From a virus (Duplodnaviria; Heunggongvirae; Uroviricota; Caudoviricetes), in the IMG/VR virus record IMGVR_UViG_3300042922_000286, positions 1-64,000 of that record: a stretch of 64,000 bases of DNA. One strand, 5' to 3'. This document shows, piece after piece, positions 1-64,000 of the stretch. The position numbers were made by a program, and so were the translations under genes. Numbering within the stretch: position 1 is the first letter of the stretch; the number at the start of each line of letters is the position of its first letter. The notes beneath the pieces were generated by a model. That model was not told the origin of the DNA and did not search any database. It worked only from the letters and a program-made list of their open reading frames with translations.

Positions 1-10
1 GGCGGGGGCC

Positions 11-52
11 AAAAGAAAGACGGATAGGGATTAATCCCCTCCGTCTTTTTTG
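11..52. terminator. Bidirectional hairpin terminator at the end of the lysis cassette. Stem AGACGGA..GGGATTAATCCC..TCCGTCT is followed by TTTTTT on plus and preceded by an A-run, which gives the U-tract for the minus transcript.
   Basis: Inverted repeat at 18-46 flanked by an A-run and a T-run. It overlaps the holin stop codon. Confidence 0.5.
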
Positions 53-234
53 TCTTTATTCGGATTGTGCTTGGTGAAGAAGAACGCCGTGATTGACCCG
101 AAAGCCCCGACCAGAGCTATCAAGATCATATTAATTAAGTCCTTATCCTTCATTACGTACGCACCAATCAACGCTCCCGACATTACGATTAATAATGCAA
201 ATGCGAAGATGTATTCGAATTTTACTTCCTTCAT
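31..234 (-). CDS. Putative holin, 67 aa with two predicted TM helices.
   Basis: Small protein with two hydrophobic helices and a charged C-terminus (KDKKDGGD), immediately downstream of the endolysin. Confidence 0.55.
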   Translation of the reverse strand: MKEVKFEYIFAFALLIVMSGALIGAYVMKDKDLINMILIALVGAFGSITAFFFTKHNPNKDKKDGGD

Positions 235-252
235 GGGGTTTCACCTCCCCTC

Positions 253-1020
253 TTATCTGAACCCGATTTTATCAGTCAATCGTTTCAGCATTGTCCAAAT
301 TTCCTGACGGCTCACAAGGCTTTCAGGCCGTTCTCCGTCCGAGATTCCATTTTTCTTTACGTAGTTCTGTCCTTCTGCCGCCCACTCTGCGACTTTCTGT
401 TCCTCGGGCGGCGTAGCAAGCACCACACGCCCGTTGTTCAGTACGCGGAATAGCTCAGATACGTTAGCGTTCAGGTCCGCTACCTGCTTTTGAAGCGCCG
501 CTACATCATCTTTAACTGCCATGTCTTCTTCATCCTCCTTCGGCAGATCGTACTGCGTTAGATTATAACTCTGCATGATGGAGTGCAGATTCGCTACATA
601 ACTCGGGTCAGTAGCATAGGCGTACCCGGGATATCCTGTATCAATCAAGAACCGGGCGGCATCCCAAGGATTATCGGTGTTACATGCCCTTTGGTACCAC
701 TTTTTCTTCAAGAACTCCGAGCGGTCAAGAATACTGTCGATATAGTTGTCGAACTTCTTGAACTTCGCTGTGATGTATACCTTCTGCCCGCCGTACACTT
801 CCCACGTCCTTGACTCCACGTAAGGCTCTCCTGCCGCCGCCTTACGTCCAAACAAGTTGTAGCTCTCTTCCCCTGTGTTAATGTCTTTTGGAGTGCTCAC
901 GCCCCATCCAGTCTCCCACGCAGCCTGTGCAATTGTCACAGAGGCAAACATCCCGACCTGTCTTTGCACTTCCTGCGCCCCGGGGGTCACCAACGCAATG
1001 AAGTCGGATTGCCTACTCAT
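253..1020 (-). CDS. Endolysin: GH73-type N-acetylglucosaminidase with a C-terminal SLH-like cell-wall-binding segment.
   Basis: AQAAWETGWG and YNLFG motifs typical of GH73/FlgJ glucosaminidase. The C-terminal NGISDGERPESLVSRQEIWTMLKRL resembles an SLH motif. Likely start is the ATG at 1020 with RBS GAAGGGAG; the ORF track extends to 1053. Confidence 0.7.
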   Translation of the reverse strand: MSRQSDFIALVTPGAQEVQRQVGMFASVTIAQAAWETGWGVSTPKDINTGEESYNLFGRKAAAGEPYVESRTWEVYGGQKVYITAKFKKFDNYIDSILDRSEFLKKKWYQRACNTDNPWDAARFLIDTGYPGYAYATDPSYVANLHSIMQSYNLTQYDLPKEDEEDMAVKDDVAALQKQVADLNANVSELFRVLNNGRVVLATPPEEQKVAEWAAEGQNYVKKNGISDGERPESLVSRQEIWTMLKRLTDKIGFR

Positions 1021-1053
1021 AACTACCACTCCCTTCAAAGTGTCCCATTTCAC

Positions 1054-1437
1054 TTACTGTCCCGGCTGTCTTAGAACCGATCTACGTTCACGCAGATGAG
1101 AAATCTCGTCACGCATTTCGTCAACCTTCGTTTGCAGGTTCTTGTTCTCGATTTCCAACCTAGCGTTTGTCGCGCTGAGAGCCGTAATTTCTTCTCTTAG
1201 CTCCGCGATCTCTTTTCTGCTTAACCGCAGTTCTTCCTTGGCTTCTCTGAGTTCAGCCCTAAGTTCGTCTATGAACTTGAACTGATCGGCAGATAGCTGC
1301 TGGCGGTCATCTTTCTTACGTGTCATTCGTGCAACAAAGTAAGCACCGATGCCTGATACCACGGCAGACAGTATCGGAGCAAGCGCCGTAGAGTTCAGCA
1401 ATCCTTGAATAATGTCACCCATTCTCTGTCCACCCAC
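1054..1437 (-). CDS. Membrane-anchored coiled-coil protein, possibly lysis-associated.
   Basis: N-terminal TM helix (ALAPILSAVVSGIGAYFVA) followed by a charged heptad-rich coiled coil. It is adjacent to the endolysin. The start may be the internal ATG at about 1422. Confidence 0.4.
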   Translation of the reverse strand: MGGQRMGDIIQGLLNSTALAPILSAVVSGIGAYFVARMTRKKDDRQQLSADQFKFIDELRAELREAKEELRLSRKEIAELREEITALSATNARLEIENKNLQTKVDEMRDEISHLRERRSVLRQPGQ

Positions 1438-1484
1438 CTTCGATATACGACCTACTTCTTCTAGGTTAGACTGTATTGCCCTAG

Positions 1485-1520
1485 AAACAACAAAAAAGAA
1501 CGCAGGTTAGACCTGCGCTC
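1485..1520 (-). terminator. Rho-independent terminator after gene 1507..1833.
   Basis: Hairpin CGCAGGT-TAG-ACCTGCG at 1501-1517 with an A-run at 1487-1498 on plus, which is the U-run on the minus transcript. Confidence 0.5.
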
Positions 1521-1833
1521 CTTTCAATGCATATATCGGATTGCCATTTAATTTTATCTCTAGGACTTCCTTTGTTTTTACGTACTCTCGACCAGACATG
1601 CTCGGCGGGTACATTATGAAATACCCTATATCTGTCAGGTACGGAACCTTAATTAGTTTCGTTGCCTTAGCCTGTGCTCTGCCCCGATCATCTACAATAC
1701 TGCTCACGTAGAATGTCCCATGTCTCTTAGTCACGCTGACCGTAGCGAAAGCAGTTACCACTTCCAGCTTGTCCTCCGAGTCTATGAACTCGATCAGGTT
1801 ATTTACTTCCCCAAGGGTTGTTGTGTCTACCAA
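1507..1833 (-). CDS. Hypothetical protein.
   Basis: ORF with coding-like composition; no recognisable motif. Confidence 0.35.
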   Translation of the reverse strand: MVDTTTLGEVNNLIEFIDSEDKLEVVTAFATVSVTKRHGTFYVSSIVDDRGRAQAKATKLIKVPYLTDIGYFIMYPPSMSGREYVKTKEVLEIKLNGNPIYALKGAQV

Positions 1834-2685
1834 TTACTCTGCCTCCTTAGCTATCAAGTCCATATCCTTCAGCAACGTCGCCACTTTCTTGACGATGCGG
1901 CTAACTCGCATTTGAGAGATGCTCTCTTTGTTAGCTGTCTGAGTTTGGCTGAAACCGTCGATTCGATGGCGCAGAACGGATACTTCCTTGTCCGTTAGCT
2001 TATCACGTATGCTATCAATAATCGAATCTACTAGCACCTTGTCTACAACATCAGCTTCAAGCTCTGCTCCATCAACTATTAAATCTAGCGATGTTATAGG
2101 AACTGTAGATGCGCCTAAGTTATTCCGAGGCGAACTGACTGGTTCGTCTAAATACTTTACAGTCTTGCCGATCTGTAAAGCCTTCTTGACCCGTTCTTCT
2201 TGCTCGTCAAGCATGATGGATATGTCGTCAATAGAAGGCAGGTAACCAAGTTCGGCCTCCAAGCGACCTATACGATTTATAAGTTCATTAGCTGTGCGTG
2301 TAGGGCGAATAATATTTGCGCTGTCCCGTAGGTAGCACTTGATCTCTCGCACAATGGCTGTGACCGCGAACGACGAAAACTTTGTGCCGTAGTTCAGGTC
2401 GAACGCCATGATAGCCTTGAAGAATCCAAGCCTACCTAGTTGGAGAATATCGTCCTTGTCGACGCGATAGTTCGAGGACAGAGTTTCAGGCTTACCTACG
2501 TACTTATGTACGGAGTGCCAGATCAAATCCTCATTAGCGACCATTACCTCCCCAAGATAGCTTGAGTCCCCTTTGCACCTTAGGATATTATCCATATCGT
2601 ACAGTGAGTAGTACTTCTTATTATCTTGTAGGTTCTCTTGGATGAACGCAGGGTACTTACTCATGTATCCCATCCTTCCATACAA
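1834..2685 (-). CDS. Phage-encoded sigma-70 family sigma factor, similar to sporulation sigma factors SigF/SigG/SigB.
   Basis: Region 2 motifs (DLIWHSVHKYV, GRLGFFKAIMAFD, FSSFAVTAIVREI), region 3 and a region 4 HTH (ISQMRVSRIVKKV). Confidence 0.75.
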   Translation of the reverse strand: MYGRMGYMSKYPAFIQENLQDNKKYYSLYDMDNILRCKGDSSYLGEVMVANEDLIWHSVHKYVGKPETLSSNYRVDKDDILQLGRLGFFKAIMAFDLNYGTKFSSFAVTAIVREIKCYLRDSANIIRPTRTANELINRIGRLEAELGYLPSIDDISIMLDEQEERVKKALQIGKTVKYLDEPVSSPRNNLGASTVPITSLDLIVDGAELEADVVDKVLVDSIIDSIRDKLTDKEVSVLRHRIDGFSQTQTANKESISQMRVSRIVKKVATLLKDMDLIAKEAE

Positions 2686-2686
2686 A

Positions 2687-2726
2687 GAGGCGGGGATTGC
2701 AGTGAACCCCCGCCCTTCGTTTTTTT
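2687..2726. terminator. Hairpin GGCGGGG-N12-CCCCGCC followed by TTCGTTTTTTT on plus; bidirectional or plus-oriented terminator between the HU and sigma genes.
   Basis: 7-bp GC stem at 2689-2695 and 2708-2714, T-run at 2716-2726, with an A-rich 5' side on the minus strand. Confidence 0.4.
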
Positions 2727-3024
2727 ACTTCCCACGGTATTTATCTTTCATCGGCTTGGTTGGCTTTGTTACAATCGTCTTGGTGGCCGGGATAATAATA
2801 TCCTCTTTAGTCTGTGGATTCTTACCGTTCTTGGCCTTACGAAACTTAACGTGGTAATTGAAGAATCCAGCCAACTTAACTGCATCCCCGTCGCCCATCT
2901 CAGCGAGTTCATCACCAATGATGCCGAAGATTGCTTTGATCCGCTTCTCGGCCTCTACGCCTGTAATGTTTTCCTTTTCCTTGTATACGTTGATTAGGTC
3001 TGTCATATAGAAGTTACGTGCCAT
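2725..3024 (-). CDS. hup: HU/IHF-family histone-like DNA-binding protein.
   Basis: Length of about 99 aa with IIGDELAEMGDGDAVKLAGFFNY...RKAKNGKNPQT, a pattern typical of HU beta-arms. Confidence 0.8.
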   Translation of the reverse strand: MARNFYMTDLINVYKEKENITGVEAEKRIKAIFGIIGDELAEMGDGDAVKLAGFFNYHVKFRKAKNGKNPQTKEDIIIPATKTIVTKPTKPMKDKYRGK

Positions 3025-3081
3025 CGTGCTATTCCTCCCTTGAGTGTAGGTATAATAGGCATAAATGCCCTACGTACCTAG

Positions 3082-3783
3082 TTATAGACCGTTTTGAGTA
3101 TTTATTAACGATTCTACCTTATCGTAATGCTTTTTGACCTTCAAGTAATATTTGGTCGTATATTTTCCTTTGTTTACGTTAGTGACACCTTGGTTGTAAG
3201 CGATAATCGCCTTCTGTAGATCACCAGCATACCCCTCTCTCAATTGTGCTAAGTACTGAACCCCCAACATAATGTTCGTCTCAGGGTCGTACAATTCCGA
3301 CTTACTGACTCCAAAAACATCTTTGGCGGTGGATGGCATCAGTTGCATAAGCCCTATTGCGCCGTGAGATGATACCACCCTTTCGTCAAAGGAGCTTTCT
3401 TGGAACATCATAGCGAACACCCAAAGCGGTTCAATACCATACTCAACTGACAGGGGATTCACAATGGCTAAGTATTCTCTTACCTTTGCGTCAGACAGGC
3501 TACCGTCTAAGGCTTTTACTGCCGCGACCAATTCTTCTTCCGAAGGGTCACAGTTTTGAGGGGTTTCGTTTACGATTTCCTCAACGGGCGCAAGGGCGGG
3601 AGTTGGCGCACTCAACATAACCACCTGCTTAGGTTGTAGTACATCTTGGACTACACGGCTCTCTTGAACTGGTGAAAATTCGGGCTGTGTCACAACGGTA
3701 AAACTAAGCGCTGTGGCGCTGCTTGGAGCAGCCATTATCCACAGCGCGAGGATTAACTTACTTCCCGTCCAGACTAACTTCAA
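3082..3783 (-). CDS. Secreted lytic transglycosylase (SLT/GH23 domain) with a signal peptide.
   Basis: N-terminal signal peptide (LILALWIMAAPSSATA) and an SLT core (MMFQESSFDERVVSSHGAIGLMQLMPSTAKD...YNQG). Confidence 0.75.
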   Translation of the reverse strand: MKLVWTGSKLILALWIMAAPSSATALSFTVVTQPEFSPVQESRVVQDVLQPKQVVMLSAPTPALAPVEEIVNETPQNCDPSEEELVAAVKALDGSLSDAKVREYLAIVNPLSVEYGIEPLWVFAMMFQESSFDERVVSSHGAIGLMQLMPSTAKDVFGVSKSELYDPETNIMLGVQYLAQLREGYAGDLQKAIIAYNQGVTNVNKGKYTTKYYLKVKKHYDKVESLINTQNGL

Positions 3784-4417
3784 GGCTGTCCTCGGGAACG
3801 TGATCCACCAGTTCAGGCGTGAGAAACGCCAACTTAACGTGCGCCATTACTTCGTTGTGGATGTCTTCGACATCCTGTGTACCGCCGATGGAGACTGCCA
3901 GCTCGTCAGAAGCGATCAGTTCGTCCATGAGATACTTGTAGTGCTTCCGAGTATTAAACAGAAGCTCGGAGTTGGTTTCGTGCTTATCCCGACGATCAGG
4001 GCGCCGTAGGAAGGACTCACCTGATGGAATGTCAAGGAAGAATGTTATGTTTGCCTTCGGCAGGAACGTCTGTACTTGTTCACACAGAGTTGTATCCAAC
4101 TCTTTCGCCCGCATGAATGCTAGGTTCGATAACGTCCAACGATCGAATACGATAAAGTCAAGATCGTCAAATGGCGAGCTATCGTGGATGAAGTCCACAC
4201 GATCAACTTCCATAAGCAAGTGAAGTGCTGCATCCGTCAGTTCGTGCTCTTTCTCTGTGAGGGCTTTCTTGATCCAAGCCCCCACAGTCGAATCGTACCG
4301 AGGGAAGTCCTGTAACCATACTTTGTGTCCCATTTTTCTTAGGGATTGCGCCAAAAGCTTCGACTGTGTATTTTTACCACTTCCATCGATTCCTTCAAAC
4401 GCTATCATTATGGGCAT
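3758..4417 (-). CDS. tmk: Thymidylate (dNMP) kinase.
   Basis: P-loop AFEGIDGSGKNTQ and a DRW(Y) motif. Start chosen at the internal ATG at 4417 with RBS AAAGGGGGAAG; the ORF track extends to 4489. Confidence 0.7.
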   Translation of the reverse strand: MPIMIAFEGIDGSGKNTQSKLLAQSLRKMGHKVWLQDFPRYDSTVGAWIKKALTEKEHELTDAALHLLMEVDRVDFIHDSSPFDDLDFIVFDRWTLSNLAFMRAKELDTTLCEQVQTFLPKANITFFLDIPSGESFLRRPDRRDKHETNSELLFNTRKHYKYLMDELIASDELAVSIGGTQDVEDIHNEVMAHVKLAFLTPELVDHVPEDSLEVSLDGK

Positions 4418-4503
4418 ATTCTTCCCCCTTTTTCCCCAATCCCTGAGGTGTTTCTTTTCGAGTTGTGCGTAGTCGTCAGTTTCGTTCATCTGTCCTATTC
4501 TCC

Positions 4504-4845
4504 TTACTTGACAAATTCGTTGAGTCGGGCGCTGACGGCATCGTTCATCTTGATCTCGTCGATGGCCGCTTGCTTGTTCTTCTCAATCTCGGCCAGCCGC
4601 AACTCGAAGTTCCGTTTCAGGATTTCGATTTCATCATCGGACCTAGACACCAAGTCTGCGAGGTCGGTGTTGATAGCACCAAGGTCGTTCTTGATCTTAG
4701 CGAAGGACTCAAGCAGCCCACTAGCTTTTACCCGCGCCAGCTCCACTTTTGCAAAGTCATCAAGTTCCTCGATGATTTCCTTGGCCAAGCGTAACCAAAC
4801 TAACGCTTTGCGTATAATAGCCCACAGCTTTTTCAATTGTCCCAT
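4504..4845 (-). CDS. Hypothetical coiled-coil protein.
   Basis: ORF in operon context; no recognisable motif. Confidence 0.35.
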   Translation of the reverse strand: MGQLKKLWAIIRKALVWLRLAKEIIEELDDFAKVELARVKASGLLESFAKIKNDLGAINTDLADLVSRSDDEIEILKRNFELRLAEIEKNKQAAIDEIKMNDAVSARLNEFVK

Positions 4846-4850
4846 CCCCC

Positions 4851-5282
4851 TTAATTAGTTCCTGTATGCCCGAAGCCGCCTTGCCCGCGCTCCGTATCAT
4901 CCAGATCGTCTACAATTTCGAATTCTGCGCGTTCAACTGCCGCGATCACGCCCTGTGCAATACGCTCACCTTTAAACACTCGGAAGAACTCGCCGCCGAT
5001 GTTGTCTACGATGACCTTGATTTCACCACGGAAGTCGCTGTCAATAGTACCGGGGGCGTTCGCTACACGAATCTTTGTCTTGAAGGACATTCCCGAGCGT
5101 GGTCGAATCTGCATTTCATAACCTACAGGGATTGCTACTGCGATACCTAGAGGGATTAGTACAGTCTCTCCCGCAGGTACGTCTACAGGCTCGGCGGCGT
5201 AAAGGTCAAAACCTGCCGCCCCTTCCGTCATGTGCCGAGGAACTACAGCGTCAGCGTGAAGTTTCTTGAAGGGAATCCGCAT
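4851..5282 (-). CDS. dut: dUTP diphosphatase (dUTPase).
   Basis: All five dUTPase motifs are present (AGFDL, RPRSG, GTIDSDFRGE, RIAQ, GGFGHTG). Confidence 0.85.
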   Translation of the reverse strand: MRIPFKKLHADAVVPRHMTEGAAGFDLYAAEPVDVPAGETVLIPLGIAVAIPVGYEMQIRPRSGMSFKTKIRVANAPGTIDSDFRGEIKVIVDNIGGEFFRVFKGERIAQGVIAAVERAEFEIVDDLDDTERGQGGFGHTGTN

Positions 5283-5719
5283 TAAAAGTCCCTTCCCGGC
5301 ACCAGCAGCTTCTTCTTTTCCTCGAAGAGGATAATGTTGCTCGGCTCTTTCGACTCTTCCTCGATGGCCTGATTCGCGTTAGACGCAGCCACCATTTCAA
5401 TGAACTCTTCTTCCGTCAACGTCCGCAGTTCGAGCTTGTCACGTGATAGCATGTATGCAGTACCCTCGGACAACATCAGCATGTAAGTGACCTCAGGCTC
5501 ATCCATGAACTCATCGTTCACGTAATCGAAGTGCATTTCGGTCTTCTGGAACCCTACACACAGGCCCGCGAACCATACATTGTGAACCTCGGCTGTCTGC
5601 TCGACGGGGTGAACTAATTCAAGCTCATTGGTCGGCGCGTGTACGTAATGACCAACCAACCCTCGCAGCATTTCTTCGGTAAGTTCTTGATCGACGGTCT
5701 TGACTAATGCATTACTCAC
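5282..5719 (-). CDS. Hypothetical protein; first gene after promoter element copy 1.
   Basis: ORF with a GTG start at 5719, 31 nt downstream of the conserved core. Confidence 0.4.
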   Translation of the reverse strand: MSNALVKTVDQELTEEMLRGLVGHYVHAPTNELELVHPVEQTAEVHNVWFAGLCVGFQKTEMHFDYVNDEFMDEPEVTYMLMLSEGTAYMLSRDKLELRTLTEEEFIEMVAASNANQAIEEESKEPSNIILFEEKKKLLVPGRDF

Positions 5720-5750
5720 TTATTCCTCATCCTCTCATGTGCGTTTTCCT

Positions 5751-5793
5751 CTTACAATGAACCTATACGGCAGGTACTACCGTTAGTTTAGGG
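5751..5793 (-). promoter_or_regulatory. Conserved bipartite promoter-like element, copy 1 (transcribed strand: CCCTAAACT-N15-CGTATAGGTTCATTGTAAG).
   Basis: Core on plus at 5751-5769 and box AGTTTAG at 5785-5791, with an exact 15-nt spacer. The spacer contains GGTAGTACC. Confidence 0.5.
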
Positions 5794-5799
5794 CTGTAA

Positions 5800-5831
5800 T
5801 GAAAAAGTTCCCGAGAGGATATCCCGGGAAC
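5800..5831 (-). terminator. Terminator after nrdF (hairpin GTTCCCG..CGGGAAC).
   Basis: 7-bp stem at 5807-5813 and 5825-5831 around a palindromic loop, with AAAAA at 5801-5805 giving the U-run on the minus transcript. Confidence 0.5.
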
Positions 5832-5836
5832 ATTAC

Positions 5837-6865
5837 TTATACTGCTATGTCTCCAAACACATCAATGATCTCATGCTGGAAGTGCTCATCCCTGATCTTC
5901 TCCACGTTGAGTGCGAGAACATACCCGTTGCCCCGCACCGAGAAGAAGTCATGGTTGACCGTAACAGTATCAATACCGTTCAGCACAATCGGGTTAATGT
6001 CCCTGTCCGTTATGTTGAACTTTGGTTCCAACCCGAGATTGGCCAAAGCTTTATCCGCGTTGTATTTGAGGAATGTGATTACCTCATCCACCAGCTCTAC
6101 CTCAGCGTACAAATCGTGGGTATAAGTTAGCTCATTTTGGTGCAGACTGTTAAGGAGGGAGTACACATCCCTCTTTGTATCCTCCTTCTCTTCGTCAGGG
6201 ATTTTAGCAAAGGCTTCTTGTGCGTACATACCCACCAGAAGGCCGTGAATGCTTTCATCCCTGATAATTAGCCCAATGACTTCGCCAGAGGCCGTCATTT
6301 GCCCTTGACCTGCCAGATAGAGAGGATAGAAGAATCCACTATAAAACAGGTAGCTTTCCAGCAGCACAGATGCAGCCAGCGCCATATAATACTCGCGCGG
6401 GGTGAGTACGCCTAGCACGTAGCTCATCAACGCACGTCTATAATAGATGTCGATGATTTCCGTTTTACGTTGTAGGTTCGGTTGGCGGTCGCCCCATGTA
6501 AATACTTCGTTGATCTCTTCCTGTGTAAGCAGGGTGGTGAAGATGGAGCTATACGACTTGGCGTGAACCGCCTCCATAGCCCCCATGAAGTTCAACACAG
6601 CTTTGCGCTGCTCTCCCTCGGTCATGAGGGAGATAACAGGCATACCAGTGTTCGTCTGCTTCGTATCCAGCCCTGTGAGGCCCACAAGAACCCGGGAGTA
6701 TACTCTACGTTGGGCAGGCTGTAGATTGTGCCATACGATCAAATCATCGCTCACAGGGAAGTCCTTATCCAGCCAAAACTGGGCCACATTCTGATCCCAA
6801 AACTCCTGAGTATAGTCGTCCTCGGGTCTATTCCAGTTTACTGCTTTGTATTGTGTTTGCTCCAT
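5837..6865 (-). CDS. nrdF: Ribonucleotide reductase class Ib small (beta) subunit.
   Basis: Ferritin-like di-iron motifs (RDESIHG; FYSGFFYPLYL). Confidence 0.85.
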   Translation of the reverse strand: MEQTQYKAVNWNRPEDDYTQEFWDQNVAQFWLDKDFPVSDDLIVWHNLQPAQRRVYSRVLVGLTGLDTKQTNTGMPVISLMTEGEQRKAVLNFMGAMEAVHAKSYSSIFTTLLTQEEINEVFTWGDRQPNLQRKTEIIDIYYRRALMSYVLGVLTPREYYMALAASVLLESYLFYSGFFYPLYLAGQGQMTASGEVIGLIIRDESIHGLLVGMYAQEAFAKIPDEEKEDTKRDVYSLLNSLHQNELTYTHDLYAEVELVDEVITFLKYNADKALANLGLEPKFNITDRDINPIVLNGIDTVTVNHDFFSVRGNGYVLALNVEKIRDEHFQHEIIDVFGDIAV

Positions 6866-6881
6866 GTGATTAAATTCCCCC

Positions 6882-8990
6882 TTATACCGCGCAAGCTACG
6901 CATTCTGTGCTTTCCTCACCGACCGGTGCCTTAACGTCCTTTTTCTTCACTCGGGTGTAGTATAGCGATCTTAAGCCCTTTTGAGCGGCGTAGATATAAT
7001 AACTAGCCAACTTCGCGGTAGAGATGTCCTGCTGCACGAATAGAACCGTGCTGATGCCTTGATCGATATGCTCTTGAATGACCGCCACCATATCAATGAC
7101 CTTCTTCATGTCAGTGTTGTATGCCGACTTGAAGAACCACTGATTATCCGCGCAAAGATGTGGGGCAGGGTAGAAGGTCTTACTGTTCGCGTACGTACGA
7201 GTCTCAATTAGATCGACCAGCGGAAGTACGGAACTAGTCGCGTTCTGAACATAGCTGATGGATTGAGTGGGGGCGATAGCAAGGCGATAAGCATGGTACA
7301 GACCGTACTGCATAACATCGTAGGACAGAGCTTTCCAGTCGGCAGGGGTAGGGATGTAAATTCCCTCGAACAGCGCCTTTACCTTATCCGACTTAGGGTA
7401 GTAGTTATTTACAAGATACTTCTGGAAGTACGAACCGTCCGCATAGTCCGACTGATTGAAGTCCTTGAATGTTTCTTTCATGGTTATTGCGAGCTGCATG
7501 GACCGCTCAATTGAGTAATAATTCATCATCATGAAGAATGTACGGGCAAAGTCGAGGGCTTCGAACGACTCATACATAATTTTGTTCTTGGCAAGGTAGC
7601 CATGCAAATCCATAGCACCTAAGCCAATGGAGTGCAGTTCTTCATTTGCCTTTCTCACGCCCGGGGCATTGTTGATGCTTGTTTCAGCGGATACTACAGT
7701 CAGAGCATCCACACCTTCATGTACCGATTCCCGAATCTTTTTAGATTCCATGACATTCGTGATATTAAGGGAGCCGAGGTTACATGAGATATCCCGTTTG
7801 ATGATATCCTCGACGGTGTAGTCGTTAATAACCGATACCTCTTGAAGCTGCATTATCTCGGTGCAGAGGTTAGACATAAGCACCCGCCCGATACGATTCA
7901 ACGCATGCTTCTTGTTAGCGTTCGTGATGTTGAAGATGTACGGATAGCCCGACTGCATCTGAGTCTGTGCGATCTTGTTTAAGAAGTCGCGGGCGTTCAT
8001 GATAAGCTCCTTACGGATGCGAGGGTCATTAAGCAACGCATCATACATCGTATCGAAGTCAATGTCGGTCATTCTCAGGCCGTAGTGTTTTTGAATATCG
8101 TACGGGCTGAAACCGTAGAAGTCTTGATCAGCCTCGGCTATTTCGTAGAACTTCTGTGGAACTGTAAGGCCGATAGACAGTTGCTTCAAACGAATGTTAT
8201 CGTCAGCGTTGACCTTCTTCGTATCAAGCAGCCGCCCTGCGTCAATGTGGAAGATGGTCACGTAGGACGCCCCTGCGCCCTTACGCTGGCCTCCCTGATC
8301 GTAGTAGCTGAACTTCTGCTCCATCTGCTTGGCAACGCCTACGATGCCCTTAGCAGCGTTTTCCAGCCCCTTAATAGGGTCGGATAGAGCACGGAGGTTG
8401 GATAGATCGCAAGCCACCCCGCCACCGATACGGCTCAGTTGCGCCATACATGCGAGGTTATATTCGATGGAATTTGTAGTGTCGTCCATAGTCAGTAGGA
8501 AACATGAAACCATTTCTCCACGGCGAGAGCGTCCCGCGTTGAGGTAGGTAGGGGTTGCTGGTTGGTATCGCTGCTCCATCAAGGACCGAACCAGTCTCTC
8601 TGCCTTCTTCAGCCTACCTTTGCCCAAGTGAAGCGCGACAATGGCATTGTGTTCAGCAAAGCTTTCAAGGTAGGTTTTCTTATCGTTCGATTTCAGGCCG
8701 TAGTCCGTATAGAACTTGTAGGCTTGCATGAAGGACTTGAACTTGAAGTCGTAGCTATATGCGATAAGATGGATATATTCAACCTGATCTTCGGTGTATT
8801 TCTGGTGCACGTCCTCGTAGAAGTCATTCTCAACCATCCACTTGATACGCTCAGTGATATTGTTGAATTTCATTGAGCGACTTTCTACTTCCTTCATAAA
8901 CTCCACTACGGCCTCACGGTCTTTGTCCAGTTGGAAGAAGCCATCCTCTCCGCGTTGAGTAACCATGTTGTTAAGCTCGATATACTTCAA
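6882..8990 (-). CDS. nrdE: Ribonucleotide reductase class Ib large (alpha) subunit.
   Basis: 702 aa with the NLCTEIMQ active-site motif and C-terminal cysteines (ECVACAV). Confidence 0.85.
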   Translation of the reverse strand: MKYIELNNMVTQRGEDGFFQLDKDREAVVEFMKEVESRSMKFNNITERIKWMVENDFYEDVHQKYTEDQVEYIHLIAYSYDFKFKSFMQAYKFYTDYGLKSNDKKTYLESFAEHNAIVALHLGKGRLKKAERLVRSLMEQRYQPATPTYLNAGRSRRGEMVSCFLLTMDDTTNSIEYNLACMAQLSRIGGGVACDLSNLRALSDPIKGLENAAKGIVGVAKQMEQKFSYYDQGGQRKGAGASYVTIFHIDAGRLLDTKKVNADDNIRLKQLSIGLTVPQKFYEIAEADQDFYGFSPYDIQKHYGLRMTDIDFDTMYDALLNDPRIRKELIMNARDFLNKIAQTQMQSGYPYIFNITNANKKHALNRIGRVLMSNLCTEIMQLQEVSVINDYTVEDIIKRDISCNLGSLNITNVMESKKIRESVHEGVDALTVVSAETSINNAPGVRKANEELHSIGLGAMDLHGYLAKNKIMYESFEALDFARTFFMMMNYYSIERSMQLAITMKETFKDFNQSDYADGSYFQKYLVNNYYPKSDKVKALFEGIYIPTPADWKALSYDVMQYGLYHAYRLAIAPTQSISYVQNATSSVLPLVDLIETRTYANSKTFYPAPHLCADNQWFFKSAYNTDMKKVIDMVAVIQEHIDQGISTVLFVQQDISTAKLASYYIYAAQKGLRSLYYTRVKKKDVKAPVGEESTECVACAV

Positions 8991-9381
8991 TGCTTCTCAC
9001 CCCTAATGTGAATTTTTCTACATCAACATCCGACCCTGATAGTTCGAATTTCAAGATGATTGGGACACCGTACCTATCCGCTATCAGATCAGCCGCCTTG
9101 CAGTAGTTGTTCCCCCAATTTCTATTCCCACTCGACGCAACCCCACGCATGAATGTATGATTGCTTTCAAGGAACTCGCCTGTCGAAACGGCAACGCGAC
9201 CAAAGCCAGTAGTGTAAGTGACTAAAACAAAAGGTTCGTGGACCACAAGCCCCTTACCAATCTTTATGTAAGGTAACCCGGTCTTGTCTACGAACCTTTC
9301 TACGTTTCCTGTTCTTGTGTCAAATACCACTAACATAGGTCGTTGAGGTAATAGATAGTATAGAACGCAATCACTGTTCAC
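8971..9381 (-). CDS. nrdI: NrdI flavodoxin-like protein.
   Basis: MLVVFDTRTGNVERF...LVTYTTGFG...GVASSGNRNWG...FELSG match NrdI signatures. The start is uncertain: GTG at 9381 or ATG at 9336. Confidence 0.65.
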   Translation of the reverse strand: MNSDCVLYYLLPQRPMLVVFDTRTGNVERFVDKTGLPYIKIGKGLVVHEPFVLVTYTTGFGRVAVSTGEFLESNHTFMRGVASSGNRNWGNNYCKAADLIADRYGVPIILKFELSGSDVDVEKFTLGVRSIEVYRA

Positions 9382-9742
9382 TATCCGCTTTCAGCTTCCG
9401 TAATTCGATCAGTTCCTCGACAAGGGAGTAGAAATCTCTGTCCTCAAGGACGAAGTAGTCCTTGGTGTCCCCGAACGAAAAAGCGAGGGCGGGCATCTTA
9501 TCAGTTCCGAAGGTTTCTTCCTTGATTTTGTCGAGCCATTCCTTCTGAACCGTAATTGATTTCTGCCCTGCCTTCGCTCTAGTTTTAGCCTCTATGCGAA
9601 ACAGCTTTGATACAACATCGCTCTTGGCGAACCATAAAGCTCCCGACGCCATCTGCCGCCGCGCTTCGTCTCCGAGCTGCTTTAAGTTCTTAGTTATTCT
9701 CCCTTCTTGTCTCTTTGAAACTAGCTGATTTCGTGTTGTCAT
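9371..9742 (-). CDS. Hypothetical protein.
   Basis: Internal ATG at 9742 has a strong RBS AGGGAGGG; the ORF track extends to 9778. Confidence 0.35.
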   Translation of the reverse strand: MTTRNQLVSKRQEGRITKNLKQLGDEARRQMASGALWFAKSDVVSKLFRIEAKTRAKAGQKSITVQKEWLDKIKEETFGTDKMPALAFSFGDTKDYFVLEDRDFYSLVEELIELRKLKADSEQ

Positions 9743-9950
9743 TCGGAACCCTCCCTGCTGTGACACGTTCTGACACACTGATGATGATACCCTCTGCGAT
9801 GGTGTCCCCGTGCTTTTCTATCACCTGTTCAGCTACCTTTCGGTCGAAGCGCAAGTGCAGCCACTCTACTAAGAACATGAAACCGTACTTGAAGAGGGCG
9901 GCGAGTGCCAAGCTGACACTCGCGCAGATCGCTACTGTGTACCAAGTCAT
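9690..9950 (-). CDS. Hypothetical small membrane protein.
   Basis: N-terminal TM helix. It starts 2 nt after the recA stop and overlaps the next ORF by about 53 nt, so it is uncertain. Confidence 0.3.
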   Translation of the reverse strand: MTWYTVAICASVSLALAALFKYGFMFLVEWLHLRFDRKVAEQVIEKHGDTIAEGIIISVSERVTAGRVPNDNTKSASFKETRRENN

Positions 9951-9951
9951 A

Positions 9952-11061
9952 TTAAGCAGCGCCCCTTAGAAGTTGATTAACCTGTTCGTACATCTTCGGT
10001 ACGATATACCCGCCCGCTTGGAAGTCTGCCGCGAGAGCTTCCTTCGTCTTAGGTACACCGTTCCATTTGTATTCTTCTTTTGTCTCAGGGTTAGTAAGCG
10101 CCTCACCCGTCGATGGGTCAATCCACTTCAACCAACCTGCGCCTGTTAGGATGTTCAACTCTTTGGCTACGTGAACCAATTCATTGATAGAGTCAAGCCC
10201 TGTCTCGTAGTACATATCGATAACAGCCACTTTATGGGGAGCCGCCACCTTGTTCTTCGAGATCTTACACTTGATCTGATTACCATGAACGACCTTCGCG
10301 TTACCAGAACCGGTAGAGAAGTAATCACCCTTCGAAACTTCAATGTTGATGGTTGCGGCATGTTTGAGCGATCTACCGCCCGATGTAGTCGTAGGCGTAC
10401 CGTACATCGAGAATCCACCGATCTTGTCGCGAAGCTGATTGATGAAGACGAGCGTAGTTCCCGACTTCGTAAGCAGCCCACTGTTGACGAGCTTACGCAT
10501 AGCCTTCGAGTTGATCTTCGAAGCCCCGCCTACGCGACTCTCCTTGTCCCAATCCTCTTGTTCAAACTCGTCCTTAGGAATCAGCCCGTCAACGGAGTCC
10601 AGCCCGATGATGCTATACTTGCCGCTCTGCAACATAAACTCGATCATCTTGTAAATGTTCTCAGCGTAAGTGTCAGGCTGCGTAATCATCAGGCGCTTCA
10701 AGTCCACCCCGAGCTTCTGCGCCCATATAGGGTCGTAGGAATGTTCGAGATCGATGATGGCGCACATCTTGTCAGGTTCTAACGCCTGAGCCTGTGCTAT
10801 CGCAAGATTCAGGATCGTCGTCTTACCTGAGGATTCTGCGCCATGCAGCCCGATAAGCCGACCGTGGGGAAGCCCTCCACCAAGAGCGATATCAAGCATC
10901 AAGGAGCCTGATGGACGCATCTTGATATTAGCCAACCGTTCCTCTTTACCTAGAATGAACATTGACTGCGGCCCGAACTCCTTACGAATCTCGGCTAGGA
11001 GCTTATCCTGCTCTGTATAGAAGTCGGTAATGTTCGTCTTTTCTTCATTTGCTACCGCCAT
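9952..11061 (-). CDS. recA: RecA-family recombinase.
   Basis: SGSLMLDIALGGGLPHGRLIGLHGAESSGKTT, FINQLRDKIG and the remainder align by eye with RecA over its full length. Confidence 0.8.
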   Translation of the reverse strand: MAVANEEKTNITDFYTEQDKLLAEIRKEFGPQSMFILGKEERLANIKMRPSGSLMLDIALGGGLPHGRLIGLHGAESSGKTTILNLAIAQAQALEPDKMCAIIDLEHSYDPIWAQKLGVDLKRLMITQPDTYAENIYKMIEFMLQSGKYSIIGLDSVDGLIPKDEFEQEDWDKESRVGGASKINSKAMRKLVNSGLLTKSGTTLVFINQLRDKIGGFSMYGTPTTTSGGRSLKHAATINIEVSKGDYFSTGSGNAKVVHGNQIKCKISKNKVAAPHKVAVIDMYYETGLDSINELVHVAKELNILTGAGWLKWIDPSTGEALTNPETKEEYKWNGVPKTKEALAADFQAGGYIVPKMYEQVNQLLRGAA

Positions 11062-11070
11062 TCAACCACC

Positions 11071-11397
11071 TCACAGGTTATCTTTTACTTTGCTGTACTT
11101 CACCTTATAGAACCCATGCTTATCCGTCCTGACCGTAGCACTTTCCCCGCACCCGTTGGAGATCGAACCTTTCTCCAAACGATTGGCTTGTAGGAAGTTG
11201 ATGAAGTCATGCTCTACGAAGTTCTCGAAGTCCTTGACCGCCTTAGGGGGAGAAGAAGGGAGGGTCGGTTCGACATCCTCCCTCAGCATTTCCTCCATAA
11301 TTTCAGGGGTCAGCTTCTCAGGCATATACCACTGAACATTAGGATGGGTCACGCTTCCCACTCTCCGCTCACAGAGTCGATGGAGATACGGTTCCAC
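11071..11397 (-). CDS. Hypothetical protein.
   Basis: ORF in operon context. Confidence 0.3.
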   Translation of the reverse strand: MEPYLHRLCERRVGSVTHPNVQWYMPEKLTPEIMEEMLREDVEPTLPSSPPKAVKDFENFVEHDFINFLQANRLEKGSISNGCGESATVRTDKHGFYKVKYSKVKDNL

Positions 11398-11567
11398 CCA
11401 CTCTTAACGATTTCGAGCTTACCGTCAGCCTTGATGTAGTGGCTGTAGTCGTTCGGCTTCGTCATAACTTCGGTGACGTTCTTCAAGGTTACAGGGTTCC
11501 CGTAGTCATAGTAGTACGTACGGGACTTCTCGTTTACCTTACGGACTTTGTTCACTTGTTCGGTCAT
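11349..11567 (-). CDS. Hypothetical protein.
   Basis: ORF in operon context; overlaps its neighbour. Confidence 0.3.
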   Translation of the reverse strand: MTEQVNKVRKVNEKSRTYYYDYGNPVTLKNVTEVMTKPNDYSHYIKADGKLEIVKSGWNRISIDSVSGEWEA

Positions 11568-11570
11568 TGG

Positions 11571-11966
11571 TTACACTCTCGCTTTCTTCGGCTTCTTCGC
11601 CTTACGAACACGGACAGTAACGAACTCGCAACGATTCGAGCTTTGGTACTTCTCGACCTGACTCGGTTCAGCAATGCCGCGCTTCACCAGTTCGGCCAAA
11701 CCTGCATACGTTAGATCAGCCTTCTCTATACCGCTGTCGCTCAATTCATCTACCAGACCGTCTTTATCGAACGGTACAGTAAACCGCAGATTGGCCCGAA
11801 TAACCATTTCTTCCTCGCTGCCAAGTGGAATAATGACCTGCCCAACGTTCTCAGCGACAAGGGCTTTGTGCAACTGTTCCTTGAGGAAATCAGCTTTCAT
11901 AACCAAGGAACGGCGATCCTCATTAAGCGACAACAATTGAGAAGCAAGATTTGGAATGTTAGACAT
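11571..11966 (-). CDS. Hypothetical protein.
   Basis: ORF in operon context. Confidence 0.35.
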   Translation of the reverse strand: MSNIPNLASQLLSLNEDRRSLVMKADFLKEQLHKALVAENVGQVIIPLGSEEEMVIRANLRFTVPFDKDGLVDELSDSGIEKADLTYAGLAELVKRGIAEPSQVEKYQSSNRCEFVTVRVRKAKKPKKARV

Positions 11967-12234
11967 TGTTATTCCCCCTGATTGGTAGTTTTAGATTGGC
12001 GTTGCACTTCTCACATCGACCGTATATAACTATTGGGTCGATACCGCATGTGCGGCATTTCATTACCCCGCCCCTGATGCTCCCGGGTTCCACTACAGCA
12101 GTGAATTCCACGTCTTTGACAGGTATACGCTTTTCCTCGCCTGTCTTTAGGTCTGTCAGAATCATGGTGGCGTTTTTAGCCACGAATTTCTTAGGCAATG
12201 TCATGAGTTTCTCGCTATAGCTGCGTTCGCCCAC
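11959..12234 (-). CDS. Hypothetical zinc-ribbon protein.
   Basis: CRTCG...CEKC cysteine pairs. Confidence 0.35.
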   Translation of the reverse strand: MGERSYSEKLMTLPKKFVAKNATMILTDLKTGEEKRIPVKDVEFTAVVEPGSIRGGVMKCRTCGIDPIVIYGRCEKCNANLKLPIRGNNNV

Positions 12235-12325
12235 ATTACCGCCTGTTCGAGGTTTGTCATGGCTAACGACTTCTCTCGGCTGTCAGGGCAGTTGTTGTCG
12301 ATAACATCGTACGGATTAGGCTTGC

Positions 12326-12868
12326 TCATGCTTGTAACCCCCTGTTTATACCGCGGCGAGTGTCCTCAAGATCACTGCCACGTCGAGATATTTCGCGGCT
12401 GATAGCGTAAGCGCGTTGTTCGTAGCCTTCACGGAGCGCCCGGGTCGCTGTGTACATCGACAGCGCCTCCGTATATTTCAATTCCCATTCGAGATAGAGA
12501 GGCTCACAGTATACTGAGGCGTCCCTAATCTCCCGGTTGCCTTCCTGAACAGTGTAGAGTTGCTTCTTCACCACGTCCCGCACCTCTTCGGCGGTGGAAC
12601 GGTCGATGTCAGCAATTGCCTCGCACCATCTTGCGTAGGACACCATTCCTGTCCAACGGTCAAGGAACTCACCAAGCTCGTTGTATGGAATGTTAGCAAT
12701 GCCGCCGTAGCGCCGCCGCACGTTGTCCCACTCTTGGAACAAGTCCGTTCCGGTTACTGCATCCTCAGGCTTGGGAGGTACAGGCAACCCTGCTCGTTGG
12801 ATTTTGTCCATCGTGGCCCTACGACTGACGAATAGCTTGACGCCTTCGACAATCTCATATCGCTGCAT
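12326..12868 (-). CDS. Hypothetical protein.
   Basis: ORF with coding-like composition. Confidence 0.35.
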   Translation of the reverse strand: MQRYEIVEGVKLFVSRRATMDKIQRAGLPVPPKPEDAVTGTDLFQEWDNVRRRYGGIANIPYNELGEFLDRWTGMVSYARWCEAIADIDRSTAEEVRDVVKKQLYTVQEGNREIRDASVYCEPLYLEWELKYTEALSMYTATRALREGYEQRAYAISREISRRGSDLEDTRRGINRGLQA

Positions 12869-12886
12869 TCAGCGCTCACCCTACCT

Positions 12887-13081
12887 TTAGCTGTTTCTCT
12901 TGTTCATACGCTCTATACGAACAACCCACATCGCAATTAATCCGATTAAGATGAGAATATCGCCGTCGTAACCTTCAAGGTTCACGTACTTGAAGAACCA
13001 CAGGTATGCAACGTACGCTAGTACAGATATTGGGATTAGTACATCAATTACATCCAGTACTTTACTGACGAACTTTTTCAT
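12887..13081 (-). CDS. Small membrane protein with two TM helices.
   Basis: Two hydrophobic helices; 4-nt overlap with the ruvC-like gene. Confidence 0.35.
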   Translation of the reverse strand: MKKFVSKVLDVIDVLIPISVLAYVAYLWFFKYVNLEGYDGDILILIGLIAMWVVRIERMNKRNS

Positions 13082-13593
13082 TTGTTATTTCCCCCTAAAT
13101 ATTTAATGTGTCCTGCCAACGCTACGGCGATTGCATCTGACTCGTCGTCTGACTCAAATTCCTTTTCGATCCTGAGAAGCTGACGGATCGCAGCCTCTAC
13201 CTCAACCTTGTTCAATGCCCCGTAGTCTGCAATCAGCTTCCTGACCTCCGAGGGAGGCATCTCTTCAATGTGAAACGCTAGGAGGGCTACTTCCAAGGCA
13301 CCCTTAGCTTTGAAGATAGCTTGGGTACTCTTGTTGAATCGAGTAAAGCCCTTCTCAACGAACACGGTGGGGTAGATAGGTTGGTACTTGGCGACCAGTT
13401 CTTGGGCCTTCGCATTGATAAGCGCCAGCTTGACTTGGTGCGGTGTTCCCTGTGCCCACGTCTTAGTGCGTCCCTTTACGACACCGCTCTCTACGAACTT
13501 CGGGACAGCCTTTCGGATATCCAGCACAGCCCACCCGCAGCCGTCAAGAGAAGGGTCAAAGGCCAGTAGGAAGTCGTACTTCATAACTTTCAC
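13078..13593 (-). CDS. RuvC-like Holliday junction resolvase.
   Basis: N-terminal FLLAFDPSLDGCGWAVLD with a catalytic D, and C-terminal ESDDESDAIAVALAG matching the RuvC DAADALAIA motif. Confidence 0.7.
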   Translation of the reverse strand: MKVMKYDFLLAFDPSLDGCGWAVLDIRKAVPKFVESGVVKGRTKTWAQGTPHQVKLALINAKAQELVAKYQPIYPTVFVEKGFTRFNKSTQAIFKAKGALEVALLAFHIEEMPPSEVRKLIADYGALNKVEVEAAIRQLLRIEKEFESDDESDAIAVALAGHIKYLGGNNK

Positions 13594-13882
13594 CTCCTAC
13601 GATATCTTTGGATGATAGGTCCAACTTCAAGCCGCCAACCAGTACGTTGTAGCGAGGTTCCTCTTCGTTATCTACAAAGAGCACCACACCTGTCTTACCG
13701 TTGAATGCCCTACTGTCATCGGGTTCCCAATCGCCCGCCCGGGTCAGCCTGATCCGTACCTCATCTCCAACTTTGAACTCCGCAGGAGGGAGAAGAGTTA
13801 CTGTCCCTCCCTGCTTAATAAGGCCATTAATGAACCTGCGGCGCTCTTTGCTTTGTGATCCTTTTGATCTTGATCTTGACAT
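13556..13882 (-). CDS. Hypothetical protein.
   Basis: ORF in operon context. Confidence 0.3.
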   Translation of the reverse strand: MSRSRSKGSQSKERRRFINGLIKQGGTVTLLPPAEFKVGDEVRIRLTRAGDWEPDDSRAFNGKTGVVLFVDNEEEPRYNVLVGGLKLDLSSKDIVGGESYEVRLPTGL

Positions 13883-14155
13883 TTACGCGAGGGAGGCAAA
13901 TTCGTGCTCAAACTCGCGCTGACGCTCGGCCATCTTCTCGCGGTTGGGGAGATTCACAAGACCCAGTTGGGCGAGGCGGCGAAGGCTCCGGGTGATGGAC
14001 TCAGCAGACGTTGCACGACTGAGTACATCTACGTTCGTTGCGCTGTCATAGATCGTCCAATAGTAGCGGAGAAGCTCGTTTCGGTCGAACAGCAGGTTAG
14101 GGAATGCAGTTACCAGTTCCAGCAGATTCTTACGGATGTTTTTGTGATTTTTCAC
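13883..14155 (-). CDS. Hypothetical protein.
   Basis: The ORF-track start at 14209 would translate the conserved promoter core itself. The GTG at 14155 is preferred because it has RBS GGAGTGA. Confidence 0.35.
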   Translation of the reverse strand: MKNHKNIRKNLLELVTAFPNLLFDRNELLRYYWTIYDSATNVDVLSRATSAESITRSLRRLAQLGLVNLPNREKMAERQREFEHEFASLA

Positions 14156-14183
14156 TTTTGATTCACTCCGTTTCGTGTGTTGT

Positions 14184-14227
14184 TTGCTTACACTGAACCT
14201 ATACGCCACGACCTCGGCTCAGTTTAT
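14184..14227 (-). promoter_or_regulatory. Conserved bipartite promoter-like element, copy 2 (ATAAACT-N15-CGTATAGGTTCAGTGTAAGCAA).
   Basis: Core at 14184-14205 and box AGTTTAT at 14221-14227 with a 15-nt spacer. Confidence 0.5.
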
Positions 14228-14232
14228 ATGCC

Positions 14233-15072
14233 CTAGAAATTTACCTCGGGAGCGCCTACCTCTTTGTCACAGAGCGACTTGAACGCACACCAACGGCAGT
14301 TGTCGCTTGCTTCTTTCGGCGGCAGAGTCTTTGTTTCAACGTACATTTCAAGCGTCTGGATACGGTCCTTCACCCACTGGTGCTGTTCGTCGGTATACTC
14401 TACCAAGAACGCTTTCCACTCCTGATTGTCCTTGTTGATGTACAAGAACATGACAAAGCGAACGCCAAGGCAGGTCGAGTAGATAGCGCCCTGTTTCCTG
14501 TAATCCATGGAGGGTTCTATCAGATATTCAAAGTCCTTGCTATTGATAGTTTTGAACTCGAATAGAATGTCTTTGCCCGCGAACCGAAACGCCCCGTCCA
14601 CCATGGCCGAGATAGGGAATAGCTTTGTGAACCGCCAGTCGAGGAACTTGATCTCGATAGGGGATGAGTTGTGCTCTCTGATAAACTCGATCTGTTCGTC
14701 TTGGAACGCAGGAAGCTCGGTATAGGGGATCAGACGCAGAGGGGAATCCTCCCGCTTGTCCATCTCTGCTAGAACCTCGTCCTGCACCCATTCATGCGTA
14801 ATGGTACCTACGTCAAATACGCGCTGCTGCTTTGGCGTAGTTTTTCTCTTGCTTGGATAGTCCATAAGCTCGTACCACTTCATACGCATACACTTGTAGT
14901 AGCTGGAAGGATTGTGTGCCTTCCTGTGCGTCTTGCTGTTCGCTCTTGCCTCCGTACGTTGCATGATGAACTCGTCAATGGCGGCGGTGAAAAGTTCCTC
15001 AACTGTTCTGTCTTTGTCTTTTTGTTCCTTCTTTACCTGCTGCGCAAGCTTCTTTAGACTCAACCCCGCCAT
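14233..15072 (-). CDS. Cas4/RecB-family PD-(D/E)XK exonuclease with an Fe-S cysteine cluster.
   Basis: D...EFK nuclease motif (MVDGAFRF...ILFEFKT), C-terminal C-x2-C-x5-C (CRWCAFKSLC) and an N-terminal Cys (YYKCMRMKW). Confidence 0.65.
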   Translation of the reverse strand: MAGLSLKKLAQQVKKEQKDKDRTVEELFTAAIDEFIMQRTEARANSKTHRKAHNPSSYYKCMRMKWYELMDYPSKRKTTPKQQRVFDVGTITHEWVQDEVLAEMDKREDSPLRLIPYTELPAFQDEQIEFIREHNSSPIEIKFLDWRFTKLFPISAMVDGAFRFAGKDILFEFKTINSKDFEYLIEPSMDYRKQGAIYSTCLGVRFVMFLYINKDNQEWKAFLVEYTDEQHQWVKDRIQTLEMYVETKTLPPKEASDNCRWCAFKSLCDKEVGAPEVNF

Positions 15073-15607
15073 CCCCCTTGTCGTAGAACACTCCGTATTT
15101 CAAGAAGTTCTCTCGTAATTTGATAATCGCTGCGTCTGATTCGGCGCTTATTTTTGTTCGTTCTTCCGAAGGCGAATTATACGACCAGAACCACTCATAC
15201 TCCTGTCCAACGTACTCTGCATAGCCGCCGTACGCGAACTCGTACAAGTAGCAGTCGTTCTCCGTACATTTGATCCGTGCCTCGCAGAGTGTATGGCTCA
15301 TATAGTCAGTCCATTGGGACATCTTACTGCCGCAAACAGGGCAATGATCACGATCGAACACTACGCAACCGTGCTCATCAACTCTGCCCCACGCAGGTAG
15401 AGGAACTACTTTCCAATGCTTTGCCGCATCCTGCCGAGATGTCCCAAGTGTCTTAACCATCACTCTCTTGTGCAGCTCCCGGTCGTAATACCAGTAGTGG
15501 ACGGACACCCCGAATCTGGAGTACTGTACTGTCCCGAATGTACCGGGATTTTCGATACTTTCAACTACCGCCCCGTATTTCATATACAAGCCTCCTGCGG
15601 GCCTCAT
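14999..15607 (-). CDS. Hypothetical Cys-rich protein.
   Basis: HCPVCGS...CTENDC. The likely start is the internal M (MKYGAV). It overlaps its neighbour. Confidence 0.3.
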   Translation of the reverse strand: MRPAGGLYMKYGAVVESIENPGTFGTVQYSRFGVSVHYWYYDRELHKRVMVKTLGTSRQDAAKHWKVVPLPAWGRVDEHGCVVFDRDHCPVCGSKMSQWTDYMSHTLCEARIKCTENDCYLYEFAYGGYAEYVGQEYEWFWSYNSPSEERTKISAESDAAIIKLRENFLKYGVFYDKGDGGVESKEACAAGKEGTKRQRQNS

Positions 15608-16064
15608 TCGCTAGGACGTCGGCCCTCTCGTTTAATTCGTTTCCGTTATGCCCTCTGACCCACTTCCAGACCACATTGAACTTCTTGCTTAGTTCGTGGA
15701 TAGGCTTGATAAGGTGAATATTCTTTATGGGAATCTGTACGCCTGGCATCTTTGACCAACCATATTTCGCCCATTTGTAGGCCCACCCGCCGCCAGCACG
15801 GAAGGAATTGACCACGTACTGGCTGTCACTAACAACGATGATGGTATGCTTTAATGCGGTATCGTTCAGGGCTTTTAACGCCTCATACGCTGCCATAAGC
15901 TCCATTTCGTTGTTGGTAGAGTACGGCTTGTTTCCAGATATCTCTTTGATGTGTTCCCCATCAGGGGTGGTTAGCTTTAAGATCGCCGCCCACCCTCCGA
16001 TGCCGTTGTCCTTGCCTTGATTCGGGCAAGAACCGTCAGTGTAGATTTCAATCACGCAGGTCAC
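15561..16064 (-). CDS. rnhA: Ribonuclease HI.
   Basis: IYTDGSC...NNEMELMAAYEAL...VSDSQYVVN...WKWVRGHNGNELNERADVLA match the RNase H catalytic DEDD residues and motifs. Confidence 0.85.
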   Translation of the reverse strand: MTCVIEIYTDGSCPNQGKDNGIGGWAAILKLTTPDGEHIKEISGNKPYSTNNEMELMAAYEALKALNDTALKHTIIVVSDSQYVVNSFRAGGGWAYKWAKYGWSKMPGVQIPIKNIHLIKPIHELSKKFNVVWKWVRGHNGNELNERADVLANEARRRLVYEIRGGS

Positions 16065-16353
16065 CCCACCGCGGGAACTCCACTCCCTCGATGGATTCTA
16101 CACAACCACCCTCAGGAGTAGGTTCAGCCAACACACGAAGGTCCGCATAGGCAGGTTCGCACCCTTCTCGCAAAGCAGGGAGGGACGAATCCTTGCTAAT
16201 AACGATTACCTTGCGGGAACGGTGGATGTAATCCTCGCTTAGATACACCTGTACGTCCTTGTCCTCCAGCTTCAACGCCTCTGCAATGATGCGATTCAGG
16301 ATGTTGGTAGGGATTACAACTTGAAATCCGTATCTTTGTTCTCTAGTGTCCAT
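16048..16353 (-). CDS. Hypothetical protein.
   Basis: ORF in operon context. Confidence 0.3.
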   Translation of the reverse strand: MDTREQRYGFQVVIPTNILNRIIAEALKLEDKDVQVYLSEDYIHRSRKVIVISKDSSLPALREGCEPAYADLRVLAEPTPEGGCVESIEGVEFPRWGDLRD

Positions 16354-16392
16354 GTTATCTCCACCCCTCAGGTTCTTTTCAGCCGCCCGCTT

Positions 16393-16710
16393 TCACGGGG
16401 TTTCCCCCTCCAGCTTGGGGAAAGTTACTTTCAACACCTTGTATTTGTTGCTGTACGCTACGTTCACGATAGAACCCTCGATTAGTGCTAGAAACAAACT
16501 ATTGTTCTCGACTACGAGTTCAATCTTTTGCTCCCCCTTGGCGAATGTTACATAGTAGTCATTCCAGCATCCTCGCATACAAGTCTTCTCGAAACGTTTG
16601 CTCTGTACAGTGACTTCTTTCAAATTGCCTGCTACTTCTGGTGCGGGCTTTTCAAACAACCCGCAACCAGTAAGCGCCAGTATTGATAAGATAACTAACA
16701 GCTTTTTCAT
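16393..16710 (-). CDS. Putative lipoprotein.
   Basis: Signal peptide with a lipobox (LALTGC). Confidence 0.45.
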   Translation of the reverse strand: MKKLLVILSILALTGCGLFEKPAPEVAGNLKEVTVQSKRFEKTCMRGCWNDYYVTFAKGEQKIELVVENNSLFLALIEGSIVNVAYSNKYKVLKVTFPKLEGETP

Positions 16711-19067
16711 GCTGCGTCCTCCTGTTCTTCATCGTCCTCATCGTCATCATCGAAGTCGGAGCCTTCACCGCTAATTTTCTTGGTGGCTTGGCGAACGAGG
16801 TAGAGTTCCTCTAAGTCCTCGTTCTTCATCCTCTGGCCCCACTTCGCGCCTACCTCGATGTCGGACTTCAAGCCACAGTCAAGCGGGAGGGCGTTACACA
16901 TAACATCAGCGATCCGCTTGAGTGCATCTATGCCAATACCTTCGGGTACGTCATATATGATCTCGTCGTGCACCCACAGTACGATACGAACATCCAGCTC
17001 TTTGAGCAGTGGTTGCAATTGAACCGAGGCGATCTTAACCATGTCAGCCGAGGAGCCTTGGATAACCGCATTGATCCCTTGACGGAACCCGCGCTGCACC
17101 TTCCAGAACTCTTCTGCTTTCATTTCTTCGTATACTCGCCGCTTACGGCCCAACATCGTCTCGGTGAAGTGGCCTTTCTGCATCTTGAAGCGTTGCTGCT
17201 GCATCCACCGCTGAACGCCCGGGTATTGAGCGAAGTAAGCGTCGATATACTCTTGCGCTTCGTCTACCGTGATTTCTAGCGTTTCTGCCAGCTTGTACTT
17301 GCTCATGCCGTAGATGATACCGAAGTTGATAACCTTCGCGTCTTTACGGGTCTTCTCCGCGTAGATGCCGCGCTTAACATGATCTTTAAGCTCATCAGCG
17401 TCCTTAGTACGGATATCGCCCGCCTCGAAGTGCTTGTCGATATACTCAGCATCGTGGAGCTTCTCTTCAACAAGCTTTCCGTCTTGGTCGAGGAACAAGT
17501 CCTTCATGCCGCGGTAATACTCGAAGTCCCCGTAGTTGCAAGCCCATTCAGGGAACTTGGCATTGAACATCCCACTCGCCGTCAAACTGTGGATGTCCAG
17601 ACCGTCCCGGTAAGCGTTCAACAGCACCTCGTCCTGTGATACGTGAGCAAGTACCCGAAGCTCCTGCTGAGAGAAGTCAATGGAGGCCAGTAAGCGTCCC
17701 GAATCGCTGATAAACGCATTACGAATCAGCCCGCCGACCTTCGCCGGGATTTGTTGCAGGTTCGGGGAGTTTGAGGACATGCGCCCTGTTTTTGTGCCGA
17801 CCGAATTGAAGGATGTATGGATACGCCCCTCAACTACCGCTTTGGGAAGCTTATCGGCAAATGCAGTGGTCAGCTTGTTCTTCTCACTGTACTCAATCAT
17901 CAGGTCGATAACCTTGTGGTGTTTGCGCAGCTTCTTCATGGTCTTCTTATCCGTCGAGTTCGGCTTCTCTTCGTTTACTCTAGGAAGCCCTAGCTTGACG
18001 TATAAAGCCTCTGCCTTCTGAGCAGGTGCATTGAGATTAATAACCCCTGTGTAAGCCCATATCTGCTGCCTGAGGCGTTCCAGATCGGCATGTAGCTCGA
18101 CTGCGACCTTGTTGACTAGGTAATTCTCATCCAAAGCAACTCCGTGCGCTTCTGCGTCGATTACGATGTGTAGGAATGGCATCTCAATGTCAAACATTAA
18201 GTAGTGAAGAACACTCAGCTTCGGATTCGACAGATGCTTCATCTGGAACTCGTAAAGCTTGTAGGTCAGTTCTGTATCGTACGTTGCGTAGTAACCCGCC
18301 AAACTGCCGAGGCGCGTCACAGGATCGTACAGAACAGGCACCTTGTCGAATGTAGTCTTGCCGAAGAGTGAGCCGAACTTCTCAGCCTCAACCTTGAGAT
18401 AGATCGGAGCAATATCCTTGAGCCGCGCCGACTTATTCTCATCAAGCAGTTTGCAAGCAACCATCGTATCGAAGAACCATTCGATGAAGATGCCTAGCCA
18501 ATTGCGTATGACGTGACTATCGAACTTGCAGTTATGACCGAGGAACTTCTTGCTCCTGTCTTCTAGCAGAGGTTTCAGCTTCTTGATCACAAGCTCCTTA
18601 GGTAAGCACTTTACATAGTCGTGACCGATGAGGGCATCCCGAACCCTGTTGCCCTCAGCATCGTACACGTCACTCGGGATAAGTGAATCGTCATCGATGT
18701 TGTCCTTATGCTTCAACGGGATGTAGTAGCCGCGGTGTGGGGCATAGAACGAGATGCCAACGATTTCATCCTTCCATGCATGTAAGCCCATCGTCTCTGT
18801 ATCGACGGCAAGTACGGGCTGCTGCCATAGCCACTCCATGCACTCATCGAGTTGTTCGGGTGTCCATACCATGAAGTAGTGTTCGGGAAGCTTTGTCTGC
18901 GCCGCCATCGCATGAATTTGAGTTTCCTTCTTGGTCATCTTCTTAGCTGACTTAGGCTTCTTCTCCTTGACTACTTCCTCAGACTTCTTACGCCGCCGCG
19001 TTTTCTTTTCCTCAGCACCGTCAAGATTCAGTTCGACCTTCTTCCTTGGCATTGGCTTCGCCTCCAA
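16707..19067 (-). CDS. Family A DNA polymerase (Pol I-like) with a 3'-5' exonuclease domain and an acidic C-terminal tail.
   Basis: Exo I (VDTETMGLH), motif A (LASIDFSQQELRVLAH), motif B (RKDAKVINFGIIYGMS), motif C (VHDEIIYDV), and an acidic DDDDEDDEE tail. Confidence 0.9.
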   Translation of the reverse strand: MEAKPMPRKKVELNLDGAEEKKTRRRKKSEEVVKEKKPKSAKKMTKKETQIHAMAAQTKLPEHYFMVWTPEQLDECMEWLWQQPVLAVDTETMGLHAWKDEIVGISFYAPHRGYYIPLKHKDNIDDDSLIPSDVYDAEGNRVRDALIGHDYVKCLPKELVIKKLKPLLEDRSKKFLGHNCKFDSHVIRNWLGIFIEWFFDTMVACKLLDENKSARLKDIAPIYLKVEAEKFGSLFGKTTFDKVPVLYDPVTRLGSLAGYYATYDTELTYKLYEFQMKHLSNPKLSVLHYLMFDIEMPFLHIVIDAEAHGVALDENYLVNKVAVELHADLERLRQQIWAYTGVINLNAPAQKAEALYVKLGLPRVNEEKPNSTDKKTMKKLRKHHKVIDLMIEYSEKNKLTTAFADKLPKAVVEGRIHTSFNSVGTKTGRMSSNSPNLQQIPAKVGGLIRNAFISDSGRLLASIDFSQQELRVLAHVSQDEVLLNAYRDGLDIHSLTASGMFNAKFPEWACNYGDFEYYRGMKDLFLDQDGKLVEEKLHDAEYIDKHFEAGDIRTKDADELKDHVKRGIYAEKTRKDAKVINFGIIYGMSKYKLAETLEITVDEAQEYIDAYFAQYPGVQRWMQQQRFKMQKGHFTETMLGRKRRVYEEMKAEEFWKVQRGFRQGINAVIQGSSADMVKIASVQLQPLLKELDVRIVLWVHDEIIYDVPEGIGIDALKRIADVMCNALPLDCGLKSDIEVGAKWGQRMKNEDLEELYLVRQATKKISGEGSDFDDDDEDDEEQEDAA

Positions 19068-19314
19068 TTCCTATAACTCTCAGAAGGTGGGCGGCATCAA
19101 AGCCTTCCATCTCATTGAGGTACTGCACTAGCGGCGAGTCATCCGTAATGGCAACGTAGGGAACGATGCGCTCTGCTCCACTCTTGTTGCCTACAGCTAT
19201 CCTAGCATTACGCTCGGACGTGTAAGCCTTCGGTTGCCGCCGCTTGTTACGCCAATAAGCAGCACCAGTAACGATCAATTCATCTTTGCTATCGTGCAGG
19301 ACGTATACAATCAT
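19021..19314 (-). CDS. Hypothetical protein.
   Basis: ORF in operon context. Confidence 0.3.
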   Translation of the reverse strand: MIVYVLHDSKDELIVTGAAYWRNKRRQPKAYTSERNARIAVGNKSGAERIVPYVAITDDSPLVQYLNEMEGFDAAHLLRVIGIGGEANAKEEGRTES

Positions 19315-19754
19315 CGGGATTCCTCGTGCGTTTCCTGTTTCAAGCTCTCGAACTCCGACAGCAACTCGCGGAGCGTATCGTCTTGTTCTGCGAACATACG
19401 GTACACCTGCTCCGTCTGCAACTGTTTCAAGCGGGCATCCATTTTCTTCTTCAACGCCGCCAGCTTTGCATCGCGCTCGATGCGGTCGTTGTGGGCTTTC
19501 ATATCCACCTTGTCAATGACCCACTTGGTAGCTTTGGACGGAGAAGTGTGTGCCGCCGCGCTCAGACCAATGATCTTATTGCCATCCGACAGGTAGCCTT
19601 TGATCTCTCTAACCTCCGCTACTTGAAGGCTTCCCGCTGAGTCGACAACTACTACATCGCCCTTAGCTACCCCGAGTTCTTCAGCACATTTGAAGTCATA
19701 GAGGGTGCCATAAGAACCGATAAATTTTACAGCTACAACTTTGATTTTGGACAC
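19311..19754 (-). CDS. Hypothetical protein; first gene after promoter element copy 3.
   Basis: GTG start at 19754 with RBS GAGGTAA, 26 nt downstream of the core. Confidence 0.4.
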   Translation of the reverse strand: MSKIKVVAVKFIGSYGTLYDFKCAEELGVAKGDVVVVDSAGSLQVAEVREIKGYLSDGNKIIGLSAAAHTSPSKATKWVIDKVDMKAHNDRIERDAKLAALKKKMDARLKQLQTEQVYRMFAEQDDTLRELLSEFESLKQETHEESR

Positions 19755-19780
19755 TGGTCATTACCTCGCTTTGATTTAAT

Positions 19781-19824
19781 TTGCTTACACTGAACCTATA
19801 CGCGACCAGATCAGACCAGTTAAG
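19781..19824 (-). promoter_or_regulatory. Conserved bipartite promoter-like element, copy 3 (CTTAACT-N15-CGTATAGGTTCAGTGTAAGCAA).
   Basis: Core at 19781-19802 and box AGTTAAG at 19818-19824 with a 15-nt spacer. Confidence 0.5.
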
Positions 19825-19830
19825 GTTTGG

Positions 19831-19876
19831 AAAAAAAGAAAAAAGCGCCCTCTCGGGAGCGCCTTATTTTTCTTTG
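19831..19876. terminator. Bidirectional rho-independent terminator (A-run, GC hairpin GCGCCCTCTCGGGAGCGCC, T-run).
   Basis: GC-rich hairpin at 19845-19863 flanked by 14 A and TTATTTTTCTTT. It terminates the SPFH unit on the minus strand. Confidence 0.6.
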
Positions 19877-19884
19877 GTATGGCA

Positions 19885-20751
19885 TTATTTCTGCGCGGCA
19901 GGGAGTTGGAGCATAGGAGTTGCGCCACCCTGAACTTGAGGCAACTGCCCATTCCACTTCTTCGCAATTTCCATCTGGATAAGCTCTTGTGTCACAGCTT
20001 GTCTACGCAATTCGTTCGACTTAGCTTCGGCTTCCGCCTCAATCAAAGCAGCGTCGGCCCGGCCCTTTGCCTCTTCACGTTGACGATCAGCAATAACCTT
20101 TGACTTCTCAAGCTCGACCTTTTCCTGTTCGAGTTTCTGCTGCGCGTCAACCTTGGCTTGAATGGCCGCGGAAGTCTGCTCATCAGGGGCAGGTGGTTGG
20201 AACGTTACAGATTCGATAACAAACCCAACATCTGCAACATCTGACGCGAACCCTTGCTGAATTGCCAATGTGATCTCTTGGCTCTTTTCTCCAAGCACTT
20301 CCATGACCGTATACTTTGTGGTAACGTTCTTTGCCGCCTCAGTCAGTCGTTGTTTCAAGAACCCATCTTCCAGAGTCTTGGCGGACTGGCCACGGAACTT
20401 GTTGAAGATTGCAGGAAGCTTCTGAACATCGATGTGATAGTTATACGAGAATGTAGTAAATATCGGTTTGCCGTCACTGGTACCCACTTTAACGTCAGCA
20501 TAGCTCACCGTTTCAGTAGCAATCGGATATTCCGTTACACGTTTCATCGGGGATACCCAATGCCAGCCTTGGCTCAAGGTTTGGTCTTCCAAACCGCCAT
20601 TTCTATTGTACACTACGCCAGCATGGCCCGCGCCGATAGTTGTAACAAAGAATGCCAGAAGGATCAGCCCTGTTACGATAGTAATACCAATGGATGCAGC
20701 ACCAATAGCAAACCTACTTAACCCGTACGTGTTTCTTCTCATCTTGTGCAT
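19885..20751 (-). CDS. SPFH/band-7 (prohibitin/HflKC-like) membrane protein.
   Basis: N-terminal TM helix, then an SPFH domain (GHAGVVYNRNGG...QGWHWVSP...), then a charged coiled-coil tail. Start chosen at the ATG at 20751 with RBS AAGGGGGAAA; the ORF track extends to 20823. Confidence 0.7.
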   Translation of the reverse strand: MHKMRRNTYGLSRFAIGAASIGITIVTGLILLAFFVTTIGAGHAGVVYNRNGGLEDQTLSQGWHWVSPMKRVTEYPIATETVSYADVKVGTSDGKPIFTTFSYNYHIDVQKLPAIFNKFRGQSAKTLEDGFLKQRLTEAAKNVTTKYTVMEVLGEKSQEITLAIQQGFASDVADVGFVIESVTFQPPAPDEQTSAAIQAKVDAQQKLEQEKVELEKSKVIADRQREEAKGRADAALIEAEAEAKSNELRRQAVTQELIQMEIAKKWNGQLPQVQGGATPMLQLPAAQK

Positions 20752-20896
20752 TTTCCCCCTTGTTCTTAAAGAACTCAATTTTTGTTTGAATCTTACTACC
20801 GAGCCAGTTGTAGATTGGAGCAAGGAACACCCACAGAGCGAACACTGCTATCAACAATAATATAAGTCCACCAATTAGTGGTAACATCGTCGTCAC
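20714..20896 (-). CDS. Small membrane protein, possibly an NfeD-like partner of the SPFH protein.
   Basis: 60 aa with two hydrophobic helices and RBS AAAAGGAGTGA. It overlaps the SPFH start by 38 nt. Confidence 0.45.
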   Translation of the reverse strand: MTTMLPLIGGLILLLIAVFALWVFLAPIYNWLGSKIQTKIEFFKNKGENAQDEKKHVRVK

Positions 20897-21119
20897 TCCT
20901 TTTGTGTCTAGTTAATCTGTGGGCGGCAGCCTTTCACTGCCGCACGTCACTATTGCCAACTTGCCAGTTGGCGAGGAATCGGGGTGTATAGCCTAGAGGT
21001 TCAGCACACCCCTACGTTTGGTGCCCTTTTCCAATGTGACAGGATACAGCGCGGAACCTCTCGCTGATTCGTCGGCAATCCTAGCGTCTATCTTCCGCCA
21101 CCACAGCTTTAACTTAGAC

Positions 21120-21704
21120 TCAGAACGGGTACTTGTCTTCGCCCGTTTCTTCGCCTTCACCTGTTTCTTCACTGTCGTTGTTATCTACGCTGCCACCAGC
21201 CATCAGTTCGAGGATCTCATCCTTGGACTTCAAGGCTACCATTTCCTCGATGTCAGGCAGTTCGTAATCATCGAAGTTGACTGCGGACGGATCGCGTGGG
21301 AAGAACTGGTATGTGGTGTCCAGCTTATCCCCTTGACGGAAGATTTTGAAGTCCCGGGCACGGAGGTCGCCGTACTCATCCAATAGACCGAGCAATTGGA
21401 CGCCGACTTTCTTCGATGCCTTGAAAATCTTCACCTTGTTGTCATCGCGATCAAGTACCGCGATATACGACTTGAAGGATGCTTTCTTACCTGCTTTGCA
21501 CAGTGGGCAGTCCTGCTTACCCAAGCAGGTTACGGTCTTCCAGCCGCCCGCCAGTTGCTCGACGTGTTCCCATACGCTGATAATCTCATCAGGCGGGGTC
21601 AAGATACGAATGACCTTCGATTCTCCGTTCTTGATTTTGAGGTTGTGTACAGACCCCTCATTTGCTTCTTTGATTGCTCCTAAACCTTTTCCCATGTACG
21701 CCAT
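21120..21704 (-). CDS. Single-stranded DNA-binding protein, T4 gp32-like, with a zinc-binding motif.
   Basis: H-x12-C-x5-C-x2-C (EHV...TCLGKQDCPLC) resembles the gp32 Zn site. There is an acidic C-terminal tail (DSEETGEGEETGEDKYPF). Confidence 0.55.
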   Translation of the reverse strand: MAYMGKGLGAIKEANEGSVHNLKIKNGESKVIRILTPPDEIISVWEHVEQLAGGWKTVTCLGKQDCPLCKAGKKASFKSYIAVLDRDDNKVKIFKASKKVGVQLLGLLDEYGDLRARDFKIFRQGDKLDTTYQFFPRDPSAVNFDDYELPDIEEMVALKSKDEILELMAGGSVDNNDSEETGEGEETGEDKYPF

Positions 21705-21750
21705 GTTCTCATTTCCCCTTTGCGAGTGTGTTAGTTGTACAGGCGTTATC

Positions 21751-21795
21751 GCCTTACACTGAACCTATACGACAAGGGTAGGGGTGAGTTTAGGG
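21751..21795 (-). promoter_or_regulatory. Conserved bipartite promoter-like element, copy 4 (CCCTAAACT-N15-CGTATAGGTTCAGTGTAAGGC).
   Basis: Core at 21751-21771 and box AGTTTAG at 21787-21793 with a 15-nt spacer. Confidence 0.5.
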
Positions 21796-21819
21796 CGTCT
21801 GTGGAAGCTTTCAGGCAAA

Positions 21820-21852
21820 ATAAAAAACCCCCTGATTCAGCATCAGGGGGAG
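21820..21852 (-). terminator. Terminator after gene 21858..22055 (hairpin CCCCCTGAT-loop-ATCAGGGGG).
   Basis: 9-bp stem at 21828-21836 and 21842-21850, with AAAATAAAAAA on plus giving the U-run on the minus transcript. Confidence 0.6.
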
Positions 21853-21857
21853 TTGAT

Positions 21858-22055
21858 TTATAGCTGTATGTTTATCTTATTATTGCATGACCTACACCTT
21901 ATAGTTAGTACTCCGCTGTAGTCCGAGTAGGTTACGTCAAACCCCTCGATTTCATGAATAGGGAACGTAATAAGTCCCTTAGTTGTAGAGAGAGCGCTTT
22001 CGCCCACAGCCTCAACGATACCTATACTGTTGCATGAACAAATCAACCTCACCAT
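21858..22055 (-). CDS. Hypothetical small protein.
   Basis: ORF between the sigma gene and the terminator. Confidence 0.3.
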   Translation of the reverse strand: MVRLICSCNSIGIVEAVGESALSTTKGLITFPIHEIEGFDVTYSDYSGVLTIRCRSCNNKINIQL

Positions 22056-22068
22056 GAGAGTGTTCGCC

Positions 22069-22632
22069 TCACATCTGGTTATATTTGGACTTGATCTTCG
22101 ACCATATCTGTGACATTCGGGACTTAGTTACACCAATCACCTTGGCGATCTCGACAAACTCGTAACCTTCCACATATAACTGGAAGATTTGCTTCTCCCG
22201 GTCTGTCAGCCCCATATTGTTCATGACATCCATCATGACTTCGGCGTTCTGATAACCGTAGTCAATAGAGCCGACTTGAAGCGTAGATCGCTCGTCACTA
22301 CCGAGCTCACTTGGGTCATAATTAACTACGATCTCGTCAGCATTTACTACCATGAGATTCTTGCCACTTCCGCACTTGCGCAGGCAGTCACGGATCATAT
22401 TCTCGATAACGTGGTCAACGTAAGTGCTCATTCTACTCGTCTCGCTATTGTAGAGATCAAGCGATCGATATACCTTGAAGACAGTTTCTTGTACAACGTC
22501 CTCAGTGTCCATTCCTGCGAAGCGCTTAGAGCCGATCTTCGCCGCAGTGTGTTTTTGCACTTTTTCTAGGAACAGGTCCATGTCGCCCGTAGCGAACAGT
22601 TCGTCATAGGTCATTGTCGTATTCATTGTCAA
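22069..22632 (-). CDS. Small phage-encoded sigma factor (ECF-like/group 4 sigma-70 family).
   Basis: Region 2 (DVVQETVFKVYRSLDLYN...YVDHVIENMIRDCLRK) and a region 4 HTH (REKQIFQLYVEGYEFVEIAKVIGVTKSRMSQIW). Confidence 0.65.
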   Translation of the reverse strand: MTMNTTMTYDELFATGDMDLFLEKVQKHTAAKIGSKRFAGMDTEDVVQETVFKVYRSLDLYNSETSRMSTYVDHVIENMIRDCLRKCGSGKNLMVVNADEIVVNYDPSELGSDERSTLQVGSIDYGYQNAEVMMDVMNNMGLTDREKQIFQLYVEGYEFVEIAKVIGVTKSRMSQIWSKIKSKYNQM

Positions 22633-22657
22633 GGTTTCCTCCCCAATATTCGCAGCA

Positions 22658-23752
22658 TCACTTGCTTAGTTTAGGTCTTTTCAGTTCTTCTATAACACTA
22701 TTAGGAACCTGACTCCTAAAGGTTAAGAATGGTACGACCTTGATCTTCTTCATCATTTTGAATTTCAGAAGATCATTGGCATCTTTATAGGGGAGTTCCT
22801 CTGTATCTACGGTGTCGATGCCCCAATGTCCACCCGGGTACATAACCACATTCACCTTGATCGGCGTCTTGGATAAAAGTTCGTACGTCTTGAGCGTACA
22901 ATCAACCCCCGCCTTGTCGTTATCGAAGAAGAGGTTGACGGTTTTAATCCCGGCCAGTAGGAACTCTCGAAGCTGTTCTTCGAAGAGAATCCGTCCAAGA
23001 ATAGCTACGGCGGGCAACCCTGACTCGTAACAAGACATCGTATCGGTTTCCGACTCGTTCACGAATACTTCGGTTATCTTATATGGGCTTTGTGAGAGGT
23101 AGTACAGCCCATACAGGATATCCTTCTTGTATATGTTCTTCTCGTTGAGGAAGGATTTCGTCAAGACGTTCCTTCTCTTGATGAAGCGAACCAGCCCTTT
23201 ACTCGTTCTGACCGGGAACGTAATGGAATTGGATTGCTCATCGTACCCGATCTCGTATTTACGTAAGGTGCGATCACTGAATCCGCGACTGGTAATATAT
23301 GAATGCTTCTTGCTTGTGTACTTTGTCACCTCGGATTCAGGTAAAGACCGTTTCCTGTCCAGCTTGTTCCCCCCATCAATGATACTACGTATGTCCAACT
23401 TTTTTCTGTCTTTTACGGACAGCACGATGTAGTGTTTTTGAATGTAGTGTAGACCGTGAATCTCTGACGGTAGCTCCATGACGTGAGCGATTAGCTTGCC
23501 GAGACTTCCTGACTCACCGCACCCAAAACAGTTGAACGTATACGGGTACTGTGTGAGGATACCGAAGGACGGCGATTCCTCTTCGTGGTACGGACAGCAG
23601 CACATTATGTTCTCACCTTTGTTTGATGTCTTGTCAAAGGCGCTAACATTATACAGCACTTGTTTGCCCGATCTCCACGACAACATTAAGTCGTCAAGCA
23701 TCTCTTCTACGTCAATATGTACCGCCGAAAGTATATCCGACAATTCCCACAC
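22658..23752 (-). CDS. DNA primase (DnaG-like: CHC2 zinc finger plus TOPRIM).
   Basis: CCPYHEEESPSF...CFGCGESGS zinc-binding domain; TOPRIM EV..ESETDTMSC...FFDNDKAG. The start is uncertain (GTG at 23752 or TTG at 23743). Confidence 0.8.
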   Translation of the reverse strand: MWELSDILSAVHIDVEEMLDDLMLSWRSGKQVLYNVSAFDKTSNKGENIMCCCPYHEEESPSFGILTQYPYTFNCFGCGESGSLGKLIAHVMELPSEIHGLHYIQKHYIVLSVKDRKKLDIRSIIDGGNKLDRKRSLPESEVTKYTSKKHSYITSRGFSDRTLRKYEIGYDEQSNSITFPVRTSKGLVRFIKRRNVLTKSFLNEKNIYKKDILYGLYYLSQSPYKITEVFVNESETDTMSCYESGLPAVAILGRILFEEQLREFLLAGIKTVNLFFDNDKAGVDCTLKTYELLSKTPIKVNVVMYPGGHWGIDTVDTEELPYKDANDLLKFKMMKKIKVVPFLTFRSQVPNSVIEELKRPKLSK

Positions 23753-23800
23753 CCCTTAGTAAAAGAATACGTGTAACCTACGTGTGTAGGGGGTGCTTGC

Positions 23801-23829
23801 TTGACAAATATAGCACCCTGTTCATAATC
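23801..23829 (+). promoter_or_regulatory. Consensus sigma-A-type promoter on the plus strand (TTGACA-N17-CATAAT), facing the minus-strand promoter and antisense to upstream genes.
   Basis: TTGACA at 23801-23806, a 17-nt spacer and CATAAT at 23824-23829. The two TTGACA boxes form an inverted repeat, TTGACA..N24..TGTCAA. Confidence 0.5.
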
Positions 23830-23836
23830 CTGTCAA
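23807..23836 (-). promoter_or_regulatory. Sigma-A-type promoter on the minus strand (TTGACA-N18-TATATT) driving the primase-sigma operon; candidate early promoter.
   Basis: On the minus strand TTGACA is at 23836-23831 and TATATT at 23812-23807. Confidence 0.55.
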
Positions 23837-23908
23837 TAAATTATTTCGACACAAAGTAATGCCAAATACCTATGCTGTGTCGAATGATACTAACTAGACT
23901 ATTAATAA

Positions 23909-23953
23909 CCCCTACACTAACCATATACGATAGGTACTACCATAAGTTTAGGG
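23909..23953 (-). promoter_or_regulatory. Conserved bipartite promoter-like element, copy 5 (CCCTAAACT-N15-CGTATATGGTTAGTGTAGGGG).
   Basis: Core at 23909-23929 and box AGTTTAG at 23945-23951 with a 15-nt spacer. The spacer contains GGTAGTACC. Confidence 0.45.
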
Positions 23954-23969
23954 CAGGGGTTAAATTATT

Positions 23970-25016
23970 TTAGTTATGTTTCAACTTATTGTACTCCTGA
24001 ATGATAGCGTATTCCTCAGCCGTAACTGTGCGCACCTTGTTGATATGTTCCCACTTACATGTGTCAGTAAACTGATAGCGGAAGTGTTCACCGAATATAG
24101 GGATGTTCGCTTCGATCTGATTGGCAAGTTGCTCCATACCTGCGCGAAGCTCAGGGTTGGCTTTGGTCAACTTTGATCTGCGGAAGTACACATATCGCAA
24201 CTCATGTAAGTCGATCTTCCACAGCGCCGCGCCCGGGTGACCTAAATTAACGAGTCCGCGGAATACATCCTTACGTAATCCGTTCTTCTCACTCATGTCA
24301 GCGTACTTCTCAAGAACATAACCAAACGGAGTGTACTTGAACTTGTCATCCCCTACGAAAATAGCATCAGGGAATCCCCATTCCTCAGGGGAAGCTGTAC
24401 GGACACCGCCCGCCCAATCAACGTACTCCAATGAGCCTTTCTGTAGCATCTTATTAAAGCCATCGAATGTGATGATCTTTCCCTCATACCATTCAGATAC
24501 CTCAGGCTCACTGATCTCGGCAAGGCGGGTTGAGAAGCGAGTGATACGGTTATTGAAGCGTTGTGCGTGAGCATCAAGATCATCTTGCGCCCCACGATGC
24601 AGGCCATCTGTGAAGAAGCTGATGTCGATATACTTCATTAATGTGTGGTGATCGAACTCGACCATAGCATTGTTCTTCGTCATCCCGAGCAGTCGCTTGA
24701 ACTCTGCAATATCCTCGTTATAAATACCTTTGATCTTCGGATGGCTGTTAGTCACACCAGCGAAAATACCAAGGGCAGCAAGCTTATTGCGGTACTCTCC
24801 ATTTTGCGCTAGGAACCCGTTCTTGTCGGTGCAAACATACACAAGGTCTTGAATATGCTGTGCCTTCTCCCAAGAATAATACTTGGACTGTGACATCCGT
24901 AGGCTCATGATTGCTTCTTCATACCCACTTACTTTATATAGATGAAATTGCATTGCTGAGTTCCCCCTTGTTCTGTTCGTGTTTTGATTATAATATGCGA
25001 ACATCTGTTCGTGCAA
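23970..25016 (-). CDS. Hypothetical 348-aa protein with no recognisable catalytic motif.
   Basis: Long ORF. A thymidylate-synthase (ThyX) relationship was considered but the RHR..S motif is absent. Confidence 0.4.
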   Translation of the reverse strand: MHEQMFAYYNQNTNRTRGNSAMQFHLYKVSGYEEAIMSLRMSQSKYYSWEKAQHIQDLVYVCTDKNGFLAQNGEYRNKLAALGIFAGVTNSHPKIKGIYNEDIAEFKRLLGMTKNNAMVEFDHHTLMKYIDISFFTDGLHRGAQDDLDAHAQRFNNRITRFSTRLAEISEPEVSEWYEGKIITFDGFNKMLQKGSLEYVDWAGGVRTASPEEWGFPDAIFVGDDKFKYTPFGYVLEKYADMSEKNGLRKDVFRGLVNLGHPGAALWKIDLHELRYVYFRRSKLTKANPELRAGMEQLANQIEANIPIFGEHFRYQFTDTCKWEHINKVRTVTAEEYAIIQEYNKLKHN

Positions 25017-25064
25017 TCTTTTAATGCTTTGTCTTATTTGTCATATCCGTAAACTTGCGCAACC

Positions 25065-25343
25065 TCACACTTCACTGGATACAACACGGTAGCGATACAA
25101 TCGTTCAGAGATTTTTGTCATTTCAATATCGACAGTTCCCGCGCTGTGATTTATATGATAGGTCCAAGGCTCAATGATTCCAGTTATAACAAAGAGCCTG
25201 TTGGAGTATATCTCCCCATCGATTAGCTTCCACACATGCTCCCGGGCTAGGTGTAGCCGCCCGTTGAACTTTGGAACTACTTTGCCCGTTGTGCGATTCT
25301 TTATAACAAGAGTATCCTTATCAGAGAGCCGAAGGTAACCCAT
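25065..25343 (-). CDS. Hypothetical protein.
   Basis: ATG at 25343 with RBS AAGGGGGATG. Confidence 0.35.
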   Translation of the reverse strand: MGYLRLSDKDTLVIKNRTTGKVVPKFNGRLHLAREHVWKLIDGEIYSNRLFVITGIIEPWTYHINHSAGTVDIEMTKISERLYRYRVVSSEV

Positions 25344-25357
25344 TCTTTACATCCCCC

Positions 25358-25492
25358 TTATTCCTCATCGTCATCATCATCTGCTTCTTCATCTTGTTCG
25401 CTTTCTAGCGCCCCACAGTCGGGGCAAAAGCTCTCCTGACAGCAGGGACACTTCTCCCACCACGTCTTACATTCCCTACACCGGTCGCTCAC
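25358..25492 (-). CDS. Small zinc-ribbon protein with an acidic tail (not in the ORF track).
   Basis: GTG start at 25492 preceded by AGGAGG. Translation: VSDRCRECKTWWEKCPCCQESFCPDCGALESEQDEEADDDDDEE. Confidence 0.4.
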   Translation of the reverse strand: MSDRCRECKTWWEKCPCCQESFCPDCGALESEQDEEADDDDDEE

Positions 25493-25622
25493 CCTTATCA
25501 GCCTCCTGTTCATCAGGTATTAGATCGCCGCCGCAGAGGGGACAGTATCCGTCCCCGCAGCTTAGGCAACGCCTTACGAATTTCGTTCCGCAGTTCGCGC
25601 AGGTCAGTGGTATCGCGGTCAT
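25476..25622 (-). CDS. Small zinc-ribbon protein.
   Basis: Internal ATG at 25622 gives MTAIPLTCANCGTKFVRRCLSCGDGYCPLCGG.... The long N-terminal extension in the ORF track overlaps its neighbour and is likely spurious. Confidence 0.35.
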   Translation of the reverse strand: MTAIPLTCANCGTKFVRRCLSCGDGYCPLCGGDLIPDEQEADKGERPV

Positions 25623-25816
25623 TGAACTACAGACTCTTCCAAGATTAGGATGTTGACTGCTTGCACTTTCAGTAGTTCGGAGGGAAGCAGTTCGGCAGCT
25701 AGGGTGTGCCATGCCTCTTCCCATACCGCAGCGAAATCGTCTCCGTCGTAACAAGTAAATACCCCTGTTACGATATTCTCACGGTCGGTTGTATAGGTCA
25801 GTCTGAATGTCTTCAT
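25619..25816 (-). CDS. Hypothetical protein.
   Basis: ORF in operon context. Confidence 0.3.
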   Translation of the reverse strand: MKTFRLTYTTDRENIVTGVFTCYDGDDFAAVWEEAWHTLAAELLPSELLKVQAVNILILEESVVQ

Positions 25817-25819
25817 AGA

Positions 25820-26059
25820 CTAGAGTCCCCTTCCATGGATGTGTAGTTCGCTCTGATCGTCATCCTCTACGATTTCGCCAGTAGTAGTCCATTCGGCATC
25901 GTCGCCACTCATGAACTCATGAGGCAACTCGTCAGCACTCTGAATTTCCAGTCGCAGCTTTTCTTCGGTAGTGGCACCCTCAGGGTAGTACTCCGCGGGC
26001 GGCAACTCAAACTCCCGAGTGCATGTAATAGTTATTTTCACTTTTGCCATTTGTCCCAT
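25820..26059 (-). CDS. Hypothetical acidic protein.
   Basis: ORF in operon context. Confidence 0.3.
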   Translation of the reverse strand: MGQMAKVKITITCTREFELPPAEYYPEGATTEEKLRLEIQSADELPHEFMSGDDAEWTTTGEIVEDDDQSELHIHGRGL

Positions 26060-26064
26060 CCCCC

Positions 26065-26310
26065 TTATTGCCCCATACGATCAGGGCTTGTCGTCCAAGA
26101 GTAGTCACTACTATCCTTTTCGTACTGCTTGAACCGCTTAACAATCTGCTCCTGCAAGTACTTCTGTCGATCATCCGAGTTCATGAATGCTTCGTAAGGG
26201 AAGTACCCGATCATTTTCGCCATTCGGATAGTGAACTTGTCAATGCCCTCCAAGGTTTCTTTAGGAACCTCTTTCAGGATGGCCATCATTACGCCTCTGC
26301 TTCGGTACAT
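26065..26310 (-). CDS. Hypothetical protein.
   Basis: Start chosen at the internal ATG at 26310 with RBS AAGGGGGAG. This removes the 89-nt overlap with the helicase gene. Confidence 0.35.
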   Translation of the reverse strand: MYRSRGVMMAILKEVPKETLEGIDKFTIRMAKMIGYFPYEAFMNSDDRQKYLQEQIVKRFKQYEKDSSDYSWTTSPDRMGQ

Positions 26311-26323
26311 AGAATACTCCCCC

Positions 26324-27580
26324 TTAAAATACCATCTCATCTTCGGTCGTCGGTTCATATACCCCTGTATCGATGTCCGCTTTGAGGTATACATCCTCGT
26401 CCTTCTTACCACTGCGGTTCTTCTTCAACGACAGTTTGAATGTATCGCCAAGTCTACGGAGGGTGATCGCTCTTGTGGCCTTCTGTGCTGGGTTATCACT
26501 CTCTTGGATTTGATCGATCTCAGGGGTAGCTTGGGAGTTCTTACGAGCGTCCTTCGCCGCCTCCCGGCCCGCCTGTGCTAGAAGCATCGTCGGAGTCTTG
26601 GTTAGTAGGTTCATATCCCGTATCTCCCGAGTAACATTCACGATACGGCGTCGAATATCCCAATCCCCTTTGATATCCATGACGTCGTACAACTGGTCAA
26701 CGACTAGAAACGCGGGTTTCTCACTAGCTACGATGCCGTGAATGTCGGAGGTCTTGAACGGTGATCCACCATTCGACTCTTGGGATAGGATAAGGAACCC
26801 TGCGGACTCCTTCTGCAACTGCTCCAAGTATTCGAGGTATATCTGTGGGTCAGCCAGCTTACCATTCCTGAGCGCCATATTCGAGAAATGAGCCTTCATA
26901 CTATCGAGTCGGTATGAAACCTCAAGCTCCGACATCTCCGTTGATATAAAGGCAACGGGGCGGTTAATGTTGGCCTTCTTCAATGCCATCCAGACGTGGA
27001 AAGCAAAGAAGCCGCCGATTAAGGACTTACCTTCATTAAGGCGTCCCGCTAGAAGAATGAGATCGTCTTCCAACCATCCCCCTGTTAGCTCGTCAAGATC
27101 AGGTATGCCTGTAGGTAATCCAGCCATACCTTCCTTGCCGTGTTTCTTCATATATTCGTCGTAGCGACTGACTGCACTCTTTACCCAATCGTATGTGACC
27201 GCTTTGTTCGCATACTTCTGTAGGAGCGTGTCAATATCCCCACGAAGCTGGATCATGGATTCTAGCGTCTTGCCGTCATTGAGAAGCCCCGCGCCCCGTT
27301 CAAGAGCAGGAGCATATTCCGTGTAAGCCTTTTGCTCCTTTACCTGCTGGACAAGGTAGTCTACGGAGTCAAGATCAGCAAGTTTACGGAACTCATCGAA
27401 CTCGACAGCAACAAGATCAGGGGTCGGCAGAGCACCCCTGTTGGAGTTGCGGAAATCCTCGACCCACTTCACAACATCTTCCAAGGCAAAGAAGTAGGAC
27501 TGGTCGATTCCGTTCTTCGCCATGAATGCAGGGTCTTTGGTTACGAGCCAATGGTTGATAAGTTGCAGTTCTTCAATCAA
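26324..27580 (-). CDS. DnaB-family replicative DNA helicase.
   Basis: Walker A (LAGRLNEGKSL), Walker B (FLVVDQLYDV) and a DnaB-like N-terminal domain. TTG start. Confidence 0.8.
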   Translation of the reverse strand: MIEELQLINHWLVTKDPAFMAKNGIDQSYFFALEDVVKWVEDFRNSNRGALPTPDLVAVEFDEFRKLADLDSVDYLVQQVKEQKAYTEYAPALERGAGLLNDGKTLESMIQLRGDIDTLLQKYANKAVTYDWVKSAVSRYDEYMKKHGKEGMAGLPTGIPDLDELTGGWLEDDLILLAGRLNEGKSLIGGFFAFHVWMALKKANINRPVAFISTEMSELEVSYRLDSMKAHFSNMALRNGKLADPQIYLEYLEQLQKESAGFLILSQESNGGSPFKTSDIHGIVASEKPAFLVVDQLYDVMDIKGDWDIRRRIVNVTREIRDMNLLTKTPTMLLAQAGREAAKDARKNSQATPEIDQIQESDNPAQKATRAITLRRLGDTFKLSLKKNRSGKKDEDVYLKADIDTGVYEPTTEDEMVF

Positions 27581-28046
27581 GGTTCTTCACTCTCCGTTCA
27601 AAGAAGAGAGTCAGTTCGGCAAGCGTTCGACCAATCTCGGCCACCGCTTCTTCGTGGGTATTGAATACAACAAGTACAGTTCTGTCGTGAACAGCCGCCC
27701 ACTTGTCGCCTTCAACCCACTCCACTCCGAATACCCCGCAGATATGGAACACAAGATTCGAACGTCTAAAGTCTAATGTGTTCCCATTTTTGTGAGCAAG
27801 TCGTGCCCCCTTAGGGATTCCTCCGTTAAAGAACACCTCGTAGAAACTTACGTAGTCACGTCTGCCTTCTGTATTGAGGTATCCTTGAATCCACTGTTTG
27901 CCCCCGGGTCGGGATATGACCCAAGTATTAGGGAACGAACCGCAACGCTCTAGGTCACTTATGTCGATAATAAGTGGGTGAACTTCACCTTTGTGCGTGA
28001 TAAGGATATGCGCTTCGTCATTATGAATCTCTACTTTGTTCTTCAT
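27573..28046 (-). CDS. HNH endonuclease (HNH_3 type), free-standing.
   Basis: AHKNGNTLDFRRSNLVFH matches the HNH motif H-x-N-G-N-x-x-D-N-R-x-x-N-L. Confidence 0.6.
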   Translation of the reverse strand: MKNKVEIHNDEAHILITHKGEVHPLIIDISDLERCGSFPNTWVISRPGGKQWIQGYLNTEGRRDYVSFYEVFFNGGIPKGARLAHKNGNTLDFRRSNLVFHICGVFGVEWVEGDKWAAVHDRTVLVVFNTHEEAVAEIGRTLAELTLFFERRVKNLD

Positions 28047-28762
28047 CCGAACAGCCTCCTATCTTTACCACCAAGCTCGATAGGCATGGCGTTCATCAAC
28101 ATCCGAGAGAATATTCTAGAACCCATGGTTTTCTTCAACTGCTCCAACCCGAAGTTCGATGTGTAGAGCGTGGCAAGCCCGTTGTTCACTCGATAGTTCA
28201 GCAGGAGGTACGTCTGTTCTAAGGCAAAGTCGGATAGTGTCCCTGCCCCCACGTCATCAAGCATCAGGAACGGGGTATCCCGCATTTGCTGCATAGTTTC
28301 GACCACATCAGCGTCCTCCCTGCGGTAACGTAGATCGTCTATGATGGTGGCGAACTCAACAAACATACCGAGCGGTAATTCGAAGTCAAACCTTCTGCCC
28401 GTGCAGGTCTTGTAGATGAAGTGATTCAGAAGGGTAGCTCCCGCGTACGTTTTGCCTGTCCCGGTTCCCTGATTAAAGATCAGGAAGTTCGTCCCTCTAT
28501 CCACCACCGCCACAATACCTTCTACTGCGGGCTCGATGTCGTTATAGAATGCGATCTTGTTGTCCTCATCCACTCTGAAGTTGTGGATATTGGCCGTCAG
28601 GTACACCTTCGGGATGCGTGATAGTTCGAGCGCCTTGTACAGGCGGTATTGGGCATTACACCAGCTAACAGGGGCATCAGGGCGTAATGGAACTTTTCCG
28701 CTGTACGCATTGCAGAATGGAGCAGCTATGCATGACTCACAAAACTCATACGGCGGCATCAT
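28043..28762 (-). CDS. DnaC/DnaI-like AAA+ helicase loader.
   Basis: Walker A (NQGTGTGKTYAG) and Walker B (LMLDDVG); adjacent to the helicase. Confidence 0.7.
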   Translation of the reverse strand: MMPPYEFCESCIAAPFCNAYSGKVPLRPDAPVSWCNAQYRLYKALELSRIPKVYLTANIHNFRVDEDNKIAFYNDIEPAVEGIVAVVDRGTNFLIFNQGTGTGKTYAGATLLNHFIYKTCTGRRFDFELPLGMFVEFATIIDDLRYRREDADVVETMQQMRDTPFLMLDDVGAGTLSDFALEQTYLLLNYRVNNGLATLYTSNFGLEQLKKTMGSRIFSRMLMNAMPIELGGKDRRLFG

Positions 28763-29886
28763 TGAACACCTCCGAGAAGCTGCGCCCGCCGCCTTGCCGC
28801 CAAGTCTGCGAACTCATCTTTCGTTTCCTGCGAATCCTCCTGTGGTGCAAGGTTGCTTTGCTTCTTGCGGTCGAAGCTACCCGTGTTAAGGTACTGGGTA
28901 ATCATCCCTTGTACAAAGTTGGAGCAGAAGTTCGAGATGCCTTTAGGGGAGAAGAAGTCGCTATCAATATAAACCTCGATTCTTCGTTTAAGAAGCTCCC
29001 TGCCGTTGTACGGCTTACCCTCTACTTCCATCTCTCCATACAGGTCGATCAGCTTCTTTAACTGCCCGCGTTCTTTCATGCCAGCGCCGATCATCGGTAG
29101 TTTCATTACTTCGAGGTACTTATCCGCAAAGTAAGAAGTGAAGTGATTGGTGTTCCAGTCCTCGACAGGCACATTCCGCCATGAAGTATGCTTCCTACCG
29201 CTCGATGCCTTTTCAGGCTTGCTCGGGTCAGCTTCCCGCCGAATCTCATCGGCGTTCACAGGTGCAGCGGTTATACGTCTAGGCATCCCGGGGACATGTT
29301 GTGGTATTTCAGGTTGAGGTTTGTAGACCACAGGCTCCGACACAGGCAGCAGTGTTTCCCCTGCAAAGTACGCTTGGAAGAACTTTTCAATCGTCGCTTC
29401 ATGCCCTACAGGGTTTTTGTTTGCCTTGTCACATAGCGAGGTTTTCTTATAGGTTTCAAGAGCCTTGAAGGTATTCTCACCATGTTCCTTCCTGTACTGC
29501 TCCAATACCTCATGAACAAACTCAGAGTGTGCTACCGTCGGTATAGTGTGTAGCTCTGACAAGTGATACACGTAATTCCCGCCACCCGTCCGCTCAAGCG
29601 CAATTAACCTTGCATCACGCAGTTCGTAGGTGAACTTTCTTATCGTGTTCTTGCACCACCCTAGTTGTAGACGAAGTGCCAACTGACTAGGGAAGCAGTC
29701 ACGCTTACCGTTGAACGCATACTCCGAGATGTTAGTGTAAAGTTGCTTTGCTTCCGACGACAGGAATAGACAGCGGTTCACCTTACTGTAGGTAAGAGAA
29801 TGACCGCGGTTTGGCCCTTCGTTATAGAGGAACTCTTTTTCGGACGAAGCGAACTTTAAGCTAAACTCGTTGTATTCGTTATCCAT
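28759..29886 (-). CDS. Putative replication initiation/replisome organizer protein (DnaD-like winged-helix N-terminus).
   Basis: Position upstream of the loader and helicase, and a winged-helix-like N-terminal region. Weak. Confidence 0.4.
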   Translation of the reverse strand: MDNEYNEFSLKFASSEKEFLYNEGPNRGHSLTYSKVNRCLFLSSEAKQLYTNISEYAFNGKRDCFPSQLALRLQLGWCKNTIRKFTYELRDARLIALERTGGGNYVYHLSELHTIPTVAHSEFVHEVLEQYRKEHGENTFKALETYKKTSLCDKANKNPVGHEATIEKFFQAYFAGETLLPVSEPVVYKPQPEIPQHVPGMPRRITAAPVNADEIRREADPSKPEKASSGRKHTSWRNVPVEDWNTNHFTSYFADKYLEVMKLPMIGAGMKERGQLKKLIDLYGEMEVEGKPYNGRELLKRRIEVYIDSDFFSPKGISNFCSNFVQGMITQYLNTGSFDRKKQSNLAPQEDSQETKDEFADLAARRRAQLLGGVQ

Positions 29887-29911
29887 TTATCAAGCTCCCT
29901 TCTGTGCCCCT

Positions 29912-29955
29912 TTGCTTACACTTGCCCTATACGACCTCCGCGAACATTAGTTAAG
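29912..29955 (-). promoter_or_regulatory. Conserved bipartite promoter-like element, copy 6 (CTTAACT-N15-CGTATAGGGCAAGTGTAAGCAA).
   Basis: Core at 29912-29933 and box AGTTAAG at 29949-29955 with a 15-nt spacer. It lies 25 nt upstream of the initiator gene. Confidence 0.5.
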
Positions 29956-29976
29956 TTCGTTTATTTACATTTTCAT

Positions 29977-30006
29977 TTGACATAGGTAGTACCTGCGTTG
30001 TATGCT
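29977..30006 (+). promoter_or_regulatory. Sigma-A-like promoter for the recombinase gene (TTGACA-N18-TATGCT) with GGTAGTACC in the spacer.
   Basis: TTGACA at 29977-29982, TATGCT at 30001-30006 and the operator-like 9-mer at 29985-29993. Confidence 0.45.
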
Positions 30007-30034
30007 GTGCTCATAATAAATATTATGGGAGGAA
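30005..30034. other. dif-like candidate recombination site (GTGCTCATAA-TAAATA-TTATGGGAGGA) overlapping the recombinase RBS.
   Basis: The left arm matches the E. coli dif XerC arm GTGCGCATAA at 9 of 10 positions. There is a 6-bp AT spacer, and the right arm begins TTATG as in the dif XerD arm. Confidence 0.35.
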
Positions 30035-30040
30035 TCGCCA

Positions 30041-30880
30041 GTGAGCCATATTAAACTGTTCATTGATCATTTGAAGATCGAACGTGAGCTGTCGAACGAA
30101 ACCACATACAACTATGAGAAGGATATCGAGCAGTTCACAGCGTTCGTATGCAAACCTGTTGAGCAGGTAACCACTGATGACATTGTGCGGTTTCTCGCTC
30201 ATCTAAAGGACAAAAGCATGAAGGCATCCACCCGAAACCGTAAGCTATCTGCCCTAAAGACTTTCTTTAAGTACCTTGCAAGGCGAGGGCGTGTTCCATT
30301 CAGCCCCGCCGCGGACATCGAGGGGGCCAAGCAAGACAAGCACCTTCCGAAGCCAATCAATGCTGAAGTGCTCGACCAGTTATTTGAAGCCGTAAATAAC
30401 CTACGCGACAGAACCTTATTGGAAATACTGTACGGCTGCGGGCTGCGTCGTATGGAGTTGGTCAAGATAAGAATATCGGATATTGACTTTACCCAAGGAT
30501 TCATTCGCGTACTAGGGAAGGGTGGCACCGAACGGATCGTCCCTATCCGAGGCATCGCCTTGCAGATTACTAAAGAACTCGCGGCGAAGGCGAGTGGGGA
30601 ATGGTTGTTCGAGGGCGGCAATGGACATCTGTCCGCACGGCAAGCAAACGATATTATAGCTAAATGGAGGGGAGTGGTAGGGGCCAAGTGGATTACTCCG
30701 CACAAGTTTCGCCACTCCTTCGCTACGCACCTGTTGAATAATGGGATGGAGCTAAAGTATGTACAAGAGCTTCTCGGCCACGCCAATCCAGCCACTACAC
30801 AAATCTATACGAAGGTTGACAACAGACGTGTAGCTAACGATTACGAACAGTTTCATCCAAGAGCAAAAAGCGCCCTCTAG
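30041..30880 (+). CDS. xerD: XerC/XerD-family tyrosine recombinase.
   Basis: SAM-like N-terminal domain and a catalytic domain with R...(GLRRMEL)...HSFATHLL...GHANPATTQIYTKV (R-K-H-R-H-Y). GTG start with RBS GGGAGGA. Confidence 0.85.
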   Translation: MSHIKLFIDHLKIERELSNETTYNYEKDIEQFTAFVCKPVEQVTTDDIVRFLAHLKDKSMKASTRNRKLSALKTFFKYLARRGRVPFSPAADIEGAKQDKHLPKPINAEVLDQLFEAVNNLRDRTLLEILYGCGLRRMELVKIRISDIDFTQGFIRVLGKGGTERIVPIRGIALQITKELAAKASGEWLFEGGNGHLSARQANDIIAKWRGVVGAKWITPHKFRHSFATHLLNNGMELKYVQELLGHANPATTQIYTKVDNRRVANDYEQFHPRAKSAL

Positions 30881-30895
30881 GGGCGCTTTTCTGTT
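30865..30895. terminator. Bidirectional terminator between the convergent xerD and repeat-protein genes (AAAAA-GCGCCC-TCTAG-GGGCGC-TTTT).
   Basis: 6-bp GC stem at 30870-30875 and 30881-30886, flanked by an A-run and a T-run. Confidence 0.65.
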
Positions 30896-33800
30896 ACATG
30901 ATGAACGCGTACGGTAGGTCGGTGATGATCTCGATAACACAATCCAAGTCCTTCCTATGCAAGAGACTTAACGAAGACGGCAGGTCGCTGTGAATACGAA
31001 GGGCAATGCTTGAAGGCATATCGTACTCTGACGTGCGCCGTACCCACAGCGTTGAAGACTTATCGTAATAATGCACTTGCTGTACCGTAATGCTACCCGG
31101 GATATCATCCATCAGTCGAAGTTGAATCGAAGATGGCAGGTCTTCATCCCTTACAGCTATAATCCCGACCGTGCCTGTCATCCTGTTAGTAGGGGAAACC
31201 CTGATGACGGACGGTAGGCTTTCATTCCCCCGCGCCACTGTGTACAAGGATGTCGGGATGTCGTAAGCCCCACGAACCCTCGGAATGATGATACCCGGGG
31301 TGTCTTCATTCCCACGGTACTTTACAAAGATGCTACCCTGTAGGGACTCGTACGGCCTTACAAGGATTTCGGAGTTCAAGTCATCCCTATTCAGCACGTA
31401 GATGTTCGACGGTATGTCGCTCGTCTCCGACCTGCGGACCACGATCCGCGACGGCAGCGTTACAAACTGCAACGTATTGATGGCAGACGGAAGATCAGAC
31501 CATTCGCTACGTCTTACTACGATCTGCGAGGGACGCTCGGAGATTTCGGCCCTACGTACTGTGATACTCGACGGCAGGTTGGAGAACCTGACTACATTGA
31601 TCTGCGTAGGCAGATCGGACGTGTCGCGAACCCTTACTACGACCTTACCATTCAGGTCTTTGAAGTTGCTCCGACGAACCGTGATAGTAGAAGGGAGGTC
31701 GCTATGCAGCCTCAGTTGTATTGTAGAAGGGATGCTGTCCACATCGCTGCGCCGTACTATTACCGAACCTTCCATTTCGTAGTCCCCGTAAGCAGGTACA
31801 ACGATACTACAATTCAAGTACTGCGATCTAACTAAGATGGAGCCTTGCAGATCACTCTTTATCCATACGTCCAGTTGGCCCGGGATTTCCTTACGGTAGA
31901 GGACATAAACGTTACTGTCCAGATCGTCTAAATCCGACCGCCGTACGACCAAGCTAGACTCAAGGGTGTAATGCAGCCGCGGCTGGATGGTACCCATAAG
32001 ATTAGGTCTGGAAACTACAATCCCAGCATCGATCTCATTTAACGAATCCCTACGCGCCGTGATGGAACCAGTCAGGTCTTCCCTGAACCGAACATATACA
32101 CTGGACGGTAGGTCAGGCTTCGATACAAAGATCGTGCCATCGATCTTACTCCGATCGCTGTGTCTTACGGTCACGCTGCCCGGGAGGTCAATGTACGGAG
32201 TAACATAGATTCTACCTTTAATAGTAGGATGAGAAACCCACAATCTTGAAGGCATGTTCAGTCTGTCACTTCGCCGTACTGTGATGCTGCCCGCCATATC
32301 AATATATGGCGTTACCCAAATCCTAGATTGCAACTCAGGTCTGGATACAAACAGCGTGGCAGGTATCCTGCTCTCGCTTCTTTTCCTTACCCGTATCAAG
32401 CCGCTAACGTCAACGTACGGCGTTACCCAAATGCTAGAAGGCAGGTATGGTTTAGAGACATTGACTGTACCCGGTAGTTCACCTTCTCCGTTGCGCCTAA
32501 CATCGATGCTGCCCGCCAAGTCCTCGCGGAATCGAACATAGATCGAACAGTCGATTGTCGGATTGGACACGTACAGGCTGGAAGGCATCTCCCACTCGGT
32601 CGATCTTCGAACGGCGATACTACCCGGCCAATCTTTATACGGCGTAACGTAGATACTACCCGGGCGATCTGGTGCGCTAATCGTTCCCCAAGAGAATAGC
32701 TCACTGTACCCTTCGACCCTGACCAAGAAGGAGGAAGGCATATCCGTGTACTTTTTAACAAACAAGGACGAGGGCAGGTCAGGCTTACTAACCATAATCG
32801 TATTGTTTTCAAGGTCGTTGTATCCCGGCTCACGAACAGCGATGGTGGAAGGTAAGTCATTCCATTCTTCTCTTCTTACAGTGATCGAGCCGAGCATGTC
32901 AGGGCGGCTAACTACAATCCGAGAAATGCGTTCTCCCGGCTGCACAATGAACATGCTTGAGGGCATATCATGAGTTGTCCAAAATCCCCTAACTGTCAGC
33001 TTACTGGCCAAGCTCTTGTTGCCTCGAATTACAGCCATAATCCGCGATTCAAGGTTAGCTGTGTCGAAGCTCCAAATCTGAGCATCAAAGTACTCAATAA
33101 CAATCTTAGGCTCAAGACCTGACCTACGCTCTTTCGAGAATACGAACAACGCAGGGTCTTGCTCATTCGTGGCGTTGATGTAGAAGTTAAGTACGGCCTT
33201 TCCATCCCGCCTTGCATCGTTAACGTACGTCGAGAGGTCAAAGGCGATGTACCTGTCGTCCTCATTAACTGTATAGTCTATGCCGACAAGCAAGCCCGGG
33301 CCGGGTTGGTTATCCCACGTTACCCCATTCTCGGTCCAAGAATCGTCCGTCTCCAAAAGACTCAGGCTGATCTCGGGTTTCATGTAGGCGTAGTAGAGGC
33401 GCAGTTCCGCTCTTTTCAGTTCGTAATTAAGCGGTAACTCTAGGAACCTAGAGATGTCGAACCCTGCGAGGATTCTTAGCCTTTCCTCTTTACCTGCCGA
33501 GTAGCCAGTTCCTATGATCTGCTCCCCGCCATAGTTCAGCTTAGGTAGGCCTTCGCGGATAAACGCATCTTTAATCGGCGTGTTAATGTCGGCCAAGACC
33601 GTAGGTTCAACGATATTGATGATGCCTCGCATACGATTTAGCGGAGCTACCCCGATGCTGGAAGGCATGTCGTATGGCCGCTTGGCAATAACGGACATCG
33701 GTATTTCGTTACCCTGCACACCGATAACAAACGAGTCGCCTGTCATTTTGTTTCTGAGCTTGACCCCGATGCGGGATGTCAGATCAGAAGTACCAACGGA

Positions 33801-42986: not shown

Positions 42987-43796
42987 CTAACCGGTGCAGT
43001 TGACCGTTATTTCAATAGTAACCGCCCGCACACCGTCCCCCAAAACAGGAACATTCACACGGAATAGATCACCCATAGATACCTCGGATACACCTATGAC
43101 GTAGGGTATGGAGGATGTTCTGCTTGATTTTGTGTCTGCATCGATTACTATAGGTTGAGACAACACGGGCTGCCACGTCCCGTCATTATCGTAATCGTCC
43201 TGCCCTATCTTCTCGATCTGTAGGGTGAGGTCAGTAGTAGGGGCTACCTTACACGACGCATATACCTCAGCGATAACACCACTAAAGGGGAATCGAATCT
43301 CTACGTCCTGAACACCGAGCTTGACAGCTCCGGGAACCACAATAACGATAACCCTACGGTTGAGGCGTTCATCCATACTGTCCAGCCTACTGTCAAGCTT
43401 AGGGAAGCTGTTCCGAGCTTCCCTAATCTCTTGCTCAATCGAGTTAATACGATCACGGTCGGCTTCGAGTCCCTGCACCGTTTTGGTTCTCCACATACGT
43501 ATGAATATCTCGTCACCAATGTTGAGAGGTGACGGATTACCGTCAAGGTCACGCACATCTAGGATAATAGTGTTGGGTGACGGCTCTTCATAGCCGCCGC
43601 CCGCTGTCAAGTGCTGGCCGTTGAAGTATACATCCAGTTCGCCTCTACCCATTACATAATCCTCGGGCAGCGTAATGATAATAGGAACCGTGTACTGAGC
43701 AACATTGCTCGCGTCGATAACTAACTCGTAGTCGGTTTTATCGAGCAAATTCTGTTTGCCGTACTTGTTCAGTGTCATCTTTGTCCCTGCTGACAT
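42987..43796 (-). CDS. Hypothetical structural protein.
   Basis: ORF in the late operon. Confidence 0.4.
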   Translation of the reverse strand: MSAGTKMTLNKYGKQNLLDKTDYELVIDASNVAQYTVPIIITLPEDYVMGRGELDVYFNGQHLTAGGGYEEPSPNTIILDVRDLDGNPSPLNIGDEIFIRMWRTKTVQGLEADRDRINSIEQEIREARNSFPKLDSRLDSMDERLNRRVIVIVVPGAVKLGVQDVEIRFPFSGVIAEVYASCKVAPTTDLTLQIEKIGQDDYDNDGTWQPVLSQPIVIDADTKSSRTSSIPYVIGVSEVSMGDLFRVNVPVLGDGVRAVTIEITVNCTG

Positions 43797-43807
43797 TCCA
43801 TCACCTC

Positions 43808-44920
43808 CTAGACATGGTTGATGTCGAGGTTAAAGAACGTAGGCTCGATACCGAAGTAGTTACCGTCCCTCACAACCTTGACCCAAAAGAATTTACTTTC
43901 ATCGGGAGCGAGTGCGCCAAGTTCGATCCTATCAGAGTACTCTCCAGCCTCTCCGTCAATATCCAAAGCGACATCAGCCCACTGGTACCCGAACTTATCC
44001 ATATACTGCTTGATGCCTAAGGAAATCTGGTCGGCCCATGTATTCGTCGTAGGGTTTTTAAGCTCCATCTTGACTTCAATAACCCCGTTGTACATAGCAC
44101 CTAGCCACGTGGGCGTGTCAGTTGCCAACTCTTCTCCGTTCCACCATACTTCGAGATCGGTGCCGAACAGGAATACGTCCCCGCCATAAATGTTCGAAGT
44201 AGGGAACTCAGCCAACTGCTCCCCATCAACGTCGAACACCTTCAAGATACCGTCATACGGGATAGTGGGTAACGTCAGGTCTACCCCTGTGTACCCGGGC
44301 TGTACAGTGGACTCTGCTACGGTGTACCCCTCAGTGTCACATAGGTATGCTGTGTAGCCCGTCGCCAAGTTGCCTACCTTAACCGTATCGCCTTTGCAGA
44401 ACAAGATGCGCCGAAGATTCAGGTCGATGAAGCTCGGGTCGTTGTTCTTCAAGATAATTCCCGCTTTGCTGGCTATAAAAGTCGTGTAATCAAACATCTC
44501 CCAACCGTAGCCGCGGTCAGCATAGAATGACCAAGTATCGTTATGCTTCTTCGCTCTCCATCGACTGTACTCTGCGGTGGTCGTATGCAAGCTCTCAACA
44601 AACTCCAATCTGTCCTCAGACGTAGCCATAACGACGATCCCGCCCTCATCGCCTTCCAACGTAGGGATGTAATCCGCTGTTACCTCTATCAGCAGACTGC
44701 GCTCCGCGGTTGGAAGATCGAAAAGAACAGTGGTTTCAATGTCGGAATGGTGGAGGGCAAGGTTGCCCTCCGTATACGTGATTGCAGTTGAAGGCGAGGG
44801 CGTCCACCGGGAGTAGTCAAAGGAAGCAAAGAAGTCATCGAATATGAATCCGCTAACTGTCTTATACAGCCCCACTGAACCATCACCTACCTTGTTTTTC
44901 TCCAATTCCAGATGTTCCAC
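43808..44920 (-). CDS. Hypothetical structural protein.
   Basis: ORF in the late operon. Confidence 0.4.
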   Translation of the reverse strand: MEHLELEKNKVGDGSVGLYKTVSGFIFDDFFASFDYSRWTPSPSTAITYTEGNLALHHSDIETTVLFDLPTAERSLLIEVTADYIPTLEGDEGGIVVMATSEDRLEFVESLHTTTAEYSRWRAKKHNDTWSFYADRGYGWEMFDYTTFIASKAGIILKNNDPSFIDLNLRRILFCKGDTVKVGNLATGYTAYLCDTEGYTVAESTVQPGYTGVDLTLPTIPYDGILKVFDVDGEQLAEFPTSNIYGGDVFLFGTDLEVWWNGEELATDTPTWLGAMYNGVIEVKMELKNPTTNTWADQISLGIKQYMDKFGYQWADVALDIDGEAGEYSDRIELGALAPDESKFFWVKVVRDGNYFGIEPTFFNLDINHV

Positions 44921-47900
44921 GAAGCGATACGACCGAGGATGAGCCAGATGCGCTTGGCTTTCTTAGGCTCAGGCTTCAAATCAAGAAGTGCCGTATCGTC
45001 TTCATGAACTACGGTGTCGAGTACCTTGTGACGGTCAGCAGCGCTATCCTCGGCCACTACTGTATCAAGAGAAGGTTTGATACGAGTAGCAGGTTCGCTG
45101 CCCCCGACCATGGTATCGGTCGAAGGCTTGAGTCGGTTAGCGCCGTCCGAGGTGCTAGTTTGAAGGTCATTAATTCGCTTCTTACGGGAGCCTTCGGATA
45201 CGTCATCAATAAACTCTCCACCTGAGCTATACGTAGTGGAACCCTCCAAGTTCTCCAAGACGGCTCCATTTTCTACTTGGGTGGTTGCTGCTTCCAATCC
45301 GTCAACAGTAGATTCGCGAGTCACTACAGAATCGGCTCTGTCGGTTCCTTCATCGACTACAACCTCGTTGGCCGTACTGTTGATAGAACCACCTACATAG
45401 TCTATGACAGCATCCGTTCTTTCGCTCGGCTCACTGACCTCAGAAGACTCGTTAATCGAATCTACTACGTGATCATACGTGGCTTTGTCGGGAGACTCGA
45501 TGACGGAATCCTTGACGTTACTGTACGTAGCACCGTCATGTGTTTCAATGGCAGCTTCCCACGTGGCATCGTAGTCAGCCTTGTCGTGCCCTTCCATTTC
45601 AACATCATGGGACAGATCGTAGGTTGCCTTACCTGGCTGCTCAAGAACAACATACTCGCTAAGGCCACTTGCTGCCTTGTCGGGGCTTTCCATGATAACC
45701 TCGGAGCTTGCCCGGGTTTCACTGGTTTCGGGGGTCTCCATCCGAACGTCATACTGTTGATCATAGATCGCTTGGTCGTGACCTTCCATCTCAACAACAC
45801 GCTCAACACGGAGGTCTGCTTCGCTCGGCTGTTCGACAACCCCGCCGCTTCCTCCGTACGCTTCCGTCTGGATGTATTCCTCTATTTCAACATCGCCGCT
45901 GGCTCTTGTCTCAGCAATGCTCTGATCTCCAATGACTGCTTCCGTAGTGAGCCGTTGGTCAGCGGATTCAGCACCATCCAGAACCCCTTCATGCCGATCA
46001 AGACGATCACCCTTAGTTGTCCCATCGTCCTTAATCCCCAACAACTCATTTTTGTACTCTGCCAAGGACTGTCCGCTGTTATCGAGCATGGTTTCAAGCA
46101 GATTCTCCGCGCCCAACATAATCTCTTCCACTACTTGCTTACCGTGGAGTATTTCAGCTAGACGCATGACAGTCATTACCTCAGGTCGGTTGAATACTTC
46201 ATGTACCAATTCGGCCCCGCCCTTGTCGATCTGCTCCACCGTAGCTTCTCCGTCAGAGTAGGAGGTCGCAGCATCGGTATCCTCAATCACAGAGTCCTGC
46301 GCGATTGTGAGCTTGCCATCAGCCACGTCATCGATTACAGAGGTGAACGTTTTGTCGAGTGACCCTTTCTGCTTATCGTCAATATCGATGTCCGTCATTC
46401 CCCCCGCAATACCTTCCACGTAATCTTCGAGATGGACAGCCCCTTGCTCTTGGCTGTACGAAACAGCAGCTACAGATTTATCGACAGATTGGTCTAGGTC
46501 TTTACGGGACTCGAAGCTATCTACTTGTTCATAATGGATTTCGCGCCCTTGAACCGAGGCAGAAGCTTCAACTCCGTCCCCTACTTCGCCCTCTGAACCT
46601 TCGTCGGACAACGCACTGACGGCATCGTCTATGTCAATCTCAACCTGATCCCTACTGATATTAGTAGTGTCCACGGTGTCGTCCACACTGTAGATGGGGT
46701 GTTCTTGGCTGCGATCTGCCGCGGCTCCGTCATCAATGATGGTAAGCCGCTGCTTGGAAACGTCAGCGGTCACTTCATCATCAATTGCAATATCACGCCG
46801 TACGTGGCTCTCTGACCCCTCGGCAGCGTCATCAACAATAACCTGCCTGAATCTGCTTTCGTGCGCCGCCACCTCGTCAGTGATGTCACCACGGTAGTCC
46901 GGTTCAATCCTTCTGGCGTCAGGCTTATCCAGTATATCCCCGATGTTGTAGACCTTCTTTTCAGTGTCGGCAAAGTCGGATATTTCAAGCTGCTTGGTCT
47001 GCTCGGATGCCGCCGCCGTATCCCCGATGGCCAACTCCTTTAGCTTCTCAAATGCCCCTGTCGAATCCGCGATGTCGCCCTTATAGTCAGGTTCTATTCG
47101 CTTAGTTTCAAGAACTTCGTTGTAGACTAATTCTCTTAGTACCTTGGCTGCGTCAAGCATATCGTCGCCATTGCCTTCTACGTCATCTATACGAAGGGAG
47201 GGGTCTACTGCATCATCAACAGCAACTTCCTTGATCCGTTCCCCTGACCCTGCGATTACCTCTGCTGCTTCCCCGTCCCGTATGTCCCTAGTCTTCTTCG
47301 CTTCGTCAACAGGTTCGTCAGTGATTGTATATTCAACCTTCTTTTCAGAAAGTGAAATTTCTATTCCATCAGTGTCTAGCGTGTCCATGCGATTACGAGT
47401 CTTTAGGAACTCTGCGATCTCGATGACGTGATAGCTCGGCTCGGGGCTTGCAGGGGATACTTCGACGGTCTGTGCTTCGGCTACAGGCGCTTGTTTGGCC
47501 GCCGTCAATCTATCCTCTATGTTAATAACATTGGTCTTGTCATTGTTGGATCGCTCCATAGAATCGACACTTGCCAAAGCAGGTTCCACCATAACGGAAC
47601 TGATCTCAGGATCAATATTATATACGTCCCTAAAGTCCGTCTTTAGACGGCTCTCAGTGATCTCCTTTATTGCATTAGCAACGACTCTATCGACGATATT
47701 TGAAGAGTTCAATTGTTGCGCGTTGCCGATGTCCTTTGCCCGCCCTTCTGACTGAATAGCCGCATGGATGTGTCCCACCAGTCTTAAAACTGCGGTGGAA
47801 GGGATCATTCCCTCAGGCTCATGGGCATACACATCACTTAACGTCCCTTCTTCCAGAAGTTTGCCGAACACCCCGACAACGGTTGAACATCTCACCCCCA

Positions 47901-48078
47901 ACCTCTCGGAGTCCTCTATCACTGCCCGCCACGTCGAGATAGCAGGAGCAGATAGGGGAAATTGGTTGTTAACTTCTACAGGGACATAGTAGTTGTATGT
48001 TAATGTGTACTCCTTTTCAGCAAAAAGGGCGGTGAAACTGATGAGGTAAGACTTACCCTTTATCAGCACACCACCCAC
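44887..48078 (-). CDS. Hyper-acidic 1063-aa repetitive protein in the tail module.
   Basis: Asp/Glu-rich throughout, with internal repeats (IEPDYKGDIADSTGAFEK / IEPDYRGDITDEVAAHES; VEMEGHD.A.YD repeats). Spurious open frames on the opposite strand reflect low complexity. Confidence 0.45.
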   Translation of the reverse strand: MGGVLIKGKSYLISFTALFAEKEYTLTYNYYVPVEVNNQFPLSAPAISTWRAVIEDSERLGVRCSTVVGVFGKLLEEGTLSDVYAHEPEGMIPSTAVLRLVGHIHAAIQSEGRAKDIGNAQQLNSSNIVDRVVANAIKEITESRLKTDFRDVYNIDPEISSVMVEPALASVDSMERSNNDKTNVINIEDRLTAAKQAPVAEAQTVEVSPASPEPSYHVIEIAEFLKTRNRMDTLDTDGIEISLSEKKVEYTITDEPVDEAKKTRDIRDGEAAEVIAGSGERIKEVAVDDAVDPSLRIDDVEGNGDDMLDAAKVLRELVYNEVLETKRIEPDYKGDIADSTGAFEKLKELAIGDTAAASEQTKQLEISDFADTEKKVYNIGDILDKPDARRIEPDYRGDITDEVAAHESRFRQVIVDDAAEGSESHVRRDIAIDDEVTADVSKQRLTIIDDGAAADRSQEHPIYSVDDTVDTTNISRDQVEIDIDDAVSALSDEGSEGEVGDGVEASASVQGREIHYEQVDSFESRKDLDQSVDKSVAAVSYSQEQGAVHLEDYVEGIAGGMTDIDIDDKQKGSLDKTFTSVIDDVADGKLTIAQDSVIEDTDAATSYSDGEATVEQIDKGGAELVHEVFNRPEVMTVMRLAEILHGKQVVEEIMLGAENLLETMLDNSGQSLAEYKNELLGIKDDGTTKGDRLDRHEGVLDGAESADQRLTTEAVIGDQSIAETRASGDVEIEEYIQTEAYGGSGGVVEQPSEADLRVERVVEMEGHDQAIYDQQYDVRMETPETSETRASSEVIMESPDKAASGLSEYVVLEQPGKATYDLSHDVEMEGHDKADYDATWEAAIETHDGATYSNVKDSVIESPDKATYDHVVDSINESSEVSEPSERTDAVIDYVGGSINSTANEVVVDEGTDRADSVVTRESTVDGLEAATTQVENGAVLENLEGSTTYSSGGEFIDDVSEGSRKKRINDLQTSTSDGANRLKPSTDTMVGGSEPATRIKPSLDTVVAEDSAADRHKVLDTVVHEDDTALLDLKPEPKKAKRIWLILGRIASWNIWNWRKTR

Positions 48079-48102
48079 CCCCGTTATCTATGTTCCTTAT
48101 CC

Positions 48103-49932
48103 TTACGGTGTTTCTGGTTCTACTTGGATGTTCTCTTTCAGGACACCCAACCCAATCGGAGCGAACGGACTGACTGCCGCCAGCGCGAACGGAGTCACAG
48201 GCGTGTCAGCCAGAGTATAGCGATACAACTGCTTGTAGTCGTAGTTGGCAATAATCTCCGCGCCCGCGGCAGGAGCCGTATCAAACGTGATTGTCTTCAA
48301 CTCAGGGTCAAACGCAAACCCTGTAGTAATTTCCAAGCAGTTGACCTTCAAGTTCAACGTGCCCTCCACCGGGGCATGAATCAGATGGAACACTGTTTGA
48401 ACACCATCAGCCGAATCCTCAACTACTTCATTCTTCGCTTGCTCGATAACCTCCAACTCATCCAACTGCGAGATACCCTTCGGGTGAACTGCGTAGCAGT
48501 CGTCCAGCTTCCCTACAAAGCCATCGTTCGGGTGAACAATTGCCATCTGGCTAATGTGGTACTTGCCGCTGTACACCGATGGATTGAACCGGGCTTCCCC
48601 GCTGTCCATGGATTTATCATGCGTGAAGAATGCAAGGTAGTGCTTCTGGAAGTACGTGCCTCCGATGGATTGCTGTAACAGTACCGAACTGTTACCATTC
48701 GACGTGTTGTTACCATAATCCACGTACACATTTCCGAGCTTCTTGTTCGACGCCCATGTGATTTCGTCAGCAACCCGGCAACCCGAGATGATAACGTGAT
48801 TCTTACGCGGCGCTTTGCCTACGGTAACCAACTTACCTACGTACAGCGGAGCAAAGAACGTATTCTCAGGATTAGCAGACGGATCAGGACGGAAGAACAT
48901 GATGATGCGGTCTTTATTGACGTTGCCCCAATAGTACAAGGAGCTATCACGCTGCCAGCTTCTATCTAACGTGCTCAGTGGTGTGAACGACAACACTGTA
49001 GGTAGGGAAGGGTAGATGAAGTTGATCGAGTTGTAGACCGCACCCATGACCGCTTCGGCACTAGACGGGTCGAACGCTTTAACAGGAACGTCGCCGTAGT
49101 TTACGGTTACAGTACCCGTACCTGACAGCACTTTGGCATATGATGCATGTAACTCAAAGCCAGCCGCAGGTGCCTGACCTGTATTGAATGTGACGGTGTT
49201 CGTCTCGTAGTCTACTGTGTAGATAGAAGTGCTTTGCTCCACAAAGTTCTTATAAACTCTGACAGTACCTTCCTTGATAGTAGACGTAGTAGGAATAGGG
49301 AAGGCCAGTCTCGTACCGTCACCATCAGGAAGGATGGACTCAGGATCACCGAGAGCTACGCCGCCGCTTACCCCGAGTACGATCTTTTCCGAACGCACAT
49401 CTTCGAAAGTGAAGAGGAATACGCGAGTGATCGGGTCAGGGCAGTTAGGATCAAGCATGTAGGAGCAAGTCACCTTGGCTCCTGCTGTAGGAGCTTTGCC
49501 CGCCGCGAATGTAATCATGCCTGAAGTCTCGCTGTGCGTATAATCGTCGCTCGAAACGAGCGTGTCGTTAATATACACCAATGGCGAGTCCTTCTTGATA
49601 GGGAATACCTTGGTCTTGAAGATCGCGTTGGTGCCGTCAGCTACCCCATCCAGCTCCCCAAGAATGGAGTTCCGCGACACTACTTCTTCCTGTCCAAGCT
49701 CGGGAGTGGGGCGCTTACCGTAGGCATGTACAAAACCTAGAGTACGCATCTGATTGTCAGTCCCTACGGACTTGAACAGTGTAACCTCAGCCGCCGAGAT
49801 ACGCCCCGCCCCTACACTGGAAGGAGCGGTGGCGCGGAATTTAACGTACGAAGACCAACCATTATCATTCAGCTTTTTCTCGAAGTCCCGAGGAAACAGT
49901 TGGAGTACAGATGTATCATCAAACCATGCCAT
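48103..49932 (-). CDS. Tail/baseplate protein, paralog 1 of 3.
   Basis: Shares conserved blocks with the next two genes (F.PS.YSGK.H.S.....HP..G; YQ.H.L.W.....; PLT.P.TQYRP.GLG). Confidence 0.5.
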   Translation of the reverse strand: MAWFDDTSVLQLFPRDFEKKLNDNGWSSYVKFRATAPSSVGAGRISAAEVTLFKSVGTDNQMRTLGFVHAYGKRPTPELGQEEVVSRNSILGELDGVADGTNAIFKTKVFPIKKDSPLVYINDTLVSSDDYTHSETSGMITFAAGKAPTAGAKVTCSYMLDPNCPDPITRVFLFTFEDVRSEKIVLGVSGGVALGDPESILPDGDGTRLAFPIPTTSTIKEGTVRVYKNFVEQSTSIYTVDYETNTVTFNTGQAPAAGFELHASYAKVLSGTGTVTVNYGDVPVKAFDPSSAEAVMGAVYNSINFIYPSLPTVLSFTPLSTLDRSWQRDSSLYYWGNVNKDRIIMFFRPDPSANPENTFFAPLYVGKLVTVGKAPRKNHVIISGCRVADEITWASNKKLGNVYVDYGNNTSNGNSSVLLQQSIGGTYFQKHYLAFFTHDKSMDSGEARFNPSVYSGKYHISQMAIVHPNDGFVGKLDDCYAVHPKGISQLDELEVIEQAKNEVVEDSADGVQTVFHLIHAPVEGTLNLKVNCLEITTGFAFDPELKTITFDTAPAAGAEIIANYDYKQLYRYTLADTPVTPFALAAVSPFAPIGLGVLKENIQVEPETP

Positions 49933-49959
49933 TTAAGGTCACCTCACTAAAGATTATTG

Positions 49960-51432
49960 TTATACGACAGGATCGCCGTTCGCATCGACCGTTTCCGCGA
50001 AGATACCAAGACCCATTGGACGGTACTGCGTTCCCGGCTTCTTCGTGAGAGGGGATATCCCGTCCACTAGGAAATAGCGGTAAATGTCGTAGTGGTCAGG
50101 GCAGAAGCTCGATTTAACGCGGAGCTTACTTGCGTTAAATGATACCGCCGCAAAGCCGATGGCGTTGATAAGCGAACCGCGAACACCTTCCTCAGGATGT
50201 ACCAGATATACCTTAGAGGTGTGAACCTTGCCACTGTATCGGCTCGGATTGAACTGGTACTTGTACAGTGGGTTCTCTGCGTTGTTCCACGCCCGCGGAT
50301 AGTCGTTGTTCTTGCCGTTCGTCACGTCAGTACGCGCAGGAGGCATGGAGTTAGGCGGCGCATTCCAAGACAGGAAGTGCGACTGGTAACGGGCACCGAA
50401 CTTAGCACGGCTGACCATAACGCTACCGATTCCGTTGGAAGGATTCCGTGGGTAGGTCTTAATCAGCGGAGTGATCGTCGGCAATGCCGCCGTGTTACTG
50501 TCGTAATCGAACTCGGCAATCGACCGCAACTGGGCTTCAAGTGTACTACCTGTCGTTGGAGGTACACTGCCTGCGAACAGGGCGCAAGCCTCGTCGCCTT
50601 CCTCTACGGTGTCAATTTTACCGAAGTACAGCGGGATCGAAGGCACCAAGTTGCCCTCAGGTGCAGGCACCGCGTCTGCTTGGATTACAACAAAGATGCA
50701 ATCCTTGTCGATGTGCCCACGAATCGCGATCTCCGAATCAGGCCACCAGTTTGTATACTGTACAGCGGAGTTCAATGCTTCATCGTAGTAGCTCTCCATC
50801 AGGTTTGTACGCATCCCTGCAATTGCGATAGGGGATTGCATCCGTGCAGGTTCTACCTTGGCAATGGAGAACACTGCGGTACCGCCGCCCGAAGGAGTTG
50901 CGTAACTGGTCTGCTCCACTTCGATATCCAAAGCTGCTCGAAGCATCTTACTTGCAAATCCACTGCCCGAATCTTCCCAACACATAACAATATCGCCCGT
51001 GACTGTATCAAGTCCTTGCAGTTTCTCTACCATATAGAAATAGAGAGTGTGGGGAGCACGGTACTTACGAAATTGGTTAGTGGCCCAAATACCGAACTGC
51101 GGAAGCCCCGCCTCAGGTTTCGTATCGTACTGCGAATACGGGATATTGAACTCACCAACGATAGCTAGTCCAAACATTTTCTCGCTATCATTCGTGTAAA
51201 TAAAATGTTCTGCCACCACGGTTTTGTAGGACACAGCGTCCGTCGGGTTGATGAGCATGCGTCTGTCGAACACGACCTTCTTGAAGTTAGCAGCTATGGC
51301 GCCGCTATCCTTACCCTTAGTCCATCCGTTCGCTTTCAGAAGATCGCCCAACTTGTTCTGAATATCATCCTCCGTTACCTTGTACAGGAAATCAGCAGGA
51401 GTAGTATCAACGAATCCCATTATTTGTGACAC
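49960..51432 (-). CDS. Tail/baseplate protein, paralog 2 of 3.
   Basis: Conserved C-terminal blocks YKYQFNPSRYSGKVHTSKVYLVHPEEGVRGSL and SPLTKKPGTQYRPMGLGI. GTG start. Confidence 0.5.
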   Translation of the reverse strand: MSQIMGFVDTTPADFLYKVTEDDIQNKLGDLLKANGWTKGKDSGAIAANFKKVVFDRRMLINPTDAVSYKTVVAEHFIYTNDSEKMFGLAIVGEFNIPYSQYDTKPEAGLPQFGIWATNQFRKYRAPHTLYFYMVEKLQGLDTVTGDIVMCWEDSGSGFASKMLRAALDIEVEQTSYATPSGGGTAVFSIAKVEPARMQSPIAIAGMRTNLMESYYDEALNSAVQYTNWWPDSEIAIRGHIDKDCIFVVIQADAVPAPEGNLVPSIPLYFGKIDTVEEGDEACALFAGSVPPTTGSTLEAQLRSIAEFDYDSNTAALPTITPLIKTYPRNPSNGIGSVMVSRAKFGARYQSHFLSWNAPPNSMPPARTDVTNGKNNDYPRAWNNAENPLYKYQFNPSRYSGKVHTSKVYLVHPEEGVRGSLINAIGFAAVSFNASKLRVKSSFCPDHYDIYRYFLVDGISPLTKKPGTQYRPMGLGIFAETVDANGDPVV

Positions 51433-51442
51433 CTCTTTCGTC

Positions 51443-53452
51443 TTAAATTGGGAACGGGGTAGTTCTAATACCTAGTCCCGCAGGTCTATATTGAGTGGAA
51501 GGTCGTTTAGTTAGTGGCGACACGCCCTCAACCAAATGGTAATGGTAGAAGATAGGCTCGTCACAACCGACCTTTTCCCTTAATTCATCTCCATTTAGTA
51601 TAGAGAGGGGAGGCATTAAAATAACACCACGCAAGGAACCATGCACCCCTAGCTCGGGGTGGTAGATGTACGCCTTTGACGAGTGTACCTTGTCAGAATA
51701 TCTCGACGGGTTGAATTGGTACTTGAAGTCCGAGGTATTGTCCTGCATCCAGCCCCTCGGATACTGCAAGCCAGTGCTGTCGTGAATGAAGTTAGGAGGC
51801 ATCCCATTAGATGACTGCTCCCACGTAAGGTAGTAGGACTGGTACCTGCTGCCGAACTTCGTCGTTTTCACCATGATACTGTCCACCCCATTGCTAGGGT
51901 GAGTGACATAGTTCTTGAGGAACGGTTGCAGCACAGGCTGAAAGTTACTTAGGGAAGGGTCCGTGTAGTCAAAATCTCTTGATGTATCGATTACGTTCTC
52001 TGCTGTGTCCTTCTGTACATGAGTCTTGTCTGTGTACGCGGTGCCTGCCCACAAACACGCCAAGTTCATGGCCGCCTCAGTATTGATACGAAGGTCAATC
52101 CATGCCCTAGAAACGGATACTTGAGCAGATACACGATAAGAGAATTGGAAGCTCTTTTTGCCTGAGATGTTCTGTAGATTGAATGTGAACTTCTTGACCC
52201 GAGGGTCATTGCGGTTATCGGGGAGGTTTGTTTCGACCTCTTGCCCGGTGGTCATTCCTCCGAAGGATTGACCATCAATTTCGAGCCATGCCCACTCACT
52301 GTAGAATATGTCAGGCGGGATATCTGCGCTAAAGTCACCGACGAGGTACACGTCTACGTAGGAGCCTGTCGTTACGCAAGGGAACGCCGTGGTGATTGTC
52401 ACGTTTTTGCTTCCCCCGTTCCCGGCATCAAACTTGAACGAGCGGTTGATTACCTCGGATGTATTGCCGTTGTTGGAGTTCTCGTACTTATCGAAATCCC
52501 CCATGTATAAAGGAACAGATGGCGTAGTGTTGCCTTCCCACATAGGTGCAGTATCCGCGGTCAGTATGAGCATCGCAGTCTTGTTATCCAACAACCCCTT
52601 AACACGAATCTGGCTATCCCGCCACCAGTTTGTGAACTGGACATCGGAGTTGAGGCTGTCGTCGTAGAACTGTTCTACTTGGGAGAGCCTCATCTTCACC
52701 TCTACAATAGGGGACTGCATGTTGTTCGGGAACGTTTGCTTCACTTCGAACTTGTTGGCTGCCACGTTCCAAGCCGCCGCCCACACCTCAGTGTCGAGGC
52801 ACAGCCTGAGTAGCTCCCGGTCGTTTGTACTGTTCCACGGCAGCACGGAGTTCTCGTAGGTAGGGGAGAGGAAGCCATCCAATTGATACACGTACAAAGT
52901 GGAATGGTCTGCGTACACATCTGCGAACCTGTTAATGGCGTCATTAATGAACGTCGCGTTCTTAAACTCGTATGTCCCGTTCTCCTTAACCATATAAGGA
53001 ATGTGGGACAGTGGCCTATCCTGCCACCCCGCCACAGCTATGCCGTACAGCATGCCCGAGGCATTCCGTATAACATCATGTCTGCTGACGTATACCTTGG
53101 TCTTATTCCCCGGTAGGTAGGTTGGCAAGTAAACTTCAAACACGCTGCCGTCCGTACCTGTAAGGTCGAGCAGGATGGCCGTTCCTGTGTCCTCGACAGT
53201 AATCGGGACACTCGCTACTTGGCCGTCCTGATGGATCACGTACGCGCCTTGCTGAATGATCTCTGCATTCATCGCAATCCTGTGCCCTTCATTACCGTTG
53301 GATGTAAATCGCGTAACGTTAGGCTTGGTCAGGTTAGTATCGTAAACCACTTTCATAAACTGTGTTACTTCCGTCCAGCCGTTATTGAGAAACAGATTGG
53401 TGATGTTCCCGGGAAGCCCACCTTCTGTAATAGTCGTATCTATGAATGCCAT
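51443..53452 (-). CDS. Tail/baseplate protein, paralog 3 of 3.
   Basis: FKYQFNPSRYSDKVHSSKAYIYHPELGVHGSL and SPLTKRPSTQYRPAGLGI. Confidence 0.5.
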   Translation of the reverse strand: MAFIDTTITEGGLPGNITNLFLNNGWTEVTQFMKVVYDTNLTKPNVTRFTSNGNEGHRIAMNAEIIQQGAYVIHQDGQVASVPITVEDTGTAILLDLTGTDGSVFEVYLPTYLPGNKTKVYVSRHDVIRNASGMLYGIAVAGWQDRPLSHIPYMVKENGTYEFKNATFINDAINRFADVYADHSTLYVYQLDGFLSPTYENSVLPWNSTNDRELLRLCLDTEVWAAAWNVAANKFEVKQTFPNNMQSPIVEVKMRLSQVEQFYDDSLNSDVQFTNWWRDSQIRVKGLLDNKTAMLILTADTAPMWEGNTTPSVPLYMGDFDKYENSNNGNTSEVINRSFKFDAGNGGSKNVTITTAFPCVTTGSYVDVYLVGDFSADIPPDIFYSEWAWLEIDGQSFGGMTTGQEVETNLPDNRNDPRVKKFTFNLQNISGKKSFQFSYRVSAQVSVSRAWIDLRINTEAAMNLACLWAGTAYTDKTHVQKDTAENVIDTSRDFDYTDPSLSNFQPVLQPFLKNYVTHPSNGVDSIMVKTTKFGSRYQSYYLTWEQSSNGMPPNFIHDSTGLQYPRGWMQDNTSDFKYQFNPSRYSDKVHSSKAYIYHPELGVHGSLRGVILMPPLSILNGDELREKVGCDEPIFYHYHLVEGVSPLTKRPSTQYRPAGLGIRTTPFPI

Positions 53453-53461
53453 GTGCTCACC

Positions 53462-53839
53462 TCACTTTAGCATTTGGTAGTTAACCCAAACGAACTTGGG
53501 ACGCGCCCCTTCATTGTGGAACACGAACTCCAATGTTTTCCCCGCCTCAACAGGAATAATAGCTAAGAAGTACATACCTTCGGGCAAGTCCTTCGTGAAA
53601 ATCGTATCGCATAATTGCTCACCATCTACGAATAACTCCCAATAGTCTCTAGCTTCGTATTCCGAAGCTCCCACAGATACGGCCAATAACTCAATATCCA
53701 CCTCAGGCTCAAAGTACACCCGCTGTATGCCGCCGCCTATTGACTCTAGCATCTGGCCTTTAACATAAGGTTTTGTCTTTGTAGGCATAAATGGCGGGTC
53801 AAATCGCCCGCCCGCCACATAATTAATTCCGAATGACAT
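53462..53839 (-). CDS. Hypothetical structural protein.
   Basis: ORF in the late operon. Confidence 0.4.
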   Translation of the reverse strand: MSFGINYVAGGRFDPPFMPTKTKPYVKGQMLESIGGGIQRVYFEPEVDIELLAVSVGASEYEARDYWELFVDGEQLCDTIFTKDLPEGMYFLAIIPVEAGKTLEFVFHNEGARPKFVWVNYQMLK

Positions 53840-53850
53840 TACCTCACCCC

Positions 53851-54240
53851 CTAGTTAGTCTTGCGAACGTCCGTGCTTACAAGCAATCCGCGCTCATCAT
53901 AGTTTAGTCCGATGTGATAGGAGGCTACCAGAACACCGCTGTTATCGATGACGGTCTGATCTATACTCAGTAGCTTGAATCCCGTGGATTGGTGAAGCTG
54001 AATCTCTACAACATAACCTGATTGGTAGTTCAGTGTTGCCCCTGATAGAATGACTTTGGCCTTATCGTCAGGGTTCTGTCTGTGCAATGTGACAGATGGT
54101 ACGCCGCCAAAGGGGTCAATAAATATTTGACCCCCGCCACCACTGTTGTTTCTGCTCTCGCCGCGTTGCGCTAATCTGATCTCTTCTCGAATAAGGTCAA
54201 GGATGGGGAATATAAGGTAATCATTTACAATGCCCGCCAT
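53851..54240 (-). CDS. Hypothetical structural protein.
   Basis: ORF in the late operon; 1-nt overlap with the tail lysin. Confidence 0.4.
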   Translation of the reverse strand: MAGIVNDYLIFPILDLIREEIRLAQRGESRNNSGGGGQIFIDPFGGVPSVTLHRQNPDDKAKVILSGATLNYQSGYVVEIQLHQSTGFKLLSIDQTVIDNSGVLVASYHIGLNYDERGLLVSTDVRKTN

Positions 54241-57200
54241 TAGTAGATCACTCCCCCGTTGTTAGCCCACATGAGGTCTAATTGCTGAATGGCTCCTGTG
54301 TTGGAGATCGTTGTCTTGATGCCCTTGATTATGAAGGTATCCCGAGTTGCTGTCCGCTTACTGACTACATAGATACGGTCAAGGACTTCAAGGGTTGGGT
54401 CTGCCGGGATAGCTACCGATAGGGTGCGACACAGGCGCTTCATGTCCCAAAACAGACGCTTGGCAATTTCCTGCTTCATCTTGTCAGTTTTTGCCCATCC
54501 AACGGAAACCATGGCCGAACGCAACTCCCCTTTAAGCTCCTGTAAGATGTCGGAATCGATGAAGCTCATGTACTTGTCGGTTTCATCTACGACGATCAAG
54601 TGGCTGCGGCCCCGGGAGAAATCAACGGACTTACTAAGGGAAATCAAGTTCTCGCCCTCAATGTACTGTCCTTTGACTGGCTTGTTCCATCTGATCTTTT
54701 CCAATCGGAAGGTGCCGTATCTGTCACAGTATGCGCGGTAGTTGGTGTCCTTCATGACCTCCCGCACACATTCGTTGACCTTGAACTTCCAAGCATCGAA
54801 TTTGACTGGTTGGTGAGCAAAACCATTCATCCACCCATTGATCGTCGGTACGGACTCGATGTCCTCCAAGATGAACTCGCCCGGGTTCGATGTGGCTTTG
54901 ATTACCTTCCCTTTGGCCTGATCTACCTCGATGACGTACGACTCTTCGATCACGAAGTCAGGGTACTGCAAGTCCTCAGCGGTCACCCGCCAGCTATGCA
55001 GCCCGCACCGCGTCATCAAGTCATGAACGATAGCCGATTTTAACCACTGTGCTTCGCCCTTCTTCGCTTCCTTTTCCTCAGGCGTAGGTGTGGTTCCCGC
55101 CGCCGTGCCTTTGAAGAATTGAAGGTTTACCTCAGGGTCATTAATGACTTCTTGGTAGCTCGACCAAACGCCGTCTGCCCATCTTGTGTCGGAAGCGTAC
55201 TGGTACGCGGTACCCTTGTCGCCGCCCTTCCACAAATAACGAATGTTATCGGGTGTCGTAGGGCGACCATTTAACGCTTCTTTGATTCGCTTGCAAACGA
55301 ACTTCATCTGGCAGTCAATCCCTGAATACTCGGTTTGTAGCTTGCCGCCATCGTCTCGAACACCATATCCGCAGATGTAGCCACCTTTCTCTTCCGTACC
55401 CATCCCTGTGGTGCCGAGGTTGGTTTCATGTTGCGAGATTGCTACCGCGAGTCTGTAGTCCACCGCGTATTCGCTGGCGTACTGTTGCGCTTTATAGATG
55501 ATCTTCTGCTTCCGAGTCAGCCCCGAATAGTCCACAGGATTCGGTGCATTATCCAAAACAGGGTCTTGGATGTCCGTATGCTGCTCTGCCAAGTCCCGCG
55601 GGTAGTACAGATCATCCACTAAAACCTTCTCGATAGCGCGTTTGTACATATCCCGGCAGTTGATTGTGATGGTGGCATTGTCTGCGCTCAGTTCCGCCCG
55701 ATCAATAAGTCCAGTGAATATACGGACAATATTCATTCCGTACCCGAAGTAGACACGGATAGGGGTATTCTCGCTAAGGACGCTGATCGTCGCGCCGTTT
55801 ATTTGGTACGTGAACGGGGACGGTTCAAGCAAGTCCTCGGGAAAAAGGGACGGATTGTAGTCAGGACTGTAGAATCCATTGGCGTTACTCAGCGTCATCG
55901 TGAGTGTACTGGACTCAGCCTCGAACTGGTTATCAGTCGAGATGCTTTGCACATTCTCAAGAGGGAGGGTGTCCATGTAAACGAACGAACCCACATCGAG
56001 AGGCACCTTGTCCATTCGTGTAAATGTCAGGTTGTCGGTTACCTCGACCTCATCCCAATACCCTTCGTAGTTTGCAGTGTTGGACTTGCCGACTACGTTG
56101 TTTACCATCCACTCGGGGATTTCCAAAATGGTTTTGAGCGAGAAGTTCTCGAACCTGAACTCGCCTGTGCCCGTGCCACGGTAGCTGATACGGAAGGTTA
56201 CCGTAACGGACGAACCCGAGGTCTGCGGGGGAATGTACCTATCAACGACATCTTGAAATATGCTCATATCGCCGGCATTGAATTTCTTCACATTGATTGC
56301 CAGTTTGTTATTAACAAAGATTTGGAACTCCGCGTCACCATCCATAAAATTGGTAGCGAACCTAGCGGACAGGAGTGAGGGGTTCGGATTCTTCAAGAAG
56401 TAGTGAATATCCACCACATCGTCCGTTTGCAAGGTTAGTACGGCCTGACCTTTGGTTATATCGACTGCGTGTTTGTCAGGTAGGTTGCTACTATAGCCGT
56501 AGTTTTCACCGTTGTACCAGTTACGGCTAGTAAATTCCTCCGAGTAGAGTACGCTGCCTACCCGCACGTCCACATCGCCGTCATCCACCACGTCGCCAAC
56601 ATTAACTGTGGCGCTGAATAGCTTCTGCTTCCCGTAGATGAATGGGTACGGATCAATGGCAACAGGAACGCCATCCTTACCGGGCTTGTGAATCTCGAAA
56701 TGGAGATGTGCTCCCTTACCTTTTGCCCTCTCCGAGTTAGGGTCGTCATAGGTTCCTGTAGGAATAGCCCCGCCGCCGCGTACGTTCCCTGTGTTCCCTG
56801 ACAGTCCGATAATGTCGCCTTGGCCTACACGCTGCCCGACGCTGGCATCGATCCTACTCATGTGGAAGTACTTCGTAAGGAAGCCGTCCTCATGCTCGAT
56901 GACAACGTACTTACCTGCACCGTCATACTCCCTGCTAGAGTCCGCGATCTTGACTACGCCGCCCCATACCGCGTATATCTCTGTCCCCATAGGGCACCCG
57001 ATATCAATCCCCTTATGCTTGCCGCCGCGGGTACCGTACTGATCGGTAATGTCCGCGTCCTTGCTGTATCCCTTGGCCGGGAATACGAAGTCGGTATAAT
57101 TCAGCGCGGACTCCCCGTTACCATTAGAAGAAATCCACGTACGCTGTACGCGCTTCACGTCCTGCCTGTAGCTGACATTCATTGTTAAGTCCTCGACGCG

Positions 57201-57314
57201 CCCGGGAACAAAGGCAAGTCTATCTACCTCAACACGGTAGACAGGCTTGGTAAAGTCCCCAATTTTTAGGCGCTCCTTGAGAACCTTTTCGAGTTCTGCC
57301 GAGATTTGAACCAT
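54240..57314 (-). CDS. Tail-associated lysin (Tal-like) with an M23/LytM peptidase domain and a C-terminal lysozyme-like (GH23-like) region.
   Basis: M23 motifs (HKGIDIGCPMGTEIYAVWGGVV...GAHLHFEIH) and a later region AISQHETNLGTTGMG. 1024 aa, downstream of the Dit-like gene. Confidence 0.7.
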   Translation of the reverse strand: MVQISAELEKVLKERLKIGDFTKPVYRVEVDRLAFVPGRVEDLTMNVSYRQDVKRVQRTWISSNGNGESALNYTDFVFPAKGYSKDADITDQYGTRGGKHKGIDIGCPMGTEIYAVWGGVVKIADSSREYDGAGKYVVIEHEDGFLTKYFHMSRIDASVGQRVGQGDIIGLSGNTGNVRGGGAIPTGTYDDPNSERAKGKGAHLHFEIHKPGKDGVPVAIDPYPFIYGKQKLFSATVNVGDVVDDGDVDVRVGSVLYSEEFTSRNWYNGENYGYSSNLPDKHAVDITKGQAVLTLQTDDVVDIHYFLKNPNPSLLSARFATNFMDGDAEFQIFVNNKLAINVKKFNAGDMSIFQDVVDRYIPPQTSGSSVTVTFRISYRGTGTGEFRFENFSLKTILEIPEWMVNNVVGKSNTANYEGYWDEVEVTDNLTFTRMDKVPLDVGSFVYMDTLPLENVQSISTDNQFEAESSTLTMTLSNANGFYSPDYNPSLFPEDLLEPSPFTYQINGATISVLSENTPIRVYFGYGMNIVRIFTGLIDRAELSADNATITINCRDMYKRAIEKVLVDDLYYPRDLAEQHTDIQDPVLDNAPNPVDYSGLTRKQKIIYKAQQYASEYAVDYRLAVAISQHETNLGTTGMGTEEKGGYICGYGVRDDGGKLQTEYSGIDCQMKFVCKRIKEALNGRPTTPDNIRYLWKGGDKGTAYQYASDTRWADGVWSSYQEVINDPEVNLQFFKGTAAGTTPTPEEKEAKKGEAQWLKSAIVHDLMTRCGLHSWRVTAEDLQYPDFVIEESYVIEVDQAKGKVIKATSNPGEFILEDIESVPTINGWMNGFAHQPVKFDAWKFKVNECVREVMKDTNYRAYCDRYGTFRLEKIRWNKPVKGQYIEGENLISLSKSVDFSRGRSHLIVVDETDKYMSFIDSDILQELKGELRSAMVSVGWAKTDKMKQEIAKRLFWDMKRLCRTLSVAIPADPTLEVLDRIYVVSKRTATRDTFIIKGIKTTISNTGAIQQLDLMWANNGGVIY

Positions 57315-57328
57315 ATGTCAATTCCCCC

Positions 57329-58618
57329 TTAATACTTGAATCTCTCAATGCACCACTTACGGAACCTGTTCAGGAATGCCCCCGCCTCAGACCGTTGAAG
57401 CATCTCGTCAGGTGCAAAAATATCAGGTCCCCCCACCTCAGGGTTAGGTCTTCCCGTTATCAGAGGGGAGCCGTCACCGAAACGCTCGATCTCCATTGGT
57501 GCAATATATCGGTAGTACCATGCATTAGAATCAAGGTCGGGAAACTTGCTGTTGTACGTTCCAACGAACGTGATACGACTGCCAGCAGATAGTGGGAGGT
57601 TGAACAGGATTGTGTGATCGTTGAACTCCACATAGTCATCACCGAGATCGTACTGAACTCCGTGGGCGTTGAGCACTTTCAAACCTGTCCCACCTGTCTG
57701 AAATCGATGTAGCAGCTTGAACGCCCGCTGCCCATCGTAGGCTGTATGGGATTCCGTGAAGTTCCCATTTGGAGGCTCCGTGTCCGTGAATCGGCTGTAG
57801 AAGGAGTCCCGCATTCTACAGATGAGAGCATACGCCTCTGCCCTAGTAATTCTTGCATCAGGGAAGTACCTGTCGTTCCAAAGCGGCATAGGGCTTGTAG
57901 CTGCAAACTCCCCGCCGCGCTTTACAATCGTCCCATCAGATTCCTTGGAGTAGTAAATCAACGAACAAGTCACGTTATTAAGGTTCATGGACAGGAAAAG
58001 CCGACCCGGTGCGTACGGATGGGAGGATGGAGATATAGCATACATGTCCGTTGCTGACCCAATATATTTCTCCACAAGTGCTTGCGGATCACTAACGTTC
58101 CACTCATCGACAGGGATAGGGGCGCGTCTCAACGCTTTCCCGTATGCGTAGCAGTATTCAAGGTGCCGTCCGTCCAGAGGATTCCAGTAGTAGCTGCTGG
58201 CATTGTCGAGGTCTTTGCTCGGGTACACGCCCGGGGCTACTATCTCGGGTCTTCCGTTCACGTCTACCCAAGGCTTACCCTGCATCATGACGGTTACCCG
58301 CGAACCTGCTCTTGGGGGAGCGTATAGTGTTACGGCAGTGCCCGTTACTGCTTTGTATATTGTCTGTACACCATCCACGTATACGTACAGCGGATTGGAG
58401 GTGGAAGGCTCTACATCCTCGGGTAGGGTCAGTGTGAACTCAACTCTACCGCCGTCGCCTTCAAATTCCTCATACACCTTAGGTGCAGAAAATCTATTAT
58501 AAGAGAATCCCGAGATAAGGGGATCACCGTCTTCCAGTAAATAGTTACTGGCCTCCATTACCTCGTTATAAAACCAGTCTCCCGGTAGAACATCAAGCCA
58601 TTGTCGCATCTTCATCAC
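57329..58618 (-). CDS. Tail/baseplate protein carrying two SLH (S-layer homology) motifs.
   Basis: FPDARITRAEAYALICRMRD and FAPDEMLQRSEAGAFLNRFRKW match the SLH consensus (F.P...ITRAE.A.hL.R). Confidence 0.55.
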   Translation of the reverse strand: MMKMRQWLDVLPGDWFYNEVMEASNYLLEDGDPLISGFSYNRFSAPKVYEEFEGDGGRVEFTLTLPEDVEPSTSNPLYVYVDGVQTIYKAVTGTAVTLYAPPRAGSRVTVMMQGKPWVDVNGRPEIVAPGVYPSKDLDNASSYYWNPLDGRHLEYCYAYGKALRRAPIPVDEWNVSDPQALVEKYIGSATDMYAISPSSHPYAPGRLFLSMNLNNVTCSLIYYSKESDGTIVKRGGEFAATSPMPLWNDRYFPDARITRAEAYALICRMRDSFYSRFTDTEPPNGNFTESHTAYDGQRAFKLLHRFQTGGTGLKVLNAHGVQYDLGDDYVEFNDHTILFNLPLSAGSRITFVGTYNSKFPDLDSNAWYYRYIAPMEIERFGDGSPLITGRPNPEVGGPDIFAPDEMLQRSEAGAFLNRFRKWCIERFKY

Positions 58619-58661
58619 CTCTCCCCTAGTATAGACAATAGAAAAGAGTAGACCTTGCGAT

Positions 58662-59321
58662 CTACTCTCGAATGACCTTCTCTAAGAACCTGCGTGTTCT
58701 GTTAAGGAATACTGCGAACTCAGACCGGCTAATATAGTCACTCGGACGGAAATACAACACCGGGCTTCCATCATTGTTCAACACAGCAACAATTCCGAGG
58801 TCGGCCAACTCTTGTATGTCAGGTTTGAACCAGTAATCATCCTGATTCTCGTCCTTTAGGTCTTGGAACTGGAACCTACTCTTACGGTCGTACACATCCT
58901 TCTTAATAGTCACAAGGGATACTTCCACTAGGTAGCCTCGCTTGTCTTCCCGGCCCCCTCCTGAGGATACATTACTGGTATATACAGGCTTTGGCGTTAT
59001 GGAATCTACCGCCCCTAAATAAATCTGGCCGCGCTCGTCATAGAACTTGTGAGTCCAGCCCAACCACATCATGTATTCAGCGTAATCCTCTTTGGTGGCG
59101 AACAGGAGATTGATAGTGATCTTGTAAGAGCCTAGTCCCAAACTGTTGAAATTGGACGGGGCATTGATGACTTCAAGCTCTTTGGTACGGACAGTCGGGG
59201 TAGGTGGGGTGTAAGGCTCGACAATGCGAGCCTTCACCTCCATGAAATTCATCCCCGTATCCACGAACAGCTTCCTCTTGAAGTAATCATTAGCGCTCCC
59301 GATAGGGTTCTGTGTTGGCAT
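58662..59321 (-). CDS. Distal tail (Dit)-like protein with a C-terminal SLH motif.
   Basis: Position immediately after the tape-measure gene; ELADLGIVAVLNNDGSPVLYFRPSDYISRSEFAVFLNRTRRFL is an SLH motif. Confidence 0.5.
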   Translation of the reverse strand: MPTQNPIGSANDYFKRKLFVDTGMNFMEVKARIVEPYTPPTPTVRTKELEVINAPSNFNSLGLGSYKITINLLFATKEDYAEYMMWLGWTHKFYDERGQIYLGAVDSITPKPVYTSNVSSGGGREDKRGYLVEVSLVTIKKDVYDRKSRFQFQDLKDENQDDYWFKPDIQELADLGIVAVLNNDGSPVLYFRPSDYISRSEFAVFLNRTRRFLEKVIRE

Positions 59322-59323
59322 GA

Positions 59324-62300
59324 TTACTTACCCCCGATCATCGAGTTGTAGTTTCCTTGGTAACCCGCCCGAACTTGGTTGCCAAGCTCTTGAGCCTGTT
59401 GCCTTTGACCCTTCTGCACATGCCCTGCGATGGACTTCCCGATCTTGTCAGCCTCGTCAGCGGTCATGTCAGCGCCCAGTGTTACGTTAACGATGACATC
59501 TCCGACCCTTGTGGTGACATTCTTGAATTGCGATCCTGAAGACATAGCCTCGAAGTACGTCATTGGCTGCATACCATCTGGTAGGTTGAAGGTGGACATC
59601 TTGGTGAGGGACTCCTTGATCTTAACCAAGTTATCCTTCTGCTCTTGCTGTAGCTGTGCGATACGCAGCCAGATGTCCCGGTACTGTTCTCTTTCGGAGT
59701 CCAAGTTTGGGTTGTACTTGGATAGCTCTGCCTGTAATTTAGGTAACGATTGGGCTATGATTCTGTTCTGTTCCAACAGACCTGCCCTAGTCGCACCTTT
59801 CACAGAAGCGCTATCGCTCGTTGCCCCGCCGATCAAGAGATCACTAACGCTGCCCGAGCTTGCGATGGAAGCCTTGTTGAGCGAGAAGTCGAGGTCATCA
59901 AACAACTCTGTGGTAGCGTTAGTCTTGACGCCAAGCCTGTTGCCTACGATCTGAGCGCTCATCTGTGCTGCCTGTGCCCTCTTAGCTTGTTCCTCAGCAT
60001 CCAACGCCCTCCAAGCAGGAGAGTCCTTCTGGCCCGCTTTCTCGACCTCATCCTTCTCCTTCTTGATTTGGTCTGCCGCCGCAGTCAGCAGCTTACGTTG
60101 AGATTCGAGGAAGTCGTTTGTGATCTTGATGATTTCCTCTGAGTCATCCCTGAATCCCTTAACCATAAGGTCAGCTTGACGGATTTGGAAGGCAGACTCA
60201 TTGGCGTTCAGCTTGTTGTTCGCATCCTCGTTAATCTTACCGATAAGCTGTTGGGCTTCGTCGATGGTGGTTACGTTCTCGTAACGGGTGTCCTTGATAT
60301 TGCCTTCGGTATCTACGAGGAATGCCTTGGTTGGGTCTGCCTTGTAGATTTCCTCCTGCATTTTGACCCGAGCCGCCGCGATCTCCTTGTAGATGTTGGC
60401 GAGAGCCGCATCCCGGGAGAGTGCGCCGCCATTGGATGCTCGTTGAGCCATATCATAGCCTTCTCCACCTTGGAGCTTATTCATCAAAGCGTTGTAACCA
60501 TAACCTAGCCACCCAAGCAATTTGTCACCTGTGCTCTTTTTGTCGCTACTTGCTGCATAGAATTGCTTCAAGATGTCTTGAGCCGCCATAGCGTCCATCT
60601 CAGCAATCTCACCTTCGGAGGCAATGTTTCTACCTGCACGACCTATAGTCGCCTGTAGACCGACACCTATGGACGCCGCAGCGCCTACGCGCGTCAACCC
60701 GCTGCCAACTGCTCTACCCACACGTCTTGCTCCCGAGTAGCGTTTGCGATCTGGATCCACATCCTGCTCGAACAGGACGTTACCTTGGTCATCGCGCTCC
60801 AGCTTGCCGTTAGCGTCACGGAGAGGTGCTCCCCTGCCTTGCAGCAGTCCCGTTAACAATTGCCTGAACGTGCCGCCGCCTGTACCTCCGCCCGCAGTCA
60901 ACTGCCCTGCGCCACTGGAAGCCGCGGCGATCATGGCAACCATAGCTGCCCCTCCGCTGACTTTGCTACCGTTGACGATGGCCGGGACGCCCGCACCTGC
61001 GGCATCAAACTGGCGACCTAACCTAGCCATCGTCTTGTGGTAGTTCTCGGTGCTGATTTTGCCCCTGCGATGACCTTTTTCTAGCTGATCGATCTTCCGT
61101 TGTAGGCGGTCAAACTCCTTAACGTCAACACCTGCTTGGGTGGCCAGCTTCTTCAAGGCGGCGCTGAATGCTGTAGCATCGACTGTCGCATTCTTGAACT
61201 CGGTTTGCACCATGTTCGTCTTAACGGACAGTTTGTCTTCCGAGATTCCGAGTCTAGCAACCTCATTGTCTAGCAGCTTCATACGGTTGTTAAGCATGTG
61301 CGCTTCTGCCGCCAACGCTGCCATCTGAGGCGCGATCCGCTGACTCACGCGGGTAAGCTCGGGGTCACCGCCGCGGGCAAATGCATTGTCCAACTGACTC
61401 TCGAAGAACCTGCGACGTACATTGATAGAATGTGCTTGACTGTTCATCGTTGTGCGTACCCTATCGACCCTCTCGCCACGCCAAGCGTCCCGTTTGTCTT
61501 GAACTTTGTCCATGCCTTTACCTAGCAGCCAACGGGCGCCGAATCCCATACCAAGTGTGGTCGCCAGTTGCAGAGAAGTTGCGATCTCCTGTGCATTGTC
61601 CCCGACCACCCGCAAGAATGCGTTGAGGTAAGTAGCCAGCCGGGAGAACTCTTCCTGTAAACTTTCGAACACGTCACCAGTTGCAACTTCCCACATGGTT
61701 TTGACTTGGTTTTCTTTGAACTGGTACGTACCCATCTGTGCTGCTTGGATCAGAGCAATCTCACGCGGACTGATGTCGGAAATTTCGCCAGACATGAACT
61801 TGAACACGTCTTCGGACGTTATCGCGCCATTCACGCCGCTGCCTTGGATTTGCTTTTGATTATTGGAAAGCCTACGCTCGTTAAGGACTTCGATAGCCTG
61901 TCTTTGTTGCTCCATGGCTCTCTGGCTATCCTCGACCAATGCTACCAAAGCGGCGGCTCCACCGATCTGCCAAGTTTGGGCCAGTGGTTCAAAGATTTGA
62001 TTGCGGTCAGGTTTACCAACCACTCCTACAGCGTCGAATACTGCGCCCATCAATTCAAGAATGTCACGTTGCCGCTTCACACCAGTATCAGGGTCAGTAA
62101 CGAACGGACTGAGTTTCATACCAGCAAACTGTGGGAGTTCCGAGAGTTCTTCGAGTATACTGACCGACTCAGGCTTGTAGAGATGTTCAAGTATGCTCTT
62201 GTAGAACGTACCGCCCTCTTTACCCGAACGAGCAGTACCTTGTACAAACATCGTTGATAGCGCAGTAGCCTGTGCGATGGCCTTGAACTTATCCTCCGCG

Positions 62301-63916
62301 TAAACCTCTGGCATAACGTCACGGAAGATTGCCCCCGCCCTAGCTTGCGTATCCAGAACGTCTTCGATCTTGGCTTGTGTCATGTTAGTGGATTTGATAA
62401 TCATGTTCGTTACCTTTTCCATCTCCGCGCCCACAAGCCCCCATTGAGAAGCCAGCGCCTCGAAACCCATAGCGACAGCCTCTACATCAACGTCCTCGAT
62501 GGATTTTGCTTTAAGGATTTGCCGTGTAAACGCCATCGCCTCGTTCGGGTCGTCCCATCTCCGCGAGGAAATATGGTACGCTGTAGCCGCGTCTGTGGTG
62601 CTTACGCCGTTGACATATGCCAGTTGTTGCAGAGTACGTCTGTTGCCGCCGTACGCCTTTGCACGAAGGTCTGCTTGCTCCTGCCCCAACAACTGCTCGT
62701 AGTTAGCGTCCAGTTGTTCTTTCGTAAGAACATTCTGGTCGTAGAACTTCCGACCCGCATCACCCTGCGCGTAGTAGAAGTCCTTGTCGAGCATGGTACG
62801 TTGTTGTAGACGTTCCGCCGCGGTGGACTGCATGACATTCATCGGGTCGCCGTTAGGGTCAGAAATAGCTTGCAAGTCCTTAAACATGAAGTTTTGCTGT
62901 GCCTTCAACATGTTGTACTCGAACTGCTTGTATTGGTCGTACCCGTACCACATCGCTATGCTCGGCGCTCCGATCAGGGAACCCGCCACTGTGTACCTAG
63001 CGGAGTTCATCATGGCATCTGTCAATCCATTTCTACGTTCACCCTGACGAACGGGCCGCACGTTATTCTGGTAGTCTTCAACCACGAACGGAGAGTAACG
63101 GTACCCAAGGGAATCCTGCTTAGGCGATCTAACGCCCCCGAACTTACCTACAAACAACTCGCCCGAAATGCGGTCAATGTTACCTTCGATCTTCTGAGTT
63201 TCCCCGTTCACATCCGTAAGTGTAGCTTTCCACTTACGCGTGGCGGCATCGAATTGATCGAGTTTGACCTGCATGTGGGTCATTGTTTGCATGATCGATT
63301 CCAGTTCCCTGAGCGTAACGTCCCCTTTAAGCATATCGTCTTGTCCGAACAGGTCACCTTTCGCATCGGAACTTGCCATCTGGTTGTAAAGCACTCTAAC
63401 GCGGGCAAGCTCGTTACGGAGGTCGGCAATCTCCAACGTACGCCGCCTGATGTCCGTATCGTCACCGATAGGCGTACCTGCAAGTACCGTGGAGCGCTGC
63501 TGAAGGGCGTCGAGCCTCTGGTTCAGGTCTGTGTAATCTTGCTCTCCTAGCTTGCTTCGGAAGCTGTCCCGAACCCTTTGAAGCTCGATGTCAAAGCTGT
63601 CGGCGCGAGTCTGATCCCGCTGCATGGCATAGCTTGATCTGTTGTCCAGTTGGTTCACCCGCGCTACTCGGTCGAATCCTTTGGATACAGTTTCCAACTC
63701 CATGGCGAACTGCCGCATTAACCGACCCGCCGTAGCGAGGGATTGGAGATCAACGACCTCCATAGCGGCCAAGTCCTTGGACTTGGAGATGATACGGTTC
63801 AACATCTCATCCATTTCGTTGTAGTCCTCGGCACCTAGCTTTCCGAGGAACTTCGTACGCAGACCCTCTGCCCTTATTTGCGTACGCTGCATGAACTCTG
63901 CAAGGTTCTTCTCCAT
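59324..63916 (-). CDS. Tail tape-measure protein, 1530 aa or more; the ORF remains open to the window edge.
   Basis: Very long, coiled-coil-rich, with a hydrophobic/Gly-rich central segment (AMVAMIAAASSGAGQLTAGGGTGGG). The frame has no stop between 63916 and 64000. Confidence 0.7.
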   Translation of the reverse strand: MEKNLAEFMQRTQIRAEGLRTKFLGKLGAEDYNEMDEMLNRIISKSKDLAAMEVVDLQSLATAGRLMRQFAMELETVSKGFDRVARVNQLDNRSSYAMQRDQTRADSFDIELQRVRDSFRSKLGEQDYTDLNQRLDALQQRSTVLAGTPIGDDTDIRRRTLEIADLRNELARVRVLYNQMASSDAKGDLFGQDDMLKGDVTLRELESIMQTMTHMQVKLDQFDAATRKWKATLTDVNGETQKIEGNIDRISGELFVGKFGGVRSPKQDSLGYRYSPFVVEDYQNNVRPVRQGERRNGLTDAMMNSARYTVAGSLIGAPSIAMWYGYDQYKQFEYNMLKAQQNFMFKDLQAISDPNGDPMNVMQSTAAERLQQRTMLDKDFYYAQGDAGRKFYDQNVLTKEQLDANYEQLLGQEQADLRAKAYGGNRRTLQQLAYVNGVSTTDAATAYHISSRRWDDPNEAMAFTRQILKAKSIEDVDVEAVAMGFEALASQWGLVGAEMEKVTNMIIKSTNMTQAKIEDVLDTQARAGAIFRDVMPEVYAEDKFKAIAQATALSTMFVQGTARSGKEGGTFYKSILEHLYKPESVSILEELSELPQFAGMKLSPFVTDPDTGVKRQRDILELMGAVFDAVGVVGKPDRNQIFEPLAQTWQIGGAAALVALVEDSQRAMEQQRQAIEVLNERRLSNNQKQIQGSGVNGAITSEDVFKFMSGEISDISPREIALIQAAQMGTYQFKENQVKTMWEVATGDVFESLQEEFSRLATYLNAFLRVVGDNAQEIATSLQLATTLGMGFGARWLLGKGMDKVQDKRDAWRGERVDRVRTTMNSQAHSINVRRRFFESQLDNAFARGGDPELTRVSQRIAPQMAALAAEAHMLNNRMKLLDNEVARLGISEDKLSVKTNMVQTEFKNATVDATAFSAALKKLATQAGVDVKEFDRLQRKIDQLEKGHRRGKISTENYHKTMARLGRQFDAAGAGVPAIVNGSKVSGGAAMVAMIAAASSGAGQLTAGGGTGGGTFRQLLTGLLQGRGAPLRDANGKLERDDQGNVLFEQDVDPDRKRYSGARRVGRAVGSGLTRVGAAASIGVGLQATIGRAGRNIASEGEIAEMDAMAAQDILKQFYAASSDKKSTGDKLLGWLGYGYNALMNKLQGGEGYDMAQRASNGGALSRDAALANIYKEIAAARVKMQEEIYKADPTKAFLVDTEGNIKDTRYENVTTIDEAQQLIGKINEDANNKLNANESAFQIRQADLMVKGFRDDSEEIIKITNDFLESQRKLLTAAADQIKKEKDEVEKAGQKDSPAWRALDAEEQAKRAQAAQMSAQIVGNRLGVKTNATTELFDDLDFSLNKASIASSGSVSDLLIGGATSDSASVKGATRAGLLEQNRIIAQSLPKLQAELSKYNPNLDSEREQYRDIWLRIAQLQQEQKDNLVKIKESLTKMSTFNLPDGMQPMTYFEAMSSGSQFKNVTTRVGDVIVNVTLGADMTADEADKIGKSIAGHVQKGQRQQAQELGNQVRAGYQGNYNSMIGGK

Positions 63917-64000: not shown

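What the first reader, a model, noticed from the sequence alone, without database searches (positions are those of the whole stretch)
29977..30880. Lone plus-strand XerC/D-type recombinase with its own promoter and a dif-like site overlapping its RBS, wedged between the replication and tail modules
This is the only plus-strand gene in 64 kb, and it is insulated by a bidirectional terminator at 30865-30895. Immediately upstream of the GTG start, the sequence GTGCTCATAA-TAAATA-TTATGGGAGGA (30005-30034) has a dif-like layout: an 11-bp arm, a 6-bp AT spacer and a TTATG arm, with 9 of 10 matches to the E. coli dif XerC arm. No repressor/Cro pair or attP-like flank is visible. That favours a role in dimer resolution, such as a phage-plasmid lifestyle or concatemer resolution, or Xer-mediated integration at the host dif site (as in CTX-type IMEX elements), rather than a classical lambda-type integrase.
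Basis: partly seen in the sequence, partly recalled or inferred. Interest (0 to 1): 0.65.

Follow-up and report, generated by a model that had tools for sequence, protein, structure and literature searches.

The report
Self-regulated Xer recombinase of phage-plasmid
This is a stand-alone gene for a Xer-type DNA recombinase in a large Jenst-like phage that carries plasmid-partition genes; the "dif-like" palindrome on its own promoter is most likely the enzyme's binding site, and the enzyme most likely manages the circular phage genome rather than inserting it into the host chromosome, which is a known arrangement, not a new kind of system.

Summary
Window 30041-30880 (+) encodes a 279-aa Xer-family tyrosine recombinase with all catalytic residues. 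It has its own sigma-A-type promoter (29977-30006), a bidirectional terminator (30866-30890) and a CATAA-N6-TTATG palindrome (30006-30033) between the -10 box and the RBS. The cassette sits at the same place in about 13 related 100-125 kb Firmicutes phages. The exact palindrome recurs in 3 independent lineages, with invariant arms and variable spacers.

The same contig, just outside the window, carries a ParM/ParR partition locus with centromere-like iterons. An integrated Brevibacillus laterosporus relative has a large serine recombinase at the prophage end, with the Xer gene about 30 kb inside. So the Xer enzyme is not the integrase there.

In the published relatives Jenst and EZ-2018a, two 11-bp half-sites bracket the recombinase promoter. 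They match the arms of a remote canonical 11-7-11 site, which lies in the terminal repeat in Jenst, and they co-vary with those arms between the two phages.

Best reading: an autoregulated Xer-type module that cyclises and/or resolves the genome of a phage-plasmid. The palindrome is a recombinase-binding operator that may also be a crossover site. Integration at host dif is not supported. This is a new member of a known kind, of moderate interest.

The parts
29928..29952 (-). Neighbouring divergent promoter of phage ECF-sigma type (AACT-N15-CGTATA) for the replication operon (initiator, DnaC-like, HNH, DnaB). It shares the 154-bp intergenic region with the recombinase promoter.
   Evidence: 7 matches to AAC-N16-CGTATA, all on the - strand, against 0.39 expected. 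Its reverse complement (TATACGA and GTTAA) is invariant in the relatives' alignments.
29977..30006 (+). Sigma-A-type promoter of the recombinase gene (TTGACA, 18-bp spacer, TATGCT).
   Evidence: 10/12 matches. The -35 box is TTGACA in 11 of 13 loci and TTTACA/TTGAAA in the other two, and -10-like hexamers are kept in the relatives.
29984..29994 (.). Palindrome AGGTAGTACCT inside the promoter spacer. It is a candidate operator for an unidentified phage regulator and is shared with three other promoter or leader regions, including the parM leader.
   Evidence: GGTAnTACC occurs 5 times in 73.7 kb against about 1 expected, 4 of them in promoter/leader regions. It is conserved in L003, L004 and L005.
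30006..30033 (.). dif-like 28-bp site: left arm TGTGCTCATAA (30006-30016), spacer TAAATA (30017-30022), right arm TTATGGGAGGA (30023-30033). It covers the expected transcription start and the RBS. Proposed recombinase-binding operator and possible crossover site.
   Evidence: The half-site consensus TTATG[A/T/G]G is shared across the family. Arm-to-promoter covariation is seen in Jenst and EZ-2018a. The left arm matches a Jenst core arm at 9/11.
30028..30033 (+). Shine-Dalgarno sequence GGGAGG, 7 nt before the GTG start; it overlaps the right arm.
   Evidence: Read directly from the sequence; conserved in relatives.
30041..30880 (+). Xer-family tyrosine recombinase CDS, 279 aa, with a SAM-like core-binding domain and a catalytic domain. 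R136, K160, H221, R224, H247 and Y256 are invariant in 13 homologues.
30866..30890 (.). Bidirectional intrinsic terminator shared with the convergent 1230-aa CBM96 tail-fibre gene (30894-34586, -). The recombinase stop codon lies in the loop.
   Evidence: (I12). An equivalent hairpin follows the gene in 10 of the 12 relatives scanned; in L002 and L147 further + strand coding sequence follows directly.

Best explanation
The cassette is a self-contained, autoregulated Xer-type site-specific recombination module of a Jenst-like phage that can persist as a plasmid prophage.

Proposed mechanism:
- Host sigma-A RNA polymerase transcribes the gene from TTGACA-18-TATGCT.
- The recombinase binds the two inverted 11-bp arms (TGTGCTCATAA / TTATGGGAGGA) that lie over the transcription start and RBS, and so limits its own synthesis.
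- Its recombination job is to manage the circular form of the genome. It would resolve multimers made by the phage's own RecA/RuvC so that the ParM/ParR system can segregate monomers. Where the site lies in terminal repeats, as in Jenst, it would also cyclise the injected linear DNA, as Cre-loxP does.
- It is not the integrase.
- The leader palindrome has canonical Xer geometry (inverted arms, 6-bp asymmetric spacer). It may therefore be a crossover site itself, as in difSL-xerS. Alternatively, a separate core site may lie in the roughly 25 kb of the contig that I could not read.

Shown: gene, domains and catalytic residues; promoter and terminator; conserved synteny; conservation pattern of the site; ParM locus on the same contig; serine integrase in the integrated relative; arm covariation in Jenst and EZ-2018a.

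Inferred: binding, autoregulation, resolution/cyclisation, plasmid state.
For: - Xer-family identity: Pfam. NCBIfam XerC 259 and XerD 241 bits, XerA/'integron integrase' model 226 against a cutoff of 220. Best solved structures are P. abyssi XerA and E. coli XerD. Catalytic R-K-H-R-H-Y is invariant.
- Conserved, insulated cassette between the last tail-fibre gene and the replication initiator in L002-L006 and L146-L152. It is cleanly absent from a decaying chromosomal copy, L010.
- Plasmid hallmarks on the same contig: a 358-aa ALP_N/MreB-like_C ParM (53.6 and 45.4 bits, both above cutoff) followed by an 86-aa partner, about 20 iterons of 10-bp period upstream, and an HTH_36 protein. JGI names the protein ParM. 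Homologues of 43-47% identity lie on two Paenibacillus plasmid records of 128-137 kb, of which pPLP3 is recorded as circular.
- No serine integrase in the 74 kb searched by tblastn (window plus L196), and the gene calls for a further 3 kb show no integrase; 77 kb were read in all.
- Not the integrase in the B. laterosporus DSM 25 prophage: its end reads sigma, a 59-aa gene, a 503-aa large serine recombinase, then host ytfJ and pyruvate carboxylase. The Xer gene is 41 genes and about 30 kb inside, with unchanged neighbours.
- Site: arms invariant and spacers variable in 3 lineages. It is the only copy in 77 kb.
- Covariation in published relatives. Jenst core TGGTCACATAA-N7-TTATGAGACCA lies in both 359-bp terminal repeats, against promoter half-sites AGGTCACATAA and TTATGATAACA. 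EZ-2018a core ATTTAACATAA-N7-TTATGTTAAAT (11/11) lies at the syntenic place, against promoter half-sites TTTTAACATAA and TTATGTTAAAT.
- Literature: Xer-like recombinases are typical of plasmid prophages (PMC8026635). The difSL-xerS module has the same architecture, and autoregulation was proposed for it (PMC1914069).
Against: - No experiment shows binding, recombination or a plasmid state.
- The half-site geometry at the promoter is not constant in the family: inverted with a 6-bp gap (window, L003/4, L149); direct with a 15-bp period (L146, L148, L151); inverted with a 17-bp gap around the -10 box (Jenst, EZ-2018a); absent in L002 and L147. This fits an operator better than a conserved crossover site.
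- In Jenst and EZ-2018a the canonical site is remote and has a 7-bp spacer, not 6.
- The right arm coincides with the RBS, so part of its conservation is explained by translation.
- Integrated relatives keep the module although they need no plasmid resolution, so the function may lie in the lytic cycle.
- About 25 kb of the 102-kb contig, and probably more of the genome, was not visible.
Confidence: 0.55

Rival explanations
1. Operator only. The palindrome is just an autoregulatory (or other repressor's) binding site. The real crossover site of this phage lies elsewhere, probably near the genome ends as in Jenst, and no recombination happens at 30006-30033.
For: The canonical 11-7-11 sites of Jenst and EZ-2018a are remote, while their promoter copies are split half-sites. 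Promoter geometry varies within the family. At least 25 kb of the contig is unseen.
Against: Inverted arms with an asymmetric 6-bp spacer are exactly the substrate geometry of Xer enzymes. The left arm matches the Jenst core arm at 9/11. No second site exists in the 77 kb read. The difSL-xerS precedent combines both roles (PMC1914069).
Confidence: 0.3
2. Integrase. The enzyme integrates the phage into the host chromosome, with the palindrome as a simple attP core, possibly targeting the host dif site or a dif-like site.
For: The gene sits between the late and early modules, where lysogeny modules often lie. The inner 16 bp resemble Firmicutes dif (14/16 to the predicted B. brevis dif). Relatives of the family occur in chromosomes.
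Against: In the integrated B. laterosporus prophage the tail-fibre gene, Xer gene and initiator stay contiguous about 30 kb from the end, and a large serine recombinase sits at the junction. The chromosomal copy L010 lacks the Xer cassette altogether. The spacers differ among relatives, although host dif spacers are conserved. The outer arms do not match dif (16/28). A ParM/ParR locus is present.
Confidence: 0.07
3. The half-sites are bound by another phage protein rather than by the recombinase, for example the ParR-like adaptor, whose iterons (G/T)TCATAA(C/T) resemble the left arm cTCATAAt. This would couple recombinase expression to partition.
For: The window contig's parC-like iterons include GTCATAAT and TTCATAAT. 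The AGGTAnTACC operator is shared by the recombinase promoter and the parM leader.
Against: Jenst's iterons are TCACCT and those of L209 and L198 differ again. Yet the CATAA/TTATG half-sites at the recombinase promoter persist and co-vary with the remote Xer-type core arms. The integrated B. laterosporus prophage also keeps TTATGAGCGAT repeats.
Confidence: 0.05
4. DNA invertase or shufflon-type switch acting on the adjacent tail-fibre gene to vary host range.
For: The gene abuts the 3' end of a repetitive 1230-aa CBM96 fibre gene.
Against: Only one site is present. No inverted second copy occurs in or around the fibre genes. The synteny is with the gene boundary, not with any invertible segment. 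In L002 two other genes lie between the recombinase and the fibre gene.
Confidence: 0.03

Closest known systems
XerD-like 'integrase' of Brevibacillus phage Jenst / SecTim467 and Bacillus phage EZ-2018a (Jenstvirus)
   Same: The recombinase is 35% identical to Jenst's over 99% of the query; EZ-2018a's is about 32% identical to the window's and 41% to Jenst's. In Jenst the gene is likewise convergent with the last large tail gene. Jenst shares the overall gene order: TMP, structural proteins, RCC1-like proteins, fibre, Xer gene; then initiator, DnaC-like, DnaB, primase, sigma and PolA. Jenst also has ParM-type partition with iterons. CATAA/TTATG half-sites lie on the recombinase promoter.
   Different: Proteins are only 25-35% identical and there is no DNA similarity. 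In Jenst the gene faces the lysis genes, not the replication initiator. Jenst-type promoter half-sites are 17 bp apart around the -10 box, against 6 bp apart downstream of it here. Jenst and EZ-2018a have a separate 11-7-11 core site in or near the terminal repeat, and none is seen in the 77 kb read here.
XerS/difSL module of streptococci and lactococci (PMC1914069; PMC5357621)
   Same: A single Xer-type recombinase, a site immediately upstream of its ORF, its own terminator, and behaviour as an independent module. Autoregulation through the site was proposed for XerS.
   Different: The NCBIfam XerS model is far below cutoff (94 against 267 bits). difSL is 31 bp with an 11-bp centre. XerS is chromosomal, lies at the terminus and depends on FtsK. 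Here the module is on a phage.
P1 Cre-loxP and Xer-like recombinases of plasmid prophages (c-st, phiCD38-2, vB_BtS_B83, B. cereus group plasmid prophages; PMC8026635)
   Same: A tailed phage with a ParM/ParR-type partition system plus one simple tyrosine recombinase, thought to resolve dimers. The Jenst site in the terminal repeat mirrors Cre-lox cyclisation of terminally redundant DNA.
   Different: There is no sequence relationship to Cre. Function has not been tested here. Some members of this family integrate through a serine recombinase instead and still keep the Xer gene.
Chromosomal XerC/XerD-dif and IMEX elements (CTX-phi, VGJ-phi, TLC-phi)
   Same: The same fold and catalytic residues, and the same inner core CATAA-N6-TTATG. 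The left arm matches the E. coli XerC arm at 9/11.
   Different: The scores are below the XerC and XerD equivalog cutoffs. It is one enzyme, not a pair. IMEX elements encode no recombinase and integrate at dif, and neither holds here.

Membership tests
Xer-type (simple two-domain) tyrosine recombinases | N-terminal SAM-like core-binding domain plus C-terminal catalytic domain, with no extra arm-binding domain | tested here: met
   Pfam PF02899 covers residues 4-83 and PF00589 covers 107-261 of 279 aa. The alignments to XerA and XerD span the whole length.
Xer-type (simple two-domain) tyrosine recombinases | Catalytic R-K-H-R-H/W-Y set | tested here: met
   R136, K160, H221, R224, H247 and Y256 are invariant in 13 family members and align with XerD and XerA.
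Chromosomal XerC or XerD orthologues | Score above the NCBIfam equivalog cutoffs (TIGR02224 335 bits; TIGR02225 330 bits) | tested here: not met
   259.5 and 240.7 bits. Only NF040815 (XerA / 'site-specific tyrosine recombinase/integron integrase') passes, at 226 against 220.
Single-recombinase Xer modules (XerS/difSL type) | Recombination site immediately adjacent to the recombinase gene, forming one module | tested here: inconclusive
   A dif-like palindrome lies 8-35 bp upstream of the start and is conserved in 3 lineages. Recombination at it is untested, and Jenst-type relatives keep their canonical site elsewhere.
Single-recombinase Xer modules (XerS/difSL type) | XerS orthology | tested here: not met
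   NF003462 scores 94 bits against a cutoff of 267.
Phage-plasmids (plasmid prophages) | Plasmid partition system on the phage genome | tested here: met
   ParM (ALP_N and MreB-like_C, both above cutoff), an 86-aa partner and iterons of 10-bp period lie on the same contig, about 1.8-3.2 kb left of the window start. Homologues occur on Paenibacillus plasmids.
Phage-plasmids (plasmid prophages) | Extrachromosomal maintenance in lysogens | not testable with these tools
   Only indirect evidence is available. No host genes or integrase appear in 77 kb of the 102-kb contig. The related Moorella element is a stand-alone 103-kb contig.
IMEX (integrative elements exploiting Xer) | No recombinase of its own; a dif-like attP used by host XerCD; found integrated at host dif | tested here: not met
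   The phage encodes its own recombinase. The site matches Bacillales dif at 16/28 with non-matching outer arms. The one junction seen lies next to a serine recombinase and ytfJ.
Lambda-type phage integrases | Arm-type binding domain, attP with arm sites, and the gene at the prophage end next to att | tested here: not met
   There is no extra N-terminal domain. No repeated arm-type sites flank the gene. The gene is about 30 kb inside the integrated B. laterosporus prophage.

The most novel reading that the evidence does not exclude
In this branch of Jenst-like phages the recombination site may have moved from the terminal repeat onto the recombinase's own transcription start. That would create a fused operator and resolution site, a phage counterpart of difSL-xerS. 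Because the module is also kept by relatives that integrate through a serine recombinase, the Xer enzyme may serve a general lytic-cycle function rather than only plasmid maintenance. Candidate functions are cyclising DTR genomes or resolving replication dimers made by phage RecA/RuvC.
Probability: 0.25. Interest if true: 0.55.

Novelty: new member of a known kind. Interest (0 to 1): 0.4.

Why it matters
The result turns an 'orphan integrase' annotation in a poorly studied group of 100-125 kb Firmicutes phages (Jenstvirus and relatives) into a testable model. These phages appear to switch between two lysogeny modes, ParM-partitioned plasmid or serine-integrase prophage, while keeping one autoregulated Xer-type recombinase. 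The comparison also gives concrete candidate recombination sites: 28-29 bp sequences in this phage, in Jenst (inside the terminal repeats) and in EZ-2018a. Those sites could be tested directly and might yield compact new recombinase/site pairs for Gram-positive genetics. Jenst was not judged temperate when it was described (PMC4909266). Its rep initiator, ParM locus and Xer site argue that it may be a phage-plasmid.

Tried and rejected
- Near-identity DNA search against INPHARED phages found no match.
- I scanned viral and metagenome contigs for the promoter string TTGACAYAGGTANTACCT. It gave 15 and at least 120 hits, none next to a related recombinase. This spent the only metagenome scan.
- Two contig look-ups failed because I chose the wrong start codons.
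- RNA-hairpin reading of the palindrome: the leader folds no better than shuffles (z -0.04). Rejected.
- Invertase reading: no second or inverted copy of the site, and no significant inverted repeats around the fibre genes. Rejected.
- ParR-iteron reading: iterons differ between phages while the half-sites persist. Largely rejected.
- The half-site TTATG[ATG]G[CA] alone is not enriched genome-wide: 12 copies against 13.9 expected. Only paired copies are informative.
- A search for any 11-N6-8-11 palindrome in the readable 77 kb gave only terminator-like GC-rich hairpins.
- IMG/VR provirus lengths proved unreliable as prophage boundaries. One ends exactly at the stop codon of the serine recombinase; another ends about 4.5 kb short of that, before the TMP-kinase-to-sigma genes.
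- I could not reach contig positions 1-5264 and 82104-102453 of SRR35179700_36577.
Full report
**1. What is there**

Window 30041-30880 (+) is a 279-aa ORF with a GTG start. It carries a SAM-like core-binding domain and a tyrosine-recombinase catalytic domain (Pfam PF02899 E 8e-21, PF00589 E 1e-40).

NCBIfam places it close to XerC and XerD but below their ortholog cutoffs: 259 against 335 bits and 241 against 330 bits. It is just above the cutoff of the XerA / 'site-specific tyrosine recombinase/integron integrase' model, at 226 against 220. The nearest solved structures are Pyrococcus XerA (4a8e) and E. coli XerD (1a0p).

The catalytic R136, K160, H221, R224, H247 and Y256 are invariant in 13 homologues. 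There is no extra N-terminal arm-binding domain.

- Promoter: TTGACA-18-TATGCT at 29977-30006.
- RBS: GGGAGG at 30028-30033.
- Terminator: a perfect 10-bp G+C-rich hairpin at 30866-30890 that folds well on both strands (dG -19.7, z -4.1; dG -17.2, z -3.3) and has U-runs on both sides. It serves both this gene and the convergent 1230-aa CBM96 tail-fibre gene.
- Strand: in the window, every other + strand ORF of 90 aa or more is nested in a longer - strand ORF.

**2. The dif-like site**

The site spans 30006-30033: TGTGCTCATAA-TAAATA-TTATGGGAGGA. The left arm matches the E. coli XerC arm at 9/11.

Agreement with Bacillales dif is confined to the inner 16 bp. The whole site matches B. subtilis dif and the predicted Brevibacillus brevis dif (PMC3025954 supplement) at 16/28.

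On its own the CATAA-N6-TTATG core is not beyond chance in 64 kb. The leader RNA also folds no better than shuffled sequence (z -0.04). Comparison with relatives is what gives the site weight.

**3. A conserved cassette in a phage family**

The window comes from a 102,453-bp Logan contig. No known phage is similar at the DNA level.

Protein searches and contig look-ups recovered 12 related loci: L002-L006 and L146-L152. They come from 100-125 kb contigs or prophages of Brevibacillus, Paenibacillus, Moorella, Anaerovirgula and metagenomes. Recombinase identity to the window's ranges from 33 to 54%.

Wherever enough flanking sequence is available (L002-L004 and the three isolate prophages L146-L148), the gene sits in the same slot: divergent from the replication initiator/DnaC-like/DnaB operon and facing the last tail-fibre gene. 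All twelve have their own sigma-A-like promoter, and ten have their own terminator; in L002 and L147 further + strand coding sequence follows directly.

The shared intergenic region also holds a phage-type promoter for the replication operon on the other strand (AACT-N15-CGTATA at 29952-29928). That motif occurs 7 times in the window, always on the - strand, against 0.39 expected.

**4. Conservation of the site**

- An exact CATAA-N6-TTATG lies 27-29 bp before the start codon in the window, L003, L004 and L149. These represent three independent lineages.
- The ten arm positions are invariant, while the spacers differ: TAAATA, AATTAA, ATTTAA, TATAAA.
- In each case it is the only such site in the sequence available.
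- No such site (up to 1 mismatch, -150 to +30) precedes any of the 38 non-family Xer-like genes among the 45 viral-contig loci checked; the only match there is the family member L149 itself.
- Other family members carry the same half-site, TTATG[A/T/G]G[C/A], in other arrangements. L146, L148 and L151 have two direct copies with a 15-bp period. L005, L006, L150 and L152 have single or degenerate copies. L002 and L147 have none.

A conserved half-site in a variable arrangement suggests a protein-binding operator.

**5. Who binds it: evidence from Jenst and EZ-2018a**

The closest described phages are Brevibacillus phage Jenst (and SecTim467) and Bacillus phage EZ-2018a, all Jenstvirus. Their recombinases are 32-35% identical to the window's and their initiators about 26%. 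Jenst has the same overall gene order.

In both phages the recombinase promoter is bracketed by inverted half-sites 17 bp apart around the -10 box. Each genome also holds one canonical Xer/lox-type site elsewhere.

| Phage | Remote core site | Promoter half-sites (match to core arm) |
|---|---|---|
| Jenst | TGGTCACATAA-tgctgta-TTATGAGACCA, in both copies of the 359-bp terminal repeat | AGGTCACATAA (10/11); TTATGATAACA (9/11) |
| EZ-2018a | ATTTAACATAA-tatacta-TTATGTTAAAT, arms 11/11, unique in the genome, at the syntenic position between the gp021-like gene and the terminase | TTTTAACATAA (10/11); TTATGTTAAAT (11/11) |

The outer six bases of the arms differ between the two phages (GGTCAC against TTTAAC). 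Within each phage they match between promoter and core site. This covariation is the strongest available evidence that one protein reads both the promoter half-sites and the core site. The recombinase is the obvious candidate.

The window's left arm matches a Jenst core arm at 9/11 and its right arm at 8/11.

The ParR-type adaptor is an unlikely binder. Partition iterons differ between phages (TCATAAC here, TCACCT in Jenst, others in L209 and L198), while the CATAA/TTATG half-sites persist.

**6. Lifestyle and role**

Just outside the window's left end, the same contig carries the following, in order:
- the holin and a terminator;
- an 830-bp intergenic region;
- an HTH_36 protein;
- a ParM-type actin-like ATPase (ALP_N 53.6 bits, MreB-like_C 45.4 bits, both above cutoff) with an 86-aa partner;
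- about 20 iterons of 10-bp period upstream of parM.

JGI names the protein ParM. Its best plasmid-database homologues lie on two Paenibacillus plasmid records of 128-137 kb; pPLP3, the one I inspected, is circular and phage-like. Jenst has the same trio: a rep initiator (gp004), a 'partition protein' (gp006, 32% identical) and iterons.

No integrase other than the Xer gene is present in the sequence I could read: tblastn found no serine integrase in 74 kb, and the gene calls for a further 3 kb show none.

The B. laterosporus DSM 25 relative, by contrast, is integrated in the chromosome. Its end reads late sigma factor, a 59-aa gene, a 503-aa large serine recombinase, then host ytfJ, pyruvate carboxylase and so on. 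The Xer gene lies 41 genes (about 30 kb) inside, with the usual neighbours. A second chromosomal copy (Paenibacillus sp. D2_2, L010) has lost the Xer cassette cleanly and has a frameshifted initiator.

The Xer enzyme is therefore not the integrase of this family. The family uses either a ParM plasmid mode or a serine integrase for lysogeny.

**7. Most likely mechanism**

The recombinase is made from a host-type promoter and binds its arms over its own transcription start. That binding would give autoregulation, as was proposed for difSL-xerS (PMC1914069).

It would recombine directly repeated copies of its core site. This would cyclise terminally repetitive DNA, as the position of the Jenst site suggests, and would resolve multimers generated by the phage's RecA and RuvC, so that ParM can segregate monomers. 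This is the role generally assumed for Xer-like enzymes of plasmid prophages (PMC8026635).

In the window's phage the promoter-proximal arms have canonical Xer geometry, so they may also be the crossover site. Alternatively, a Jenst-like core may lie in the unseen part of the genome.

My estimates are:
- about 0.75 that the recombinase binds the palindrome;
- about 0.3 that the palindrome is the main crossover site;
- about 0.07 that the enzyme integrates the phage at this site.

**8. Verdict**

The dif-integration alternative is not.

This kind of system is already known: Xer-like recombinases in plasmid prophages, and site-adjacent single-Xer modules. The finding is therefore a new member of a known kind.

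Three points add some interest. The cassette has a conserved, insulated position. The arms covary between promoter and core site. The module also coexists with a serine integrase in integrated relatives.

Noticed in passing
window 5764-5788, 14200-14224, 19797-19821, 21766-21790, 23924-23948, 29928-29952, 45228-45252 (all - strand): A phage-specific promoter-like motif, AACT-N15-CGTATA (ECF-sigma type, like B. subtilis SigW TGAAAC-N16-CGTATA), occurs 7 times against 0.39 expected. Six copies lie upstream of early or middle operons. The phage's own ECF-like sigma factor (22069-22632) presumably reads it.
   Followed up: partly
window 5773, 23933, 29985, 57511; and about 2.9 kb left of window position 1 (L196 ~13885, parM leader): The palindrome GGTA(G/C)TACC occurs 5 times in 73.7 kb against about 1 expected. 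Four copies lie in promoter or leader regions: two ECF-type promoters, the recombinase promoter and the parM leader. It is a candidate operator of an unidentified global phage regulator, which would link recombinase and partition gene control.
   Followed up: partly
L196 12526-14177 (same contig, about 1.5-3.2 kb left of the window start): A ParM-type actin-like segregation ATPase (358 aa) with an 86-aa partner and about 20 iterons of 10-bp period, (G/T)TCATAA(C/T). It is flanked by an HTH_36 protein that may be a plasmid-mode replication initiator.
   Followed up: yes
L206 11124-13221 (B. laterosporus DSM 25, KB894295.1): The integrated relative ends with a 503-aa large serine recombinase directly next to a Spore_YtfJ gene. 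That gene is 128 aa in one assembly and 78 aa in another. The prophage may interrupt a sporulation gene, as SPbeta and skin do.
   Followed up: no
NC_028805.1 260-288 and 126242-126270; CP027117.1 70914-70942: Canonical 11-7-11 Xer/lox-type sites lie in Jenst (inside both 359-bp terminal repeats) and in EZ-2018a (perfect arms, one of which equals the E. coli XerD arm TTATGTTAAAT). I did not find them mentioned in the Jenst description (PMC4909266, term search). They suggest recombinase-driven cyclisation.
   Followed up: partly
L010 9835-9990 (Paenibacillus sp. D2_2 chromosome NZ_CP133605.1): The synteny is the same, but the recombinase cassette (promoter plus ORF) is replaced by about 90 bp of unrelated sequence in front of the retained terminator. 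The replication initiator is frameshifted. This is a decaying chromosomal copy.
   Followed up: partly
window 1-12 (= L196 ~11010-11024): A homopolymer run (C13 on the other strand) lies at the very start of the window. The window and the Logan contig differ at 2 positions within it. This may be sequencing or assembly noise in the 830-bp intergenic region after the holin terminator.
   Followed up: no
window 30894-34586 (-): The 1230-aa tail-fibre-like protein has a CBM96 domain and dozens of degenerate repeats of about 20 aa (…PSSI.VRR…). The proteins upstream carry RCC1/WD40-like and Gly-rich domains, as in Jenst.
   Followed up: no
L206 7338-7553 (B. laterosporus prophage): A 71-aa protein matches Pfam Acb2_Tad1_hairpin, an anti-CBASS/Thoeris sponge family. 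It lies between the dUTPase and thymidylate-kinase genes of the relative.
   Followed up: no
L196 11555-11590 (about 540-570 bp left of the window start): A promoter-like TTGACA-18-TAGAGT lies upstream of the HTH_36 gene. Its spacer contains a single recombinase-type half-site, ATTATGTGC.
   Followed up: no
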